IMG/VR virus record: IMGVR_UViG_2630968533_000001
Source of the DNA: a virus
Lineage: Duplodnaviria; Heunggongvirae; Uroviricota; Caudoviricetes
Length of the DNA stretch: 47,560 nucleotides
Direction: 5' to 3' (one strand)
The notes beneath the pieces are model-generated. The model did not search any database. It had not been told where the DNA came from and saw only the letters and a list, made by a program, of their open reading frames with translations. Positions 1-47,560 of this stretch are shown one piece after another. Each line of letters begins with the position of its first letter. Position 1 is the stretch's first letter. The position numbers were made by a program, and so were the translations under genes.

Positions 1-6
1 TGATAA

Positions 7-31
7 GCCCCTGTTGCAAAGGGGCTTTTTT
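7..31 (+). terminator. Rho-independent terminator (GCCCCT stem / AGGGGC, then T-run)
   Basis: Hairpin gcccct-gttgcaa-aggggc followed by TTTTTT at the window start; implies a + strand gene ending just upstream of the window. Confidence 0.5.
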
Positions 32-40
32 GTGCTCATA

Positions 41-153
41 GAATTATATAATTATATATTTATATAAAAAGTGCTTTACAGGTGGGAAAAAATTTCCTAT
101 GGTTATGCCCGAAACCGAGCGATACCCGCCCTGGTTAAACCGGAGATAACCCG
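41..153 (+). promoter_or_regulatory. Conserved promoter-leader cassette, copy 1 (AT-rich palindrome, -35 TTTACA 75-80, 17-bp spacer, -10 TATGGT 98-103, conserved leader, GGAG SD)
   Basis: Near-identical to 9344-9461 and 16303-16415; sigma70-like hexamers with 17-bp spacing read directly; ends at ATG 154. Confidence 0.55.
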
Positions 154-534
154 ATGAGCATGATTAAAATCCGCAAAAACGCTTTCCTTAAAATTCAAAC
201 TATCCTGGCTGGTTCTGTTGGCGTGATTTGCCGTTCTTCTTCAAGCCGCATCGATGACGGCTACGATGATGAGTATCGTTTGTCCTCGTGCGATGAGGCT
301 TTAACCTGGCTGAAGGAGAATCAGGAACGTGCCCAGGTATATCTGGAAACAGAGAACGGCAATCAGATGCTCCGTATTAGCGGTCGTTATGGATTTGAAA
401 CCACATTCATGGCCTATTTTAATCAGGCTTACTTTGACAAGGAGTTGGCCTGGTACACTGATCGCATGAGCAAAAGCGAGCCAGCCCCGATTACACCGCC
501 GAACGATAAACCATTTTTATTCCTCGTTAAGTAA
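154..534 (+). CDS. Hypothetical protein (126 aa) expressed from cassette copy 1
   Basis: ORF track; ATG directly after the conserved leader and SD; no domain recognised. Confidence 0.6.
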   Translation: MSMIKIRKNAFLKIQTILAGSVGVICRSSSSRIDDGYDDEYRLSSCDEALTWLKENQERAQVYLETENGNQMLRISGRYGFETTFMAYFNQAYFDKELAWYTDRMSKSEPAPITPPNDKPFLFLVK

Positions 535-637
535 ACACAATGCGCAAAGTGTCAAAATGACACTTTGCGAGTGTTAATATAGGGGGCGTTTGAAGATAGA
601 TAACTTATTGTGGGGCAAGCCGATAACTTACATTGGG

Positions 638-1063
638 TTAGCTTGAATAGGTAGTTGGTATTTTGAGCATATGGCCAATCTCTTCGAGATGCTTAGATGG
701 ATTCTCCCCAGTCTTACCTTCATGTATTGACGCTATATAGTTCAAATTTTGAGCTGCCCCAAGAATCTCGGTGGCTGATGGAACAAGACGAAAGCCGATA
801 TGTAACTTTTTGATATAGAAAGGTAAAGTGGAATATTTCGCCATTAACTGTGCTGCGGAATCTTTTAGATCATGAATGATTTCTGGCTTTAAGTTCGAGC
901 CAGGATTCACTATTTTTGCTTGGTTACACAATAACAGATTGGATATTTTCCCTAGCTGTTCCCTGAATGAAATGTAAGGCTCAATAGCTCCTTTGACGAT
1001 GAGTTGGCCTAGAACAAAAACACTTACACCAGTGACCACGGTGACAAAAGCAGATGAACTCAT
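638..1063 (-). CDS. Hypothetical membrane-anchored protein (141 aa, N-terminal TM helix)
   Basis: ORF track; hydrophobic N-terminus SSSAFVTVVTGVSVFVLGQLIV; divergent from the HTH gene at 1165. Confidence 0.5.
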   Translation of the reverse strand: MSSSAFVTVVTGVSVFVLGQLIVKGAIEPYISFREQLGKISNLLLCNQAKIVNPGSNLKPEIIHDLKDSAAQLMAKYSTLPFYIKKLHIGFRLVPSATEILGAAQNLNYIASIHEGKTGENPSKHLEEIGHMLKIPTTYSS

Positions 1064-1164
1064 TTTTTACCTAAAGCCTAAAGATTGGATTGTTAATACA
1101 TCTTATTTTGTCGTGAGTGGCTATGTCTAATTTATTGAATATCTAGGGAAAGGTAGAGGATGTA

Positions 1165-1425
1165 ATGACGGGTTACGAATTGAAATTATGGCGTCGTGGG
1201 ATGAACTGGACGCAGGAGCGAGCCGCCGAAGAGTTTGGGATATCGTTGGCTACATATAAGCGATATGAGAAGGGTGAGCCGCCGAGGGTCATTGAGATGG
1301 CCATTCGCGTTCTGTCGTTTGACGATATGGTTAAGGATCTTTCACACCTTGATAAAGATGTGATTCTGTTAAGGCTGCAAACCCTTGTATGGGAAAAGGT
1401 TAAAGTGTCGTCAGAATTGGAATAA
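1165..1425 (+). CDS. Small HTH (XRE-like) DNA-binding protein
   Basis: ORF track; N-terminal LWRRGMNWTQERAAEEFGISLATYKRYEKG resembles a Cro/C1-type helix-turn-helix. Confidence 0.55.
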   Translation: MTGYELKLWRRGMNWTQERAAEEFGISLATYKRYEKGEPPRVIEMAIRVLSFDDMVKDLSHLDKDVILLRLQTLVWEKVKVSSELE

Positions 1426-1486
1426 GGGATCAAATGATCCTTTACGGATCGTTTTATGGTGGTGTAATGTAAGCGCCAGAAAGACA

Positions 1487-1510
1487 AAAACCGCCTTGCC
1501 GGGCGGTTTT
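1487..1510. terminator. Bidirectional intrinsic terminator-like hairpin (AAAACCGCC...GGCGGTTTT)
   Basis: Perfect stem ccgcc/ggcgg flanked by an A-run and a T-run. Confidence 0.5.
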
Positions 1511-2023
1511 CAGTCTGAAATTTAAATCTTGCTTGGTAGGCTGGATTTAAAAAGACACCTCTTGATTGGGGCGGCTTTCTTGCGTCTAAAGATAATCAAA
1601 TCTTTTTGCGCCTGCAACCCCTTTTTTACTGGTGCCCATTTCAGACTCACGCTCGCGTCGTTGTCTTTGCCACTTCGTTGGGTTCGGTGTTTTTGGGCGA
1701 AGTGGCGCGCGGGTATGCGTACAAGGGGAAAGTGTGCTGACGCAAGCCAGGAACAGCGATCTAAACTAAGTCGAGTCTGAGAAAGGCAGGAGTGCGACAA
1801 CTCGCCTGTGCTCTATGAGCAGAAGAAGGTATATCAGACGACCAATGGCATGATTGTGGGCCACAGGGCGCACACGGCGGCGAAGCATTGGAAACGATGT
1901 GGAGCTATCTGGTGGCATGAGTTCCGGTACTCGATCTCGAGCTTTTTTTGATGCTTTTGAGAAGGGGCCGGAACTCCGGTAAAGGGCACCCTGTATGGGG
2001 GGAGGGGGGGGTGTGTCTGAAGG

Positions 2024-2236
2024 GTGGTTATCGGTTATGGTGGAATTATGATGCGTAGAAAAGCGAGTTTGCTGCAAGCTGTTGGGTCCATTATTTCTTT
2101 GTTTCCGGCAGTTGATCATTTTCGTCATATGGCGACACGTTCCAGTATGGGCTTAGCGCGTGATGCTGACGCTATTCGAAAGGATTTTCAGAAAGTCTCT
2201 GGCGTTGATAAGAGAGAAAAGAGTAAGGGGCCGTAG
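2024..2236 (+). CDS. Small hypothetical ORF (alternative start ATG 2048), low confidence
   Basis: ORF track; ends just before the hairpin at 2225-2242; preceded by a G-rich tract; no homology recognised. Confidence 0.2.
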   Translation: MVIGYGGIMMRRKASLLQAVGSIISLFPAVDHFRHMATRSSMGLARDADAIRKDFQKVSGVDKREKSKGP

Positions 2237-2242
2237 CCCCTT
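2225..2242. terminator. Hairpin AAGGGGC-CGTA-GCCCCTT between convergent genes
   Basis: Perfect 7-bp stem directly downstream of the antirepressor stop (minus) and the small + ORF. Confidence 0.4.
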
Positions 2243-2246
2243 GTAG

Positions 2247-3416
2247 TTATGGTCTGCTCTTCTGTGCCAGCTTATCAGCACATGTTTTTATCAGATCCTG
2301 TAGTGTCCTGGCTGGCAGGTTTGCATCCAGTACGCTGAGTATGCTGTTGTGATCTGCTTGGTCGACTACTTTGCCTGTCGGTGGTAGTAGCTTGAGCTGA
2401 GGATTCAGGTTTTCGTCAAAGCTGATAAGTGCTCTGGCGTTTCTGAGCAGATCAAGAAGTAAGGCTGATATCACATTTTCCTGAGTCATTGCTGACAGAT
2501 TTAGCGCCGCTTTGGTTTTCCCTGTTGCCTTGTCAAACTCCTTGATTAGTTCCTTCCTGTAGTTCGGTTCCGTTAATAGCCGATTATGCTCTGTTGCCGC
2601 GCGGATAATCGTTTTTTCCTGGTACAGTCGTTTAGCCAGATCACGCTCGTACTGTGTTTTTAACACGCTGCTGATAGCGTTAAAGGCTTCAATGTAGGCC
2701 AGCTTGATATCTTTCACGCCTGGACCGTCGATACTTTCCATGAGCAAGGTAAATCCGTCTTTTGTCATGCGATAGATTGTTATTTCGCGGTCGCTTCCTT
2801 CCAGCGGTCGTTGCTCTTTAAAGAAATGACGTGCCGCAGCTGTGCGAGGAATGCGTAACGCATCGATGGCCATAACGATGGAATTGTTTGTGGTGCTGAA
2901 TGCCTGGGCAACATCGGCTGAGGTTGTGAGTGGCTCGTTGTTGCACACCTTAATGTAAAACATCGGTTTGGCGTTGAGCGTATCGACAACCTCACGAGCA
3001 TTGTTTGGCGAGACGGTTACGGTCGCGGCCGTTTGTGTGTTCTGGCTGAAATAGCAGTCTTCCAGCCGTTCGAACACATCCCAAGCCTGATCGGTTTCAA
3101 GCATTTTGGCGTGACGTGCAGCCCCGCGTTCTGTCCAGAGAATGAGGGAGCGGGCTTTCGGGGAAATTTGTAACCCTCTTAAAGATGGTTGCACATTTTG
3201 TGAGTGACTTAAAGTCACTCGCAAAGTTTTTAACTCATCGCCAGCCACTTTGAAAAAATGCTTTCCTTCAATAAAGCGGTTTGCGTTACGTGAGTAATTT
3301 TTTTTGATGTTATCAACGTCTGTGCCGTATAGCTTTGCCAGTAGTTCAGTAGTGATAACGGGGATCTGGTTATGCAGGATAGGCTGTAGGGTGTTAACGG
3401 TCGGAAGCGTTTTCAT
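2247..3416 (-). CDS. Phage antirepressor (N-terminal ORF6N-like and Rha-like domains)
   Basis: ORF track; N-terminal motif ITTELLAKLYGTDVDNIKKNYSRNANRFIEGKHFFKV typical of ORF6N antirepressors; central PLTTSADVAQAF segment Rha-like; start overlaps the stop of the upstream small ORF (ATGA). Confidence 0.65.
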   Translation of the reverse strand: MKTLPTVNTLQPILHNQIPVITTELLAKLYGTDVDNIKKNYSRNANRFIEGKHFFKVAGDELKTLRVTLSHSQNVQPSLRGLQISPKARSLILWTERGAARHAKMLETDQAWDVFERLEDCYFSQNTQTAATVTVSPNNAREVVDTLNAKPMFYIKVCNNEPLTTSADVAQAFSTTNNSIVMAIDALRIPRTAAARHFFKEQRPLEGSDREITIYRMTKDGFTLLMESIDGPGVKDIKLAYIEAFNAISSVLKTQYERDLAKRLYQEKTIIRAATEHNRLLTEPNYRKELIKEFDKATGKTKAALNLSAMTQENVISALLLDLLRNARALISFDENLNPQLKLLPPTGKVVDQADHNSILSVLDANLPARTLQDLIKTCADKLAQKSRP

Positions 3417-3604
3417 TTTGCACCTCCCATAACTACTTTGGTTACGAGGGAGATTTTTGCGTCAGAAACAGCGTTATCGTTGCTGGCGATGCGCATAGCT
3501 TCGCGCTCGATGATTTCAGCCAGGCGGAATTTATCGGCGTATGAGGCTTTCTTGAGAAGGATCTTTACGAGGTTGACGTAATAGTCATGGGGTAGGTTTG
3601 TCAT
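3413..3604 (-). CDS. Small protein (63 aa) translationally coupled to the antirepressor (icd-like position)
   Basis: ORF track; 4-nt overlap with the antirepressor start; SD-like AAGGGA upstream on the minus strand. Confidence 0.45.
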   Translation of the reverse strand: MTNLPHDYYVNLVKILLKKASYADKFRLAEIIEREAMRIASNDNAVSDAKISLVTKVVMGGAK

Positions 3605-3769
3605 TGTGATGATTCCCTTAAAGGTTAAGGATACTCACCACCGTCAGGTTCCAATCATTGGGTGGTGAGACGTGCAGGGTTGGAACTACCGGACACAATG
3701 ACGAACCGGCGAGTCTTACGACTCCCCCGCACGCCCCACCATAATTTGGGTGTAGCAGTGCTTTACGCA

Positions 3770-3869
3770 TAAAAAAACCGCTAACGCGGTATGCGCCATT
3801 GTGTCTACGGGGTTCCAATCCCGACCGTAGATTTTGCTACGGCTCGGAAAGTGTCCACCAATGGCGCAT
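3770..3869 (-). ncRNA. Candidate structured small RNA / leader element (c4-like hypothesis)
   Basis: On the minus strand an 11-bp terminal stem (3791-3801 with 3859-3869) encloses an inner hairpin ctacgg/ccgtag, followed by hairpin accgc-gtta-gcggt and a U7 run (3770-3790); loop sequence has a near-complement at about 3680-3695 in the downstream leader. Confidence 0.25.
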
Positions 3870-4360
3870 TCATGTCAATACGGCGGGATTTTAACAGAGA
3901 CAACCACATAGCGTGGGTTTATTGGTAGGCAGAAACAAAAAAACCGCCCTATTGAGGACGGTTCTTTCGTGCTGATCGGATTCGCGGTCCTTTCAGCATA
4001 ACGTCGTTGTATAAACAACCACGCAAGCACAAGCAGCAAGTTAATTTTACCCAAAAGGTAATAATAGTCCACTATTATGCTTCAAAAAATTGTGGTTCTT
4101 GTTGTGCCTGCAAACTCACAGATTGTGGGTAGGTTACTGATTTTGTGAAAATAAACGAGTTTTTTCGTTTAATTTCTTTCCTATTACTAATCTTAAAATA
4201 ATCGTAAAATACCTGTGGACCTTCCCGCCGATTCGCACCCGGGCACCGACTTTAGGGGAGGATTCTCCGTTGCCGTACATGCAAGCACAAGCAGCCGTGC
4301 TTGCTCTCGCGTTGTTTTCGTCGGTGGGGATGCCGTGAAACGGCCTGTAAGGGCCATACA

Positions 4361-4483
4361 ATGAAAAAATACTGTATGTGTATTTTTATCGTTGTTACTG
4401 GGGCTTTGTTTACGCCACATGGGGAGGGTTGGAAGATTACTGATAACGCTCTGAATGTGACGATAAACATTAGCAGCAAGTAG
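4361..4483 (+). CDS. Small hydrophobic ORF (40 aa, MKKYCMCIFIVVTGALF...), speculative
   Basis: In-frame ATG within ORF 4301-4483; hydrophobic N-terminus; followed by a strong terminator; no SD seen. Confidence 0.2.
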   Translation: MKKYCMCIFIVVTGALFTPHGEGWKITDNALNVTINISSK

Positions 4484-4487
4484 CGAT

Positions 4488-4512
4488 TAGGCCCCTTCGG
4501 GGGCCTTTTTTA
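4488..4512 (+). terminator. Rho-independent terminator (AGGCCCC-TTCG-GGGGCCT then T-run)
   Basis: Perfect GC-rich hairpin followed by TTTTTTAT. Confidence 0.55.
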
Positions 4513-4548
4513 TGGTTGAATTTAAACGCTGGAGGCCGTCACCTTCTC

Positions 4549-4797
4549 TTACTTCTGGTTGTATTGAGCCTTGAGTAACTCAAAAGATTTTGTCAGCACT
4601 TCTTTCAATGACATATCCATTGAGCTGGCGAACGTTTTGTACTCGCGTTTAAATTCAGGGTCGACGTTAAACGCCATTTGTGCCCCACCTGATTTGGTTC
4701 TGGTTGGCGTTTCAGTCGGGTCGAAAACCTGCGGTTGTTCGATCGATGGCGGTACGCCTTTGCTGTTCTTCTTTGGTGGTTTTGATGGTCCGGCCAT
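4549..4797 (-). CDS. ParG-like small ribbon-helix-helix partition/centromere-binding protein (82 aa)
   Basis: ORF track; lies directly downstream of parA in the same orientation; basic flexible N-terminus and C-terminal RHH-like segment MAFNVDPEFKREYKTFASSMDMSLKEVL; SD AGAGGGGA upstream. Confidence 0.5.
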   Translation of the reverse strand: MAGPSKPPKKNSKGVPPSIEQPQVFDPTETPTRTKSGGAQMAFNVDPEFKREYKTFASSMDMSLKEVLTKSFELLKAQYNQK

Positions 4798-4840
4798 GTG
4801 TATCCCCTCTTATATAAATCTATAAAACTATAATTATATA

Positions 4841-5509
4841 TTACGCGGCAGTAGTCAGAGCCTCAAGCTGGTTGATAATCCCCTGAATAACGTCGTCTGC
4901 CTTTTTGCGTGGCGCAACGTATGAGCATTCAATGAGGCTTAAGCCCTTATCCTGAGCTTTGCTCAGAGCTGGCTTGTGGGGAATGTACTTATCGACAACA
5001 AAGTATGGCGTATTAGCCAGGTACTCTTGGGCTTCAATGTAGTCGGCTTCGTTTTCAGCCGCGCCTGAGAACACCATGCAAATTTTCTTGATTGGCACAC
5101 CCTTTTTAACGATGCCGTGAGCTGTGTTAACGGTGGTTTCCAGGTCATCGGTAGAGAATCTGGTTGGCAAAATAACCATATCCAGAAATTCAGAGAGCTT
5201 CGGTACTGATTCAGATGCGTAGGCACCGCCATCGACGATAACCAGGTCGTATACTTCTGATTCGATGATTTTCTGGACTTGTGATGGCGTGCCGCACGGC
5301 TGCGCCGCGATTGCAGGTTCGATATTGTTGGCCATTCTGCGTTGTACCCAACGCGTTACCGTTCCGTTAAGCACATCCATATCGATCAGGCATACATTCC
5401 AGCCGGCCTTTGCATAAGCAACTGCTAAAGCACGGGCAATTGTTGATTTGGTTACGCCGCCTTTTCCGTTGAAAATACCTACAGAGATAGTCATTTGTCG
5501 AGACTCCAT
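4841..5509 (-). CDS. parA: ParA/ParF-type partition ATPase
   Basis: ORF track; deviant Walker A GKGGVTKST near the N-terminus; about 220 aa, typical of small type Ib ParA proteins. Confidence 0.85.
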   Translation of the reverse strand: MESRQMTISVGIFNGKGGVTKSTIARALAVAYAKAGWNVCLIDMDVLNGTVTRWVQRRMANNIEPAIAAQPCGTPSQVQKIIESEVYDLVIVDGGAYASESVPKLSEFLDMVILPTRFSTDDLETTVNTAHGIVKKGVPIKKICMVFSGAAENEADYIEAQEYLANTPYFVVDKYIPHKPALSKAQDKGLSLIECSYVAPRKKADDVIQGIINQLEALTTAA

Positions 5510-5511
5510 GT

Positions 5512-5620
5512 ATTTGGTTATATAATTCTATAAATCTATATTTATAGAACGAGGTAAGCATAACCAACTTTTTGGCGGATGAAAAGCGTTTTATATAATT
5601 ATATAAATCTATAATCATGT
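5512..5620. repeat. Iterated AT-rich boxes upstream of parA (putative partition operator/centromere-like site)
   Basis: Two related boxes (5518-5549, 5589-5616) containing TATATAATT(A/C)TATA and AATCTATA; perfect 14-bp palindrome TATATAATTATATA at 5592-5605. Confidence 0.4.
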
Positions 5621-5644
5621 AAGCGGGCGTTAGCCCGCTTTCAG

Positions 5645-6019
5645 TCAGAGGTCAGCTATCGTTGATATCAGTTGATTTGCTAGCTGTCGCTGTTTACGTG
5701 AGAGGGTGAGAGCAGCTTCTGAGCGGTCGCTAAGAGGGGTGTTTTCATCAAGAATCATGAGGCATACAGAAATAATAGCCCTGTTATATGCCATCAATGG
5801 CTGGCACAGCTTCGATATCGCTGGCACATCGTATTGTAAGGCCGTTTTGAGGCAGACTTTTTGTTCTGATGCCAGATGAAGGATAGATTCTATCCAGTCG
5901 ATATCTTTCTCATTATCAATGATTTGGCATAACATACACTCAATCGCTATGTTCAACGCTTGGATTTCGATTCCAGCAGTGATCAGAGTTTCGTTTTTAT
6001 TGGCTGTATGTAATTCCAT
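5645..6019 (-). CDS. Hypothetical protein (124 aa) downstream of the repressor
   Basis: ORF track; no domain recognised; operator-like palindrome sits just upstream of its start. Confidence 0.5.
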   Translation of the reverse strand: MELHTANKNETLITAGIEIQALNIAIECMLCQIIDNEKDIDWIESILHLASEQKVCLKTALQYDVPAISKLCQPLMAYNRAIISVCLMILDENTPLSDRSEAALTLSRKQRQLANQLISTIADL

Positions 6020-6052
6020 GCGTAGCCTCTTTTATACTTTTACATGTTGTCA

Positions 6053-6071
6053 AAACCACAAAATGTGGTTT
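6053..6071. promoter_or_regulatory. Operator-like palindrome AACCACA-N3-TGTGGTT
   Basis: Perfect inverted repeat read directly; same half-site family as the palindromes in the cI/cro intergenic region. Confidence 0.35.
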
Positions 6072-6111
6072 TTTTGAGCGTAGAAATGCACGGCTTTCGC
6101 CGTGCTGTGTA

Positions 6112-6768
6112 TCATAACCAGTTGACAACACTAACTACGCGGCCAAGAACTTTATAACGCTTAAATTCCTCGTTATTCAGATGCTTAGTGTTCATTTCAG
6201 CATCCCTTTCGGTTGACAGCATAACAGCATTGTCACCCGGTATGACTCTACAGTGCCTCAAAACAACCAGGCCATTTCTGTCTTCAAGGGCATAGATCCC
6301 CTCATGAATCTCTGTATCGTCTGTATTAATCAGGACTTGGGAGCCAGGGGATATTGTTGGTGACATTAACTCATCGTTGCTCTGGAGAACTGACAGAGAC
6401 GATGGGTTGATGTTCTTGCTTCGTAGAATCTCCTGTTCTATCGCCAGCACTGGCTTTTCTCCGGCGTGCGATGCTATGTCATTTTTTATAGCTACAAGCC
6501 CAGGAATAACAGGAGCGTTAGTATTCTGGGGTGGGAACGGGTTATCTGTTAAGCACGCGATATAAGGCGCTGATGCTTTCAGGGCGTGCGCGATTTTCTT
6601 GATGGCAGGTATAGATGGTTGTCTTAATCCGGCCTCATAGTTCTGCAAGGTGCTTAAGCCTATTCCAGTGACTTGCTGGAGATCTCCGGCAGTCATGCCG
6701 GATTGTTTCCGTAGAGTCTGAATGCGCAGACCTATTTCTTTCTTGATGTTCTCGTCGTTGCTTTTCAT
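6112..6768 (-). CDS. cI-like repressor (N-terminal HTH plus C-terminal S24/LexA-like peptidase domain)
   Basis: ORF track; N-terminal HTH IGLRIQTLRKQSGMTAGDLQQVTGIGLSTLQNYEAG; C-terminal autocleavage-type domain; divergent from the cro-like gene. Confidence 0.8.
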   Translation of the reverse strand: MKSNDENIKKEIGLRIQTLRKQSGMTAGDLQQVTGIGLSTLQNYEAGLRQPSIPAIKKIAHALKASAPYIACLTDNPFPPQNTNAPVIPGLVAIKNDIASHAGEKPVLAIEQEILRSKNINPSSLSVLQSNDELMSPTISPGSQVLINTDDTEIHEGIYALEDRNGLVVLRHCRVIPGDNAVMLSTERDAEMNTKHLNNEEFKRYKVLGRVVSVVNWL

Positions 6769-6941
6769 GTCTCATCAATCGTGAATGGTGGGTTATTTAT
6801 ACATTACCACATTTAGTGGTTTTCACATGGTAAGACGAGAGGTGGACCACAAATAGAAGGTTATTTTTTGTTTCGCCCATTGAAAAACTCACGATATGTG
6901 GTTTTAATACCACATATCGTGGTTTAACTGGAGTTCGTTAA
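6769..6941. promoter_or_regulatory. Divergent repressor/cro promoter-operator region
   Basis: 12-bp perfect inverted repeat CACGATATGTGG/CCACATATCGTG at 6890-6921 and ACCAC-N5-GTGGT at 6806-6820 between the divergent genes. Confidence 0.5.
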
Positions 6942-7436
6942 ATGACCTTTCAGGAGTGGGTTGACGAAAATGGAGGCCAAATTGGTGTTGCCAGAAAGTT
7001 TGGCTTTACGTCATCACTGATTGGTGCCTGGTATCGCTTCGAGAGATTCCCTCGTGCGGATAACCTGACGCTGCTGGTGGCGTATTCGGAAGGCCGGATT
7101 AACGTCCAGCAATGGGCGGCAGATTTTGCCGAACGTCAGCGCCAGCGTAGCGATGGCACATCGGTTCGGCAGAACAAGATCAAAGGGAATCTCCCTGTTA
7201 ACTGCTTATCAAGGCTGAAAGCGGTTTTCTCTGAGCTGGGGATGCCTGCGGAGCGTTGCAATCTACGCGGTCCGCGATTCATTGCTCGCTGGAAACACTC
7301 ACACGTAACCGTTTCAGAGGTTCGTGATGCGATTACCGTGCTGGAGCTTAAGAATAAAGATTCCAGCGATATCGAGCTGATTCATAAGGAGATTAGCAAC
7401 GCCCGGCGTTCAGCACTTGGGAGGCTTGAGGAATGA
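6942..7436 (+). CDS. Cro/YdaS-like HTH regulator with C-terminal extension (164 aa)
   Basis: ORF track; N-terminus FQEWVDENGGQIGVARKFGFTSSLIGAW resembles Cro/YdaS-type HTH; first gene of the rightward early operon. Confidence 0.5.
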   Translation: MTFQEWVDENGGQIGVARKFGFTSSLIGAWYRFERFPRADNLTLLVAYSEGRINVQQWAADFAERQRQRSDGTSVRQNKIKGNLPVNCLSRLKAVFSELGMPAERCNLRGPRFIARWKHSHVTVSEVRDAITVLELKNKDSSDIELIHKEISNARRSALGRLEE

Positions 7437-7948
7437 TGATTCTGGCCTTCTTTGGTGATAATCACCAGATTCAATCGCAGGTGGTGCACTACCTTGATCA
7501 AACGATTAAAGGATTTGTTATCGATCATATTGATAACGATAGCAAACGTCTATCTGTAGAGCAGAAAATTGGAGGTGTGCAGCGACTGGTTGCCAGCCGT
7601 AACAGACGTGACACCGTAACAGTCGTTACGGGGATTACGGAGGTCATGGAGTACCAGATGTTGCTGCATCGTGGAGCTGTTTTCTGCGTTCTTCCTGGTA
7701 TTCTGCCAGCAATTCTTGCTCGTGGTTTTGTCCCTATTGATGAGTCGTTCTTATATGTAACCCCAAGCCGTTCCCTTCTGGATACGGAGGCGAAGCGTCG
7801 CATTTATATGATGCCGGACGAGGCATTTTCTGAATGTTACCGCCGTGAAATGAGGTTGGTTAAACGAGAAGTGTCTGTTGTTCGTGATGGCAGGTTTTTA
7901 AGAAGCCGCACGGTGAAAAGCACCAGAAATGACGGGGGCCATCAATGA
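7433..7948 (+). CDS. Hypothetical early protein (171 aa)
   Basis: ORF track; start overlaps the upstream stop; no domain recognised. Confidence 0.45.
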   Translation: MMILAFFGDNHQIQSQVVHYLDQTIKGFVIDHIDNDSKRLSVEQKIGGVQRLVASRNRRDTVTVVTGITEVMEYQMLLHRGAVFCVLPGILPAILARGFVPIDESFLYVTPSRSLLDTEAKRRIYMMPDEAFSECYRREMRLVKREVSVVRDGRFLRSRTVKSTRNDGGHQ

Positions 7949-8178
7949 GTAGTTATGTTCGCGGTGCTGCGATGCATTGCCAGAATCCCCAATTCTGGCG
8001 CTTTCTGACCAGTAAAACAGGGAAGAACGTTTCAAACAGTTCTGAGGCCTCTGTGATTCTGCGTGAGTTTTGCGGGATCTCATCCCGTAAAGAGCTGGCA
8101 AAGAACTACGCGGCCAGAAGCATGTATGTCCAGTTAATCAACGAGTTCAACCTCTTTATCAATGGTAAGGGGCGCTGA
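7945..8178 (+). CDS. Hypothetical protein (77 aa)
   Basis: ORF track; translationally coupled within the early operon. Confidence 0.4.
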   Translation: MSSYVRGAAMHCQNPQFWRFLTSKTGKNVSNSSEASVILREFCGISSRKELAKNYAARSMYVQLINEFNLFINGKGR

Positions 8179-8582
8179 TGAACGGACGTACACCAACGAA
8201 GAAAGAGAAACTTTATATACAAGCGGTGCTCACTCACGTGGGTTGCATAGCTTGCATTATTGATGGCCGTGAAATTGAGAATCCAGAGCTGTGGACGGAG
8301 CTACATCACGATCCTGATTACGGCAGCGTTGATGAGAATTGCCACTTCCATAGCTTTGGGTTGTGCGCACCACATCATCGCGGTGTTGTGCCTGGTGGTG
8401 GGCGTGTGCCTCCGCATATTGCCGTTCGTCACCCTCCCCTGAGTAATTGTGCTCGCTTTGTTGAGCGTTATGGCACAGATGAATTTTTGTGTGCGCAGAC
8501 GTGGGAGCTGTTGCCGCAGTCAGTTAAAGACGAAATTGGGTTTGATCTTAGTCTTGGTGAAGTACCAGGGGATACCAAATGA
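8178..8582 (+). CDS. Cys/His-rich putative zinc-binding protein (134 aa)
   Basis: ORF track; CIAC ... CHFHSFGLCAPHH cluster suggests metal binding; family not resolved. Confidence 0.4.
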   Translation: MNGRTPTKKEKLYIQAVLTHVGCIACIIDGREIENPELWTELHHDPDYGSVDENCHFHSFGLCAPHHRGVVPGGGRVPPHIAVRHPPLSNCARFVERYGTDEFLCAQTWELLPQSVKDEIGFDLSLGEVPGDTK

Positions 8583-8911
8583 GATATACCGGCTTTCGCA
8601 AACCAGCGACAAGGAAAAGCAAATACGGCAATAAAAAAACGGTTGTCGATGATATCGCTTTTGATAGCAAAAAAGAGGCTGATTACTACTGCGAACTGAA
8701 GCTACTGAGAAAAGCTGGCCGCGTTGTGACGTTTCTTATGCAGGTGCCTTTTCATCTGCCAGGTGGTGTCGTTTATAAACTTGATTTCATGGTGTTTTAT
8801 GACGATGGGACGATTGATTGTGTCGACACTAAAGGTGTGCGAACAGACGTCTACATCATGAAGAAAAAGCAGGTAGAGGCGCTTTATCCCGTCACGATAC
8901 GGGAGATCTGA
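8579..8911 (+). CDS. DUF1064-like phage protein
   Basis: ORF track; N-terminal KYGNKKTVVDDIAFDSKKEADYYCEL matches the DUF1064 signature as recalled. Confidence 0.5.
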   Translation: MRYTGFRKPATRKSKYGNKKTVVDDIAFDSKKEADYYCELKLLRKAGRVVTFLMQVPFHLPGGVVYKLDFMVFYDDGTIDCVDTKGVRTDVYIMKKKQVEALYPVTIREI

Positions 8912-8914
8912 ACA

Positions 8915-9292
8915 GTGAGACGCGATCTGGATAGCTTGTTTGAGCTATGGGCGCTGTGGGTGCGCAATGGCTGCAACGCCCGTAGCGGTTTCGCGTCGAT
9001 GTTAGAAATGATGATGGTTACGCGCTGCCAGTTTACCGGAGGGGGCGGCGCACCAAATGACTCACTGGAAACCAGTATAGAGGGAGCGGTGACGGCCCTC
9101 ACGGTAGTTGATGAGACTGCGGCGCTGGTTGTCCGAATTGAATACGGGGCGTGGGAGATTCGGGGCCTCGACATAAATGCACCGCATATTGATAAAGCCC
9201 ACGCCCTTTCTCTTAGCCTCAGACAGTATCGCCGGAAGCTGGCAAAAGCCAGGGCGTATGTTGTCGACTATTTGAAAAAGCGAAGAGAGTAA
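8915..9292 (+). CDS. Hypothetical protein (125 aa)
   Basis: ORF track; N-terminal LFELWALWVRNG motif; family unresolved. Confidence 0.4.
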   Translation: MRRDLDSLFELWALWVRNGCNARSGFASMLEMMMVTRCQFTGGGGAPNDSLETSIEGAVTALTVVDETAALVVRIEYGAWEIRGLDINAPHIDKAHALSLSLRQYRRKLAKARAYVVDYLKKRRE

Positions 9293-9343
9293 AAGTGTCA
9301 TTTTGAGCTGTTTTGATGGTGTGTAGACATCGGGAACATCGAA

Positions 9344-9461
9344 AATCTATAAATATATAATTATAGATTTATATAAAAAGTGCTTTACAGGTGGGAAAAA
9401 ATTTCCTATGGTTATACCCGAAACCGAGCGATACCCGCCCTGGTTAAACCGGAGAAATCTG
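9344..9461 (+). promoter_or_regulatory. Conserved promoter-leader cassette, copy 2
   Basis: About 95 bp identical to copies 1 and 3 (TTTATATAAAAAGTGCTTTACAGGTGGGAAAAAATTTCCTATGGTTATACCCGAAACCGAGCGATACCCGCCCTGGTTAAACCGGAG); ends at ATG 9462. Confidence 0.55.
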
Positions 9462-10529
9462 ATGAATAAACAAGTAATTATTTCTGACTGGATCAACAAC
9501 CCTAACAGCCTGTTAAGCACTGATACTGGCTACCTATTACGCCATGTTAATGGTCGTATGGTCAAAAGCGATGAGCACGAAACCTTTTTCTTTGTTGAAG
9601 ACGATGGGCGTATCTATGAGGATGGTTACTCTTATGAAGCCCAAACTGGTTGTATCCCTGCGGAGCTGGTGGACGTAACAGAAGATCTGCGCAAAGCATG
9701 GCTTGAACAGCAGCAGCGCGGAGATGATTACGTAAACACCTATCAGGAACGCCAGAACGCGCGTCTTGCCCGATATATTGCTCGTGCAGAAAAAGCCAGA
9801 AAAGAAGGTGCGGTAGCGCATAAGCGAGCGCATGACCTGTTGGATGTGATCCCGTTAGGCCAGCCGATTTTAGTTGACCATTATAGCGCGAAAGGCCATC
9901 GCCGCCGTTTGTCTAAAGCTGATGCGTTATTCAGAAAAGCGTTTGTTGAATGCGAAAGTAAAGCATCACACTACGAGAGCAAAGCCGCAGGTGTTGGTCG
10001 TAATGGAATTTCGTCTGATGATCCTGATGCGCTATTTAAGTTGCTTCGTAAGCTGCAAGGCTGCATGAAGTCACACGTCAAAATGAAGGCCGCAAATAAG
10101 GCCATTCGCAAATACAAAAAAGACCAAATACAGCAGCTTTCTGCATTAATCGATCTCAGGTTTACAGAAAGCGAAGCCAAAGAGTTACTGGCCGGAGATT
10201 TCTGTGGGCACATCGGATTCCCTTCATACGCACTGAGCAACAATAACGCCGAAATCAAACGACTACAGAGCCGTATTAAGGAGCTTGAATCGGTCAAGTC
10301 TGTAACAGGAGCACAGCGCGAAGAATACGACGGCTTTTCTATGGAGATAGATCCAGAGGATAACCGCATCCTGTTTTATTTCCCTGGCAAACCAGAGGCA
10401 AACATTCGTTCGCTGCTTAAATCACGCGCCTTTAAGTGGAGTCCAACCCGTAATGCATGGGTTCGCAAGATTACTCCAAACGCCCTGGCTGATGCCCGAT
10501 ATCTAAAAGAATCGCTATTGAAAGCCTGA
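9462..10529 (+). CDS. Hypothetical protein (356 aa) expressed from cassette copy 2
   Basis: ORF track ORF 9408-10529, but the ORF-track start lies inside the conserved leader; ATG 9462 sits at the same position relative to the leader as in copies 1 and 3. Confidence 0.55.
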   Translation: MNKQVIISDWINNPNSLLSTDTGYLLRHVNGRMVKSDEHETFFFVEDDGRIYEDGYSYEAQTGCIPAELVDVTEDLRKAWLEQQQRGDDYVNTYQERQNARLARYIARAEKARKEGAVAHKRAHDLLDVIPLGQPILVDHYSAKGHRRRLSKADALFRKAFVECESKASHYESKAAGVGRNGISSDDPDALFKLLRKLQGCMKSHVKMKAANKAIRKYKKDQIQQLSALIDLRFTESEAKELLAGDFCGHIGFPSYALSNNNAEIKRLQSRIKELESVKSVTGAQREEYDGFSMEIDPEDNRILFYFPGKPEANIRSLLKSRAFKWSPTRNAWVRKITPNALADARYLKESLLKA

Positions 10530-10538
10530 CAGTAAGCC

Positions 10539-10568
10539 TACGGCGGGACGTCTCCCGCCGTATATAGA
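10539..10568 (+). terminator. Intrinsic terminator-like hairpin (CGGCGGGA-CGTC-TCCCGCCG) with T/A-rich tail
   Basis: Perfect 8-bp GC-rich stem directly after the stop at 10529. Confidence 0.45.
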
Positions 10569-10606
10569 ATTATATATTTATACAAATGTATAAGGACGCC
10601 TCGACA

Positions 10607-10888
10607 ATGAAACGCAAAATTATTAACCCCCAAGATGTGATTAATTTCCTGACCGATCACCCATGTTCAAAAGTGGACGTAATCGCGGAGCACATTGGTG
10701 TGTCGCAGAACTCTATGCGTTGCAGACTGAGAAGCATGGTTGCCGAAGGACAGATAACAACCAGGAAAATAAATGGTTGCCTGTACTACTCCGCTAAACC
10801 GGAATTGCCATTTGGCATGAATCCTAACTCCATGTTGTTTAACACCTTATTAGCCAAAGTTAAGCCGTTGAGAGGGGCTGTGGCATGA
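10607..10888 (+). CDS. Putative winged-HTH DNA-binding protein (93 aa)
   Basis: ORF track ORF 10586-10888; in-frame ATG 10607 with SD AAGGA; motif DVIAEHIGVSQNSMRCRLRSMVAEGQI resembles a wHTH. Confidence 0.45.
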   Translation: MKRKIINPQDVINFLTDHPCSKVDVIAEHIGVSQNSMRCRLRSMVAEGQITTRKINGCLYYSAKPELPFGMNPNSMLFNTLLAKVKPLRGAVA

Positions 10889-11250
10889 GCATCAAAACCC
10901 ATACCGGAATAATCATTACCAATGATGGTGAGAAAAAAGTGAAGTTGCGCGAGACGCCGACAACCTGGTGTGTTGGTCCGAAAGAAACATATCGCAAGGA
11001 AGATGGCCGTCGTTGTGGGGCACCACTTTCCCGCCGTCGCCTCCTTTTGAGCACGATAAAACCTATCGGGCAGGTTGAGCAACCAACGACTCCGGTAACG
11101 AAGATTTCAGACAAGAGTCTGGCAAACCTGATCGCCGATGCGGACAAGGTGCTGGAGCGGAACACCCCAGTAGCCGATGAGGAATGGTGGCAGGATTTCC
11201 GAGCCGCAATGCTAGAGCTTCAGGAACGTCGTCGGGAGGAGTTGAAGTGA
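10885..11250 (+). CDS. Hypothetical protein (121 aa)
   Basis: ORF track; coupled start/stop. Confidence 0.45.
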   Translation: MSIKTHTGIIITNDGEKKVKLRETPTTWCVGPKETYRKEDGRRCGAPLSRRRLLLSTIKPIGQVEQPTTPVTKISDKSLANLIADADKVLERNTPVADEEWWQDFRAAMLELQERRREELK

Positions 11251-11438
11251 GCAAGAAAAATGCCGGATGGGTCAGGCCAATGAAGGCGAATAAACATCAT
11301 TATTTTAATGAAGGTGAAGTAACCAGCATTTGCGGCCGTTGGATGTATTTTGGTGATTACCGTGAGCCAGACACTTTTGAGAGTCCTGATGATTGCGTGT
11401 CTTGTCGCCGGAAATTGAACAAGGTGGCTTCTAAATGA
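11247..11438 (+). CDS. Small CxxC zinc-ribbon-like protein (GTG start)
   Basis: In-frame GTG 11247 within ORF 11184-11438, preceded by strong SD GGGAGGAG; contains ICGRW ... CVSCRR. Confidence 0.4.
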   Translation: MSKKNAGWVRPMKANKHHYFNEGEVTSICGRWMYFGDYREPDTFESPDDCVSCRRKLNKVASK

Positions 11439-12118
11439 AAGAACGTGGTGTTGTTTTTAATGACGATATGGTTAGGGCCATCCTCGAAGGAAGGAAGACG
11501 CAGACTCGCCGACCTGTAAAAAATGTCAGGGCCGATAACTGCCTGGTTATCCGTAAACCGACAAAGAAACGCAATGGTGTCTATACCCACGTTATGGATG
11601 CACCGGAACATGGTTTATGCCCGTTCGGTAACGTTGGTGATCGCATATGGGTCCGTGAAGCGTGGGCGATATTAGGCAATGAGGATGGTTGCAGTGTGGA
11701 CTGGAACGACAACCTTTGTCGTGGCGATGAGAAGAACGCAGCAAGGATTTATCGGGCCAGTTGTGAGCAAAAGTCTGGTGATTACGGTTTATGGTCGATA
11801 CCCGATGATGCCGACTGGAAACCTCACACTGTGAATGAAAAGTTTGATGGCGGGTGGCGTCCATCAATTCACATGCCGCGCTGGGCTTCACGTATTTTGC
11901 TGGAAATTACCGACGTGCGTGTGGAACGGCTGCATGACATGAGCGAGGCAGATGCTAAAGCAGAAGGCGCATCTCCGGTGACGTACAAGATTACACCGCC
12001 GGAAGCTGTTTATCGCGTTGGCTTTGGTGATATCTGGCGCGGTATTTACGGGCAAGAGAACTGGCTATCTAACCCGTGGGTATGGGTAATTGAGTTTAAG
12101 CGTATTAAGGAAGCATAA
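11435..12118 (+). CDS. ASCH-domain-like protein
   Basis: ORF track; N-terminal FNDDMVRAILEGRKTQTRRP typical of ASCH/PUA-like proteins as recalled. Confidence 0.45.
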   Translation: MKERGVVFNDDMVRAILEGRKTQTRRPVKNVRADNCLVIRKPTKKRNGVYTHVMDAPEHGLCPFGNVGDRIWVREAWAILGNEDGCSVDWNDNLCRGDEKNAARIYRASCEQKSGDYGLWSIPDDADWKPHTVNEKFDGGWRPSIHMPRWASRILLEITDVRVERLHDMSEADAKAEGASPVTYKITPPEAVYRVGFGDIWRGIYGQENWLSNPWVWVIEFKRIKEA

Positions 12119-12120
12119 CT

Positions 12121-12465
12121 ATGAGCAAATCACTTAACGCACGCTGCATCCGTCGCTGGACCGTCGAATTTAAAGGCCGCTGCGACTCAAAATATAGCCC
12201 GTATTGGCGTAAGCGCGACCTGCGGGGGTACATCCGTGAGGTTGCACTGAACACCGCGGATTGCATGGTCGAGCGTATGGCCGAGGATAATGCGATGGTA
12301 GATTTTCAGGGGGCTAATCGAGGATGGTCGCCGGAGTTCTCAGCCTGGTACCACGAACGCCGTGAACAGTATCTCAAAGAGGCGCGCGACCATCTGAACG
12401 AAGACGCCACCAATGACGAGGTTGACGAGGAGATTCAGAACGAGCTGGAGGCCTGGAATGACTAA
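12121..12465 (+). CDS. Hypothetical protein (114 aa)
   Basis: ORF track. Confidence 0.45.
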   Translation: MSKSLNARCIRRWTVEFKGRCDSKYSPYWRKRDLRGYIREVALNTADCMVERMAEDNAMVDFQGANRGWSPEFSAWYHERREQYLKEARDHLNEDATNDEVDEEIQNELEAWND

Positions 12466-13177
12466 CAGCACAGCAATTAACTATCAGGCACTACGTGAGA
12501 TAGCAAAACAGGCAACACAGGGCGAATGGGTCGCATTTATTTCGCCGGGCAAACACGGCACGTACGCTGTGCACACACCAGGAGATAATCATCACGGAGA
12601 TATTGTCGACTGGCCAGGATTCGACGAACAGAAAAACGCAGAGAACAACGCTCGTTATATCGCAGCTTTCAACCCAGAAGTAGTGCAGGCGTTGCTGAAT
12701 GAACGGGAAGCACAAAGCAAACGCATTGCTGAACTGGAGGCCAGTCGTGCGGCGCTGGCGGCGGAGAATGCAGGGCTTAAGGCGATATGTGATGACCGTC
12801 GCAGGTTCATCATGAATGGGGTGCAGACGGGTTATATCAAGGTGCCAACAGCGGAAACAGCTCCAGACCTTGAGACAATTCGCATTGCTATATCACCACA
12901 AAAGCCCATTCCAGCCACCGATGCTTTCCTGGCTGAAATACGTGCGGAGGCACGCAACGAGGGGATTAACTACACCGCAAGCCGTCTTGCTGCTGCGTTC
13001 AATCACGGATTTATCAATAAGTCTTTGCGTGAAGTTTTCGACGTTACACGCATGATTTTGTCAGCGAAAGAAGAGTTGGCTAATGAACCGCACCCGATTG
13101 ATGGCCTGTCCGGTGAATATGCGGAGAAATCTCTTGAGGAGTGGGCGGAACAGATTCGTAAAGGAGGCGACAAGTGA
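12458..13177 (+). CDS. Ead/Ea22-like protein
   Basis: ORF 12413-13177; likely start ATG 12458 after SD GGAG; N-terminal NYQALREIAKQATQGEWVAF plus coiled-coil, typical Ead/Ea22-like signature as recalled. Confidence 0.5.
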   Translation: MTNSTAINYQALREIAKQATQGEWVAFISPGKHGTYAVHTPGDNHHGDIVDWPGFDEQKNAENNARYIAAFNPEVVQALLNEREAQSKRIAELEASRAALAAENAGLKAICDDRRRFIMNGVQTGYIKVPTAETAPDLETIRIAISPQKPIPATDAFLAEIRAEARNEGINYTASRLAAAFNHGFINKSLREVFDVTRMILSAKEELANEPHPIDGLSGEYAEKSLEEWAEQIRKGGDK

Positions 13178-13365
13178 GCAATTTAGCGAGGCTACGAGCA
13201 GTATTTAGATATTCAGAGCGGGTAATGAGGCACATACAACCGAAAACATGGCAGAAATTGGATTCTGTGGGAGTTAAGTTGGAGAAGATTACTCAACTTA
13301 AGCAGTGGAATATCGGCGAATATTATGGAAGTCCTGGTCGGGATGTTCAGTTGGTAAAAAGTTGA
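13174..13365 (+). CDS. Hypothetical small protein (63 aa)
   Basis: ORF track. Confidence 0.35.
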   Translation: MSNLARLRAVFRYSERVMRHIQPKTWQKLDSVGVKLEKITQLKQWNIGEYYGSPGRDVQLVKS

Positions 13366-13511
13366 ACATTGCTTTTTTATTGATCGATTAACCACGATAT
13401 GAAGGTTTTTTTATGGGGAAACCTTGTTTTAGGTGGTAACTGGGTGTAGTGTTTCATTTAACGTAGTAAAACTGCGTTAAGCGATTACCGCGTAATTTGT
13501 TGCTTTATGAA

Positions 13512-13542
13512 GCCCTGCCTTTTTCGGCGGGGCTTTTTTTTT
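13512..13542 (+). terminator. Intrinsic terminator immediately upstream of the holin gene (tR'-like position)
   Basis: 8-bp stem GCCCTGCC/GGCGGGGC (one G-U pair) followed by a T9 run, 14 bp before the holin start. Confidence 0.5.
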
Positions 13543-13555
13543 AACGAGGATTTCA

Positions 13556-13951
13556 ATGTCAGCAGAACCAATTTCCGGTACGGCCGTTGCTGCTGGTGGC
13601 CTGATGGGTGCCAGCGTTTTTGGTATTGCAACTGGTATTGATTACGGCGTTGTATTCGGGGCATTTGCTGGCGCTGTTTTCTATGTTGCTACAGCGGTGA
13701 ATATTAGCCGTCTCAAGCTGATTGGCTATTTCTTTACATCGTTCATTGTTGGAGTGATTGGAGCGCCGTTAGTTGGCTCATTTCTTGCCAAATGGACCAG
13801 CTACAACGATCGACCTCTTGATGCGCTTGGTGCGGTTATTGTGGCTGCATTGACAATTAAAATCCTCACGTTCGTAAACAGCCAGGATCTCGGTAGCATC
13901 TTTGGAATGCTTTCCCGCTTACGTGGAGGGGGTTCAAATGGTAAGCAGTGA
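13556..13951 (+). CDS. Holin-like membrane protein (131 aa, multiple TM segments)
   Basis: ORF track; Gly/Ala-rich hydrophobic segments; first gene of the lysis cassette. Confidence 0.5.
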   Translation: MSAEPISGTAVAAGGLMGASVFGIATGIDYGVVFGAFAGAVFYVATAVNISRLKLIGYFFTSFIVGVIGAPLVGSFLAKWTSYNDRPLDALGAVIVAALTIKILTFVNSQDLGSIFGMLSRLRGGGSNGKQ

Positions 13952-14234
13952 CCCGTCAGCACTGATTAATGCGGTGCTTTGCACAGTAATAGTAATGGCG
14001 CTGATGCTTTATCGACGGAAAGACTCCAGGCATCGTCCATTTGTTTCCTTTCTGGCTTATATCTACGTCATTGTATACGCCAATGTTCCCTTCCGTTATG
14101 TGTTCGGTCTTTATCAAGAATCCCACTGGCTGGTGGTTATTGGAAATCTGATTATCTGCATCGTTGTTCTGTATTTCAGGGGCAATCTGGCGCGGATAGT
14201 TGACGCATTAGGATTTAATCATGACCAAAGATGA
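13938..14234 (+). CDS. Second holin/antiholin-like membrane protein
   Basis: ORF 13902-14234; likely start ATG 13938 with SD GGAGGGGG; three hydrophobic segments. Confidence 0.4.
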   Translation: MVSSDPSALINAVLCTVIVMALMLYRRKDSRHRPFVSFLAYIYVIVYANVPFRYVFGLYQESHWLVVIGNLIICIVVLYFRGNLARIVDALGFNHDQR

Positions 14235-14763
14235 GATTTTTAACAGCATTCTTGGAAAAGAGGGCGGCTATGTGGATCACCCTGACGACAAGGGAGGCCC
14301 AACAATGTGGGGCATCACTCAGAATACTGCCCGTGCTCACGGATACCGTGGCGATATGCGAGATCTGACGCGAGAACAGGCTCTGATGATTCTTGAAGGT
14401 GATTATTGGTATGGGCCTCGTTTTGACCAGGTGGCGCAATTTTCCCCTGATATTGCGGCTGAGATGTGCGATACGGGCGTCAACATGGGGCCGACTGTGG
14501 CTACGAAGATGCTTCAACGTTGGCTGAATGTTTTCAACCGTGGCGGGAAGTTGTATCCAGATATGGATGTGGATGGGCGAATCGGCCCGCGCACCATTGC
14601 GGCATTACGTGCTTATCTTGGGAATCGGGGAAAAGACGGCGAACGGGTAATGCTGACGGCCCTGAACTGTACGCAGGGCGACCGTTATCTGGACCTGGCG
14701 GAGAAACGCGAAGCAAATGAGTCGTTTGTCTATGGCTGGATGAAAGAGCGAGTGGTGGTATGA
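14221..14763 (+). CDS. Endolysin (GH108-like N-terminal domain plus peptidoglycan-binding C-terminal domain)
   Basis: ORF track; N-terminal GKEGGYVDHPDDKGGPTMWGIT is the GH108 signature as recalled; position between holin and spanins. Confidence 0.8.
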   Translation: MTKDEIFNSILGKEGGYVDHPDDKGGPTMWGITQNTARAHGYRGDMRDLTREQALMILEGDYWYGPRFDQVAQFSPDIAAEMCDTGVNMGPTVATKMLQRWLNVFNRGGKLYPDMDVDGRIGPRTIAALRAYLGNRGKDGERVMLTALNCTQGDRYLDLAEKREANESFVYGWMKERVVV

Positions 14764-15038
14764 CTGGTTTGAAGGCCGTTTTGTCATTTATTGGCACAAT
14801 TATATTGGTTGCATTCGGCGCGTTTGGTTTTGGTCGTATGAAGGGGCGAGAAAAGGCCGAAGATGAAGCTGAAAAGCAGCGCATTAATGAGAATGCAGCC
14901 GCCGTAAAAGCCACTGCGGAGCGGCGTATAGAAGTGACAAAAGAGGTGGGGAATGTACAGCAGAGTGTTAACCATATGGCTGATGACGATGTTGATCGCG
15001 AGCTGCGGGAGTCGTGGAAGCGTCCCGGTGGTGGTTGA
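14760..15038 (+). CDS. i-spanin (Rz-like)
   Basis: ORF track; N-terminal TM helix then charged coiled-coil; Rz1-like ORF begins inside its 3' end. Confidence 0.55.
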   Translation: MTGLKAVLSFIGTIILVAFGAFGFGRMKGREKAEDEAEKQRINENAAAVKATAERRIEVTKEVGNVQQSVNHMADDDVDRELRESWKRPGGG

Positions 15039-15162
15039 TACCGCCTGTGATTGGGTAAAGCCCATCTACCTGACTGATCACGACATCGATGTTATGGACC
15101 GCCAGACAAAGAAAGATATTCTGGCTCATAACAGGGCATGGGAAATCAACTGTCCAAAGTAA
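14953..15162 (+). CDS. o-spanin (Rz1-like lipoprotein) overlapping Rz in another frame
   Basis: ORF track; signal peptide with lipobox-like LIASC; starts within the Rz coding region. Confidence 0.55.
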   Translation: MYSRVLTIWLMTMLIASCGSRGSVPVVVDTACDWVKPIYLTDHDIDVMDRQTKKDILAHNRAWEINCPK

Positions 15163-15331
15163 TATATATTTCTATAATTATATAAATATATAGTTACAAC
15201 ATTCTATGCGCTTTTCTCATGGGCGCACGCATCAACCATGTTTGTCTGATATGCCGCCGCGCCCAAAAATCCTGAATTTATTGGCTGGGATTTTCGTGCG
15301 CGGCGCCACACCAGACAAACAAATCAAATAT

Positions 15332-15407
15332 GGCCCCTTAGCTCAGTGGTTAGAGCAGGCGACTCATAATCGCACGGTCATCGGTTCAAATCCGGTAGGG
15401 GCCACCA
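15332..15407 (+). tRNA. tRNA with CAT anticodon (tRNA-Met or lysidine-type tRNA-Ile2-like)
   Basis: Cloverleaf read by hand: acceptor GGCCCCT/AGGGGCC, D-arm GCTC/GAGC, anticodon loop CTCATAA (CAT at 15365-15367), T-arm ATCGG-TTCAAAT-CCGGT, encoded CCA; G1-C72 paired so not an initiator; 5' half resembles E. coli ileX as recalled. Confidence 0.85.
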
Positions 15408-15714
15408 ATTCACTCTCACACATAAAGATAAGCGCGGTGGAGTTACTTCTTCGTGCTCATCTTTATGCGTGCCTGGTGCGCATTTCGGGCGAACGTGGGG
15501 CTAAGTTACAGGCAGGGCCTGTTATCCGCAAAGGGGTAAAAGCTGGAGCGGCACGGAACTGTAGCCGTGTTACCAAAACAGCGTTGTCGGGCGATATCCG
15601 GCACACAACAGGCAAGGGCATTAATCAGTCTGGTTAGCGCCCTTTTCGTTGTGTTTGCTGTAGAGCTGGCCAGCGTTATGACTGCCGGAGATAAGCGCCG
15701 GAGGCACAATTAAC

Positions 15715-16302
15715 ATGGAGGAAATTGCATTGTTTAATCTGATTTATGCAGATCCCCCCTGGGAATACAAAGACAAGTGTAAGGATGGGAATCGTGGAGC
15801 TGGTTTTAAGTATCCAACGATGAAAGCTGAGGAGATTGCTCGTATTCCTGTCTGGCAGCTTGCTAATCCTGAATCGTGTTTGTTGGCCATGTGGTGGGTT
15901 CCGACTCAGCCAGAAGAAGCGTTGCTGGTGGTGAAAGCATGGGGATTCAGGCTTATGACCATGAAGGGCTTCACATGGAACAAATGTGGTAGCCGACAAC
16001 CAGATAAGCTGGTGATGGGGATGGGGCATATGACTCGTGCAAACAGTGAAGATTGCTTGTTTGCGGTAAAAGGCAAATTGCCGACCCGCCTTGATGCGGG
16101 GATCATTCAGTCGTTTACATCGCTTCGTCTGGAGCATTCTCGGAAGCCTGATGTGGTTCGTGACAAGCTGGTAAGGCTGTTAGGTGATGTTCCTCGTATT
16201 GAGCTGTTTGCTCGCGGTGATTTACCTGATGGTTGGCATGGCTGGGGCAACCAGTGCAATGGAGGTATCCAGTTGCATGATGCTCTCTGGCAAGTGGCAT
16301 AG
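15715..16302 (+). CDS. MT-A70 family adenine DNA methyltransferase
   Basis: ORF track; catalytic DPPW motif in LIYADPPWEYK near the N-terminus. Confidence 0.8.
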   Translation: MEEIALFNLIYADPPWEYKDKCKDGNRGAGFKYPTMKAEEIARIPVWQLANPESCLLAMWWVPTQPEEALLVVKAWGFRLMTMKGFTWNKCGSRQPDKLVMGMGHMTRANSEDCLFAVKGKLPTRLDAGIIQSFTSLRLEHSRKPDVVRDKLVRLLGDVPRIELFARGDLPDGWHGWGNQCNGGIQLHDALWQVA

Positions 16303-16415
16303 AATTATATAATTATATATTTATATAAAAAAGTGCTTTACAGGTGGGAAAAAATTTCCTATGGTTATACCCGAAACCGAGCGATACCCGCCCTGGTTAA
16401 ACCGGAGATAACCCG
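16303..16415 (+). promoter_or_regulatory. Conserved promoter-leader cassette, copy 3
   Basis: Near-identical to copy 1; perfect palindrome TATATAATTATATA at 16306-16319; -35 TTTACA 16337-16342, -10 TATGGT 16360-16365. Confidence 0.55.
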
Positions 16416-16685
16416 ATGAAAGTACAAGACCGTGAAGTAGTAAAAAACCTCCTGCAATACCTGACCTCAAAAAACCTGACGAGCAGCGTTGAGTTCCGTG
16501 AAGCGTTAAAACATTTCAACGTCACTACGGTTTATCGTTGGGAAAACAAACATTCTGAAAGACCGTATGTGGTGGATGTTTTTGCGCCTGATATTGAGTG
16601 CGGTTTTGAGCGCCATTCATTCAAAAAGAAACATTCCGCTGATGTTTTTTGTGAGGTTGTATGTGCGGCAGGAGATGATGAGTGA
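16416..16685 (+). CDS. Hypothetical protein (89 aa) expressed from cassette copy 3
   Basis: ORF track; ATG directly after the conserved leader. Confidence 0.55.
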   Translation: MKVQDREVVKNLLQYLTSKNLTSSVEFREALKHFNVTTVYRWENKHSERPYVVDVFAPDIECGFERHSFKKKHSADVFCEVVCAAGDDE

Positions 16686-16882
16686 TGCGTATTTCCTTCA
16701 AACGTGCGACTGAGCAGCAACGCAAAGAGTTCCTGGCTGATGATGTTGCGGCCGTTTATGACCTCATGAAAGAGGTTGTGGAATCAGGAAACTACACGGC
16801 GGCAAAGATGCTTAAACTGCAATTCTTGCTGGGCGACCTGAAATACAAATCCGAAGTTGTCGCCGGACGACGCGAGCATTAA
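16682..16882 (+). CDS. Hypothetical protein (66 aa)
   Basis: ORF track; coupled to the upstream gene; followed by a terminator. Confidence 0.45.
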   Translation: MMRISFKRATEQQRKEFLADDVAAVYDLMKEVVESGNYTAAKMLKLQFLLGDLKYKSEVVAGRREH

Positions 16883-16905
16883 ACCGTAACGATAACGAAC
16901 AACGA

Positions 16906-16931
16906 GCCTCGGCAATTGCCGGGGCTTTTTT
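16906..16931 (+). terminator. Rho-independent terminator
   Basis: 8-bp stem GCCTCGGC/GCCGGGGC with AATT loop, then TTTTTT. Confidence 0.5.
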
Positions 16932-16956
16932 ACATCCAGACAAAGGAGAACATGGG

Positions 16957-17256
16957 ATGCCTTCGACAAGCACCAAAAAAGAAATGGCGGTTAGTGATGT
17001 GCTTTACGCGCTTTCGACTATATGTGACGGAGCAATGATGAGGATGAAAGTCCTCCATGAAGCATACGAAAAAAGTCACGATGAGGCAGCTAAAGAGTGC
17101 CTGAATGAGATTGTGGACTTCCTTGATAGCCATCGTTCAGTTATATCGCGTCAACCGACAGCGTCGTCCATCACGATTAGCGCACCGGTTATCAATATAT
17201 CAGTAACTGCGGCGTGTAAATCAGCAGCGGAAGATGATTGTGCTTATGCCGAGTGA
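16957..17256 (+). CDS. Hypothetical protein (99 aa)
   Basis: ORF track. Confidence 0.45.
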   Translation: MPSTSTKKEMAVSDVLYALSTICDGAMMRMKVLHEAYEKSHDEAAKECLNEIVDFLDSHRSVISRQPTASSITISAPVINISVTAACKSAAEDDCAYAE

Positions 17257-17446
17257 TTTGTTCTGGTTTCCGCTTCCAATAAGAGATTTGTTGGTATTTC
17301 TGGCTGGCGCTTACGTCTGGAGAAAAGCGAAAGACACCTCGTTATCTTTGAGGTTTGTCTTGGCTATATCGGTAGGAACCGCGCTGGGGACGGCGTATCT
17401 TTTGACATTACTGGAGATATTCATTGAAGAATGGATAGTTTCATGA
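17234..17446 (+). CDS. Small membrane protein (70 aa, two hydrophobic segments)
   Basis: ORF track. Confidence 0.4.
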   Translation: MIVLMPSDLFWFPLPIRDLLVFLAGAYVWRKAKDTSLSLRFVLAISVGTALGTAYLLTLLEIFIEEWIVS

Positions 17447-17595
17447 ATGGTGTTGGCATTTTTCTGATGGTTGTGGCCGTGTGGTTTTGTTTCTCGCTGG
17501 TGTTTATTGCTGGTGTCCTGTGGCGCATCTTAGTGGCGCAGACAGCTTTTCGGCGTAAGCGAGAGCAAATGCACCTTGATTTATATCGAAAGTAA
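17443..17595 (+). CDS. Small membrane protein (50 aa), not in the ORF track
   Basis: Hand translation: ATG 17443 overlapping the upstream TGA, MNGVGIFLMVVAVWFCFSLVFIAGVLWRILVAQTAFRRKREQMHLDLYRK, stop 17593-17595, followed by a terminator. Confidence 0.3.
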   Translation: MNGVGIFLMVVAVWFCFSLVFIAGVLWRILVAQTAFRRKREQMHLDLYRK

Positions 17596-17602
17596 CTCTT
17601 AC

Positions 17603-17634
17603 AGCCTCGCGGTGTCGCGGGGCTTTTTATTTTC
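17603..17634 (+). terminator. Rho-independent terminator
   Basis: Stem AGCCTCGCG/CGCGGGGCT with GTGT loop, then TTTTTATTTTC. Confidence 0.5.
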
Positions 17635-17644
17635 AGGTGATGTT

Positions 17645-18055
17645 ATGGAAAAGAAAGAAGATAAACCGATTGCCATTGGTGCAGAGTCTGTTCCGTTTAA
17701 GTTTGAATTATCCCAACTGGTAACAATGCGTATCAGTGACGAATGGGGAGAAGTTCAAGCCCGTGCTCAGTATGCAAATGGCGAAAACCAGTATCTGATT
17801 CACTATCAGGCGGCTGATGGCCGTGCTACCACAGAGTGGTTCGGTGAGTCGATGCTGATTGCGATGGAGGATAAACGTCATCCTGGCTGCCCTGTTTTTG
17901 CCTGTATTGATTTGCCAGAAGGCGCGGTACTTGAAGACGACGAAGAAGAATGCTCATCTGATGGCGAACTTGTCATTACCGGAATCGTTGATGGTAAGCC
18001 GGAATACTCTCGTATTGAGGTAAATAACGGCTGCCTCCGTTTGATCCCTGCGTAA
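17645..18055 (+). CDS. Hypothetical acidic protein (136 aa)
   Basis: ORF 17576-18055; in-frame ATG 17645 downstream of the terminator. Confidence 0.5.
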   Translation: MEKKEDKPIAIGAESVPFKFELSQLVTMRISDEWGEVQARAQYANGENQYLIHYQAADGRATTEWFGESMLIAMEDKRHPGCPVFACIDLPEGAVLEDDEEECSSDGELVITGIVDGKPEYSRIEVNNGCLRLIPA

Positions 18056-18116
18056 CGCATTACAGCAGCTCTTGTGCCTATCAGGGGCTGCGATAATGCG
18101 CAAACCAAAGCTGCCT

Positions 18117-18160
18117 CATTAACTCCAGCTCGCTGTGGAGTTAATGCTGGTGGCTTTTTT
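18117..18160 (+). terminator. Terminator-like 11-bp perfect hairpin with downstream T-run
   Basis: CATTAACTCCA-GCTCGCTG-TGGAGTTAATG then GCTTTTTT a few nt later. Confidence 0.4.
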
Positions 18161-18289
18161 ATTACTGGAAGGTGGGCGACCGCCGTCAGTTGCGACCTGA
18201 CGACAGTCATTCATACCCACAGGGTGCCGTGGATACAAACCGAGGCCCACTTGCTTGCACAAGCGAGGGGATTTTAGCGGATAAACGGC

Positions 18290-18913
18290 ATGACAAAACA
18301 ACTTAATGTGGTTTCTTTACCACTTTCTGTGTTGATTGGTTATGAAAAGAACGCTCGCACACACTCCGTGGAGCAGGTAGATCAGATTGTTGCCAGCATA
18401 CAGGAGTACGGATGGACTAATCCGATCCTGATAGACGAGAACAACGTTGTAATTGCTGGTCATGGTCGAATTGCTGCGGCCACTCAGTTGGGGATGGATG
18501 ATGTTCCCTGCATTGTTCTGGCTGGGCTAACGGAGAATCAGAAGAAGGCATATCGTCTGGCCGACAACCGTATTCCGCTGAATGCTGGTTGGGATGAAGA
18601 GCTGTTAAGCGCGGAGCTTGCAGATCTTGCGGCCGATGATTTTGCTCTGGACTCAATTGGTTTTACTCAGCGCGAACTGGATAACTTATTGAGTGCGGCG
18701 GTCTACGATGACACAGAGGGTATGGATATCCCATTTGAGAAGGATGAGGCCAAATCAGGCGTAAAAGTTCAGTACCTGTCATTTGGAGGTCATAAAATCC
18801 CGGCAACGGATGAGGAAGCGGATCGTTTTGACTGCGCGGTGTCTCGTTATGTTGATGATAATGGCAGCTATATCGGATTTGTATCCGCATTGCTGGCTGG
18901 GGAGGTGTGCTAA
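18290..18913 (+). CDS. ParB/Srx-like N-terminal domain protein
   Basis: ORF track; ParB-like nuclease-domain pattern with AGHGRIAAA; paralogue of the gene at 21579. Confidence 0.7.
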   Translation: MTKQLNVVSLPLSVLIGYEKNARTHSVEQVDQIVASIQEYGWTNPILIDENNVVIAGHGRIAAATQLGMDDVPCIVLAGLTENQKKAYRLADNRIPLNAGWDEELLSAELADLAADDFALDSIGFTQRELDNLLSAAVYDDTEGMDIPFEKDEAKSGVKVQYLSFGGHKIPATDEEADRFDCAVSRYVDDNGSYIGFVSALLAGEVC

Positions 18914-20286
18914 TGCTTCACCTCAATTACGACATAACGCACCTACGCGGCGCGGAATATAACCCGCGTTTTATCGGTGAAGATGATCTTGCGAGGCTGG
19001 CGGAAAGCGTCAGGGAGCTGGGGCTTGTGAAGCCATTGATAGTGCGCGGCGATTTGCTGGTGGCGGGACACCAAAGGACGAAGGCGCTACGTAAGTTGGG
19101 AATAACGCGTGCTGCGGTGTATGTGTTGCCCTGTGAAACGACGGTATACGACGAAGTACGGTTTAACCAACTGCATAACGGAACGGATTTTGATAGCGGA
19201 GATGAGCGTTGCAGGGTGTCCGGTCTGGAAGATAAGCATGGTTTTGTTCAGGTATCGGCAAGCCAGATCTCAGGCAATATGCGCGCGAAAATGGCATATG
19301 TTCGAAAGAACATAGCGGAACTGGTTATCAAGTATGGTCCGTGGGGTGGTTGTGTTGCGACTCAGTCTGGCGAGGTTATTCACTGTGCTCAGTATGCATT
19401 AGCAGCGAAGATGACGCGTACACCGCTAACGGTGTTTGTGATCCCTGATGTTGAGAAGGAAAAATACCAAAGTTATCTGAATAAAACTTATGGTGTATTT
19501 GAGTATTCTCATCTGGAGAAAACAACATACATCCAGACGTATGCGCAGCTTATGCGGTTGCGTAATGGTGGCAGCCTGAAATCAAACCTGTATGAGTCGT
19601 TGATCCTCCCGATCATTGCCAAGACGCCAAGAGGAATTGATTTTGGTTCGGGGCAGGGAGACTACGCGCGAATGCTCAGGGCAAAGGGATATAACCTGCA
19701 TGATCTCGAGCTTTTCCGCCGTAAGGGCGCTGGAAACACTCTGGATAGGACCGCAACAAACCGGATGATTGATACGCTGGTGGACGACTTAAAAACGCGA
19801 GGGCGTTACGACTACGTGATTTGCGATAGCGTTTTGAACTCGGTCGATAGTGTCGAGGCTGAATGGTCCGTTCTGACGGTTCTGAAAGGCTTGTGTAAAG
19901 CTGGTGGGTCAATATTCTTTTCTGGCCGTAGCCGTGGAGAGCTGGAAACAGTCCTGAAGCAAACACAAGCTGCGAGTTCCAAAAGCCGGCTTTATTTTAT
20001 TGATCATAACGGTTTTACCGCGTTGTACCGGAAGGGGCACTGGTTTTACCAGAAGTTTCACTCTGATGAGGAAGTGAAGCAGTTGTGTCGTGTACATGGT
20101 TTCAGGATTAAGCGGTCAATATTCAACTGTAAGAGCTGGTATTTGCACGTCATTAACGATGATTCCCTTAGTTGGGCGAGTCTGGAGAAAGCTGTTCGTT
20201 TTGAGTTTGAGTTGCCGTTGCCTGGTGGTTCAACAATCGGACGATCTGATGATGTGCTGGCGGCTTTCCGGCCGTTGATTAAGTAG
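18907..20286 (+). CDS. ParB-like N-terminal domain fused to a class I SAM-dependent methyltransferase-like domain (459 aa)
   Basis: ORF track; N-terminal LIVRGDLLVAGHQRTKALRKLG ParB-like; C-terminal GIDFGSGQGDYARML (motif I-like) and RYDYVICDSVLN; no DPPY/NPPY DNA-methylase motif seen. Confidence 0.6.
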   Translation: MLMLHLNYDITHLRGAEYNPRFIGEDDLARLAESVRELGLVKPLIVRGDLLVAGHQRTKALRKLGITRAAVYVLPCETTVYDEVRFNQLHNGTDFDSGDERCRVSGLEDKHGFVQVSASQISGNMRAKMAYVRKNIAELVIKYGPWGGCVATQSGEVIHCAQYALAAKMTRTPLTVFVIPDVEKEKYQSYLNKTYGVFEYSHLEKTTYIQTYAQLMRLRNGGSLKSNLYESLILPIIAKTPRGIDFGSGQGDYARMLRAKGYNLHDLELFRRKGAGNTLDRTATNRMIDTLVDDLKTRGRYDYVICDSVLNSVDSVEAEWSVLTVLKGLCKAGGSIFFSGRSRGELETVLKQTQAASSKSRLYFIDHNGFTALYRKGHWFYQKFHSDEEVKQLCRVHGFRIKRSIFNCKSWYLHVINDDSLSWASLEKAVRFEFELPLPGGSTIGRSDDVLAAFRPLIK

Positions 20287-20302
20287 TGTGTAGGAGGCGC
20301 TG

Positions 20303-21022
20303 GTGGCTGACAGAATTGAGATAAAGATGGATTTTTCTTCTCAGGATATTCAACGACAACTCCAGCGCCTTGAAGAACGCGAATTGCCGTTCGCAATGGC
20401 GCTTGCGGCAACCAGAACGGCAAAGGCTTCTCAGGCTGCGATTAAGAATGAAATTAATCGGGTATTTGACAGGCCCACGCCGTGGATTCAGAACTCTACT
20501 TACGTTTTGGCCGCAAAGAAGGGTGATCCTACAGCCATTGTGTATGCTCGTGAATGGGGAGGAACGCCAGCACCTGTAACGTTGACTCCGCAAATCGAAG
20601 GTGGCCAACGACAGTACAAACGCTCAGAAGGGGCGCTAAGGGCTGGTGGATATTTGCCTAACGGCTGGCAGCTTGCTCCTGGTCCCGGCGCAAAGCTGGA
20701 CAAATACGGGAATATTTCGCGGGGGCAATTACAGCAGGTCTTATCTGGCCTAAGAGTTCAGCGAGATGCGCATCAAAATCGCCGTCAGGGCAAGCCTACG
20801 GAGTTTTTTGTTGTTCGACCTGGTACAAGTAACCCGCTTCAACCAGGCGTCTGGCAGCGCGTTGGGCGGCGTCCTACGTTGATCCTTACGTTTATCCAGC
20901 AACCTAACTATTCGCAGCGTCTTGATTGGCATGGCGTGGCGCTGCGTGCTGGTGAGGATGCGTTTGCTGATGAAGTCACAAAGGCTATTGATGACATTCT
21001 TTCTAAGACCTTCTCTCGTTAA
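20303..21022 (+). CDS. Hypothetical protein (239 aa)
   Basis: ORF track; no domain recognised. Confidence 0.5.
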   Translation: MADRIEIKMDFSSQDIQRQLQRLEERELPFAMALAATRTAKASQAAIKNEINRVFDRPTPWIQNSTYVLAAKKGDPTAIVYAREWGGTPAPVTLTPQIEGGQRQYKRSEGALRAGGYLPNGWQLAPGPGAKLDKYGNISRGQLQQVLSGLRVQRDAHQNRRQGKPTEFFVVRPGTSNPLQPGVWQRVGRRPTLILTFIQQPNYSQRLDWHGVALRAGEDAFADEVTKAIDDILSKTFSR

Positions 21023-21199
21023 TCATCGTGTGGTTGATGGTGTTGTTATGCAGAGTGTATTCACTGTGTTCTGTAGCGTCGCTCGCTGGCTGTCTGTGGG
21101 GGAGCACGAGCATCGTTTCATCGTCCGGCAGAATTGGGTCCTTCTGGCCAAAAGCGTTGGATGCGGGTCATTCGAACCCCGATATTCGGCTAGCTAAAC

Positions 21200-21578
21200 G
21201 TGAAAAAAGTTAGGTTAAAAGTTGCGGTAAAAGAAATTTACTCATCTCATTGAAAAATATCGGGAAAACGTGATTTTTTCTGTATTTGTGCTGGTAAAAA
21301 GAAAGTGGAAAATTTTCTTTTAGATCATCAAGATACGCGCAGATCTTTAACCAATGTGATGTTGTTCTGATAAAAATCGTTATAAATCATGCAAATACAT
21401 CCAATCTTTTAACCAAAACACCATCGCAAGATCCTTTTTACTTATAAAAACTTAATAAAATCAGATAATTATGCTGGTTTGTGTGATTTTTCATGAGTAA
21501 AAAGATCGTCATTTTTCTCTTTTAGTATCAATAAGTTAAACAGTTTTCTTTAACCTGTTGTGTTATGGCGGTTAAAAA
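21200..21578. promoter_or_regulatory. AT-rich non-coding region with an imperfect ~75-bp direct repeat and GATC-containing boxes
   Basis: Matching blocks (GTAAAAAG, TTTTAG, TTTAACC) in 21290-21370 and 21493-21570 offset by about 203 bp; 379 bp without an ORF. Confidence 0.35.
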
Positions 21579-22169
21579 ATGGCTCTAAAAATCGAATATT
21601 TACCAGTCGGTAAGTTGCTCAGATATGCCAAAAATTCACGGACTCATTCAGATGAGCAAGTTGAACAGTTGGTGAACAGTATCCGTGAGTTCGGTTTCAC
21701 TAATCCTGTGCTGATCGATGAAAAGAATGAACTGATTGCGGGGCATGGGCGGCTTGCAGCAGCCGAAATTCTGGAAATGGATAAAGTTCCGGCGATTCGG
21801 TTGAGTAACCTTTCTGAAAAACAGAAGAAGGCTTACAGGATTGCAGATAACAAGCTGGCCTTAAATGCTGGCTGGGATATGCAGCTTCTGGCCGAAGAAG
21901 TCAAAGAGTTAATGGATGATGATTTTGATATTGATCTGCTTGGGTTTAATGATGCAGAGCTTGACGAAATGTTAAGCGATGAACAGCCGCAGGAAGAAGA
22001 CGATAATTCTTCCCCTGTTGTTCAAATTAAGTACCTGGCTATTGATAAAGAACGTATTCCCGCGACGGATATGGAAATTGCATTGTTGCTGGATGTTTAT
22101 CGTCAGTACCACGACGCGCATGAAACGCATGAGGGATTTGTTCAGTATCTTGCTAATGGTTGCAAGTAA
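21579..22169 (+). CDS. ParB/Srx-like N-terminal domain protein
   Basis: ORF track; paralogous to 18290-18913 (shared LIAGHGRLAAA and QKKAYRIADN motifs). Confidence 0.7.
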   Translation: MALKIEYLPVGKLLRYAKNSRTHSDEQVEQLVNSIREFGFTNPVLIDEKNELIAGHGRLAAAEILEMDKVPAIRLSNLSEKQKKAYRIADNKLALNAGWDMQLLAEEVKELMDDDFDIDLLGFNDAELDEMLSDEQPQEEDDNSSPVVQIKYLAIDKERIPATDMEIALLLDVYRQYHDAHETHEGFVQYLANGCK

Positions 22170-22720
22170 TGGCCATCGTCAGTAAGTCAGAGTTTGCCCG
22201 CCGGAAAGGTATTTCTCCGGCAATGGTTACGAAGCTCTGTCGTTCCGGTCGCATTCCAGTGCTGAAAAGCGGCAAGCTGGATTTTGATAAAGCCAGTGCG
22301 GCTTATGAAGCGAGCCGACAGGTTGGTCGTGAGGTATCTGCTGAAAATGGAAAAAGAGGGCATGGGATATCTTCGGAACAACCAGAGTTACCCGCTGATG
22401 ATGCCGGATTAGCTGGTGGTACTTCCGGTGTTGCGGTGCAATTCAACAAGGCTAAGACCGCAGAAAAAATTTATCAGGCAAAGCTGAAACGCCTTGAATT
22501 TGAAGAAAAGGAAGGCTCTCTCATCGCTAAAGATGCGGTCAGGGATGATGCATTTCTGGCAGCTAATGAATTGCGTAGCCGCTTATTTAGTATTGCTCCA
22601 AGAGCAGCTCCCCGTTGTGAAGGCAAAACAGCCAGGGAGATCGAGCGCATTATTGAAGACGAGATTAATTTTGCGCTTCAGGCGCTCCAGGAATCCCGAT
22701 TTATTAAGCAGGAAGAATAA
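22169..22720 (+). CDS. terS: Terminase small subunit
   Basis: ORF track lists a TTG start at 22160; ATG 22169 overlaps the upstream stop (TAATG); N-terminal HTH-like segment; immediately upstream of terL. Confidence 0.6.
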   Translation: MAIVSKSEFARRKGISPAMVTKLCRSGRIPVLKSGKLDFDKASAAYEASRQVGREVSAENGKRGHGISSEQPELPADDAGLAGGTSGVAVQFNKAKTAEKIYQAKLKRLEFEEKEGSLIAKDAVRDDAFLAANELRSRLFSIAPRAAPRCEGKTAREIERIIEDEINFALQALQESRFIKQEE

Positions 22721-22725
22721 ACCTC

Positions 22726-24582
22726 ATGGGCGAAACAGTATGGAGCACCGCTTTTTTCCGTGCGCTTCGCCCTAAATCACGGCTAACTGTTTCCGAATGG
22801 GCTGATAAGTATCGTCATGTAGCGCCGGGAACGTCTCCAGAGCCAGGGCCGTGGCGTACAAGCCGAGTGCCATATTTGCGTGAACCAATGGATGTTATTG
22901 GTGACGCTGATACAGAAACAGTAGTGATGCAATGTAGCTCGCAAATTGGTAAATCCGAATTACAGCTAAATGTTATGGGTTACTTTGCAGATCAGGAGCC
23001 ATCTCCTCAGTTGATGATTTATCCAACGGTAGAGGCGGCTGAGGCTTTTTCAAAAGAGCGTATTGATCCGACGTTCAAATATTCCCCTGGTTTGAAACAC
23101 AAGCTGCATGAAGGGAAAGAGGGGCGCGGTGCAGCCAAAAAGTCCAGCACGACTATACGTATGAAGCATTACGCTGGTGGATATATAGCACTTGTTGGTG
23201 CTAATTCCCCAGCAGGTCTTGCATCCAGGCCAATTCGAATACTGTTAGCTGATGAGATTGATCGTTACGGTGTGACGCAGGAGGGCGACCCACTAAAACT
23301 AGGTATTCAGCGTACTACCAACTTTCATAATCGTAAGAAAGTTTTTGTTTCTACTCCTGTTTTGGAGGAAACAAGCAAAATCCACAAGTGGTTTAAGCTC
23401 TCCGATCAGCGTTACTACCATGTTCCTTGCCCATGTTGTGGCACCATGCAGGTGATGAAATGGTCGCAAGTCAGATGGGATAAGAGCGATTCAGGTGAGG
23501 CGTTACCGGAAACGGCCAGATATGAGTGCTGTGAGTGCGGCGGGATTATGCGCGGATCTGGTAAACCAGACGTTGATTGGTTGGCGAAGGGGGTATGGAT
23601 AGCTGAACATACTGGAGTTAAAGGTATTGTTGGTTTTCATATTAACAGTCTTTACTCCCCGTGGGTTGCATTGTCAGAGCTGGTTGAAGAATTTACGGAA
23701 GCAACCAGAAACCGCGATAAAAATGGATTAATGGAGTTTATTAACCTTAAGCTGGGTGAGCCATGGAAAGAGGATGCTAAAGACGATATCGATCCTGAAT
23801 ACTTGTTGCAACGCAGAATAAGGTTTGAAGAGTTTTTACCAGATGATGTTTTATTGTTAAGTGCTGGTGTTGACGTACAGGACACGTATTTAGTTTGTGA
23901 ATTGGTCGGTTGGGGAAAAGGTAAGGAGTCATGGGGGATAGAATATAAAATATTCCCAGGTGATCCCGCACAAGATGTTGTCTGGAAACAACTTGATGAA
24001 TACTTACTCCGTAGCTGGTCATTCCGTGACGGTCGAAAATTACAGATTTCTTCCGTTTGTATTGACTCTGGTGGGCATTTTACGACAGAGGTATATCGCT
24101 TTACTAAGCCGAGAGAATCAAGGCGAATATACTCTATCAGGGGGCGTGGTGGGGTAGGTTTACCATTTATAGGAAAGCCAAGTAATAATAACCGTGTGGG
24201 TGCTATGTTGTTTAATTTGGGGGTTGATGATGGTAAAGGGACCATCATGGCAAGAATTAAACTACATGATCCTGGTCCTGGTTATATGCATTTCCCATTA
24301 GATTCTGACAGAGGATATGATACCGAATACTTTAAAGGATTATTATCAGAGAAAAAAATATTTGAATATAAAAATGGGCAGACAAAAGAAAAGTGGGTGA
24401 AAGTCTACGAGCGTAACGAGCCTCTTGATTGCCGTAACTATGCAACTGCCGCGATGGAAATTCTGAACCCTAATTTTAACTGGCTTGCCGAACAGGAAAT
24501 GCGAGGTAATGTGTATGTGCAGAACTCGTCAGGTATACGTAGAAGACGCCGTAGAGTTATAAGTAAAGGCGTAACCATATAG
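22726..24582 (+). CDS. terL: Terminase large subunit (lambda GpA family)
   Basis: ORF track; 618 aa with LLADEIDRY-type ATPase motif and lambda gpA-like organisation as recalled. Confidence 0.9.
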   Translation: MGETVWSTAFFRALRPKSRLTVSEWADKYRHVAPGTSPEPGPWRTSRVPYLREPMDVIGDADTETVVMQCSSQIGKSELQLNVMGYFADQEPSPQLMIYPTVEAAEAFSKERIDPTFKYSPGLKHKLHEGKEGRGAAKKSSTTIRMKHYAGGYIALVGANSPAGLASRPIRILLADEIDRYGVTQEGDPLKLGIQRTTNFHNRKKVFVSTPVLEETSKIHKWFKLSDQRYYHVPCPCCGTMQVMKWSQVRWDKSDSGEALPETARYECCECGGIMRGSGKPDVDWLAKGVWIAEHTGVKGIVGFHINSLYSPWVALSELVEEFTEATRNRDKNGLMEFINLKLGEPWKEDAKDDIDPEYLLQRRIRFEEFLPDDVLLLSAGVDVQDTYLVCELVGWGKGKESWGIEYKIFPGDPAQDVVWKQLDEYLLRSWSFRDGRKLQISSVCIDSGGHFTTEVYRFTKPRESRRIYSIRGRGGVGLPFIGKPSNNNRVGAMLFNLGVDDGKGTIMARIKLHDPGPGYMHFPLDSDRGYDTEYFKGLLSEKKIFEYKNGQTKEKWVKVYERNEPLDCRNYATAAMEILNPNFNWLAEQEMRGNVYVQNSSGIRRRRRRVISKGVTI

Positions 24583-24593
24583 AGGAAATATAA

Positions 24594-24833
24594 ATGAACA
24601 ATGAAGCATTTTCTCTGACTGAAGCCAGAGAGATGTTATCTGTCTGGCGGGAAGCATATCGCGCTATTGCTATTGGCGGTCAGTCATATAAATTTGGTAC
24701 GCGGCAGTTAACTCGTGCGGATTTATCAGAAGTCAGAAAAGAGATGGATTACTGGCGTAATGAAGTAGAAAGATTATCAGCAGGTGTACGCCGAGGCCCA
24801 CGAATTAAACGAGTGGTGATAAGAGATTTATGA
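24594..24833 (+). CDS. Head-tail joining protein (gpW-like)
   Basis: ORF track; 79 aa between terL and portal, as lambda W. Confidence 0.5.
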   Translation: MNNEAFSLTEAREMLSVWREAYRAIAIGGQSYKFGTRQLTRADLSEVRKEMDYWRNEVERLSAGVRRGPRIKRVVIRDL

Positions 24834-26404
24834 ATATTCTTGATCGAGTTATTGCGCCGTTTTCACCTCAGAGGGCATTAAATCGAGCTTTGGCAAGAAA
24901 ACGGTTAGAAGCACTTGAAGGTATTAATAACCTTGGATATTCACGTCATGGTGCAAGCACTCATAAAAAATCATTAAGGGGTTGGTTTAGTAAAGCTGGT
25001 TCTCCTGATGATGATATTGTTAAAAATATAGATAAATTGCGTGAGCGTTCTCGTGATCTCTTCATGGGAAACCCGCTATCTGTTGGCGCAATAAAAACTA
25101 TCAGGACAAACGTTGTTGGTTCCGGTTTAAAACTAAATGCGAACATTGATGCCGATTTCTTGGGGATGACGCAGGAAGAAGCGCGAGCATGGGAAAAGCA
25201 TGTTGAGCGTGAGTTTAGATTATGGGCTGATTCTCCAAATTGTGATGCATCAAGAATGTGTACTTTTGGACAATTGCAATCATTGGTCCAAATATCTGCG
25301 TTAACATCTGGCGATATATTTGCTGCGCTACCAGTTATTAAGCGTAAGGGTGTTATATATGATTTGTGCGTCTATTTAATTGAAGGTGATCGTGTTTGCA
25401 ATCCAGAGGATCGTTTTATACCAAATCTTTACGGTGGCGTAGAGGTTGGTGAATTTAGCGAGCCTGTGGCGTACTGGGTTGCAAAACATCACCCAGCCGG
25501 GACTTCTGGTTTTGTAACCCGCAAGTGGGAACGTATTCCCGCATATGGGAGTAAAACAGGAAGAAGAAATATTCTGCATGTCATGCAGGATTTTGAAAGG
25601 CCTGGGCAACGCCGTGGCGTTCCTGTCCTTGCTCCTGTAATTGAAGCATTGAAGCAGTTAGGACGATACACCGATGCTGAATTGGTTGCTGCGGTTGTGT
25701 CAGGGATGTTTACTGTCTTTATTAAAACAGACGCTCCTGATGGGCCAGTCGGTGAATCGGGTATCCCTCAGTACGAGCAGATCGATAACCATGATAATAA
25801 CACCCAAGAAATGGGGAATGGCTCCATAGTAAGTTTGGGTGAAGGTGAGTCGATAGATACAGCAAATCCCGGGCGACCAAATACGGCATTTGATGGTTTT
25901 GTTGTCGCCATATGCCGTCAAATTGGGGCTGCTTTAGAACTCCCTTACGAACTCTTGGTAAAGCATTTTACAGCAAGTTATAGCGCAAGCAGGGCCGCAT
26001 TACTTGAAGCCTGGAAAATGTTCCGTATGCGACGTGACTGGATGGTTCAGTCATTTTGCCAACCGATCTATGAGGAATGGTTGGCCGAAGCCGTTGCTAA
26101 AGGTCGTGTTATTGCCCCTGGTTTTTTTTATGGGCCTGAATATCGCGCTGCATGGAGTGGCGCTCAATGGTATGGCCCATCACAAGGCCAATTAGATCCC
26201 CTTAAAGAAGTCAAAGCTGCAAAACTGCGTGTTGAGGAAACATTCTCTACCCGTGAAAAAGAAGCGGCTGAAATGTCAGGTCTTAACTGGGAAGAAACCG
26301 CACAAATCTGTGGCAGAGAAGAGAATGCTCGCCGTGAGTTGGGGCTTATTACACCTCCTGTTTCTGAGGTAAATGAACAAAATATGGAGACTGATGATGC
26401 CTAA
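24830..26404 (+). CDS. Portal protein (lambda gpB family)
   Basis: ORF track; 524 aa, position after terL and gpW. Confidence 0.85.
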   Translation: MNILDRVIAPFSPQRALNRALARKRLEALEGINNLGYSRHGASTHKKSLRGWFSKAGSPDDDIVKNIDKLRERSRDLFMGNPLSVGAIKTIRTNVVGSGLKLNANIDADFLGMTQEEARAWEKHVEREFRLWADSPNCDASRMCTFGQLQSLVQISALTSGDIFAALPVIKRKGVIYDLCVYLIEGDRVCNPEDRFIPNLYGGVEVGEFSEPVAYWVAKHHPAGTSGFVTRKWERIPAYGSKTGRRNILHVMQDFERPGQRRGVPVLAPVIEALKQLGRYTDAELVAAVVSGMFTVFIKTDAPDGPVGESGIPQYEQIDNHDNNTQEMGNGSIVSLGEGESIDTANPGRPNTAFDGFVVAICRQIGAALELPYELLVKHFTASYSASRAALLEAWKMFRMRRDWMVQSFCQPIYEEWLAEAVAKGRVIAPGFFYGPEYRAAWSGAQWYGPSQGQLDPLKEVKAAKLRVEETFSTREKEAAEMSGLNWEETAQICGREENARRELGLITPPVSEVNEQNMETDDA

Positions 26405-27461
26405 TTGGTGGGAAATAAAAAATAGCACGGGTGAAGATGACTCTCCGGCTGAACTTTTAATTTACGGGTATATTGGTGAATTTGATGAGGTTTCTTCTTC
26501 TGACATAGTTAATAAATTAAAGGATATTTCATCAAATACTATCAACGTAAAAATTAATAGTTATGGTGGTTCTGTTTTTACTGCTCAAGCTATTCTTTCA
26601 TCATTAAAGCGTCATAAGGCGAATATTACGGTTTATATCGACGGGATTGCTGCATCGGCTGCAACTATTATTGCAATGGCGGGTGATAAAATTATTATCC
26701 CATCTAATGCTATGATGATGATCCATAATCCGTGGATATTTGCTGCTGGCGATGCGGATGAATTGCGTGATATTGCTGAGATGATGGATAAGATACGCAA
26801 TAGTATTTTATCTGCATATAAGGAGAAAACAGGGCTTTCTGAGGATAAATTAATTGAACTAATGGATCAGGAAACATGGCTAAATGCAGAAGAGGCTGTA
26901 GAGCTTGGATTTGCTGACGAAGTTGAAAAACCAATACGCTTATCCGCTTCTATAAAGGAAGGGATGCTTTCGCTTAATGGAATAACTTTTGAAGCATCAA
27001 GGTTTTCAAAATTACCTGATTCACTCGCAAAGTTGCCGCAAAATAAAAATGAGTTATCTACTGAATCAAATGAACAAAATGAGGACGATATTGTGACTCT
27101 TGATGAATTAAAAAATAAATATCCAGAATTATACAATCAGGTTTTTAATGCTGGTAAAGACGAGGGCGTTAAATCAGAACGCGAGCGCATTGAAACAATC
27201 GAGAATAGCGTGATTCCTGGTCATGACGACCTGGTTAAGAATGCAAAATTCAAAACAGGAGTTTCTGCGGCTGAACTTGCTTTGGAAATTATGAATGCAG
27301 AGCGAGCGCGTAACAAAAACTTTCTTAATCAACGGCAAGAAGACGCAAGTGAGGTGAATGATTCAGTTGATGTTAATCAACCAGAAAACAACGGCAACAA
27401 ACAGGCTGAAGCAGTAAAAAATGTTATTGGGTCAGTATTTAAAAACCGCGATAAAAATTAA
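26373..27461 (+). CDS. Prohead protease (S49/ClpP-like) with C-terminal scaffold-like region
   Basis: ORF track; S49 core NSYGGSVFTAQAI ... GIAASAATIIAMAGDKIIIPSNAMMMIHNPW; start may be ATG 26394 or 26397. Confidence 0.8.
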   Translation: MNKIWRLMMPNWWEIKNSTGEDDSPAELLIYGYIGEFDEVSSSDIVNKLKDISSNTINVKINSYGGSVFTAQAILSSLKRHKANITVYIDGIAASAATIIAMAGDKIIIPSNAMMMIHNPWIFAAGDADELRDIAEMMDKIRNSILSAYKEKTGLSEDKLIELMDQETWLNAEEAVELGFADEVEKPIRLSASIKEGMLSLNGITFEASRFSKLPDSLAKLPQNKNELSTESNEQNEDDIVTLDELKNKYPELYNQVFNAGKDEGVKSERERIETIENSVIPGHDDLVKNAKFKTGVSAAELALEIMNAERARNKNFLNQRQEDASEVNDSVDVNQPENNGNKQAEAVKNVIGSVFKNRDKN

Positions 27462-27470
27462 GGTGAGTTT

Positions 27471-27854
27471 ATGCGAGAGTCTTTTTCATTTGAACCAGAT
27501 AATCTGATTATTTCTGGTGGTATGCCAGCAATTCCAGCAAGTATTAAACTTGCCAGCGGTAAAGTAAAACGGGGTGAGTTACTTGCTTTTGTCAGTATTG
27601 ATCAGACAACAAATGTTGTCACTGTGGCGCCAATAAATCTCTCTGGTGAAGGGGAGGCAAAAGAACCGTATTGTATCGCTCAACACAATATTGATGCGAC
27701 TGATTCAGCGCAAGTCGGAACAGCATGGCTGACCGGAATGTTCAATGCACATGCGGTTATCCTTCCTGAATCAGCAAAAGTTGCCGATGTATATCTGGCT
27801 TGCCGGAAGGTTGGAATATTCCTTAATACCGCACAACAAAATCCATCTGCATAA
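27471..27854 (+). CDS. Head decoration protein (gpD-like)
   Basis: ORF track; 127 aa between protease and capsid genes. Confidence 0.5.
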   Translation: MRESFSFEPDNLIISGGMPAIPASIKLASGKVKRGELLAFVSIDQTTNVVTVAPINLSGEGEAKEPYCIAQHNIDATDSAQVGTAWLTGMFNAHAVILPESAKVADVYLACRKVGIFLNTAQQNPSA

Positions 27855-27874
27855 TATAAAGAGGTCGTATTTTT

Positions 27875-28918
27875 ATGCCGAATATTGATATTTTTGAACG
27901 ACGTACGATGCTTGAGCCTGTTATTCAGAATTTCAAGGCTCGTCGTTTTCTTCTTCGTACCTTTTTTCCTGGTGTTCAGACCTTTAATACAAAGAAAGTT
28001 GATCTGGATTTTGTTCGCGGTGGCCGTACTATGGCTCCGTTTGTTGGTAAAGGTTTTGGCTCAAAAACCGTTGAGCGACGCGGCTTTGTAACGAGAACTC
28101 TGGAGCCACCACTTGTTGCACCTGATTTGGTAACAACAGCCGAGCTGCTTTTAAACAGGCTTCCGGGTGAGAATATTTACAACGCAAAATCGCCAGCAGA
28201 ACGAGCCGCCGAGCAATTAGGTAAAGATTTGCTTGAGCTTGATGAAATGGTTAACCGCCGTGAAGAATGGATGTGTGCACAAGTCTTGTTTACGGGGCAG
28301 GTTGATATTGTTGGTGAAGGAGTGGATGACACAGTTTATTTTTGGCCTGAAGAGGAAGGAGATAAACCATATCTTGAACTGACAGGTGATGATTTATGGA
28401 GTGCAGCAAAATCAGATCCGTTAGTCAATGTTCGCAACTGGAAACGTCGGGTATCACTAACTTCAGGTTTTACACCTCGTGTTGCCGTAATGGGCGCAAA
28501 AGTTGTTGATGCCTTCGTTAAAAATGAAGCAGTAACTAAATATCTTGATAATCGCCGAAAAGAGCTTGGGTATATTGAGCCTAAAGAGTTAGAAGAAGGC
28601 GTAACTCATTATGGCAATCTTGAAGGTGTCGATTTTTATGGTTACGACGAACTTATTCGCAATGATAAAACAGGAAAACCTGAACCATTAGTACCGGAAG
28701 ATAAGATCCTCTTTGGCTCTCCTGGTCGAGGAACGATGCTGTATGGTGCTGTAGAGCTTGTAGATGACGCCGAAAAGACTCTAACGATTGTTGAGTCACC
28801 ACGAGTTCCAGACACTTGGGTAACTCGTAAGCCGGCTGGCCGTTATGTTGCCATGAAGTCATCTCCACTGCCTAATCCTGGTGTGGCTGATGCCTATCTG
28901 GTGGCTAAGGTGGTTTAA
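27875..28918 (+). CDS. Major capsid protein (lambda gpE-like)
   Basis: ORF track; N-terminal FKARRFLLRTFF and C-terminal RVPDTWVTRKPAGRYVAM resemble lambda gpE as recalled. Confidence 0.85.
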   Translation: MPNIDIFERRTMLEPVIQNFKARRFLLRTFFPGVQTFNTKKVDLDFVRGGRTMAPFVGKGFGSKTVERRGFVTRTLEPPLVAPDLVTTAELLLNRLPGENIYNAKSPAERAAEQLGKDLLELDEMVNRREEWMCAQVLFTGQVDIVGEGVDDTVYFWPEEEGDKPYLELTGDDLWSAAKSDPLVNVRNWKRRVSLTSGFTPRVAVMGAKVVDAFVKNEAVTKYLDNRRKELGYIEPKELEEGVTHYGNLEGVDFYGYDELIRNDKTGKPEPLVPEDKILFGSPGRGTMLYGAVELVDDAEKTLTIVESPRVPDTWVTRKPAGRYVAMKSSPLPNPGVADAYLVAKVV

Positions 28919-29311
28919 ATGGCCAGACTGATTAAAAACATTGATACGATAAGCCACGGCTCGCTAAAAGCGGGCCGTTTGCTTAATGGGCTAATGGATA
29001 ACTCCAGAATTGCCGAACTGATTGCGTCAGGACATGCTATTGCCACCGAAGAGGATGGTGATTTGGCATCGGCTGGGGGCTATGATGCTGCTAAGTTAGC
29101 TTTTGAGCATGGATACGCATCTGCTGTTAATGATGCTGTGGACGCGGGGTTGATTACGCGAACGGAGGCGGGTAGCTGTGTATTCGAGGTTGAGTTTGAG
29201 GATGATGGCGGCAATGAGGAAATGGTTGCTGATGATTCATCTGAATCTGTAGCTACTTCTGATACCAGTAATGCGAAAAAATCAACGCAAAAAAAAGGTA
29301 ATAAGAAGTAA
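28919..29311 (+). CDS. Hypothetical head-associated protein (130 aa)
   Basis: ORF track; acidic C-terminal tail; position only. Confidence 0.4.
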   Translation: MARLIKNIDTISHGSLKAGRLLNGLMDNSRIAELIASGHAIATEEDGDLASAGGYDAAKLAFEHGYASAVNDAVDAGLITRTEAGSCVFEVEFEDDGGNEEMVADDSSESVATSDTSNAKKSTQKKGNKK

Positions 29312-29655
29312 TGAACTCCTTCAAAGAGGTTATAGCGCAAGATATTTCTGCAATATTCCTCAATGAAAAAGAGTTTGCCGATACATATAACATAGACGGC
29401 AAGGATATCCTTGCCGTTATTGATACAGACCTTATTCATGAGCGGAATAAACGCTCATATGCTGAGTTTGCAGAGGGAATAAATCAGGGGCAAATAATAT
29501 TATTTGTTTCAAGAAAAGATTTTCCTGTTCTCCCTGTCAAAGACCAGTCAATGAAAATCAACGGTAAAAATTATATTGTTGATGAAGTATCAGATAATGT
29601 TGGTGTATTGGAAATAACTCTCACTGTTAATACTAACAGAGGAATGCCGATTTGA
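29311..29655 (+). CDS. Putative head-tail connector/adaptor protein
   Basis: ORF track; position between head and tail modules. Confidence 0.4.
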   Translation: MNSFKEVIAQDISAIFLNEKEFADTYNIDGKDILAVIDTDLIHERNKRSYAEFAEGINQGQIILFVSRKDFPVLPVKDQSMKINGKNYIVDEVSDNVGVLEITLTVNTNRGMPI

Positions 29656-30137
29656 TTAATCTTTTGATAGATGCAATAAAAAATCGGTTGGAACATGAGG
29701 TTTTCCATGATTTATTAGTGCAGGGGCCTCCTTATGATGAAACAGACAGCGATATTAAATTGTTTGTTCCAACAATATTTAAAGGGTACTTGCCTCCTAA
29801 ATCACAACCATCTCCAGATAAACCGCCAGAATTTCCTCATGTGATTATCAGGCCCACGGAAGGAGGAATGCAGCCTGAAACGGATGAAGTTAAGGTTAAG
29901 TTTCTTCTAGGTGGTTTTTGTGAGGACCATACTGGATATGAATGGGTAATGGCTCTTCTTGAAAGGATGATGTTTCATTTTCAGGAGAAGCCTTTACTTG
30001 AAGAGAAATTTCTCTTTCAGGGTGATATCAGATGGCGAATGTTTGATGATCAACCATATCCATATTGGATAACGGAAGCAACTGGAACGTGGCTAGTATT
30101 AAAGCCTCAGAATATTCAGTCTCAGGAGTTTATCTAA
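29652..30137 (+). CDS. Putative neck/tail completion protein
   Basis: ORF track; position. Confidence 0.4.
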   Translation: MINLLIDAIKNRLEHEVFHDLLVQGPPYDETDSDIKLFVPTIFKGYLPPKSQPSPDKPPEFPHVIIRPTEGGMQPETDEVKVKFLLGGFCEDHTGYEWVMALLERMMFHFQEKPLLEEKFLFQGDIRWRMFDDQPYPYWITEATGTWLVLKPQNIQSQEFI

Positions 30138-30428
30138 ATGGCTAATAAGAAAAGTAGTAAAGAAGATATAGAAAAGAAGGAAGATGTTGCTCAAACATTT
30201 GTATATATAGGGCCAACAATCCCTCAACTCTCAATTTTGAAGCATAAACTATTTAAGAATGGCTTATCTCCAGAGTGTGAAAAATTAATATCACATATTC
30301 CTGGTGCAAAGTGTTTGTTTGTGGCAACCAGTGATTTTTCAGATGCAGAAAAAAGACTTTCTGATAAAACCAGTGTCGAGTATGTAATGTACTCTAGAGT
30401 TTCTTCTTCTATCATGGAGATTAAATAA
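30138..30428 (+). CDS. Hypothetical protein (96 aa)
   Basis: ORF track. Confidence 0.35.
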   Translation: MANKKSSKEDIEKKEDVAQTFVYIGPTIPQLSILKHKLFKNGLSPECEKLISHIPGAKCLFVATSDFSDAEKRLSDKTSVEYVMYSRVSSSIMEIK

Positions 30429-31891
30429 TGGGATATCGCCACGGTATTTATATATCTGAGCTGGCTACATCTATAACTCCTCCAGTACAAGTTAGTGCTG
30501 GGTTGATTGTCGCATTTGGTACAACTCCTGTTAATCAGTTAGAAGATCCAGCCTCAGCGGTAAATAAACCTATCATTGCTTATACATACGCAGAGGCCGT
30601 ATCTAAAATAGGATATAGCACAAACTTCGAGAAATATACTTTAAGCGAAGTAATTAAAGTCGCATTTGGAATATATGGTGTTGCGCCAGTTGTATTTATC
30701 AATGTGCTTGATCCAGCAAAGCATAAGAAAGACGTAACTGATGAGGTAGTAAAACTTTCTGGCGGGAAAGGTACGCTCTCTAACGATGGTGTCTTATATA
30801 AATCTGTTGTTGTGAAAAAAGCAGATGGTGATTCTCCAGGGTTAACGGTTGATACAGATTATGTACTGGCGCTGGATGATAATGGCTATACGGTCATTAC
30901 CGCTATTAGCGGAGGAAAAATTACTGAAAAAGACGCCACTCTTAAGGTTAGTTATACGCATCTTGATCCCGGGGCTGTAACTAAAAACGATATTATTGGT
31001 GGTGTGGATTCCAACACTAAAGCGAATACGGGGCTTGAGTTACTGTCGGATGTTTATCCCCGCTTCAAACTAGTTCCAGGACAAGTGATTGCGCCTGGAT
31101 TTAGTTCTGATAGTGAAGTTGGCCAGCTAATGGCGGCTAAAGCTGCGCTGATTAGTGAATTGTTCAAAGCAGAAGCTATCACCGATGCGCCGACTGATAA
31201 ATCTACTATCAGTGATTATTCTGCTGTTCCTGAATGGAAGCAGAACAATAATCATATGGCAGCTAACCAGACAGTGTGCTGGCCGATGGTGAAACTTGGT
31301 GACAATATTTACCATCACTCAACCCATTTAGCGGCAGCAACATGCTTGCTGGATAGTCAGTATGGTGATATTCCATCACGTTCTCCGTCAAATATAAAAC
31401 TACAGATGGACGGTGCTGTACGTAAAGATGGCAGTGAGGTATGGCTTAACATTAGCCAGGCAAACTACTTAAATGGACAGGGGATTGTAACAAGCCTTAA
31501 TTTTGATGGTTGGAAATCATGGGGAAACCGTAATGCTATTTATCCAACATCTACAGACCCCAAAGACGCATTTCGTGTTTGCCGACGTATGTTTAACTGG
31601 GTGGGTAATACGTTAATTCTTTCGTATTGGTCAAAAATAGACAATCCTGCAAACCGTCGATTAATTGAATCGATTGTTACTAGTGCGAATATTTGGCTTA
31701 ACGGCCTCACTGGTAATCAGGATATTGCAGGTGGTGTTGTTACCTTTGATCAGTCTGAAAACACGATTACGTCATTGATGGACGGGATTGTTAAATTCCA
31801 TGTAAAAATGACACCATTCTCACCTGCCAGAGATATAGAGTTCGTCATGGAATATAATCCTGATTATCTGCTGAACTTGTTTTCTGAATAA
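30428..31891 (+). CDS. Tail sheath protein
   Basis: ORF track; 487 aa directly upstream of the tube gene and frameshifted chaperone pair, the characteristic myovirus arrangement. Confidence 0.65.
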   Translation: MGYRHGIYISELATSITPPVQVSAGLIVAFGTTPVNQLEDPASAVNKPIIAYTYAEAVSKIGYSTNFEKYTLSEVIKVAFGIYGVAPVVFINVLDPAKHKKDVTDEVVKLSGGKGTLSNDGVLYKSVVVKKADGDSPGLTVDTDYVLALDDNGYTVITAISGGKITEKDATLKVSYTHLDPGAVTKNDIIGGVDSNTKANTGLELLSDVYPRFKLVPGQVIAPGFSSDSEVGQLMAAKAALISELFKAEAITDAPTDKSTISDYSAVPEWKQNNNHMAANQTVCWPMVKLGDNIYHHSTHLAAATCLLDSQYGDIPSRSPSNIKLQMDGAVRKDGSEVWLNISQANYLNGQGIVTSLNFDGWKSWGNRNAIYPTSTDPKDAFRVCRRMFNWVGNTLILSYWSKIDNPANRRLIESIVTSANIWLNGLTGNQDIAGGVVTFDQSENTITSLMDGIVKFHVKMTPFSPARDIEFVMEYNPDYLLNLFSE

Positions 31892-31907
31892 ATAATAGGA
31901 GGTTGCT

Positions 31908-32429
31908 TTGAGCAATCAAATTCCTGAGAGACTTATTAACTTTACAGTATACGGTGAAGGAAACCGTATTATCGGTGTTGCTGACGCAAAGCTGCCATCA
32001 ATTGAGATGATGACAGAAACTGTTAGTGGTGCAGGTATCGCTGGAGAGCTTGAGAGCGGAACGCTGGGGCATTTCAAACCAATGACTGTCTCTCTTAAAT
32101 GGCGAACTCTGACCTCTGCTGGTACAAAATTATTTCTATCCTCATCGCATCAGGTAGATTTTCGCGGTAGCCAGCAGGTTTATGATGCAGGAACAGGAAA
32201 ATATAAAACGGTTCCTATTCGGGCTTCAATGAAGCTAAACCCTAAAAAACTGGATTTAGGTTCGCTACAGGTGGCAAAGGCTACTGATTCAGAGAATGAA
32301 TTTGAAGTTCTCTATATCAAATTATTTATTGATGGAAAAGAAGTCCTGGAAATTGATAAGTTGAACTTTATTTGTATCTTTGATGGTGAAGATATATTAA
32401 AAAGCGTTCGTGATGATTTAGGTTTATAA
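31908..32429 (+). CDS. Tail tube protein
   Basis: ORF track; 173 aa after the sheath. Confidence 0.65.
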   Translation: MSNQIPERLINFTVYGEGNRIIGVADAKLPSIEMMTETVSGAGIAGELESGTLGHFKPMTVSLKWRTLTSAGTKLFLSSSHQVDFRGSQQVYDAGTGKYKTVPIRASMKLNPKKLDLGSLQVAKATDSENEFEVLYIKLFIDGKEVLEIDKLNFICIFDGEDILKSVRDDLGL

Positions 32430-32438
32430 GGTGACAAA

Positions 32439-32720
32439 ATGGAAACCGTTAAATTAAGTAAAGAATATCGTTTTGAAGACTTTGAGCCGGTGACTGAACT
32501 CAACCTTGATTTAGACAACCTAAAAGGCAGTGATATTTTAGAGGTATCGGACTTACTGCAATCTCAAGGGCATGTTTCAGTTCAAACATCACTTGATAAT
32601 AAAGTCCATGCAGCCTTGGCTGCTCGCTGTATTGGTCGTCCAATAGAGTATCTGAATGGATTACCAGCGAAAGACTTTGTTAAAGTTTGTCAAAAGGTAC
32701 AGAATTTTTTGCTCTCGTAG
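32439..32720 (+). CDS. Tail assembly chaperone (gpE/gpG-like)
   Basis: ORF track; small acidic protein immediately before the tape measure; overlapping -1 frame ORF. Confidence 0.55.
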   Translation: METVKLSKEYRFEDFEPVTELNLDLDNLKGSDILEVSDLLQSQGHVSVQTSLDNKVHAALAARCIGRPIEYLNGLPAKDFVKVCQKVQNFLLS

Positions 32721-32869
32721 GTTTTGATGAGCAAAAACCTATTGATAAGCAAATAATGAGGGCCGCGAGTTCTCTATCTCAATCATCTCAATCAACACCT
32801 ATATCCTACTGGCTTTCGCTTCGGTTGAGGCGAATCGTCGCATGGATTGACGTGTTTAATGAGGATTAA
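32687..32869 (+). CDS. -1 frame extension of the tail chaperone (gpE'/gpGT-like frameshift product)
   Basis: ORF in the -1 frame relative to 32439-32720; slippery TTTTTTG at 32705-32711 in the overlap. Confidence 0.45.
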   Translation: MSKGTEFFALVGFDEQKPIDKQIMRAASSLSQSSQSTPISYWLSLRLRRIVAWIDVFNED

Positions 32870-32874
32870 TACTA

Positions 32875-35667
32875 ATGGCCAGCAATAAGAACTTTAAGCT
32901 GGCTTTTGAAATTGGCGGCAAAGTTGCCGCCTCTCTCCCCAAAAGTTTTACTACAGCTAATCAGGCTGTTGCTAAATTAAATGCAGAGCTTGCTGGATTA
33001 ACGAAAGAACATGGGGAAATTCAAAAGCTACAATCTGTAAAAGTAAAGGTTGGACAGACTGCCCTCGAATATCATAAAGCTGCCGCTCGCGTTGAAGAGT
33101 TACAGAAGCAAATAAAAAACACGGCCAATCCAACCAGAGCGATGCTTCGTGACTTTGAGAAGGCAAAAACACATTCATCAAATTTACGAGCATCACTACG
33201 TTCTCAGCGTGAAGAACTGGCCGCTTTAAAGTCTGCCTATCAGGGAGCTGATACATCTGCCAGAGCTTTGGCCTCAAGAGAGAAAGAGCTTAAAGCCAGC
33301 ATTGATCGTAATCGTGAGGCTCAGGCCCGTAGCGTTGAGCAGGTTAACCGCTACAGAACGGCTTTGGCTTTAGCCAGAGCAAATGTTCAGCAAGTGAAAA
33401 AACAGCAGGAGGAACTTAACCGGGCATTAGAAAAACAACGTATTGATAAAATTAACAGCTATAAAAATGCGTTGGCTGAAGCACGGAAAAATGTTCTTGC
33501 AGTAAAACGTGCTCAGGAGGAGTTAAACCGCGCGTTGGAAAGGCAGCGTGAATTGAAGCGAGAGCATCTTGGTGAGGCAAAGAGTCAACTTGTAAGGTCA
33601 GGATTACAAACTGGTGCTGTAGCGGCTGGTGCATTTGCTGCTGCTAACAATGCAGCAAATTTCAATCGTGAAAACAAAATGATTGGTCTTACGGCAGATA
33701 TGAAGCCGGAAGAAGTTCAGGCGATGGGGCAGGCGATGCTTGTTACCGGAACGGCTACCAACCAGTTTGCATCTGATATTCAGGCCGCTCAGGGTTTTCT
33801 CGTCGCTGCTGGGCAGGATTATAAAGAGGCTCAGGCGAATCTACTAACTATTGGGCGAACAGCTACAGCTACTGGCTCTGATATCCTCGATGTCTCGAAA
33901 GCATCATTTACATTAAGTGACTCATTGAAGATTGATCCATCTCAAATGAAGTCTGCAATGGGGATTCTGGTTCAGGCAGGGAAAGAGGGGAACTTTGAAT
34001 TTAAAGATATGGCCAAAAATCTTCCTGTGCTTGGTGCTCAGTTCCAGGCATTAAAAATGGGAGGTAAAGAAGCAGCCGCGACGATGGGTGCAGCTTTGCA
34101 GATAGCTCGCAAGGGGGCTGCAACTTCGGATGAGGCTGCTAATAATATGAACAACTTTTTGGCAAAAATACTTTCCCCTGAAACACTAAAAAAAGCAAAG
34201 AAAAATTTCGGTGTAGATTTATATAAAATTGTTACAACAGCGCAGAAAAAAGGGAAGAATCCATTCGAAGCTGCAATGCATTCTGTCATGAAAATGACTA
34301 AGAACGGAGATCAGAAGTTACTTGGTGAACTATTTGGCGATATGCAGGTTCAGAACTTTGTTCGTCCGATGATTCAAAACTGGAAGGAATACCAGAGAAT
34401 CAAAGCAACATCTCTTGGAGCTGGAAGTGCTGTTATTGACCGCGATTTTGCCAACATAACGAAAGATAATGCGGAGCGATTGAAACAATTACGTATTCAG
34501 GCTAGCAATGCATCATTAAGTTTTGGTCAGGCCTTGCAACCTGCTTTGAATGCCGCGCTTAGTGTTTTGGTTCCGCTGATTACAAAAATTAGTGAATTTG
34601 TAGCTAACAACCCCAATTTTGTGTCTCAGATAGTGATGGCGGCAGGTGCGTTTCTAACCATGAAAAGTGTGGTTATAGCGTGTAGGGTAGCTATGCTGGC
34701 TTTATCTGTAGCGACAAAGCTAACACCCTTCGGGTGGATTCAGATGGCTATATCTGCGCTGGTTGCCGCAGGAATATTGCTCTATCAGAATTGGGATAAG
34801 ATCAGAGATTATGCTGTCAGAGTTTGGCCTTCTGTTAAGGAATATACAGTTAAATCATTTGAGGCTATAAAAAACTTTATCTTAAACTTTGACCTCAATG
34901 GATGGATTATATCTATGTTTGGTAAAGCATGGGATTATCTTTCCAACATAAACTGGAGTTCGGCAGGAGTAAGAATTTACAGTACATTAATTAGTGCTTT
35001 TAAATGGATGTCTCCGCTTCCGTTCTTAATTAAAGCATTTAAAATTACAACAAATTACCTTTCTGGCATTAACTGGAGCGAAACAGGAAAGAAAATCATA
35101 GATACACTGGTATCTGTTTTTATGCGTTTTTCACCAGTTGGACTCTTTATAAGAGCATTCCAATCTGTAACGACTTATTTATCTGGAATAAACTGGAGTG
35201 AGTCAGGCGCAAAAATAATTGAGACGTTAATCACTGGGATAAAATCAAAAGCAAATGCTTTAATTAATGAAGTGAAAGGCGTTTTTTCTTCTGTACGTGA
35301 GTATTTACCGTTCTCTGACGCGAAAAAAGGTCCATTCTCACAGCTAACAAAGTCAGGTGGTGCAATAATGACTACTCTGGCATCAGGTGTTAGCAGGAAT
35401 AACAGCTTACAGAATGCAATAGCAAGCAAGTTCGGGCAATCAAATTTATCACCTCACGGGATATCTGCCGCTGGGACTTCTGGACCTCGCCAGAACGTTA
35501 ACGCTGTGACTGGTGGAATAACCTATTCACCTGTAATCAATCTTCCGGCTGGTTCACCAAAGGAAACTGAGGCGGCAGCTAAAAGAGCATTAGATGCGGG
35601 ATATTCTGATTTTGAGAAGAAATTGAGTGCTCATATGTTCCAACAACGGAGATTAAGTTTTGGATGA
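32875..35667 (+). CDS. Tail tape measure protein
   Basis: ORF track; 930 aa, coiled-coil N-terminus, hydrophobic central segments, tandem ~40-aa repeats with YLSGINWSE. Confidence 0.85.
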   Translation: MASNKNFKLAFEIGGKVAASLPKSFTTANQAVAKLNAELAGLTKEHGEIQKLQSVKVKVGQTALEYHKAAARVEELQKQIKNTANPTRAMLRDFEKAKTHSSNLRASLRSQREELAALKSAYQGADTSARALASREKELKASIDRNREAQARSVEQVNRYRTALALARANVQQVKKQQEELNRALEKQRIDKINSYKNALAEARKNVLAVKRAQEELNRALERQRELKREHLGEAKSQLVRSGLQTGAVAAGAFAAANNAANFNRENKMIGLTADMKPEEVQAMGQAMLVTGTATNQFASDIQAAQGFLVAAGQDYKEAQANLLTIGRTATATGSDILDVSKASFTLSDSLKIDPSQMKSAMGILVQAGKEGNFEFKDMAKNLPVLGAQFQALKMGGKEAAATMGAALQIARKGAATSDEAANNMNNFLAKILSPETLKKAKKNFGVDLYKIVTTAQKKGKNPFEAAMHSVMKMTKNGDQKLLGELFGDMQVQNFVRPMIQNWKEYQRIKATSLGAGSAVIDRDFANITKDNAERLKQLRIQASNASLSFGQALQPALNAALSVLVPLITKISEFVANNPNFVSQIVMAAGAFLTMKSVVIACRVAMLALSVATKLTPFGWIQMAISALVAAGILLYQNWDKIRDYAVRVWPSVKEYTVKSFEAIKNFILNFDLNGWIISMFGKAWDYLSNINWSSAGVRIYSTLISAFKWMSPLPFLIKAFKITTNYLSGINWSETGKKIIDTLVSVFMRFSPVGLFIRAFQSVTTYLSGINWSESGAKIIETLITGIKSKANALINEVKGVFSSVREYLPFSDAKKGPFSQLTKSGGAIMTTLASGVSRNNSLQNAIASKFGQSNLSPHGISAAGTSGPRQNVNAVTGGITYSPVINLPAGSPKETEAAAKRALDAGYSDFEKKLSAHMFQQRRLSFG

Positions 35668-35878
35668 TTATAGAACGGTTCAAGGGGACTCATGGGATAG
35701 TATCGCTTTAAAGTTGTATGGTAATGAGTACCTGTCTTATCTTCTTATTGATGCTAATACTGAGCACCGCTTTACGGTGCTTTTTTCTGCGGGAATTATT
35801 CTTAAAGTTCCTGATGCTCCGGTTATGCCAATATCAGTAAACAATTTTCCTCCGTGGAGACGCAATAGTGTTACGTAA
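35660..35878 (+). CDS. Tail protein X-like (LysM-like small protein)
   Basis: ORF track; YRTVQGDSWDSIALKLYG resembles P2 gpX as recalled. Confidence 0.5.
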   Translation: MDDYRTVQGDSWDSIALKLYGNEYLSYLLIDANTEHRFTVLFSAGIILKVPDAPVMPISVNNFPPWRRNSVT

Positions 35879-36869
35879 AACGCTTTTTGATGTTATATAT
35901 CAGAATGTAAATATTACCGCTCATATGTCACCTGATGTTTTGTCAATGTCTTATACAGATAATGAAGATGGTCAGGTCGATGATATTTCTATTATATTAA
36001 AAAATGATGATGGGAAATGGTCTGGAGACTGGACACCTAAAAAGGGTGATTTTATTGATTTGAGCTTTAAGCCTATAAATCAAATCGTCCTTGAGTGCGG
36101 GAAATTCCAGGTAGATGGCATAACTTGCTCTGGACCACCTTCTGTGGTTGAGGTAACTGCTGTTTCTGTTCCTGTTTCATCAGGCATTAGACGTGATTTA
36201 AAAAGTAATGCATGGGAAAAAACAACTCTTAAAGATATAGCAACTTCTATAGCTAAATTAGCTAACCTTGAACTGTTGTTTCTTATTGATGGTGATAGTA
36301 ATCCATATTATGCGCGTGAAGATCAAATGGAGGAAAGCGATTTAAAATTTCTCCATCGACTTTGCCAGGATGAAGGGTTGTCGTTAAAGGTCACTGATAG
36401 CCAATTAATAATATTTGCTCAAGAGATGTTTGAGCAAAAAGATCCTATCGCTACGCTTACGTTAGGTATTGATGAGATAATCAGATATAGCTTTAGCACA
36501 CAATCTACAGATTTGTATAAAAGTTGCACGTGCAAATATCGCGTACCTAAAAAAAGAAAGTCGCTTTCGTATACTTGGGTAGATCCATCCGTAGAAGAAG
36601 GGTCGAATCTTAAGATAAGAAAACTGGTAGCTAATTTAGATGAAGCAAAACGTAAGGCAAAGGCTGCTTTGCGGCTTAAAAATAGATATCAAAATACCGG
36701 ATCTTTAGTATTGGTTGGAGACACCAGATTGGTAGCTGGTGTAACTATAAATCTGGAGGGATTCGGTTCATTTTCTGGAAAATATCTTATATCGAAAGCT
36801 GTGCATTCAATTGGGACTAGTGGTTATACCACCTCGATTGATGTCCGAAGAGTAATTAATGGGTATTAA
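35868..36869 (+). CDS. Tail/baseplate hub protein (P2 gpD-like)
   Basis: ORF track; position after tape measure and X. Confidence 0.55.
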   Translation: MLRKTLFDVIYQNVNITAHMSPDVLSMSYTDNEDGQVDDISIILKNDDGKWSGDWTPKKGDFIDLSFKPINQIVLECGKFQVDGITCSGPPSVVEVTAVSVPVSSGIRRDLKSNAWEKTTLKDIATSIAKLANLELLFLIDGDSNPYYAREDQMEESDLKFLHRLCQDEGLSLKVTDSQLIIFAQEMFEQKDPIATLTLGIDEIIRYSFSTQSTDLYKSCTCKYRVPKKRKSLSYTWVDPSVEEGSNLKIRKLVANLDEAKRKAKAALRLKNRYQNTGSLVLVGDTRLVAGVTINLEGFGSFSGKYLISKAVHSIGTSGYTTSIDVRRVINGY

Positions 36870-36871
36870 TT

Positions 36872-37492
36872 ATGAATGATTTAGAAACATTATTACGTCA
36901 GACTATAAGAGTTGGCGTTGTTTCTGATATTGATGATGGTGATGTTACAGCAAGAGTTACTTTCGATGATCAGGATAACGTCACTTCGGCAAAGTTATCA
37001 GTTATTGTGAAAAATACAGATAAGAATGCTGATTACTGGATGCCAGATATTGGTGAGCAAGTTTTGTGTATCTTTCATCCCGCGGGGCCGCAACAAGGTT
37101 TTATTCTTGGTAGTTTTTATGATGAAACACAGAAGCCGCCATCTAATACTGTTAATAAACGCGTCATTAGATTTAATAACGGAACTCGTATTGAGATAGA
37201 CAGAGAATCTAATTTACTCCTTGTTGATGCTGTCGGAGATGTAACCATTAAGGCTACAGGAACCGTAACTATTGATGCTCCAGAAACCATCATTACCGGA
37301 AATGCTACAGTTGAAGGATTACTAACCTTCAAAGGTGGAATGAAAGGATCTTCTGCTGGAGGTGTTGCAGCTACAATTTCTGGGAATGTTAAGGTTGTTG
37401 GTGGTGATATAGATGTTGATGGGATTAAATCTAAAGGCCACCATCACACAGCTCAGGGGGAATACGCTCCGACAACGGAGGCTCAGGCATGA
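36872..37492 (+). CDS. Baseplate spike protein (gpV-like)
   Basis: ORF track; conserved GEQVL motif and overall resemblance to P2 gpV as recalled. Confidence 0.7.
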   Translation: MNDLETLLRQTIRVGVVSDIDDGDVTARVTFDDQDNVTSAKLSVIVKNTDKNADYWMPDIGEQVLCIFHPAGPQQGFILGSFYDETQKPPSNTVNKRVIRFNNGTRIEIDRESNLLLVDAVGDVTIKATGTVTIDAPETIITGNATVEGLLTFKGGMKGSSAGGVAATISGNVKVVGGDIDVDGIKSKGHHHTAQGEYAPTTEAQA

Positions 37493-37956
37493 TTGTGGGT
37501 ATGCTTGGTACAATGCCTTTTGTTGCCTCATCAATAGTGGTGAATACGTTCAACAATTTTAAAAGGACGTCAAAGCGTCGTGTAGCGCGCCATGATGTTA
37601 TTGGGCTTAAACCTGTTCTGGAGGATATAGGTCCAGATCTGGATGAAGTTAGTTTTAATATGCGGTTGGATACAACACTTGGCATTGTTCCATTGGCTGC
37701 GCTTTCATTACTTAGGACAATGCAATCAATTCAGGAAGTAAATCCTGTTGTAATTGGTATTCAGTATTTTGGTAATTTTATAATTACAGATATAGAGGAA
37801 TCATGGACTTATTTCGGTCCAACTGGGAATCCACGAGTGATTATCGTCGGCATTAAATTACAGGAAGTCGGACAGACCTCTCTGAAAGAAGCATTAGTTG
37901 ATATTGCTGGCAATATAGAGTCAAAAACTAGAAGTGCGTTAGGTAAATTATTATGA
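37489..37956 (+). CDS. Tail/baseplate protein (tentatively gpU-like or Mu gp46-like)
   Basis: ORF track; 155 aa within the baseplate cluster. Confidence 0.4.
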   Translation: MIVGMLGTMPFVASSIVVNTFNNFKRTSKRRVARHDVIGLKPVLEDIGPDLDEVSFNMRLDTTLGIVPLAALSLLRTMQSIQEVNPVVIGIQYFGNFIITDIEESWTYFGPTGNPRVIIVGIKLQEVGQTSLKEALVDIAGNIESKTRSALGKLL

Positions 37957-38273
37957 ATAATACGTTTACCATATCATCACCTTCTTACTCGATTGATTGG
38001 TCGCCCAAAACAGTTGTAGAAGAAGTTTTGCAAAATGTCTCTACTATTATTAATACTCAAATTGGCACTGTACCATATGCCAGAAAATTAGGAATTAATT
38101 CAAGTCTTGTTGATAGCCCTAGTCCAATTTTTATTGCTACAGCAACACGAGAAATAATTCAAAAAATTAGTGAGTTTGAGCCTAGAGCGATTATCCATTC
38201 TGTTACTTTTGAAAGAACGGACGTTTCTGATGGTTTTATTAGGCCAAAACTTGTGATAGGAGTTAGAGAATGA
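37953..38273 (+). CDS. Baseplate wedge protein (gpW/gp25-like)
   Basis: ORF track; 106 aa immediately upstream of the J-like gene. Confidence 0.6.
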   Translation: MNNTFTISSPSYSIDWSPKTVVEEVLQNVSTIINTQIGTVPYARKLGINSSLVDSPSPIFIATATREIIQKISEFEPRAIIHSVTFERTDVSDGFIRPKLVIGVRE

Positions 38274-39394
38274 CGTTGCCGCGTGGTGGTTTGCCAGATA
38301 TTACTTTCGCAGATTCTAACCCGACTGATATAACAACTCGTTCAATCAGGGCTTTTGAGAGTATAACAGGTGAAACATTAGCACCTGCTGATCCACGTAG
38401 ATTATTCATCTTATCATTGTGTGAGATTATTATACAGCAAAGAAAAGCTATCGATTTTTCTGCAAAACAAAACCTTCTTACATATGGTGAAGGTGAATAT
38501 CTCGACCATATAGGCTATCTGACGGATACGCCTAGGCTGGAAGCTCAATCTGCCTTGACTACATTTGAGTTTAATCTGTCAACAAAATTATCGGGGATAT
38601 ATACAATACCTGCTGGCACTCAAGTTTCAACTGGAAATGGTGTTATTTTCCAAACAGATATGTTGTTGGAAATACCTGCTGGGAAAACAGTTGGTACAGT
38701 CTCAGGATATGCTGTTATACCTGGTTTATCTGGGAATGGCTTTTTACCAGGGCAAATAAATGAGTTGGTGACTCCGTTGCCGTATGTTTCCAGAGTAAGG
38801 AATGTAACAACATCTAATTCTGGTGCTGATACGGAGTCAGATGATAATTATGCTGAAAGAATAAAACTGTCGCCGGAAAAACTGTCTACAGCAGGGCCGG
38901 AGGATTCTTATAAATATTGGACAAGAACAGCCAATCAGAATATAAAAGATGTGAATGTATATACACCATCGCCCGGAATTGTAGAAATCCGTTCTTTGTT
39001 AGAGAACGGAGATATACCTTCTGATGAACTATTAGAGCAGATAAATAGCGTTCTCTCTGCAACTAATATTCGACCATTCACAGATAAAGTTCTTGTTAAG
39101 AAACCAGAGAGCATTGAATACGATATAATAATTAAATACTGGATTAACTCATCGGACAAAAACAGAACAACTTTAATTCAAAGTGAGGTTGAGAAAGCTA
39201 TTGATGAGTATAAACAATGGCAACGTTCGGTTATGGGAAGAGATATAAATCCAGATGAAATTATTCAACGTTTAAAAAATGCTGGGGCTAAAAGATTAGA
39301 AATATCAAGTCCTGTTTTTAATGTGGTTGGAGAGACACAGGTCGCCAGAGAGAGAAATATAAATTGCCAGTATGCGGGGTTAGAGGATGGCTGA
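38270..39394 (+). CDS. Baseplate J-like protein
   Basis: ORF track; segment AGPEDSYKYWTRTANQNIKDVNV parallels the P2 gpJ core as recalled. Confidence 0.7.
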   Translation: MTLPRGGLPDITFADSNPTDITTRSIRAFESITGETLAPADPRRLFILSLCEIIIQQRKAIDFSAKQNLLTYGEGEYLDHIGYLTDTPRLEAQSALTTFEFNLSTKLSGIYTIPAGTQVSTGNGVIFQTDMLLEIPAGKTVGTVSGYAVIPGLSGNGFLPGQINELVTPLPYVSRVRNVTTSNSGADTESDDNYAERIKLSPEKLSTAGPEDSYKYWTRTANQNIKDVNVYTPSPGIVEIRSLLENGDIPSDELLEQINSVLSATNIRPFTDKVLVKKPESIEYDIIIKYWINSSDKNRTTLIQSEVEKAIDEYKQWQRSVMGRDINPDEIIQRLKNAGAKRLEISSPVFNVVGETQVARERNINCQYAGLEDG

Positions 39395-39968
39395 TATCTT
39401 TAATGTTAGCTTGTTGGATGTTTTACCTCCTAACTTAGCTAGCGATCCCAACGTGATAGCTATGTCGAAAGCTATTGATGATGAACTACAAGCAATTAAC
39501 AATTTAATATATAAGACAGAAATATATAGCGTTGTTGATAACCTGGACTCAGTTGTTCTCGATCATTTAGCTTGGCAATGGAATGCTGATACATGGAGGG
39601 ATAGTTGGCCTGTATCGTTAAAGCGTTCTGTTTTTAAATCAATAATACGAACAAAGCGAATAAAGGGTACAAGGGCAGCGGTTGAAGATGTAGTAAATAG
39701 CTTGGGTGGAGAGGTAAACATAACAGAATGGTTTGAAACATCACCACCTGGCGAACCATATACAGCCTCAATTGTTGCTTCGATTAACTCTTTTGATGGT
39801 GCTGTTCCTTCGAAAGAGATGTTGGAGGATACGTTAAGAAGTATCAAGAGTGCAAAGTCGGCAAGAACACTATTTACATTTTCGCAAGCAACCAATGTTT
39901 CAGGTGGTGTTGGTATTGTCGGTGCTTTCCAGCCTGTGTCTTATGTACGATTAATTGGTGAGTGCTAA
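39387..39968 (+). CDS. Tail protein I-like (P2 gpI family)
   Basis: ORF track; LDHLAWQWNADTWRDSWP ... NITEWFETSPPGEPY closely parallels P2 gpI motifs as recalled. Confidence 0.7.
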   Translation: MADIFNVSLLDVLPPNLASDPNVIAMSKAIDDELQAINNLIYKTEIYSVVDNLDSVVLDHLAWQWNADTWRDSWPVSLKRSVFKSIIRTKRIKGTRAAVEDVVNSLGGEVNITEWFETSPPGEPYTASIVASINSFDGAVPSKEMLEDTLRSIKSAKSARTLFTFSQATNVSGGVGIVGAFQPVSYVRLIGEC

Positions 39969-39998
39969 TTTGCGATTTGTTAATCCAAGGAATTAAGC

Positions 39999-42845
39999 GT
40001 GAGTAAATTATTATTTACGATGACTGACGCCGGGCGTAAGGCGCTGGTTAATGCCAACAAGACTGGAACAAATAAAGTTGAGATCGTTTCTGTTGGTTTA
40101 GGTAGTAGATATTATGCCACATCAACCACACAAACAAAAATAACAGATGAAATAAAGCGACTTACCACAATAGGAGGCAAAGTCGTTTCTCCTGATACCA
40201 TTCATGTAACTGCGAAGGATGATAGTAAAGATGAGTATGTTGTCCATACAATAGGTTTGTATACAAATAAAGGAACATTGTTTGCTGTATACTCGCAAGA
40301 ACAAGTAATAATAAATAAAGCATCTTCTACAATTGCTTTAATATCAAGTGATATAGCAATTAAAAATCTTGATACTAAAAACATTACATTTGGTGATGTT
40401 GAGTTTATTAACCCTCCCGCAACCGAAACTGTTGTTGGAGTAGCAAGATTTGCTAATGAACAAGAAATTGATGCAGGTACAGATGATTCCCTGGCTGTTT
40501 CAGCAAAGCGGCTTAAGCAAGCTATTGTAAAACATGAGCAATCACGTAATCATCCTGATGCAACTTTAACATCAAAAGGCATTGTTCAACTCAGTAATGC
40601 CACCAATAGCACGTCTGAAAAGCTCGCAGCGACGCCTAAGGCTGTTAAGGCTGCATATGACCTGGCTAACGCTAAATACACCGCACAGGACGCTACCACG
40701 GCGCGAAAAGGGATTGTTCAGCTCAGTAGTGCCACTAACAGTACGTCTGAAACGCAGGCGGCAACGCCAAAAGCGGTCAAGGCAGCAAATGACAACGCAA
40801 ATTCACGTCTGGCGAAAAATCAGAACGGTGCAGATATCCAGGATAAATCAGCTTTTCTGGACAATGTTGGCGTTACCAGCCTGACGTTTATGAAAAACAA
40901 TGGCGAAATGCCGCTTGATGCTGATCTGAATACGTTTGGTCCTGTTAAGGCTTATTCAGGTATCTGGTCTAAAGCAACATCCACCAACGCAACACTGGAG
41001 AAAAATTTCCCGGAAGATAATGCTGTCGGTGTGCTTGAGGTTTTTGCTGCCGGCAATTTTGCAGGTACGCAACGCTTTACCACGAGAGACGGCAATGTAT
41101 ACATGCGTAAACTCGCCAATAAGTGGAATGGCACTGATGGTCCGTGGGGCGTATGGCGTCACACTCAATCTGCTACCCGCCCTTTGAGTACGACTATAGA
41201 CCTGAATACGCTTGGAGCCGCCGAGCATCTTGGTTTATGGCGTAACAGTAGCTCAGCTATAGCTTCATATGAACGCAATTATCCAGAGGAAGGCGGCTTT
41301 GCTCAGGGGATGCTTGAGATCCTCGAAGGCGGAAATTATGGAAGAACGCAACGTTATACCACTCGCCGTGGAAATATGTATGTCCGCTGTCTTGCGGCAA
41401 GCTGGGATGCATCAAATCCGCAGTGGGAACCGTGGTTAAGAGTCGGTCATCAGTCAGAGAGTCGTTATTACGACGGTGATTTGAATGATGTAACCTCACC
41501 AGGTATTTACAGCGTTACAGGTAAAGCGACCAACGGTCCAATACTGGACGGAAACGGCGTGACAGTCCTCGGTATTCTGGAGGTGTTGAGGCGCTTTGAT
41601 GGTGTTAATGTATGGCAGCGTTATACAACTGCCGGAACAGGTACAACCCTTAAAGGCCGCACCTTTGAGCGCGTCTTTACCGGCAGCTCATGGAGCGAAT
41701 GGCGGGAAGTCTACACCTCGTATTCACTTCCCCTGAATCTGGGTATCGGCGGTGCTGTGGCAAAGCTCACCAGCCTGGACTGGCAGACCTACGATTTTGT
41801 GCCGGGCAGTCTGATAACCGTTCGGCTTGATAACATGACCAATATTCCCGACGGTATGGACTGGGGCGTCATTGATGGCAACCTGATAAACATCTCAGTC
41901 GGTCCGAGTGATGATTCTGGTTCGGGACGCTCAATGCATGTATGGCGCAGCACTGTAAGTAAAGCCAACTACCGCTTTTTTATGGTTCGCATTTCAGGAA
42001 ATCCGGGAAGCCGCACGATCACGACAAGACGTGTGCCAATTATCGACGAAGCTCAGACATGGATGGCGAAACAGACATTCAGCGGTGGTCTTTCAGGCGA
42101 ACTATCCGGCAATGCTGCTACAGCAACAAAGCTGAAAACGGCAAGGACAATTAACGGCGTAAAATTTGACGGCTCGGCAAATATTGAAGCGTTTCCGCCA
42201 GGTGTTCCGCTGCCGTGGCCATCAGATACGCCACCTGCAGGTTATGCAATCATGCTGGGGCAGACGTTTGATAAGGCAGCATATCCGAAACTGGCTATTG
42301 CCTATCCTTCTGGTGTTATTCCAGATATGCGCGGCTGGACAATCAAGGGCAAACCCGCCAGTGGTCGGGCCGTATTGTCTCAGGAACAGGATGGCATTAA
42401 ATCGCACACCCACAGTGCCAGCGCATCCAATACGGATTTGGGTACGAAAACCACATCGTCGTTTGATTACGGTACTAAATCAACGAATAACACAGGTGCA
42501 CATACCCATAATGTATCTGGTACTGCAAATAGTGCTGGCGCACATACTCATACCGTTCCATTAAGGAGACCAAACAGTGGCGGTATGAATTTCGACTGGC
42601 TGGATGGTTCATCAAGTGGCACGGTGGTGGGGAATGGAACTGTGCCTTCTTCTGGCGCACATACCCACTCAGTATCAGGTACCGCTACAAGTGCTGGGGC
42701 ACATGCACACACTGTTGGTATTGGCGCTCATACGCACTCTGTTGCGATTGGTTCACATGGACACACCATCACCGTTAACGCTGCTGGTAACGCGGAAAAC
42801 ACCGTTAAAAACATCGCATTTAATTATATTGTGAGGCTTGCATAA
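39999..42845 (+). CDS. Tail fibre protein (948 aa; GTG start)
   Basis: ORF track; duplicated collar motif [21 protein letters not shown]; His-rich C-terminal GAHTH repeats; followed by Tfa. Confidence 0.85.
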
Positions 42846-43462
42846 TGGCATTCAGAATGAGTGAACAATCACGTACCGTAAAAATTTATAACCTGCTGGC
42901 CGGAACTAATGAGTTTATTGGTGAAGGTGACGCATATATTCCACCTCATACAGGGCTGCCAGCTAATTCTACAGATATCGCCCCACCGGAAATTCCTGCT
43001 GGCTTTGTGGCAGTTTTTAACAGTGAAAATGAATCGTGGAATATTGTTGAAGACCATCGTGGTAAAACGGTCTATGACGTGGCGTCGGGGGACGCATTGT
43101 TTATTTCTGAACTCGGACCGCTACCAGAGAATGTCACCTGGTTGTCGCCAGCAGGGGAGTATCAGAAGTGGGACGGCGTATCCTGGGTGAATGATGAGGA
43201 AGCAGAAAAACTGTTTCGGATACGGGAAGCGGAAGAGAAAAAGGCAAGGTTGATCCAGGAAGCAACAGATAACATCGCAATTCTGCAGGATGCAGTTAAT
43301 CTTGAAATAGCAACAAACGAGGAAAATTCACAACTGGATTCCTGGAGAAAATACAGAGTATTAGTGAGTAGAATTGACACCAGTACAGCTCCGGATATCG
43401 TATGGCCAGAGCTGATGAATCAGGGTTATGTTCGGGAGGACGAGCAGATAACTTCAGACTGA
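42845..43462 (+). CDS. Tail fibre assembly protein (Tfa)
   Basis: ORF track; 205 aa immediately after the fibre gene. Confidence 0.75.
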
Positions 43463-43989
43463 AATTTAGTGATGAATGTTGAATCATCAGGAATATCATG
43501 CAATACCAATGCATGAGCACCTATTGTGACATTGTTTCCTATACGCACTTTGCCACCAAGAATGGTGGCATTACAACCAATGGTCACATTATGCCCTATA
43601 ACAATATCCATATCATTAAATTCCCCGCGAAGTCCAATAGTTACTCCGGGCTTAATTGAACAATTTTCACCGATTGTTACTTTGTGACCGATAACAACAC
43701 TGTTGAGATAAGAAATATCAAAGCCTTTCCCTATATTTACAGTTAAAGGGACTGTTACATTATATTTATCAAGAATGAAACGTTCTATTTTTCCCGCAAT
43801 CTTCCGACAGTATCCGCCTTTATCAAAAAGGTATTTGGCTATGCGCCACCAAAATAAATAACGAACCCTTCTATGTTTTATTGCGCGAACAATTGCCTTT
43901 CGCCAGGAGAAAGGACGCTCGCTACCGATTACTTCATAGTGAATACAGTCTTTAAGTTCATTAATATTCATATCTTTATTATTCAGCAT
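43426..43989 (-). CDS. Hexapeptide-repeat (left-handed beta-helix) acetyltransferase, CysE/WcaB-like
   Basis: ORF track; repeated [LIV]-G-x-x-x-x-I-G hexapeptides ([49 protein letters not shown]); convergent, 3' end overlaps Tfa by about 37 nt; AT-rich. Confidence 0.75.
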
Positions 43990-44469
43990 AAGATAATCAT
44001 GTGACCAATTATTGTAATAATTTTAATGGTATGTTTCTACTGGCTATCCAGCGTGTCTGATACCCAGTAACAAATCGTTAACACAGGTGCAATCAAATGG
44101 TGAGTGTTAAGACTGGCCACTTATTACCAGGTATGAGGGTATGAGTGGCCAGCATTAAATCAGAACAGCCCTTTAACTGAACTGGCCGCGCTGTTAAGGG
44201 ATGATGTCACCTTATCTTTGAAGCCGGACAGCATATTGCTGAACGATGAGTTTACCGCAGGTTTCTGGCTGGGAATCATTGACTGGAGTTAGGCCAGTAG
44301 TATGATGCTCGCAAAACGAGATCCAATTTAGATCCTTTTACTGGTGGATTATCGTTCGATCAGTGAGAGACTTCGTGCATGACCGAAAGTGTTGTGGTAG
44401 AGTTCTCTTAAAACCACGTAACGTGGTTATGATTGTGGGTGTCTGGTTGGAAAGTGACCAGATATGGAA

Positions 44470-44590
44470 ACAAAAAGCCCGCAGATAAATCTGCGGGCTT
44501 CTTGCGACATCCACGGAAAACCAACAATTAACCATGGGCGCCTCGACAACTCCCATTATACGTTGGTTTTCCGTGGACGCAAGAGCGAAC
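44470..44590 (-). ncRNA. CopA-like antisense RNA region (copy-control hairpins in the repA leader)
   Basis: On the minus strand: long stem-loop (44510-44577, arms TCCACGGAAAACCAAC / GTTGGTTTTCCGTGGA) followed by hairpin GCCCGCAG-ATTTA-CTGCGGGC and U-run (44471-44499), the architecture of IncFII CopA antisense RNAs. Confidence 0.45.
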
Positions 44591-44592
44591 AT

Positions 44593-45441
44593 ATGGATAG
44601 ACCAATGCCGTCTCTACGTTCAGCTTACGTTTGTAATTTGTCGCCGGAGTTCCAGCCTCCAAAGCACCATACGCACAAGCTGCCGCTGGTGTTATCTGAT
44701 GCTTTACAGCGCATTAATGGGCGTGATCTTACGTGTGAGGTTGCGTTCTACGTTAATCAACCGTCAGAGCGGAAGCGCCGGATAAACGAGCATCGTCGTC
44801 GGGCGATTAATGCTGTGATCGCTGCGATTTTGCACCATGTAAACATCATTTCTAAGCGGGTTCTGGCCAGTGCTGAGGCGTTGGCTGATTTTTGCGGCCT
44901 GTCTACCGTATCCGAAGCTGGGAACAAGTCTATAACACGCTGTACAAGGGCGTTGTCGCAACTGAAAGCGTTAGGTTTTATTGATTATGAACGTCGCTGG
45001 GATCGGGTGAATAAACAGTATTGGCCAGCGAAAATAGAGATTCGTGATCAACTGCTGGAAACCGTTGGTATTACTGAACAAGCATGGAGACGTGCGGTTA
45101 GCCAGAAACTTAATTACTTCAATGCGAAGAATAGCGAACGGCTTAAAAAAGCGATAACGGAGGCTGATTATAAGCGTATTGTTATTCAGGAGCAGATGGA
45201 GAATGTATGGCGTCAGAGGAAGACGGCCAGAGAGATAAAGGCAAAACAGAAAGCAGCGGAGAGAGCTGCGCGTCTTGTTCGGGAAAAGGGAGAGGCCGAA
45301 CTTCGTCATCAAATCACTAGAGAGGTTAGCCAGGAATTTGCTGATGGCATGTATCCTGGAGCTGACCTTGCATATTTACGATCCCTCGTTGAGCAGCGTT
45401 ATAACAGGTTAAGAAAGACCTGGAAATCACTCCAACATTAA
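44593..45441 (+). CDS. repA: Replication initiator RepA (IncFII RepA1-like)
   Basis: ORF track ORF 44464-45441; core CGLSTVSEAGNKSITRCTRALSQLKALGFIDYE recalled as close to R100/R1 RepA1; start placed at ATG 44593 to match the ~285-aa length of RepA1. Confidence 0.75.
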   Translation: MDRPMPSLRSAYVCNLSPEFQPPKHHTHKLPLVLSDALQRINGRDLTCEVAFYVNQPSERKRRINEHRRRAINAVIAAILHHVNIISKRVLASAEALADFCGLSTVSEAGNKSITRCTRALSQLKALGFIDYERRWDRVNKQYWPAKIEIRDQLLETVGITEQAWRRAVSQKLNYFNAKNSERLKKAITEADYKRIVIQEQMENVWRQRKTAREIKAKQKAAERAARLVREKGEAELRHQITREVSQEFADGMYPGADLAYLRSLVEQRYNRLRKTWKSLQH

Positions 45442-45479
45442 CCCACCTGAATGATGAATCCGGTTTTACCGGAGGATTA

Positions 45480-45700
45480 TCTACGTCGCAATAAAACATC
45501 TGTTCAAAAAACAATCTAAATTAATTTTCTCTAAACCTGAACACAGCAAAAATATCGCCTTTACAGGCATCGGCTAATAAAGTTATCCACAGTTTTGATA
45601 TGTATATGCAAATGGTTTTTTATAATAGATGCACTAAACAAATAAATGCAAAATCACTTTCTTTTATTAAGACTTTCTTTATTTAACTTACGCAGGCTTT
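45480..45700. promoter_or_regulatory. Putative origin region with DnaA box TTATCCACA (45583-45591) and AT-rich tract
   Basis: Perfect DnaA-box consensus directly downstream of repA followed by about 100 bp of AT-rich sequence, as in IncFII oriR layouts. Confidence 0.45.
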
Positions 45701-45910
45701 GCCTGTGAATATGTTCGCCCTTGCAGCGAGCTAAAGCTCGCGCCGGTTCGAGTCGCTACGCTCAAATATACCTCCTCCGGCACTTGCCGGAGGCATGGAG
45801 CAGCCTGATCATCCTTTTCGAAACGGCGCGTTTCGAACTATACAAAATCAATTTATATAAGGCCGAAATAAGGCCTACGGCCGGGCTTTGCAGGAGGAAG
45901 GGGCGAGCCT
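45700..45910. repeat. Cluster of five short GC-rich hairpins
   Basis: Perfect short inverted repeats caggc/gcctg, gcgagc/gctcgc, ctccggca/tgccggag, cgaaacg/cgtttcg, aggcc/ggcct within 200 bp. Confidence 0.35.
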
Positions 45911-46072
45911 TATCAATAAACGTCGATAAATACGCACACAGTAGCCATCAGAACGCGATAAAACGTAAGAAACATCATTTCCTATTAGACATAGAAAACT
46001 TGTCTTATACGCAATGTAGTAAATTTCTATTGCCACATAGGAAAAGATTTCCTACCATCGTAGATATAATAA

Positions 46073-46372
46073 ATGGAGATGGTTATGGATAAAGATACTG
46101 TTTTAAAAATGTTGAATCCGGCTTGTTTAAAAAAAGCGGATGAATGGGAATCTCCTACATGTGGAGAAGTTCGGGCAGTCATTGGCCTGACCGGAATGAG
46201 CGGCTCGCAGTTAGCCAAAAAACTAGGCTTAAAAGATAGTCGCAATGTTCGCAACTGGCAGATGTTAAAGGAGTCCACATCCAGATCCAGCATTCCGTAT
46301 GCAGCCTGGGCGCTGCTGTGTTACTTCGCTGGGTTAGGGTTAATCTTCATTGATAACAAAACAGATGTTTGA
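46073..46372 (+). CDS. Putative HTH DNA-binding protein with hydrophobic C-terminus (99 aa)
   Basis: ORF track; GEVRAVIGLTGMSGSQLAKKLGLKDSRNVRNWQ resembles an HTH. Confidence 0.45.
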   Translation: MEMVMDKDTVLKMLNPACLKKADEWESPTCGEVRAVIGLTGMSGSQLAKKLGLKDSRNVRNWQMLKESTSRSSIPYAAWALLCYFAGLGLIFIDNKTDV

Positions 46373-46659
46373 AACATGCAAATATGAGGTTTGTTATGGA
46401 ACTTGTACGCAAAACACGCAAAGAGTTCTTGGACCTGTATCGCATGGGAGCTTTCACTTGTGTTGTGGCTACCCAGGACGAAGTGACAAAAAGCTGGCGG
46501 CTTTTTGCTCTCAATAAAAAAGGGATTGCCGTTTTCATTGAAAAAGCCCGTGGTGGTATCCGCGAATGGGCGGGATTGAATTATGTGGCTGATTTTTGCG
46601 CAGCTATGGGGATTCGTCGCTGGGAAGTCCATATGCCAGGAGTAAAGTCACAAAAATAG
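46369..46659 (+). CDS. Hypothetical protein (96 aa)
   Basis: ORF track; coupled to the upstream gene. Confidence 0.45.
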   Translation: MKHANMRFVMELVRKTRKEFLDLYRMGAFTCVVATQDEVTKSWRLFALNKKGIAVFIEKARGGIREWAGLNYVADFCAAMGIRRWEVHMPGVKSQK

Positions 46660-46897
46660 GACTTTCGCGTCGAAAATGAGGCGAAACTGAAAACGAGATT
46701 TCATTAACAAATAAGCAACATAAAAAACGGTGGAAAACGCCCAGGAAAACATGATCTTTTGAGCGGATTTTTTAGATCCGACAATGAACGGTGATCCGGT
46801 GGTGCCGATAACGTCCATTATGTTAAATAGCCCCGTTTTTCTTGAAATTATAACTCACAGGTTATATAGTTAGTGATATAAACTACAGGTTATAGGA

Positions 46898-47251
46898 TTG
46901 AGCATGTGGACGGTACTTTTTAGCCAGCGATTTGACGACTGGCTAAATGAGCAAGAAGACGCTCTTCAGGAAAAGGTTTTGGCTGATTTGAAAAAGCTAC
47001 AGGTTTACGGACCTGAGTTACCCAGGCCATATGCCGATACCGTAAAAGGTTCTCGGTACAAAAATATGAAAGAGCTTCGCGTTCAGTTTTCTGGCCGTCC
47101 GATAAGAGCCTTTTATGCGTTCGATCCGATTCGCCGGGCCATCGTTCTTTGTGCAGGAGACAAAAGTAACGATAAGCGGTTTTATGAAAAACTGGTGCGT
47201 ATAGCTGAGGATGAGTTTGCAGCACATCTGAACACACTGGAGAGCAAGTAA
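46898..47251 (+). CDS. RelE/ParE-superfamily toxin (HigB-like gene order)
   Basis: ORF track; KELRVQFSGRPIRAFYAFDPIRRAIVLCAGDKSNDKRFYE matches the addiction-module killer signature as recalled; toxin gene precedes the antitoxin. Confidence 0.7.
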   Translation: MSMWTVLFSQRFDDWLNEQEDALQEKVLADLKKLQVYGPELPRPYADTVKGSRYKNMKELRVQFSGRPIRAFYAFDPIRRAIVLCAGDKSNDKRFYEKLVRIAEDEFAAHLNTLESK

Positions 47252-47550
47252 TGAGAACATTAGATGAGGCGATTGCCAGCCGTTCACCTGAAAGCCAGGC
47301 GCGAATTAAAGAAATGGCAGATGAGATGATTCTTGAGGTCGGCTTGCAGATGATGCGTGAAGAACTCCAGTTATCACAAAAACAGGTTGCTGAGGCGATG
47401 GGTATAAGCCAGCCAGCAGTAACAAAGCTGGAGCAGCGCGGAAATGATTTAAAGCTGGCGACATTAAAGCGTTACGTTGAAGCTATGGGAGGCAAATTAA
47501 GCCTGGATGTTGAGCTTCCCACAGGAAAACGAATAGCGTTTAACATCTGA
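47251..47550 (+). CDS. HTH (XRE-type) antitoxin, HigA-like
   Basis: ORF track; start overlaps toxin stop (TAATG); HTH LSQKQVAEAMGISQPAVTKLEQRGNDLKLATL. Confidence 0.7.
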   Translation: MRTLDEAIASRSPESQARIKEMADEMILEVGLQMMREELQLSQKQVAEAMGISQPAVTKLEQRGNDLKLATLKRYVEAMGGKLSLDVELPTGKRIAFNI

Positions 47551-47560
47551 TCAGAACGAA

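Follow-up and report, generated by a model that had tools for sequence, protein, structure and literature searches.

The window, by which we mean the whole 47,560-nucleotide stretch of DNA analysed here, carries the plasmid-maintenance replicon of a ~47-kb Escherichia coli phage-plasmid with P2-like tail genes, and comparison with its relatives makes it probable that this is a functional theta-type plasmid replicon, forming a lineage of its own within the broad RepA_IncFII_LM superfamily and controlled by an antisense RNA. The replicon was found in 70 of 5,426 complete E. coli genomes (about 1.3%), and all 81 places at which it occurs in those 70 genomes are plasmid records, none being chromosomal; circular plasmids with it, 46-52 kb in size, number at least 58. 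Further hosts of the phage-plasmid family are Salmonella, Klebsiella and E. albertii/fergusonii. In virion form the same element is represented by the infectious Yersinia phages vB_YpM_39/41/44, in whose ~49-kb genomes the replicon is 99% identical. Plasmid and phage forms were both found and tail-fibre and assembly genes adjoin repA, as in a phage-plasmid, and the ParA-type ATPase and HigB/HigA-like toxin-antitoxin pair encoded elsewhere in the window fit plasmid maintenance.

The open reading frame at 44464-45441 on the plus strand matches the IncFII_repA family PF02387 (E = 1.3e-43; 149.8 bits, cutoff 22.9), and RepA belongs to the RepA_IncFII_LM superfamily by NF040977 (232.2 bits vs a cutoff of 70). 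With the classical IncFII RepA1 it shares 31% identity over 208 aa (E = 8e-20) and the core RRRAInA...LA..CGLsT.S.AG..SITR.TRAL, the feature for which the initial annotation had assigned it to IncFII. It falls below the IncFII equivalog TIGR03474 (79.3 bits vs a cutoff of 446.9) and PRK13750 (82.3 bits vs 478), both of which are passed by RepA1 as positive control (577.8 and 617.5 bits, respectively), and with IncL RepA it is 20% identical over 107 aa. The comparison with IncFII initiators by which that annotation proposed to judge its own reading thus succeeds for the superfamily models and fails for the IncFII-specific ones.

The repA gene was placed at 44605-45441 on the plus strand, with the stop codon at 45439-45441; RepA is 278 aa long if started at ATG 44605 and 282 aa if started at ATG 44593 in the same frame. 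The longer 325-aa frame is, by comparison with relatives, over-called, its 43-47 leading codons being apparently non-coding. Relatives of RepA at 58-86% identity are 274-284 aa long and begin at Met44/Met48, because of which 44464-44592 is read as untranslated leader; the Salmonella homologue is given 277 aa by PGAP, and the Pfam and NCBIfam matches to the 325-aa frame begin past residue 50. An in-frame N-terminal extension of RepA was rejected, as ATG 44464 is missing outside the E. coli clade, in the Salmonella, Klebsiella and other lineages, and lies out of frame with RepA in four alleles within that clade (L022, L035, L036 and L038). The gene start at 44464 given earlier had also overlapped the leader that the same annotation drew at 44470-44590.

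Downstream of repA, the spacer at 45442-45582 occupies the position of the IncFII CIS region and is poorly conserved except for a post-stop hairpin, formed by CCGG 45461-45464 with CCGG 45471-45474 and extended by flanking bases, whose pairing is kept in distant relatives by a change from CCGG/CCGG to CCAG/CTGG. The oriR-like origin (45583-45800) consists of a DnaA box, ATGCA repeats, an AT-rich tract and GC-rich hairpins. The DnaA box TTATCCACA at 45583-45591, 142 bp past the repA stop codon, is the sole perfect one in the 47.5-kb window and is followed by ~100 bp of 25-30% GC, a perfect box and an AT-rich tract after the gene having been noticed at the outset; we delimit the AT-rich tract to 45592-45690 (~100 bp, 25-32% GC), with the ATGCA repeats at 45606-45613, 45629-45634 and 45646-45657. 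The GC-rich hairpins (45693-45705, 45726-45741 and 45774-45793) are conserved and show compensatory changes among relatives, and the conserved block reaches about 45800, beyond the end at 45700 that had been assigned to the replicon. The origin block is kept in 6/6 relatives, including those with RepA of 58-63% identity and non-aligning leaders, and it aligns with the origin regions of the IncL plasmid pOXA-48 and of locus L004, and partly with that of IncFII. A tRNA-like reading of GCGCCGGTTCGAG (45740-45752) was dropped, as Rfam gives no match.

Leader and replicon conservation was compared across ~30 loci. A candidate repA promoter on the plus strand comprises TTGACT (44279-44284), a 16-nt spacer and TATGAT (44301-44306), matching 10/12 consensus positions; in nine aligned relatives both hexamers are kept with only G/C variation at one -10 position, conservation being judged where aligned since two rows start partway through the -35 hexamer, and the spacer varies freely. 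An untranslated leader of about 280-290 nt is predicted at 44313-44592 (plus strand), which folds more stably than shuffled sequence (z = -7.9) and includes a palindrome with invariant arms (44412-44428), a covarying hairpin (44443-44461) and the antisense target. No leader frame is conserved in length or frame among relatives (0, 32, 65 or 83 codons, or absent). A tap/repY/repB-like leader peptide starting at the loop ATG 44534 was rejected on these grounds, the ATG being lost in L011-L013 and the frame ranging from 32 to 83 codons. The interval that separates repA from the tail module (43990-44592) contains no plausible ORF, the small ones having no Pfam match, and no CopB-like repressor gene was found upstream of repA by ORF and Pfam search of that interval, in agreement with the absence of a CopB-like small repressor already remarked on. 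Neither PK-repBA (RF01089) nor PK-repZ (RF01087) of Rfam matches the leader of the window or its clade. The leaders of loci L005, L006 and L008 do not align with that of the window and were for that reason left out of the covariation analysis; L005 (RepA 63% identical) and L004 (36%) carry a PK-repBA leader (49.3 and 60.4 bits, respectively; gathering score 45). One initiator lineage has thus been paired with at least three leader designs, those of the window type, the PK-repBA type and the L006/L008 type.

The minus strand of 44462-44600 forms a 20-bp stem-loop, after which come a 16-bp hairpin and UUUUUGUUU; the folding energy is -69.5 kcal/mol (z = -9.2), which none of 200 shuffles attains, and the long stem-loop, hairpin and U-run of the initial annotation are thus borne out. 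The underlying inverted repeats are 44510-44525/44562-44577 and 44471-44486/44489-44504. With regard to transcription attenuation, which was also considered, UUCUUGCG comes after the GC hairpin on the plus strand, and the long stem has no U-run after it. Within the minus-strand fold we predict a countertranscript of ~80 nt (44468-44550), which would start at about 44550-44547 and comprise a 5' stem-loop (CCAUGG 44537-44532 with CCGUGG 44516-44511) and a 3' terminator hairpin (44498-44477) followed by a U-run (44476-44468). Its predicted fold (-41.1 kcal/mol, z = -6.2) is specific to the minus strand because of G-U pairs. Among nine distinct sequences, 100% of cells in its helices pair, vs 47-54% in slid controls, and three pairs are changed on both sides; the covariation evidence here and below comes from 6-9 distinct, related sequences. 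The plus-strand A-run lying 5' of the hairpin, which is the U-run side of the terminator, is invariant. A sub-threshold match to Rfam Thr_leader in the window reflects the shape of a stem-loop plus terminator.

The candidate promoter for this RNA (44555-44582, minus strand) was read directly from the sequence as a -35 TTGCGT (44582-44577), a 16-nt spacer and a -10 TATAAT (44560-44555); it was missed by a consensus scan because the -35 matches 3/6 consensus positions. Both hexamers are invariant in 9/9 distinct sequences while four spacer positions vary. In the target stem-loop, the -10 falls within the loop and the promoter spacer is the 3' arm of the stem. At E <= 1, Rfam CopA (RF00042) is unmatched in the window, L003 and L009, vs 90.4 bits for the IncFII control L002 (gathering score 60), due to which the putative antisense RNA is regarded as an analogue of CopA and not a recognisable homologue; of the earlier claim of a CopA-like antisense opposite a CopT-like target, structure and position stand and the Rfam identity does not. 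The antisense RNA, its 5' end and the start of repA transcription are predictions, and promoter, terminator, structure, covariation and variable loop would all fit the class of antisense-RNA-controlled theta replicons. The design of this RNA is apparently uncatalogued to date.

The target in the repA mRNA is a long stem-loop (44500-44584, plus strand) with a 7-bp basal helix (44500-44506 with 44578-44584), a 16-bp long helix (44510-44525 with 44562-44577) and a 36-nt loop. In its helices 94.7% of cells pair, vs 37-49% in slid controls, and in the long stem three pairs are changed on both sides, a fourth counted pair belonging to the terminator helix. The target loop block at 44535-44566 is, one substitution aside, invariant in nine relatives, the replicon DNA being ~74% identical overall; a scan of genome representatives with this block gave no match. 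The loop also has a hypervariable segment (44526-44531, AATTAA in the window), with at least eight alleles of 6-9 nt, including AATTAA, AACAAT and AACAACAAT, among E. coli-clade sequences that are ~99% identical elsewhere. The bin 44508-44557 has 13 variable columns vs 0-5 in the other bins of 44308 to 45507, and bins nearer the replicon ends have up to 33. This pattern suggests that the hypervariable loop is likely the specificity, and hence the incompatibility, determinant of the antisense/target pair.

An alternative hairpin is predicted at 44562-44606 (plus strand), formed between AUGGAUAGACCAAU and the long stem's 3' arm (44562-44569/44599-44606); it would bury a GGA element resembling a Shine-Dalgarno sequence, together with the leading bases of AUG 44605. 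It is predicted in 6/6 lineages when the antisense-bound stretch is made unavailable (dG -17 to -22 kcal/mol), and its stability beats that of 98-99.7% of shuffles of the 3' partner. Its outer helix is 98% paired vs 24-40% in slid controls, with covariation that is not significant (240/500 shuffles do as well). By prediction the start region becomes only modestly less accessible, its mean unpaired probability going from 0.49-0.60 to 0.32-0.48. From this modelling we infer that, with the antisense RNA bound, the repA start would be hidden in the alternative hairpin.

We propose that the sigma-70 promoter at 44279-44306 drives repA through the ~290-nt untranslated leader, and that RepA (278-282 aa) would act, probably in cis, on the origin 142 bp downstream, where the AT-rich tract would be the unwinding site and the conserved origin hairpins may be the priming site. 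Copy number would be set by a constitutive countertranscript of ~80 nt, presumably transcribed from the minus-strand promoter TTGCGT-16-TATAAT embedded in the stem-loop of its own target and ending at the terminator 44498-44468. In the free mRNA, the ribosome-binding region of repA would be open because the 3' arm is held in a 23-bp stem. The antisense RNA would touch the nascent leader through the hypervariable loop and next pair with the 5' arm, and the freed 3' arm would refold over the ribosome-binding region, so blocking RepA translation. This control would involve neither a CopB/RepC-type repressor nor a leader peptide or pseudoknot. Invasion of the 23-bp stem requires co-transcriptional binding. 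We offer only tentatively the possibility that this is a copy-control design undescribed in the IncFII/IncL-M superfamily, with the antisense promoter inside the target's loop and 3' arm, no leader peptide, pseudoknot or repressor, control by mRNA refolding, and a fast-diversifying loop of 6-9 nt that gives rise to mutually compatible subtypes. If true, this small loop would split a phage-plasmid family, widespread in E. coli, Salmonella and Klebsiella, so that several replicon subtypes compatible with one another result.

The same replicon could be governed by a longer antisense RNA of ~115 nt, starting near 44582 and containing the whole stem-loop as in CopA/Inc RNAs, with a kissing-loop contact and a steric or RNase III-mediated block in place of refolding. 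In L005 the antisense promoter (TTGAAA-16-TATAAT, 11/12 positions) does lie outside the stem-loop, the full minus-strand fold is very stable, compensatory changes keep the long stem, and the inner -35 is a poor match to consensus. The outer promoter that such an RNA would need in the window, TAGAGA-17-TATGTT, is weak (8/12 positions, under the scan threshold) and its -10 decays to CATGTT in Salmonella and Klebsiella lineages, whereas the inner TATAAT is invariant; we therefore consider the longer RNA rather unlikely. That there is no regulatory RNA at all appears distinctly unlikely. The GC hairpin would then be a bidirectional terminator insulating repA from upstream invertase/tail-fibre transcription, and the inverted repeat a DNA operator or a purely cis-acting mRNA element; a symmetric hairpin could indeed act on both strands, the nearby palindrome with invariant arms resembles a protein-binding site, and the countertranscript is a prediction from sequence. 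Yet the U-run is found on the minus-strand side only and is invariant, and a perfect, invariant TATAAT with a TTG-containing -35 and a variable 16-nt spacer faces the hairpin. If the repeat were an operator, the hypervariability of its loop amid near-identical sequence would be difficult to account for, because the operator's protein partner would need to change too, and countertranscripts are used at the same position across the whole superfamily.

It was also considered that the 325-aa frame is the real RepA, in which case the hairpins would lie inside the 5' coding region and the antisense RNA, whose 3' tail overlaps ATG 44464, would directly block the ribosome-binding site and start there. 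PGAP gives the long form in E. coli records, the frame is open and in phase in most E. coli-clade alleles, whose 117- and 120-nt leader versions are a multiple of three apart, and the antisense 3' end abuts ATG 44464. Besides the loss of this ATG and frame in other lineages and alleles, the shorter relatives and the late onset of the domain matches, ATG 44464 has no usable Shine-Dalgarno sequence and lies directly 3' of the hairpin, making this reading very unlikely. The least probable explanation by our assessment, and an extremely improbable one, is a genuine R1/R100-type IncFII replicon simplified by loss of copB, retaining a CopA/CopT pair and incompatible with IncFII plasmids. It would account for the PF02387 match with its shared core and for the same gene order of antisense, repA, DnaA box and AT-rich origin; against it stand the low TIGR03474 score and RepA1 identity, the unmatched CopA, the tap gene that is not conserved, and MOB-suite, which assigns no replicon type to any of the five records of this replicon that were examined. 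In E. coli strain 142, p142_C, which carries the window replicon, co-resides with p142_A, typed as IncFIA/FIB/FII, and with an IncL/M plasmid; as p142_A has several replicons, its presence is only suggestive of compatibility with IncFII.

By its sequence, the window replicon is a distant cousin of IncFII, sharing its initiator family and an IncFII-like origin, and not a true IncFII replicon; of the 'IncFII-type replicon' initially proposed, the superfamily initiator and the IncFII-like layout remain, and the IncFII-specific models, CopA, Tap and MOB-suite type do not. The architecture of the R1 basic replicon (copB, copA, tap, repA, oriR) and that of pOXA-48 have been described (PMC5883639, PMC12365149). 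As in R1/R100, the initiator of the window has a helix-turn-helix-like core, a countertranscript is encoded (in the window, predicted) in the repA leader, and the origin follows a spacer of ~140-175 bp with a perfect DnaA box, an AT-rich tract and GC-rich hairpins, the DnaA box and AT-rich region lying downstream of repA in the order seen in the control; in contrast, the window matches none of the CopA, Tap and CopB of R1/R100, and in the IncFII control tap overlaps repA by 8 nt. With the IncL/M repCBA replicon (pMU604, pOXA-48) the window shares the RepA_IncFII_LM model, which its RepA passes, and the pOXA-48 origin aligns well through TGCAA repeats, the AT-rich tract, CTGTGgATATG...CCTTtCAGCG and a GC hairpin, with its DnaA-type box out of register with that of the window. 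IncL/M replicons differ in having a RepB leader peptide, a RepC repressor and PK-repBA, all of which the window lacks, and in a RepA of only 20% identity; moreover, strain 142 has an IncL/M plasmid besides this replicon.

For staphylococcal plasmids of the pSK41 type, sequestration of the rep ribosome-binding site induced by antisense RNA has been reported. The logic proposed here would be alike, in that upstream antisense binding changes the mRNA fold and the rep start region becomes paired, while the initiator family and host are unrelated and, in the window, the antisense promoter lies inside the target loop and the refolding is predicted. Like P1/P7, D6, SSU5 and N15, the element in the window is a temperate phage maintained as a low-copy plasmid, and it encodes an initiator of its own as well as a ParA-type ATPase and a toxin-antitoxin pair; it differs from them in replicon type. 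Genes used in screening for such elements are repL with IncY or p0111 repA for P1, repL and repB for D6, repB and parB for SSU5, and telN and repB for N15 (10.1101/2025.09.12.675607).

Among 50,697 phage records searched, RepA occurs in only three and is annotated as hypothetical in all three, and the PHROGs category of the initiator is 'unknown function'. As these elements are untyped by MOB-suite in the records examined and their initiator is filed as unknown or hypothetical, they may escape or be mis-binned in plasmid and phage surveillance. The repA start, origin and putative control RNA as now defined provide a typing target and a candidate minimal replicon on which vectors compatible with IncF and IncL/M plasmids could be built, and the loop alleles are a natural series in which the evolution of antisense specificity, and hence incompatibility, could be tested. 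In the literature on phage-plasmids, vB_YpM phages and P2-like phage-like plasmids we found no description of the 47-kb group. The name pSLy3 was rejected for the group, as it denotes a 114-kb SSU5-type element, and pSZESBLEC201-2, which is P1-like, showed no tie to the replicon; nothing was found linking HQ103 to it. The Weltevreden paper lists an accession and holds nothing more on the replicon.

The region upstream of the replicon varies among these elements. In the window the tail-fibre assembly gene is separated from the replicon by an acyltransferase gene on the minus strand (43426-43989), so that the replicon does not follow immediately after the tail-fibre module as was stated at first. 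Relatives have an invertase gene as upstream neighbour instead, and the block common to the window and the invertase-carrying variants starts at 44251.

The element is a phage-plasmid, since it recurs in circular plasmid records and in Yersinia phage genomes and carries tail genes as well as maintenance-type genes. When 44000-46100 was used as a Megablast query, 53 plasmid records covered at least 80% of it, nearly all of them circular, 46-52 kb long and 'non-mobilizable', from E. coli, E. albertii, E. fergusonii, Salmonella and Klebsiella aerogenes, and the three genomes (~49 kb) of Yersinia phages vB_YpM_39, vB_YpM_41 and vB_YpM_44 matched at 99% identity. The segment 44250-45750 was present in 70 of 5,426 complete E. 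coli genomes, where all 81 places were plasmid records and none was chromosomal; short of experiment, this plasmid-only occurrence is the best available evidence that the segment provides autonomous maintenance. Around the replicon lie the genes for a 948-aa tail fibre, a Caudo_TAP tail-fibre assembly protein and a hexapeptide acyltransferase, and farther away in the window those for a ParA-type ATPase, a CI-like repressor, Rha-type regulators and a Gp49/HTH toxin-antitoxin pair. As RefSeq already annotates the initiator gene as 'plasmid replication initiator RepA', the existence of the replicon is not new; the family is listed in PHROGs as phrog_7060 of unknown function, and the three phage records with this RepA annotate it as hypothetical. 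Our literature search found no paper on this phage-plasmid group or its control circuit.

The initial annotation placed an IncFII-type replicon at 44464-45700, and the ORF 44464-45441 indeed matches PF02387 IncFII_repA (E = 1.3e-43). The start at 44464 was set too early, which put the proposed leader inside the gene, and a later start removes this inconsistency. Homologues of 58-86% identity are 274-284 aa long (277 aa for the Salmonella homologue by PGAP) and their alignment begins at Met44/Met48 of the 325-aa ORF. In the leader alignment, ATG 44464 is absent outside the E. coli clade and is out of the RepA frame in four alleles of this clade (L022, L035, L036 and L038), and the spacing from the invariant GCGAACAT block to the conserved start varies between lineages by non-multiples of three. 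Because of these lengths, starts and spacings, 44464-44592 is an untranslated leader, with RepA starting at the conserved 44605 or the in-frame 44593.

The IncFII label holds at the level of the superfamily but not for IncFII proper. RepA passes the NCBIfam model RepA_IncFII_LM (232 bits against a cutoff of 70) but fails the IncFII equivalog TIGR03474 (79.3 against 446.9 bits) and PRK13750 (82.3 against 478 bits), all three of which are passed by the classical RepA1 of pEC14_114 used as positive control. In pairwise comparison it is 31% identical to RepA1 over 208 aa, and 20% identical to the IncL RepA of pOXA-48 over 107 aa. CopA, PK-repBA and PK-repZ gave no Rfam match at E <= 1 in the window or its close relatives, whereas the IncFII control locus gave CopA at 90.4 bits. 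No Tap/RepB/RepY-like leader peptide was conserved among the compared leaders and, as had been noted from the sequence, nothing like copB lies upstream of repA. MOB-suite, through PLSDB, assigned no replicon type to five records carrying the window's replicon, whereas pEC14_114, pOXA-48 and the others do receive types. In E. coli strain 142, plasmid p142_C, 99.7% identical to the window's replicon, shares its host with p142_A (IncFIA/FIB/FII) and p142_B (IncL/M), which is suggestive of compatibility but no proof of it, since p142_A carries several replicons.

The leader was compared among nine sequences and then among 22 more loci found through the invariant block (44535-44566). The stem-loop and the hairpin after it that had been noted on the minus strand were borne out: the predicted fold of 44462-44600 has a 20-bp stem-loop, then a 16-bp hairpin and UUUUUGUUU (-69.5 kcal/mol, z = -9.2, with none of 200 shuffles folding as well), built on the inverted repeats 44510-25/44562-77 and 44471-86/44489-504. 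The candidate repA promoter hexamers TTGACT and TAT(G/C)AT are kept in the compared leaders around a variable spacer. A candidate minus-strand promoter has no variation in its hexamers, TTGCGT and a perfect TATAAT; the 16 nt separating them vary at four positions and form the 3' arm of the stem. From these hexamers an antisense start at ~44548 is predicted, with an RNA of ~80 nt consisting of a 5' hairpin and the terminator at which it ends; on its U-run side the terminator does not vary, and in its stem an A-U pair is exchanged for G-C. Across nine distinct sequences, 100% of cells pair in the antisense RNA against 47-54% in slid controls, with three pairs changed on both sides, and G-U pairs restrict the predicted fold to the minus strand. 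Pairing is likewise kept in the long stem of the mRNA (44500-44584), at 94.7% of cells; of the four two-sided changes counted there, three fall in the stem itself and one in the terminator helix. From a small sample of related sequences, these counts are supportive rather than conclusive for the antisense RNA and the long stem. A leader of this design, free of CopA/PK homology, leader peptide and repressor, appears to be undescribed, as does the placement of an antisense promoter within the target loop. Farther upstream in the repA leader, a palindrome at 44412-44428 (AACCACG-N3/4-CGTGGTT, arms invariant and centre variable) looks like an operator, and a hairpin at 44443-44461 has the covarying arms CUGGU/ACCAG, UGAC/GUCA and GGCA/UGCC.

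At 44526-44531, the stretch of 6-9 nt that separates the 5' arm from CCATGG has at least eight alleles in E. coli-clade DNA that is otherwise ~99% identical. Variable columns number 13 in the 50-nt bin holding it and 0-5 in the other bins of 44308-45507; bins closer to the ends of the replicon have up to 33. It falls within the loop predicted for the 5' hairpin of the antisense RNA and behaves like the specificity loops of CopA/Inc-type RNAs. According to PMC12365149, what differentiates IncL from IncM is divergence of RNAI.

Folding of full leaders formed the long stem in every lineage. When the antisense-complementary stretch was made unavailable, the freed 3' arm (44562-77) paired in all six lineages with sequence that immediately precedes and overlaps the repA AUG, taking in a GGA Shine-Dalgarno-like element, and we therefore propose that antisense binding would trigger refolding of the mRNA and thereby sequester the ribosome-binding site of repA. 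The partners of the arm differ (AGACCAAU, GAAUUCAAC, UUCAAC, CCAGC) with complementarity retained, each alternative hairpin is more stable than 98-99.7% of partner-segment shuffles, and pairing in its outer helix reaches 98%, with 24-40% in slid controls; covariation in this helix was not significant in the shuffle control, and the predicted drop in accessibility of the start region is only modest. We give the modelled refolding step roughly even chances, and a longer antisense RNA of ~115 nt, starting at ~44582 and acting like CopA, is a possible alternative. The predicted refolding hairpin and the hypervariable loop also appear to be undescribed.

A PK-repBA leader of IncL/M type exceeds the Rfam gathering score in L005, which has a 63% identical RepA and a conjugative-plasmid context, and in L004 (RepA 36% identical), and thus one initiator lineage goes with different leaders; L005 shows leader exchange inside a single RepA lineage. 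At 2863-2989 L005 has a strong minus-strand promoter, TTGAAA-16-TATAAT, and a stem-loop whose loop contains UUGGCG on the sense strand. In the relatives L006 (2528-3004) and L007 (1236-1712), whose RepA is 59-60% identical, a 158-aa ORF directly 5' of repA overlaps its start by 4 nt; it matches PF02387 itself and is 30% identical to RepA residues 11-134, and control in this lineage may be different, protein-based or translationally coupled.

The perfect DnaA box and AT-rich tract of the initial annotation were recovered. TTATCCACA at 45583-45591, the only perfect DnaA box of the window, lies 142 bp past the repA stop codon and is followed by ~100 bp at 25-30% GC. The post-repA spacer is poorly conserved, whereas the sequence from the DnaA box on is strongly conserved in six of six relatives, including those with unalignable leaders. 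It comprises GTTATCCACAGTTTT, three ATGCA-containing repeats, the AT-rich tract and CTTACGCAG..CTGTGAATATG..CGCCCTTGCAGCG..CGCGCCGGTTCG, whose hairpins stay paired through compensatory changes, and it can be aligned with the origin regions of L004 and the IncL plasmid pOXA-48 and, in part, with the IncFII origin of pEC14_114. Therefore, the origin extends to ~45800, past the 45700 of the initial annotation. The GC-rich hairpins with compensatory changes 3' of the AT-rich tract (45690-45840) have counterparts in pOXA-48 and less clear ones in IncFII, and may by analogy be a primase (G-site-like) single-strand initiation signal; in R1 a single-strand priming site is described downstream of oriR. 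In this stretch GCGCCGGTTCGAG resembles a tRNA T-arm, with no Rfam match. A hairpin right after the repA stop (45459-45480), with pairing kept through CCGG/CCGG to CCAG/CTGG in distant relatives, may be a repA terminator or a piece of a CIS-like element.

Between the tail-fibre assembly gene and the replicon lies an interchangeable module: the window has the acyltransferase gene (43426-43989, minus strand) there, whereas many relatives carry a Hin-type DNA invertase gene and regain homology to the window from 44251 on. At 44155-44250, 96 bp match parts of tail-protein genes from P2-like phages, e.g. P88 and Xuanwuvirus, with 96-99% identity; this stretch has the look of a leftover from an invertible tail-fibre segment. 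Within the tail-fibre assembly gene, Rfam matches the full IS009 model below threshold (43188-43386, plus strand; 81.5 bits where the gathering score is 117, E = 5e-18), which probably reflects homology of coding sequence. A ParA/MinD-type ATPase gene (4841-5509, minus strand), ~7.5 kb from the replicon when counted over the circular junction, is the likely partition system. After the origin, all on the plus strand, follow gene 46073-46372 (phrog_8351, with a weak repressor-like helix-turn-helix match and a similarly sized and placed counterpart in all relatives examined), gene 46369-46659 (phrog_4595, likewise present in several relatives) and a Gp49/HigB-like toxin gene with an HTH antitoxin gene (46898-47550); the two small genes and the toxin-antitoxin pair may be parts of a maintenance module.

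Follow-up and report, generated by a model that had tools for sequence, protein, structure and literature searches.

A cluster of five perfect short inverted repeats lies directly past the DnaA box and AT-rich stretch of a phage-plasmid of about 47.5 kb, and the question that this locus raises is whether the repeats take part in replication and, if so, on which strand. We analysed the whole stretch of DNA, 47,560 nt long (the window, to which all coordinates refer unless another record is named). The original prediction had read the cluster as single-strand initiation signals (ssi, similar to primase G sites) or else as a small structured RNA. Our analysis favours the first of these in kind: the cluster probably makes up the right half, active as single-stranded DNA, of an IncFII-family (R1/R100-type) origin that an E. 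coli phage-plasmid carries, with hairpins that would form on the minus strand and a primase start that we place at 45892. As an IncFII-family origin with a primase start site, the element is of a known kind. The sequences show that the hairpins are there, that covariation maintains hairpins 1–3, that pairing is kept up on the minus strand, and that the start motif holds its position and strand across the family.

Immediately upstream, in cis, the plus strand encodes an IncFII-family replication initiator (repA, 44464–45441; Pfam PF02387, IncFII_repA, E=1.3e-43), which is annotated as repA in near-identical plasmids and whose true start codon may lie further in than the start of the open reading frame. 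Just 3' of its stop codon, at the position that CIS occupies in R1-type replicons, there is a plus-strand hairpin (TCCGGT-TTT-ACCGGA, 45459–45473) homologous to the stretch directly after the R100 repA stop; its ACCGGAGG part is kept across the family and, from what is known of R1, we take it to be the CIS region. Between 100 and 200 bp after repA come a DnaA box (TTATCCACA, 45583–45591, plus strand), read from the sequence and kept in relatives, and then the AT-rich origin core (45592–45690). The core holds conserved ATGCA-type repeats, presumed to be the RepA-binding part, and ends in two 15-nt direct repeats (ACTTTCTTT(T)ATT(T)AA, 45656–45686), presumed to be the unwinding element. The DnaA box and AT-rich region can be aligned with those of pKPC_UVA01-type, IncFII_K and Salmonella relatives. 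Both precede the hairpins, as had been predicted, and the order DnaA box, AT-rich region, hairpins is that of oriR of R1, a 188-bp origin in which RepA binding adjoins a DnaA box and from which replication is unidirectional (PMC5883639). By analogy with R1, replication in the window would run rightward. The plus-strand GC skew, positive across the entire window, is consistent with rightward unidirectional replication, although as evidence it is confounded because the genes are oriented to one side. Ter (Tus) sites like those of R100 were not found near the window origin, the only perfect one lying 30 kb away.

The 651 bp around the cluster occur at full length and at least 95% identity in 58 PLSDB plasmids (57 from Escherichia and one from Klebsiella, all typed as non-mobilizable), and at 98–99.5% identity in three Yersinia myophages. 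In near-identical records the hairpin region is an unannotated gap between repA and a small hypothetical gene; the gap adjoins tail-fibre genes and a HigB-type toxin-antitoxin pair. A 123-codon open reading frame (45721–46092) overlaps the hairpins and is non-coding, as had been suspected: it has no Pfam match, is unannotated in RefSeq and GenBank relatives and is broken there by frameshifting indels of 1–2 nt. At its place the related locus L003 has only a 64-codon frame with a GTG start (2128–2322 of that locus). A RepA-based search for related loci gave no lineages beyond the L003- and L160-type relatives.

All five of the predicted repeats were found, spanning 184 bp (45693–45876) and thus within the 200 bp expected of them. 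The interval first given for the cluster, 45700–45910, does contain it, except that its start clips hairpin 1 (45693–45705), and the description of the stems as GC-rich applies to four of the five, the exception being hairpin 4 (G-C in four of nine pairs). In 2000 dinucleotide-preserving shuffles of 45690–45880 (191 bp) the mean number of such hairpins was 1.5 and five or more were reached with P=0.017, while the observed summed stem length beyond 4 bp, 15, was reached in none. Single-strand fold prediction, which had been proposed as a check, gave for both strands a better folding than in shuffles (z=-3.2 and -3.3). By the stem measure, however, the cluster ranks about fifth among the 200-nt windows of the sequence and is not unique, and because several others score as high the shuffle statistics alone are not decisive. 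It is the comparative evidence that decides whether the hairpins are real: hairpins 1–3 recur, with compensatory stem changes, in at least 27 divergent IncFII-family origins. Against phages, a distant BLAST of the hairpin region returned three near-identical Yersinia phages and noise, and no G4-like phage.

Hairpin 1 is a perfect 5-bp stem in the window (CAGGC-TTT-GCCTG, or CAGGC-AAA-GCCTG on the minus strand), and in L003 and L160 a compensatory G-C to A-T change turns its arms from CAGGC/GCCTG into CAGAC/GTCTG. Most of the 27 origins have a hairpin at this position, with mismatches that are C.A on the plus strand and hence T.G on the minus strand. Hairpin 2 (45726–45741) is a perfect 7-bp inverted repeat, GCGAGCT-AA-AGCTCGC, set in a block (45716–45750) that reads 5'-CGAACCGGCGCG AGC TTTA GCT CGCTGCAAGGGCG-3' on the minus strand and combines invariant flanks with a covarying inner stem. 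Across 28 distinct sequences and six pairs (168 cells), pairing in hairpin 2 was 100%, with 33 cells changed on both sides, a result as high as which was found in 0 of 500 shuffles; controls slid along the alignment paired in 23–66%. The three outer G-C pairs never vary and the three inner ones have all changed on both sides, giving AGC/GCT, GAC/GTC, ACG/CGT, ACC/GGT, AAC/GTT, GCG/CGC and GCC/GGC. A model-based alignment of 30 sequences upheld the covariation.

Hairpin 3 (45774–45793) has a 9-bp stem, CCTCCGGCA CT TGCCGGAGG, which on the minus strand reads CCTCCGGCA AG TGCCGGAGG; its position is conserved, its helix is 88.5% paired across the family, and five of eight pairs have changed on both sides. 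Taken jointly over the 30 sequences, hairpins 2 and 3 are 93.5% paired with 59 doubly changed cells (0 of 500 shuffles; slid controls 31–57%). The covariation counts, like the wobble counts given below, include related sequences, so the independent events are fewer than the cells; we count no fewer than four independent wobble positions and six stem variants.

Two further conserved hairpins belong to the phage-plasmid clade. Hairpin 4 (45817–45837) is a perfect 9-bp palindrome, TTCGAAACG GCG CGTTTCGAA, of which eight of nine arm pairs are identical in three phage-plasmid lineages and the outermost is lost in L003; with arms so nearly invariant, it shows no covariation. L130 and L147, with a RepA of 59% identity, do not have it. 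Neither the palindrome nor its half-site has further copies in the window beyond chance, so an operator set finds no support, and the palindrome may serve either a structural or a protein-binding role. The fifth of the predicted hairpins (AGGCC-GAAATAA-GGCCT, 45860–45876, 5 bp), perfect in the window, is probably incidental; its left arm is not kept in L003 or L160. Overlapping it is a further one (hairpin 5', 45872–45882; GGCC-TAC-GGCC on the plus strand, GGCC-GTA-GGCC with a GNA triloop on the minus strand), which is kept in all three phage-plasmid lineages with minus-strand loops GTA, GAA and GTA.

Which strand folds can be read from the mismatches and the loops. In the model-based alignment the non-Watson-Crick cells included 31 G.T pairs on the minus strand versus one on the plus strand. 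The covariance model used there was constructed on the minus strand, which may bias it towards G.U pairs, and an alignment-free hairpin scan that allowed one mismatch of any kind agrees with it: when read on the plus strand, each of the 16 mismatches in hairpin 3 was A.C or C.A, equivalent to G.T on the minus strand. The sole plus-strand G.T of that scan, a hairpin-1 call in L082, is probably spurious. GNA loops among the 129 triloop hairpins of 27 origins were likewise one-sided, with 35 on the minus and seven on the plus strand. Such triloops are a signature of DNA hairpins, and d(GCGAAGC) and d(GCGNAGC) DNA mini-hairpins are known from oligonucleotide work for their exceptional stability. 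The minus strand of the window has one of the d(GCGNAGC) type (GC-GTA-GC, 45755–45761), with equivalents in relatives (GCGAAGC in L160 and L095, GCGTAGC in L003, L004 and L163); hairpin 5' is of this type too, and similar minus-strand loops occur in hairpin 3 of IncFII-proper relatives (GAA, GTA, GCA or GGA). The likeness is to a structural motif and not to a functional family.

Since the wobble and GNA asymmetries have no meaning in duplex DNA, it appears to be the minus strand, by our inference the template of the leading strand, that folds while single-stranded, and the GNA loops suggest that it does so as DNA and not as RNA. IncFII-family origins share template-strand DNA hairpins that are kept by compensatory change, with wobbles and GNA loops on one strand, and from such a one-sided pattern one can tell by computation alone which strand of an origin acts single-stranded.

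These observations can be set against other readings of the cluster. The palindromes might be duplex binding sites for dimeric proteins, whether a host factor or a phage-plasmid regulator, and not folded strands at all. The almost invariant, non-covarying arms of hairpin 4 and the sequence-level conservation of the hairpin-2 flanks fit such sites, but the stems of hairpins 1–3 change in sequence and stay complementary, which a dimer reading the sequence would not tolerate, hairpin 4 occurs only once in the window, and one-sided wobbles and GNA loops would be meaningless in a duplex; we regard this reading as improbable. Even less credit is due to the small structured RNA of the original prediction, or to transcription across the origin that yields an RNA leader or an array of terminators. 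That the region folds better than shuffles would suit an RNA, covariation of the G.U type would also be expected of one with the minus-strand sequence, and hairpin 3 on the minus strand is weakly terminator-like. Against this, Rfam gave no match in 45442–46084 at E<=1 and only weak, chance-level matches elsewhere in 43500–47560; there is no suitably oriented promoter-like site reading through the region, the sole candidate (plus strand, 46030–46058) reading away from it; and GNA triloops are typical of DNA hairpins. In a search for intrinsic terminators hairpin 3 on the minus strand was alone in being flagged, weakly, and its tail is not T-rich in relatives. R1-type replication is not known to need a transcript at this place.

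An assembly site for the PriA-dependent (phiX174-type) primosome would be another use for structure-conserved hairpins such as 1–3, as PriA-type sites are single-stranded DNA hairpins near plasmid origins. We think it very unlikely here: AAGCGG/CCGCTT, the hexamer that hairpins recognised by PriA often contain, is missing from both strands of 45690–45910, which is a weak criterion, and the strand that folds is the leading-strand template, where R1 uses a primase-only site. R1-type replication is not known to depend on the PriA/DnaT primosome. With phiX174-type assembly sites and Frpo-type promoters the cluster shares that single-stranded secondary structures start synthesis on plasmids. It differs from them in having neither the AAGCGG hexamer nor a long hairpin mimicking a -35/-10 promoter, and the Frpo/ssi3 type belongs to the leading region of transfer (PMC10104558), whereas the window would prime at a vegetative origin.

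Having set these readings aside as improbable, we return to a primase start on the folded minus strand. A start consensus with 12 specified bases, CCTNCTGCWAAGCC, derived from the phages G4, alpha3 and St-1, matches the window perfectly at one place, the minus strand of 45884–45897 (CCTCCTGCAAAGCC), and there is no second perfect site in the window; about 0.003 would be expected by chance in 2 x 47.5 kb. The comparison with known G-site sequences that had been proposed thus yielded a match, and it contains the CTG triplet embedded in the start consensus of proven sites. In the G4 record the RNA primer is annotated at 3970–3997 and the origin at 3998, which places the start on the 3' side of stem-loop I, at the T of the CTG within CCTACTGCAAAGCC, and alpha3 and St-1 have CCTCCTGCTAAGCC at the equivalent place in the G-H intergenic region. 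Primase starts at the T of 5'-CTG-3', and hairpins keep SSB off G4ori (PMC6783573). In the window, the first primer nucleotide is accordingly predicted to be the A at 45892, opposite the T of CTG, from which the primer would grow rightward over a C-rich template tract (minus strand, 45893–45906; GGAGGAAGGGGCGA on the plus strand). Every plasmid site that was aligned has a C-rich tract 5' of CCTG, as do the stem-loop I 3' arms of G4 and alpha3. Hairpin 5' lies immediately 3' of the start motif on the template. Directly past the motif, at the C-rich tract, sequence similarity between the three phage-plasmid lineages is lost, which makes the motif the right edge of the origin.

A strict form of the motif, CCTG[CT]..[AG][AG][GC]C, was searched for downstream of the hairpin-2 block in the 27 origins and was found on the minus strand in 13; the plus strand gave one match and shuffles 0.64. 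In the remaining 14 the motif takes a relaxed form, again on the minus strand and with the same purine-rich tract after it. The motif lies about 115–146 nt past the block in origins of the short type, about 362–371 nt past it in those of the IncFII-proper type, which unlike the window have two Ter sites and some 250 more bp before the G site, and 552–564 nt past it in L090 and L157. R100 has CCTGCCAGACC / CCCTGCCAGACC at 40389–40399 (L007), about 360 bp rightward from where its 188-bp oriR ends. The G site of R1 and R100 has been mapped by experiment and uses primase alone, on the leading strand; in the work of Masai and Arai in 1989 and of Bernander et al. in 1992 it reportedly lies about 400 bp downstream of oriR, a position that the R100 match presumably represents. 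Strand and origin side of the window motif agree with R100, with all 27 related origins and with the positive GC skew, the direction of replication being taken from R1 (PMC5883639).

The window thus shares with R1 and R100 an IncFII RepA, a DnaA box, an AT-rich oriR and, on the same strand and origin side, a related start motif (CCTCCTGCAAAGCC in the window, CCCTGCCAGACC in R100) preceded by a C-rich tract. It differs from them in that the start lies about 200 bp from the AT-rich element, versus about 360–400 bp, in the lack of intervening Ter sites, and in a compact chain of hairpins that includes the hairpin-2 block absent from R100. With G4, alpha3 and St-1 oric it has in common the perfect CCTNCTGCWAAGCC match, the C-rich copied template, the start at the T of CTG (PMC6783573) and flanking stable hairpins with GAAA or GNA-type loops. 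The layout is nevertheless the opposite of that in G4, since the three stem-loops of the phages lie 5' of CTG on the template and all hairpins of the window lie 3' of it; to the right of 45893 there is no strong hairpin equivalent to G4 stem-loops I–III. The hairpins therefore cannot work exactly as in G4. Plasmid G sites are not known to need a 5' stem-loop structure. The ssi/G-site reading of the original prediction is thus partly supported: it holds as to kind and place, given the perfect consensus match and the strand-specific signs of single-stranded folding, although the likely start motif sits at the right edge of the hairpins and in none of the five. Smith-Waterman comparison of the window or R100 with G4 oric gave nothing significant beyond the start motif, and there is no detectable homology to the phages outside it. 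A 16/17 match between 45871–45888 and R100 40438–40454 was discarded as chance (it is not collinear with the start sites; shuffle P about 0.1). We also rejected a conjugative nick site, whose RP4/T-DNA border core ATCCTG/C resembles CCTGC: plasmids of the window type are typed non-mobilizable, no relaxase is among the features annotated near the motif, and the motif always keeps the same position past an IncFII-type origin.

By analogy with R1 (PMC5883639), RepA and DnaA would open the AT-rich element (45592–45690), and DnaB would then unwind rightwards, away from repA. The exposed minus strand, as leading-strand template, would fold into hairpins 1, 2 and 3, the GCGTAGC mini-hairpin, hairpin 4 and GGCC-GTA-GGCC, and these may prevent re-annealing and limit or phase the binding of SSB, much as at G4ori. 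DnaG would begin to prime the leading strand at the CTG of CCTCCTGCAAAGCC, opposite its T and with 45892 as first nucleotide, and leading-strand synthesis would proceed unidirectionally to the right. Such a scheme places the leading-strand start of a widespread phage-plasmid family of about 48 kb, found in E. coli, Salmonella and Yersinia, at a precise nucleotide, 45892, that can be tested.

The hairpin-2 block reaches much further than the rest of the cluster. In a distant BLAST of 45560–45920 against plasmids, the whole region matched only close relatives and one Salmonella phage-plasmid (74.6% identity), whereas a core of about 50 nt (45703–45775) matched more than 160 plasmids of Klebsiella, Enterobacter, Serratia, Citrobacter, Yersinia and Pantoea. 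In ten of ten plasmid loci examined, which include IncFII_K plasmids (copB-tap-repA), the Yersinia virulence plasmid and the pKPC_UVA01-type backbone, the core match lies 270–370 nt beyond where an IncFII-type repA stops. Further lineages came from a pattern scan for the block in genome and viral collections; among the genome matches, most of them in unrelated high-GC genomes, only those in Enterobacterales are real. The RepA of the window is 37% identical to that of the pKPC_UVA01 type and 40% identical to that of R100, and despite this 37–40% identity between groups CCGCCCTTGCAGCG-stem-loop-CGCGCCGGTTCG is almost invariant. A CTG on the minus strand (plus-strand CAG, 45724–45726) abuts the stem, and the CAG is kept even where its neighbour mutates (L163). 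The IncFII_K, pYV and pKPC_UVA01-type origins share with the window the hairpin 1-2-3 architecture, the near-invariant block and a downstream G-site motif; they differ in their RepA (37–40% identical) and in hairpins 4 and 5', which are confined to the phage-plasmid clade. R100 lacks the block, having a gap there of about 55–65 nt relative to its relatives and only a weak partial match to the covariance model.

Could this block itself be the main or a second primase start, with a primer from 45725 that copies the hairpin? On the minus strand the covarying hairpin is followed by CTGCAAGGGCG, which reproduces the stem-loop-then-CTGCAA layout of G4 stem-loop I and CTACTGCAAAG; the block resembles G4 CTGCAAAG, its CTG and flanks are invariant in at least 27 origins, and it lies within about 35 nt of the unwinding element. 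That its conservation is independent of RepA divergence suggests a host factor such as DnaG. On the other hand, the block departs from the phage start consensus at four of its 12 specified bases and is without the C-rich tract that lies 5' at every other site, in IncFII_K and pYV-type origins it is accompanied by a separate G-site motif, and R100, in which the G site was defined experimentally, does without the block entirely. We therefore consider a start within the block doubtful and keep to the start at 45892. As block and separate G-site motif coexist in many origins, the block is not simply 'the' G site; equally, the idea that the block and an R100-like G site are mutually exclusive was dropped, several origins carrying both.

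Primase may use the block as a second site, or another host factor may act there. It is conceivable, and we propose it tentatively, that 5'-CGAACCGGCGCG-stem/loop-CGCTGCAAGGGCGG-3' on the leading-strand template is an undescribed host-factor element, a signal of sequence plus structure in single-stranded DNA adjoining the unwinding element, for which a high-affinity primase entry site or another replisome-loading signal are candidate roles. Its sequence strings were not found in the literature searched and keyword searches gave nothing specific, so that it appears to be undescribed in the searchable literature. Its loss from the model plasmids R1 and R100 would explain why it went unnoticed. 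A host-factor site here, if real, would be a new component of the R1 paradigm and a possible marker of, or target in, the replicon family. The block is the most conserved part of many IncFII-family origins (IncFII_K, pYV, pKPC_UVA01-type and several phage-plasmids), and, although missing from R1 and R100, is near-invariant in the clinically important IncFII_K plasmids of Klebsiella, the pKPC_UVA01-type resistance plasmids and the Yersinia virulence plasmid.

The layout of the origin in the window, with hairpins 1, 2 and 3 (45693-45705, 45726-45741 and 45774-45793) and the candidate primase start motif or G site (45884-45897, minus strand), is shared with two IMG/VR viral contigs, L130 and L147, of 44.8 and 29.9 kb, whereas hairpin 4 (45817-45837) is absent in both. 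Their RepA proteins show 59% identity to that of the window, and these contigs are likely to represent additional phage-plasmid lineages with the same replicon type. A different departure is seen in R100 (40030-40100 of its locus), which retains hairpins 1 and 3, as in IncFII-family origins, but lacks the hairpin-2 block of ~55-65 nt with respect to the related locus L005 and most origins of the family. Since most IncFII-family origins contain this block, R100, the textbook model, is atypical in this respect. Short, perfect inverted repeats are also densely packed in two other parts of the window, at 5430-5640, with examples such as TTCTATAAAT CTAT ATTTATAGAA (5526-5549) and AAGCGGGC GTTA GCCCGCTT (5621-5640), and at 1-70; in the hairpin scan both clusters score at least as high as the origin cluster.

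The annotated repA ORF carries at its 5' end a perfect 12-bp hairpin, AAGCCCGCAGAT AA ATCTGCGGGCTT (44475-44500), which is probably the target stem-loop for a CopA-like antisense RNA; the true start of repA probably lies downstream of the annotated one. A weak, below-threshold match to the structured RNA Thr_leader was found on the minus strand at 44468-44578. To the right of the origin, a small ORF (46085-46372) is preceded by a sigma-70-like promoter (46030-46058), the sole one in this intergenic region. The palindrome TAGGAAA AGA TTTCCTA (46038-46054), detected in the inverted-repeat scan, together with its partner half-site ATCATTTCCTAT (45974-45985), overlaps this promoter, and the whole (45974-46058) looks like an autoregulation operator. 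Further along, two neighbouring ORFs of 117 and 99 aa (46898-47550) match genes annotated in relatives as a toxin of the HigB2/RelE family and an HTH antitoxin; the pair is a predicted plasmid addiction module adjoining the replicon.

R100-type origins carry two Ter sites directly beside oriR; the window instead contains a single site that matches the Tus-binding Ter core, GAATGTTGTAACTA, without mismatch, located at 15191-15204 on the minus strand. Assuming the polarity of TerB, this site would block forks heading to lower coordinates, and the rightward forks of the origin would get through it. Plus-strand GC skew is positive in every 4-kb interval of the window, with an overall value of +0.13, which fits either a leading-strand role for one strand along its entire length or a one-sided orientation of the genes.

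Follow-up and report, generated by a model that had tools for sequence, protein, structure and literature searches.

Members of the gp49/Tad-Ata family of toxin-antitoxin (TA) systems include Tad-Ata of Paracoccus pAMI2 and gp49-gp48 of phage N15, and post-segregational killing is one among several documented roles of type II TA modules. The family also comprises the Tad toxins, HigB1, HigB2 and HigB3 of Mycobacterium tuberculosis and HigBA of Acinetobacter baumannii; the toxin gene usually comes first and the toxins are ribosome-dependent mRNases (PMC5906591; PMC11980606, Table 1). A second described system is relevant here. On RP4 and RA3, KorC acts as a global repressor through several operators, and klcA is induced about 120-fold when entering a new cell (PMC7314908). 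On RA3 there is a bicistronic korC-kfrC operon (PMC7414963).

We have analyzed a stretch of DNA of 47,560 nucleotides (the window), and specifically the genes located beside its origin. The whole 47.6-kb window is a complete circular phage-plasmid of Escherichia coli, with 99% identity both to the 48-kb plasmid of E. coli ATCC 25922 and to the Yersinia phages vB_YpM_39/41/44. Its ends are continuous, a single HSP spanning the junction in the comparison with a Salmonella relative. Phage-plasmids of this ~48-kb family are found in isolates of E. coli, Salmonella, Klebsiella, Citrobacter and Enterobacter, and one member was isolated as a Y. pestis phage. The paper on the "plasmid-like phage" vB_YpM_HQ103 was discarded as relevant literature, as it concerns an unrelated 32-kb P2-like phage.

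The initial annotation had placed four genes just past the origin, and indeed the four open reading frames were all found there, on the + strand, following a repA gene of the IncFII type and the only perfect DnaA box of the whole window (Table 1), which lies in a stretch where the G+C content drops to 25–33% (45450–45700). The Rfam scan within 45400–47560 gave no RNA family match. The best explanation for the locus is that it is made up of two separate functional units, a TA operon and a KorC-type bicistronic operon, and for both taken jointly we estimate a probability of around 0.7. The analysis established homologies, motifs, the positions of these motifs and their conservation in relatives, and from these we predict DNA binding, repression, toxicity and post-segregational killing.

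Table 1. Features of the origin-proximal locus and of the related promoter cassettes, in positions of the circular window.
Feature	Position	Strand	Basis and remarks
IncFII-type RepA gene	44464-45441		Pfam 1.3e-43; NCBIfam RepA_IncFII_LM 1.4e-68
DnaA box TTATCCACA	45583..45591	+	In the AT-rich origin region, past repA (IncFII type)
korC-like operon promoter-like site, TTGCCA-17-TACCAT	46030..46058	+	Promoter scan, 9/12 matches
Proposed KorC operator, 17-bp perfect palindrome TAGGAAAAGATTTCCTA	46038..46054	+	In promoter spacer
Gene 1, predicted KorC-family HTH transcriptional repressor, 95 aa	46085..46372	+	BLASTP, synteny, tblastn
Gene 2, accessory phage protein (phrog_4595), 87 aa	46396..46659	+	Co-oriented, 23 nt past gene 1
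TA operon promoter-like site, TTGAAA-17-TATAGT	46842..46870	+	Promoter scan, 10/12 matches
Putative TA operator 1, palindrome TATAAC-N6-GTTATA	46849..46866	+	In promoter spacer
Putative TA operator 2, TATAAACTACAGGTTATA	46877..46894	+	Between -10 hexamer and toxin start
Toxin, gp49/Tad family (RelE/ParE superfamily), 115 aa	46904..47251	+	Pfam PF05973, PHROG, RefSeq
Antitoxin, XRE-type HTH, 99 aa	47251..47550	+	Pfam HTH_3, PDB HigA matches
Intrinsic terminator closing the TA operon	5..33	+	Across the circular junction, ~15 nt past the antitoxin stop
Promoter-leader cassette 1, TTTACA-17-TATGGT	46..158	+	Operator TGGGAAAAAATTTCCTA at 83-99; precedes gene 154-534
Promoter-leader cassette 2	9355..9466	+	Operator 9392-9408; predicted to drive the DUF3560 gene 9462-10529 and those downstream
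Promoter-leader cassette 3	16308..16420	+	Operator 16345-16361; precedes gene 16416-16685

The second of the two units in map order had been described as a toxin-first module of the RelE/ParE type with a TAATG overlap, a description that is borne out by the Pfam families and the coordinates of the genes; the antitoxin is an XRE-HTH protein. The toxin matches PF05973 (Gp49/DUF891) over positions 1–89 of the 90 of the profile (E 5.7e-23, 81.2 bits for a cutoff of 23.9), its Salmonella orthologue matches the same family with 79.8 bits, and the toxin also hits a PHROG family labelled "toxin" at 2e-33. RefSeq, in which the pair is already annotated, labels the toxin as RelE/ParE family. The antitoxin matches HTH_3 of Pfam (3.9e-10) and, in the PDB, HigA3 (4.8e-5) and HigA2 (2.5e-4) of M. 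tuberculosis and another HigA (0.0046). The stop codon of the toxin gene (TAA, 47249–47251) shares its last A with the ATG of the antitoxin (47251–47253), an overlap of 1 nt, and the toxin start was assigned to ATG 46904 because its homologues begin with MW. The label "HigBA-like" is acceptable; more precisely, the pair is of the gp49/Tad-Ata family (PF05973), the closest system to it (PMC5906591; PMC11980606, Table 1). Both have a toxin-first bicistronic operon, a PF05973 toxin, an XRE-HTH antitoxin related to HigA2/HigA3 and palindromes (putative operators) over the promoter, and both are carried on a plasmid or phage-plasmid, but the toxin found here is without a close characterised relative. 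It does not belong to the Rts1/E. coli HigB family (PF05015, PF09907), and its identification with HigB2 of Vibrio cholerae was dropped, since this protein is in a different Pfam family, PF06296 (PMC11980606). The Yersinia phage records label the toxin "higB2". PDB searches with the toxin, as a single sequence and as a profile of five sequences, returned spurious matches only; the RelE/BECR fold is predicted from the Pfam family assignment. In the literature we found no published experimental study of the TA pair, including its copy on pPCP1.

The putative operators of this operon are conserved. Two TATAAC-N6-GTTATA sites were found, versus 0.12 expected in shuffled sequences. Both palindromes are kept in the Salmonella relative (toxin 90% and antitoxin 89% identical), which has TATAAGC-N4-GCTTATA in the equivalent place: in each of the two copies C/G has been exchanged symmetrically for G/C on the two arms. 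The terminator scan detected an 8-bp stem with five GC pairs, followed by TTTTTGT. We propose a type II TA operon of the gp49/Tad-Ata (HigBA-like) kind that would extend over 46842–47550 plus the terminator at 5–33. Judging from its family, the toxin would be a ribosome-dependent mRNA endonuclease, which the XRE-HTH antitoxin would neutralise; the antitoxin, alone or complexed with the toxin, would also repress the operon through the two palindromes, which are predicted to overlie the transcription start as well as the spacer of the promoter. Upon loss of the low-copy episome the labile antitoxin would disappear and the daughter cells would be killed or stalled.

The TA module is probably a mobile cassette. 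Its DNA is 95% identical to the pair adjoining pla on the Y. pestis plasmid pPCP1, and it is present with the same identity on small E. coli plasmids. In the Enterobacter cloacae relative the equivalent slot, which is flanked by the korC-like gene and the next cassette and adjoins the origin, is filled by HicA and HicB (Pfam 4.8e-23 and 2.4e-30), also a toxin-first type II TA although its toxin and antitoxin families are unrelated to those described here (HicA is an mRNA interferase). This fits an interchangeable addiction slot. A role in plasmid maintenance fits the position adjacent to the origin, the swap for HicA/HicB and the presence of the cassette on pPCP1 and small plasmids. Being already in RefSeq and common to pPCP1, the pair adds little beyond the evidence for the interchangeable slot, and in itself the module is routine.

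Of more use are the results on the two "hypothetical" genes that precede it, the first of which can now be assigned as a KorC homologue with a predicted four-promoter regulon. Gene 1 appears as "hypothetical protein" in every database record inspected. Its most likely start is ATG 46085, which has GGAG 6 nt upstream and is the same as the RefSeq start. By BLASTP its product is 51% identical over 80 aa to the IncP-1 KorC WP_011114067 (E 4e-23) and 41% identical to the IncP KorC WP_003019685 (E 2e-16). A homologue with 52% identity occupies the korC slot after klcA-klcB, and in tblastn 3927 plasmid records were matched, several of them annotated as korC. The hydrophobic tail that had been noticed in this protein is real as sequence, but it corresponds to the conserved C-terminus of KorC, whose alignment with gene 1 includes IPYAAWALLC..AGLG; this segment also aligns with AcrIF24, and a membrane anchor was rejected. 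The suggestion of a regulatory function was right but undersold, as gene 1 is a KorC-family gene that apparently has four operator-bearing promoters genome-wide.

We found four putative KorC operators with one mismatch at most in the window, versus 0.02 expected in shuffled sequences. One precedes gene 1 and the other three are within promoter-leader cassettes elsewhere in the genome, with which the korC-like promoter shares its geometry: in all four cases the operator starts 3 nt past the -35 hexamer, and its last 2 nt overlap the -10 hexamer. The three cassette operators of the window are imperfect palindromes (TGGGAAA / TTTCCTA). In the Salmonella relative, whose repressor is 72% identical and where the flanks have diverged, all four sites are located at the same genomic positions, the three of the cassettes as perfect TAGGAAAATATTTCCTA and the one at the gene 1 promoter as TAGGAAATATTTTCCTA. 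The positions of all four are also conserved in the Yersinia phage, and TAGGAAAATATTTCCTA is the putative operator upstream of the gene 1 homologue in the Enterobacter relative. The cassettes align with the promoters and leaders of klcA from IncP plasmids, in which the operator, TAGGGCATTATGCCCTA or TTAGGACATTTTGCCCTAA, is found in the same place. Common to both are the -35 context, T.GG...CCTA in the spacer, CCGAGC, and AACCGGAGA..CGATGA. Cassette 1, with its conserved leader and an ATG at 154, is predicted to drive the gene that follows. Downstream of cassette 3, open reading frames continue on the same strand up to the genes for ParB_N and the methyltransferase (18290–20286).

The comparison of gene 1 with KorC of the IncP-1 (RK2/RP4) kil-kor regulon and of the IncU plasmid RA3, to which it is 41–52% identical over the whole fold, extends to the architecture of the regulon. 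In both there are several 17-bp palindromic operators per replicon, with TAGG...CCTA ends and located in the spacer of strong promoters, the promoter-leader cassettes of the phage-plasmid are homologous to klcAp of IncP, and like in korC-kfrC of RA3 the regulator comes first in a bicistronic operon. There are also differences. KorC is hosted by conjugative broad-host-range plasmids, whereas here the host is a temperate, tailed phage-plasmid whose replicon is of the IncFII type; the inner bases of the operator are GAAA here and GGCA in the IncP system; the targets of KorC are klcA and kle, while here they would be open reading frames without assigned function, a DUF3560 protein and possibly the ParB_N-methyltransferase; and the IncP KorC works beside KorA and KorB, partners that the phage-plasmid does not have. 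We propose that this unit is a bicistronic operon (46030–46659) whose first gene would code for a KorC-family repressor. A dimer of the protein would bind TAGGAAA-N3-TTTCCTA between the -35 and -10 hexamers, and the repressor would shut its own promoter together with the three near-identical cassettes at 83, 9392 and 16345. With four promoters silenced by the repressor, these would therefore fire in a burst on entering a repressor-free cell and be turned off once the repressor accumulates. An entry burst followed by silencing has been reported for KorC and klcA of RP4, and we suggest the same pattern for the four promoters of the phage-plasmid.

Gene 2 most likely starts at ATG 46396, which has GAGG 5–6 nt upstream and is the Met at which all the homologues of 87–89 aa begin. 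The alternative TTG 46369, which would produce a protein of 96 aa and an overlap with gene 1, was rejected on the basis of the Shine-Dalgarno and of the N-termini of the homologues, and the "96-aa unknown" of the initial annotation is reduced to 87 aa. Several "homologues" of 97 aa in the databases are frameshift chimeras with an ORF in the +1 frame. As a consequence of this start there is a gap of 23 nt to gene 1 and no overlap; though non-overlapping, the two genes still look like a single operon. Gene 2 had no match in Pfam, NCBIfam, PADLOC or the PDB, a Pfam scan that included 12 diverse homologues was also negative, and an exhaustive profile search over 1.8 billion representatives retrieved 27 relatives only, none of them informative. 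The AF2 model (pLDDT ~70) has a generic alpha/beta fold; in sequence and fold nothing toxin-like or antitoxin-like was found, and there was no informatively named match in the PDB or BFVD. The homologues form ~200 clusters, all from Enterobacteriaceae and mostly from the nin regions of lambdoid prophages, in hundreds of which they stand alone, without a KorC-like neighbour. The gene is absent from the Salmonella and Enterobacter relatives, both of which retain gene 1, and the difference is an indel of ~310 bp, located after the gene 1 stop and before the region upstream of the TA. We propose that gene 2 would be an optional single-gene cargo riding on the korC-like promoter, and our working guess is that it is an early establishment or host-interaction protein.

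Genes 1 and 2 had been considered as a possible second regulatory or addiction pair. The regulatory half of this proposal agrees with the KorC family and the four operators; the addiction half does not hold, given that there is neither obligate pairing nor a toxin-like partner. An HTH antitoxin-autoregulator followed by a small toxin could be imagined from two small, adjacent and co-oriented genes beside the origin, the first of which encodes an HTH, the more so as many antitoxins are HTH autorepressors. However, each gene is found without the other (gene 1 in the Salmonella and Enterobacter relatives, gene 2 homologues in the lambdoid prophages), gene 1 is a member of the KorC family with four putative operators dispersed over the genome, no toxin family or fold was matched by gene 2, and with the best-supported starts the genes do not overlap, all of which makes a second TA highly improbable. 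An anti-defence cassette of the aca-acr type, in which gene 2 would be expressed in a burst on entry and gene 1 would act as the Aca-like shut-off, has somewhat better chances while still being unlikely. Gene 1 does match the HTH (Aca) domain of AcrIF24 (1.5e-5) and Aca3 (0.017) in the PDB, although the match to KorC is much stronger, and the inferred logic would be alike, a small autorepressor damping the strong early promoter of a small accessory gene. In favour of such a cassette, gene 2 is a small gene of variable presence, found only in Enterobacteriaceae and in accessory phage regions (the nin region). Against it, relatives that keep gene 1 can dispense with gene 2, whose product resembles no Acr or other anti-defence protein described so far and gives no informative fold matches. 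The regulator gene comes first in this locus, the reverse of the usual order, which is acr and then aca. Gene 1 is not a regulator dedicated to an Acr, given that it is predicted to control four dispersed promoters and that relatives lacking gene 2 retain it. On the other hand, IncP KorC controls the anti-restriction gene klcA (PMC7314908), and an aca-acr function would be compatible with the KorC-type operon, which it would refine.

It could also be argued that the cassettes are run by another regulator of the phage, such as a CI-like repressor, a small HTH protein or a late activator, and that the likeness of their palindromes to that of gene 1 is coincidental or vestigial. The window does encode a CI-like repressor (6112–6768), small HTH proteins and a C4/Ant immunity region, and imperfect palindromes like those of the cassettes could in principle be bound by a different protein. 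Nevertheless the gene 1 promoter and the cassettes have the 7-bp half-site in common, as well as its placement relative to the -35 and -10 hexamers, the Salmonella sites are perfect TAGGAAAATATTTCCTA in the cassettes with TAGGAAATATTTTCCTA at its gene 1 promoter, and the cassettes are homologous to the KorC-controlled klcA promoters of IncP, operator position included. Control by another regulator is, in our opinion, improbable, a little more so than the aca-acr cassette. For the TA unit, the alternative would be that the gp49/HTH pair serves mainly the lysogen in abortive infection or the exclusion of competitors rather than plasmid addiction. The toxin matches the C-terminal domain of the PADLOC defence-candidate protein NsnC (6e-7), toxins of the RelE/ParE superfamily do occur in defence systems (PMC11980606), and in Salmonella houtenae a degraded copy of the toxin's family lies between cse1 and cas3. 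Yet the slot beside the origin that the pair occupies is filled in a relative by a different TA (HicAB), pPCP1 and other small plasmids carry the same cassette, and the genes are arranged as in a classical autoregulated bicistronic TA. A predominantly defensive role is doubtful, if the least improbable of these alternatives, and the two roles would be mutually compatible.

The KorC-like repressor and its four promoters could constitute an "entry burst" circuit taken from conjugative plasmids, with new anti-defence cargo that would include gene 2 and the proteins driven by the cassettes. Such a circuit could deliver a pulse of establishment or anti-defence functions on infection, followed by shut-off, and the ParB_N-methyltransferase may be part of the set. 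We put this forward as a speculative possibility. The predicted four-promoter regulon, homologous to the kil-kor circuitry of IncP including promoter and leader, provides a concrete and testable regulatory map for a common family of ~48-kb phage-plasmids, and a short list of predicted co-regulated genes, gene 2 among them, that are candidates for establishment or anti-defence functions.

The first gene past the origin (gene 1) is, judging by its sequence, a homologue of KorC of the IncP plasmids. A first hint came from PDB sequences, among which it matched the HTH (Aca) domain of AcrIF24 (1.5e-5) and Aca3 (0.017). A tblastn search of plasmids matched 3927 records, several annotated korC, and BLASTP gave 51% identity over 80 residues to the IncP-1 KorC (E 4e-23) and 41% to a second IncP KorC (E 2e-16). 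On IncP-like contigs a 52%-identical homologue is located directly 3' of klcA-klcB and ahead of kleE-korA-incC-korB, and thus occupies the korC slot. The hydrophobic tail described in the initial annotation is present in the sequence, as the C-terminal IPYAAWALLC..AGLG, and is covered by the match to IncP-1 KorC. On RP4, KorC is a global repressor with several operators and klcA is induced about 120-fold upon entering a new cell (PMC7314908), while in RA3 KorC is the main global regulator, encoded by the first gene of the bicistronic korC-kfrC operon (PMC7414963).

The gene 1 promoter contains a perfect palindrome in its spacer, and both the Enterobacter and Salmonella relatives have a perfect palindrome with the same half-sites in the same place. 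Searching the window with up to one mismatch, we found exactly three further sites, all TGGGAAAAAATTTCCTA, at 83, 9392 and 16345 (four sites in total vs. 0.02 expected). Each is placed in a promoter spacer (TTTACA-17-TATGGT), within a cassette of ca. 110 bp that is repeated almost exactly and extends to an SD and ATG. The register is the same at 4/4 promoters, the operator starting 3 nt past the -35 hexamer and ending 2 nt into the -10 hexamer. In the Salmonella relative, the repressor of which is 72% identical, all four sites are found at equivalent genomic positions despite diverged leaders, and each of the three in the cassettes reads TAGGAAAATATTTCCTA, a perfect palindrome. All four occur in the Yersinia phage too, where, as in the Salmonella relative, the cassettes keep their positions.

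Two IncP-type plasmids have a klcA promoter and leader to which the cassettes can be aligned. Conserved in this alignment are the context of the -35 hexamer, a 17-bp spacer palindrome of the form T.GG...CCTA (in one of the two plasmids TAGGGCATTATGCCCTA), a block reading CCGAGC and, at the start codon, AACCGGAGA..CGATGA. The operators, this alignment and the role of KorC on RP4 and RA3 lead us to infer that gene 1 acts as repressor of the three cassettes as well as of its own operon; DNA binding and repression are predicted from homology and motif architecture. No account of a KorC circuit in phage-plasmids turned up in the literature searched. Extra half-sites, for which the Enterobacter relative has no evident counterparts, are located 5' of the promoter of gene 1; these may be chance matches or auxiliary sites for the repressor.

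Features of the phage-plasmid (positions in the window, strand in brackets where assigned)
Feature	Position	Details
Terminator 3' of toxin-antitoxin operon	5-33	intrinsic
Cassette 1	46-158	near-identical promoter-operator-leader, ends in ATG; 126-aa ORF
Ant-type antirepressor gene	2247-3416 (-)	
C4 antisense RNA	3658-3746 (-)	Rfam, above gathering score
isrK RNA	3771-3843 (-)	Rfam, above gathering score
ryfA RNA	4215-4511 (+)	Rfam, full-length; 141.8 bits, E 1.7e-36
CI-like repressor	6112-6768 (-)	PHROG 4, 9.6e-27
Cassette 2	9355-9466	as cassette 1; DUF3560 protein, then more ORFs incl. Ead/Ea22-like protein
tRNA gene	15332-15404 (+)	Rfam tRNA, 67 bits
Gene ahead of cassette 3	15715-16302	
Cassette 3	16308-16420	as cassette 1; 89-aa ORF, then same-strand ORFs up to the ParB_N genes
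ParB_N gene, then ParB_N-methyltransferase fusion gene	18290-20286	downstream of cassette 3, same strand
RepA	44464-45441	Pfam IncFII_repA 1.3e-43; NCBIfam RepA_IncFII_LM 1.4e-68
DnaA box	45583-45591	sole perfect one in window; in 25-33% G+C stretch
Hairpin cluster	45690-45900	GC-rich
Extra half-sites	45978-45998; 46024-46030	TTTCCTAT-N5-ATAGAAAA; TTTCTAT
Gene 1 operator	46038-46054	17-bp perfect palindrome TAGGAAAAGATTTCCTA in spacer of TTGCCA-17-TACCAT
Gene 1	46085-46372	ATG 46085; 95 aa
Gene 2	46396-46659	ATG 46396; 87 aa; GAGG upstream; 87-89-aa homologues all begin at same Met
Toxin-antitoxin promoter	46842-46870	sigma-70-like, 10/12 matches
Toxin	46904-47251 (+)	ATG 46904; 115 aa
Antitoxin	47251-47550 (+)	

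The ParB_N and ParB_N-methyltransferase genes may be part of the KorC-controlled set. Just ahead of cassette 3 there is a gene whose counterpart in the Salmonella relative is annotated as an MT-A70 methyltransferase, and the tRNA gene has an annotated tRNA-Met at the equivalent place in the Yersinia phage. Other regulatory loci were also detected. The gene of the CI-like repressor and a + strand operon that begins at 6942 are divergent, and this repressor is presumably the principal lysogeny switch, apart from the KorC-like circuit. Directly 5' of the antirepressor gene are the C4 and isrK RNAs, a layout resembling that of the immI region in phages P1 and P7. Salmonella ryfA, we assume, codes for the small toxin TimP under antisense RNA control; if this holds, the episome may carry a type I toxin-antitoxin locus at the ryfA match as well.

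Database matches to the 2.2 kb around these genes included ca. 50 circular E. coli plasmids of 46-52 kb (99.3-99.8% identity), one of them the 48,488-bp plasmid of E. coli ATCC 25922, and the Yersinia phages vB_YpM_39, 41 and 44 (98.8-99.4%; recorded host Y. pestis EV76). In annotated relatives there are genes for portal, capsid, tail, tail-fibre invertase and lysis as well as for an IncFII-type RepA and a ParA, a gene content that identifies the element as a phage-plasmid. A single BLAST alignment to the Salmonella relative spans the window end and start, therefore the window is a full circle in which position 1 follows 47560. Placing the genes just past the origin was fair, because RepA and the lone perfect DnaA box in an AT-rich stretch precede them. 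Between this stretch and the gene 1 promoter, the hairpin cluster is inside a block that both the Enterobacter and the Salmonella relative conserve at 72-74%; one possibility is priming or ssi sites.

All four ORFs of the initial annotation were found, with the starts of gene 1, gene 2 and the toxin corrected as tabulated. With this correction genes 1 and 2 are separated by 23 nt and do not overlap. They had been proposed as a second regulatory or addiction pair, and the regulatory half of this proposal was right, leading to the KorC homologue and its putative set of four operator-bearing promoters. The addiction half is unsupported. On Salmonella and Klebsiella chromosomes, lambdoid prophages carry the gene 2 homologue by itself in their nin region, with the replication genes on one side and ninG/Q on the other; it is immediately 5' of a dinI-like gene and has no KorC-like neighbour. 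In the Salmonella phage-plasmid, homology ends past the gene 1 stop and restarts at 46683, therefore gene 2 is a single-gene indel of ca. 310 bp; the Enterobacter relative also lacks it. An obligate pair is thus excluded. Gene 2 had no match in Pfam, NCBIfam, PADLOC or PDB and falls in PHROG 4595, of unknown function; a profile search gave ca. 200 clusters, all of them from Enterobacteriaceae. Two AF2 models (pLDDT ca. 70) have a small beta-alpha-beta3-alpha-beta fold, and their top structural matches (eL38, the FtsH periplasmic domain and uncharacterised phage proteins) are uninformative on function. All this fits a cargo gene that is optional and is transcribed from the promoter under putative KorC control; a role in anti-defence or establishment would be a guess from context.

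The toxin-antitoxin call was correct. The toxin matches Pfam PF05973 (Gp49; 81 bits, cutoff 23.9) and a PHROG annotated 'toxin' (2e-33), sequence searches of the PDB finding no relative, and its stop shares a TAATG overlap with the start of the antitoxin, an XRE-type HTH protein (HTH_3 3.9e-10) whose closest solved structures are M. tuberculosis HigA3 and HigA2. Gp49-family toxins are ribosome-dependent mRNases of the RelE/ParE superfamily, always encoded first in their loci, and are separate from the classical HigB families and V. cholerae HigB2 (PMC11980606 Table 1; PMC5906591), so that the label 'HigBA-like' is acceptable but loose. A TATAAC-N6-GTTATA palindrome lies inside the promoter spacer and again between the -10 hexamer and the start codon (2 sites vs. 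0.12 expected). The Salmonella relative (toxin 90%, antitoxin 89% identical) retains both as TATAAGC-N4-GCTTATA, with the same base altered on both arms of both copies, the pattern expected of a real dimer-binding operator, here putative.

The pair is, to judge from its distribution, a mobile cassette. The region 46815-47540 is 95% identical to the pair adjoining pla on Y. pestis pPCP1, small E. coli plasmids carry a copy equally similar, and the Enterobacter cloacae relative of the phage-plasmid has HicA/HicB in the same position (Pfam 4.8e-23 and 2.4e-30). A homologous gp49/XRE pair was also seen in Salmonella enterica subsp. houtenae (AGRM01000002.1, 601-1202 of the stretch examined) between cse1 and cas3 of a type I-E CRISPR-Cas system, its toxin broken by a stop codon. 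A literature search found no experimental work on the pair studied here; toxicity and post-segregational killing are predicted by homology and motif architecture, and the best argument available for a role in addiction is that modules are swapped in this slot next to the origin. The module itself is ordinary. The more interesting result is that the phage-plasmid has a putative circuit of the KorC type, with four promoters and with homology to the kil-kor promoters of IncP plasmids.
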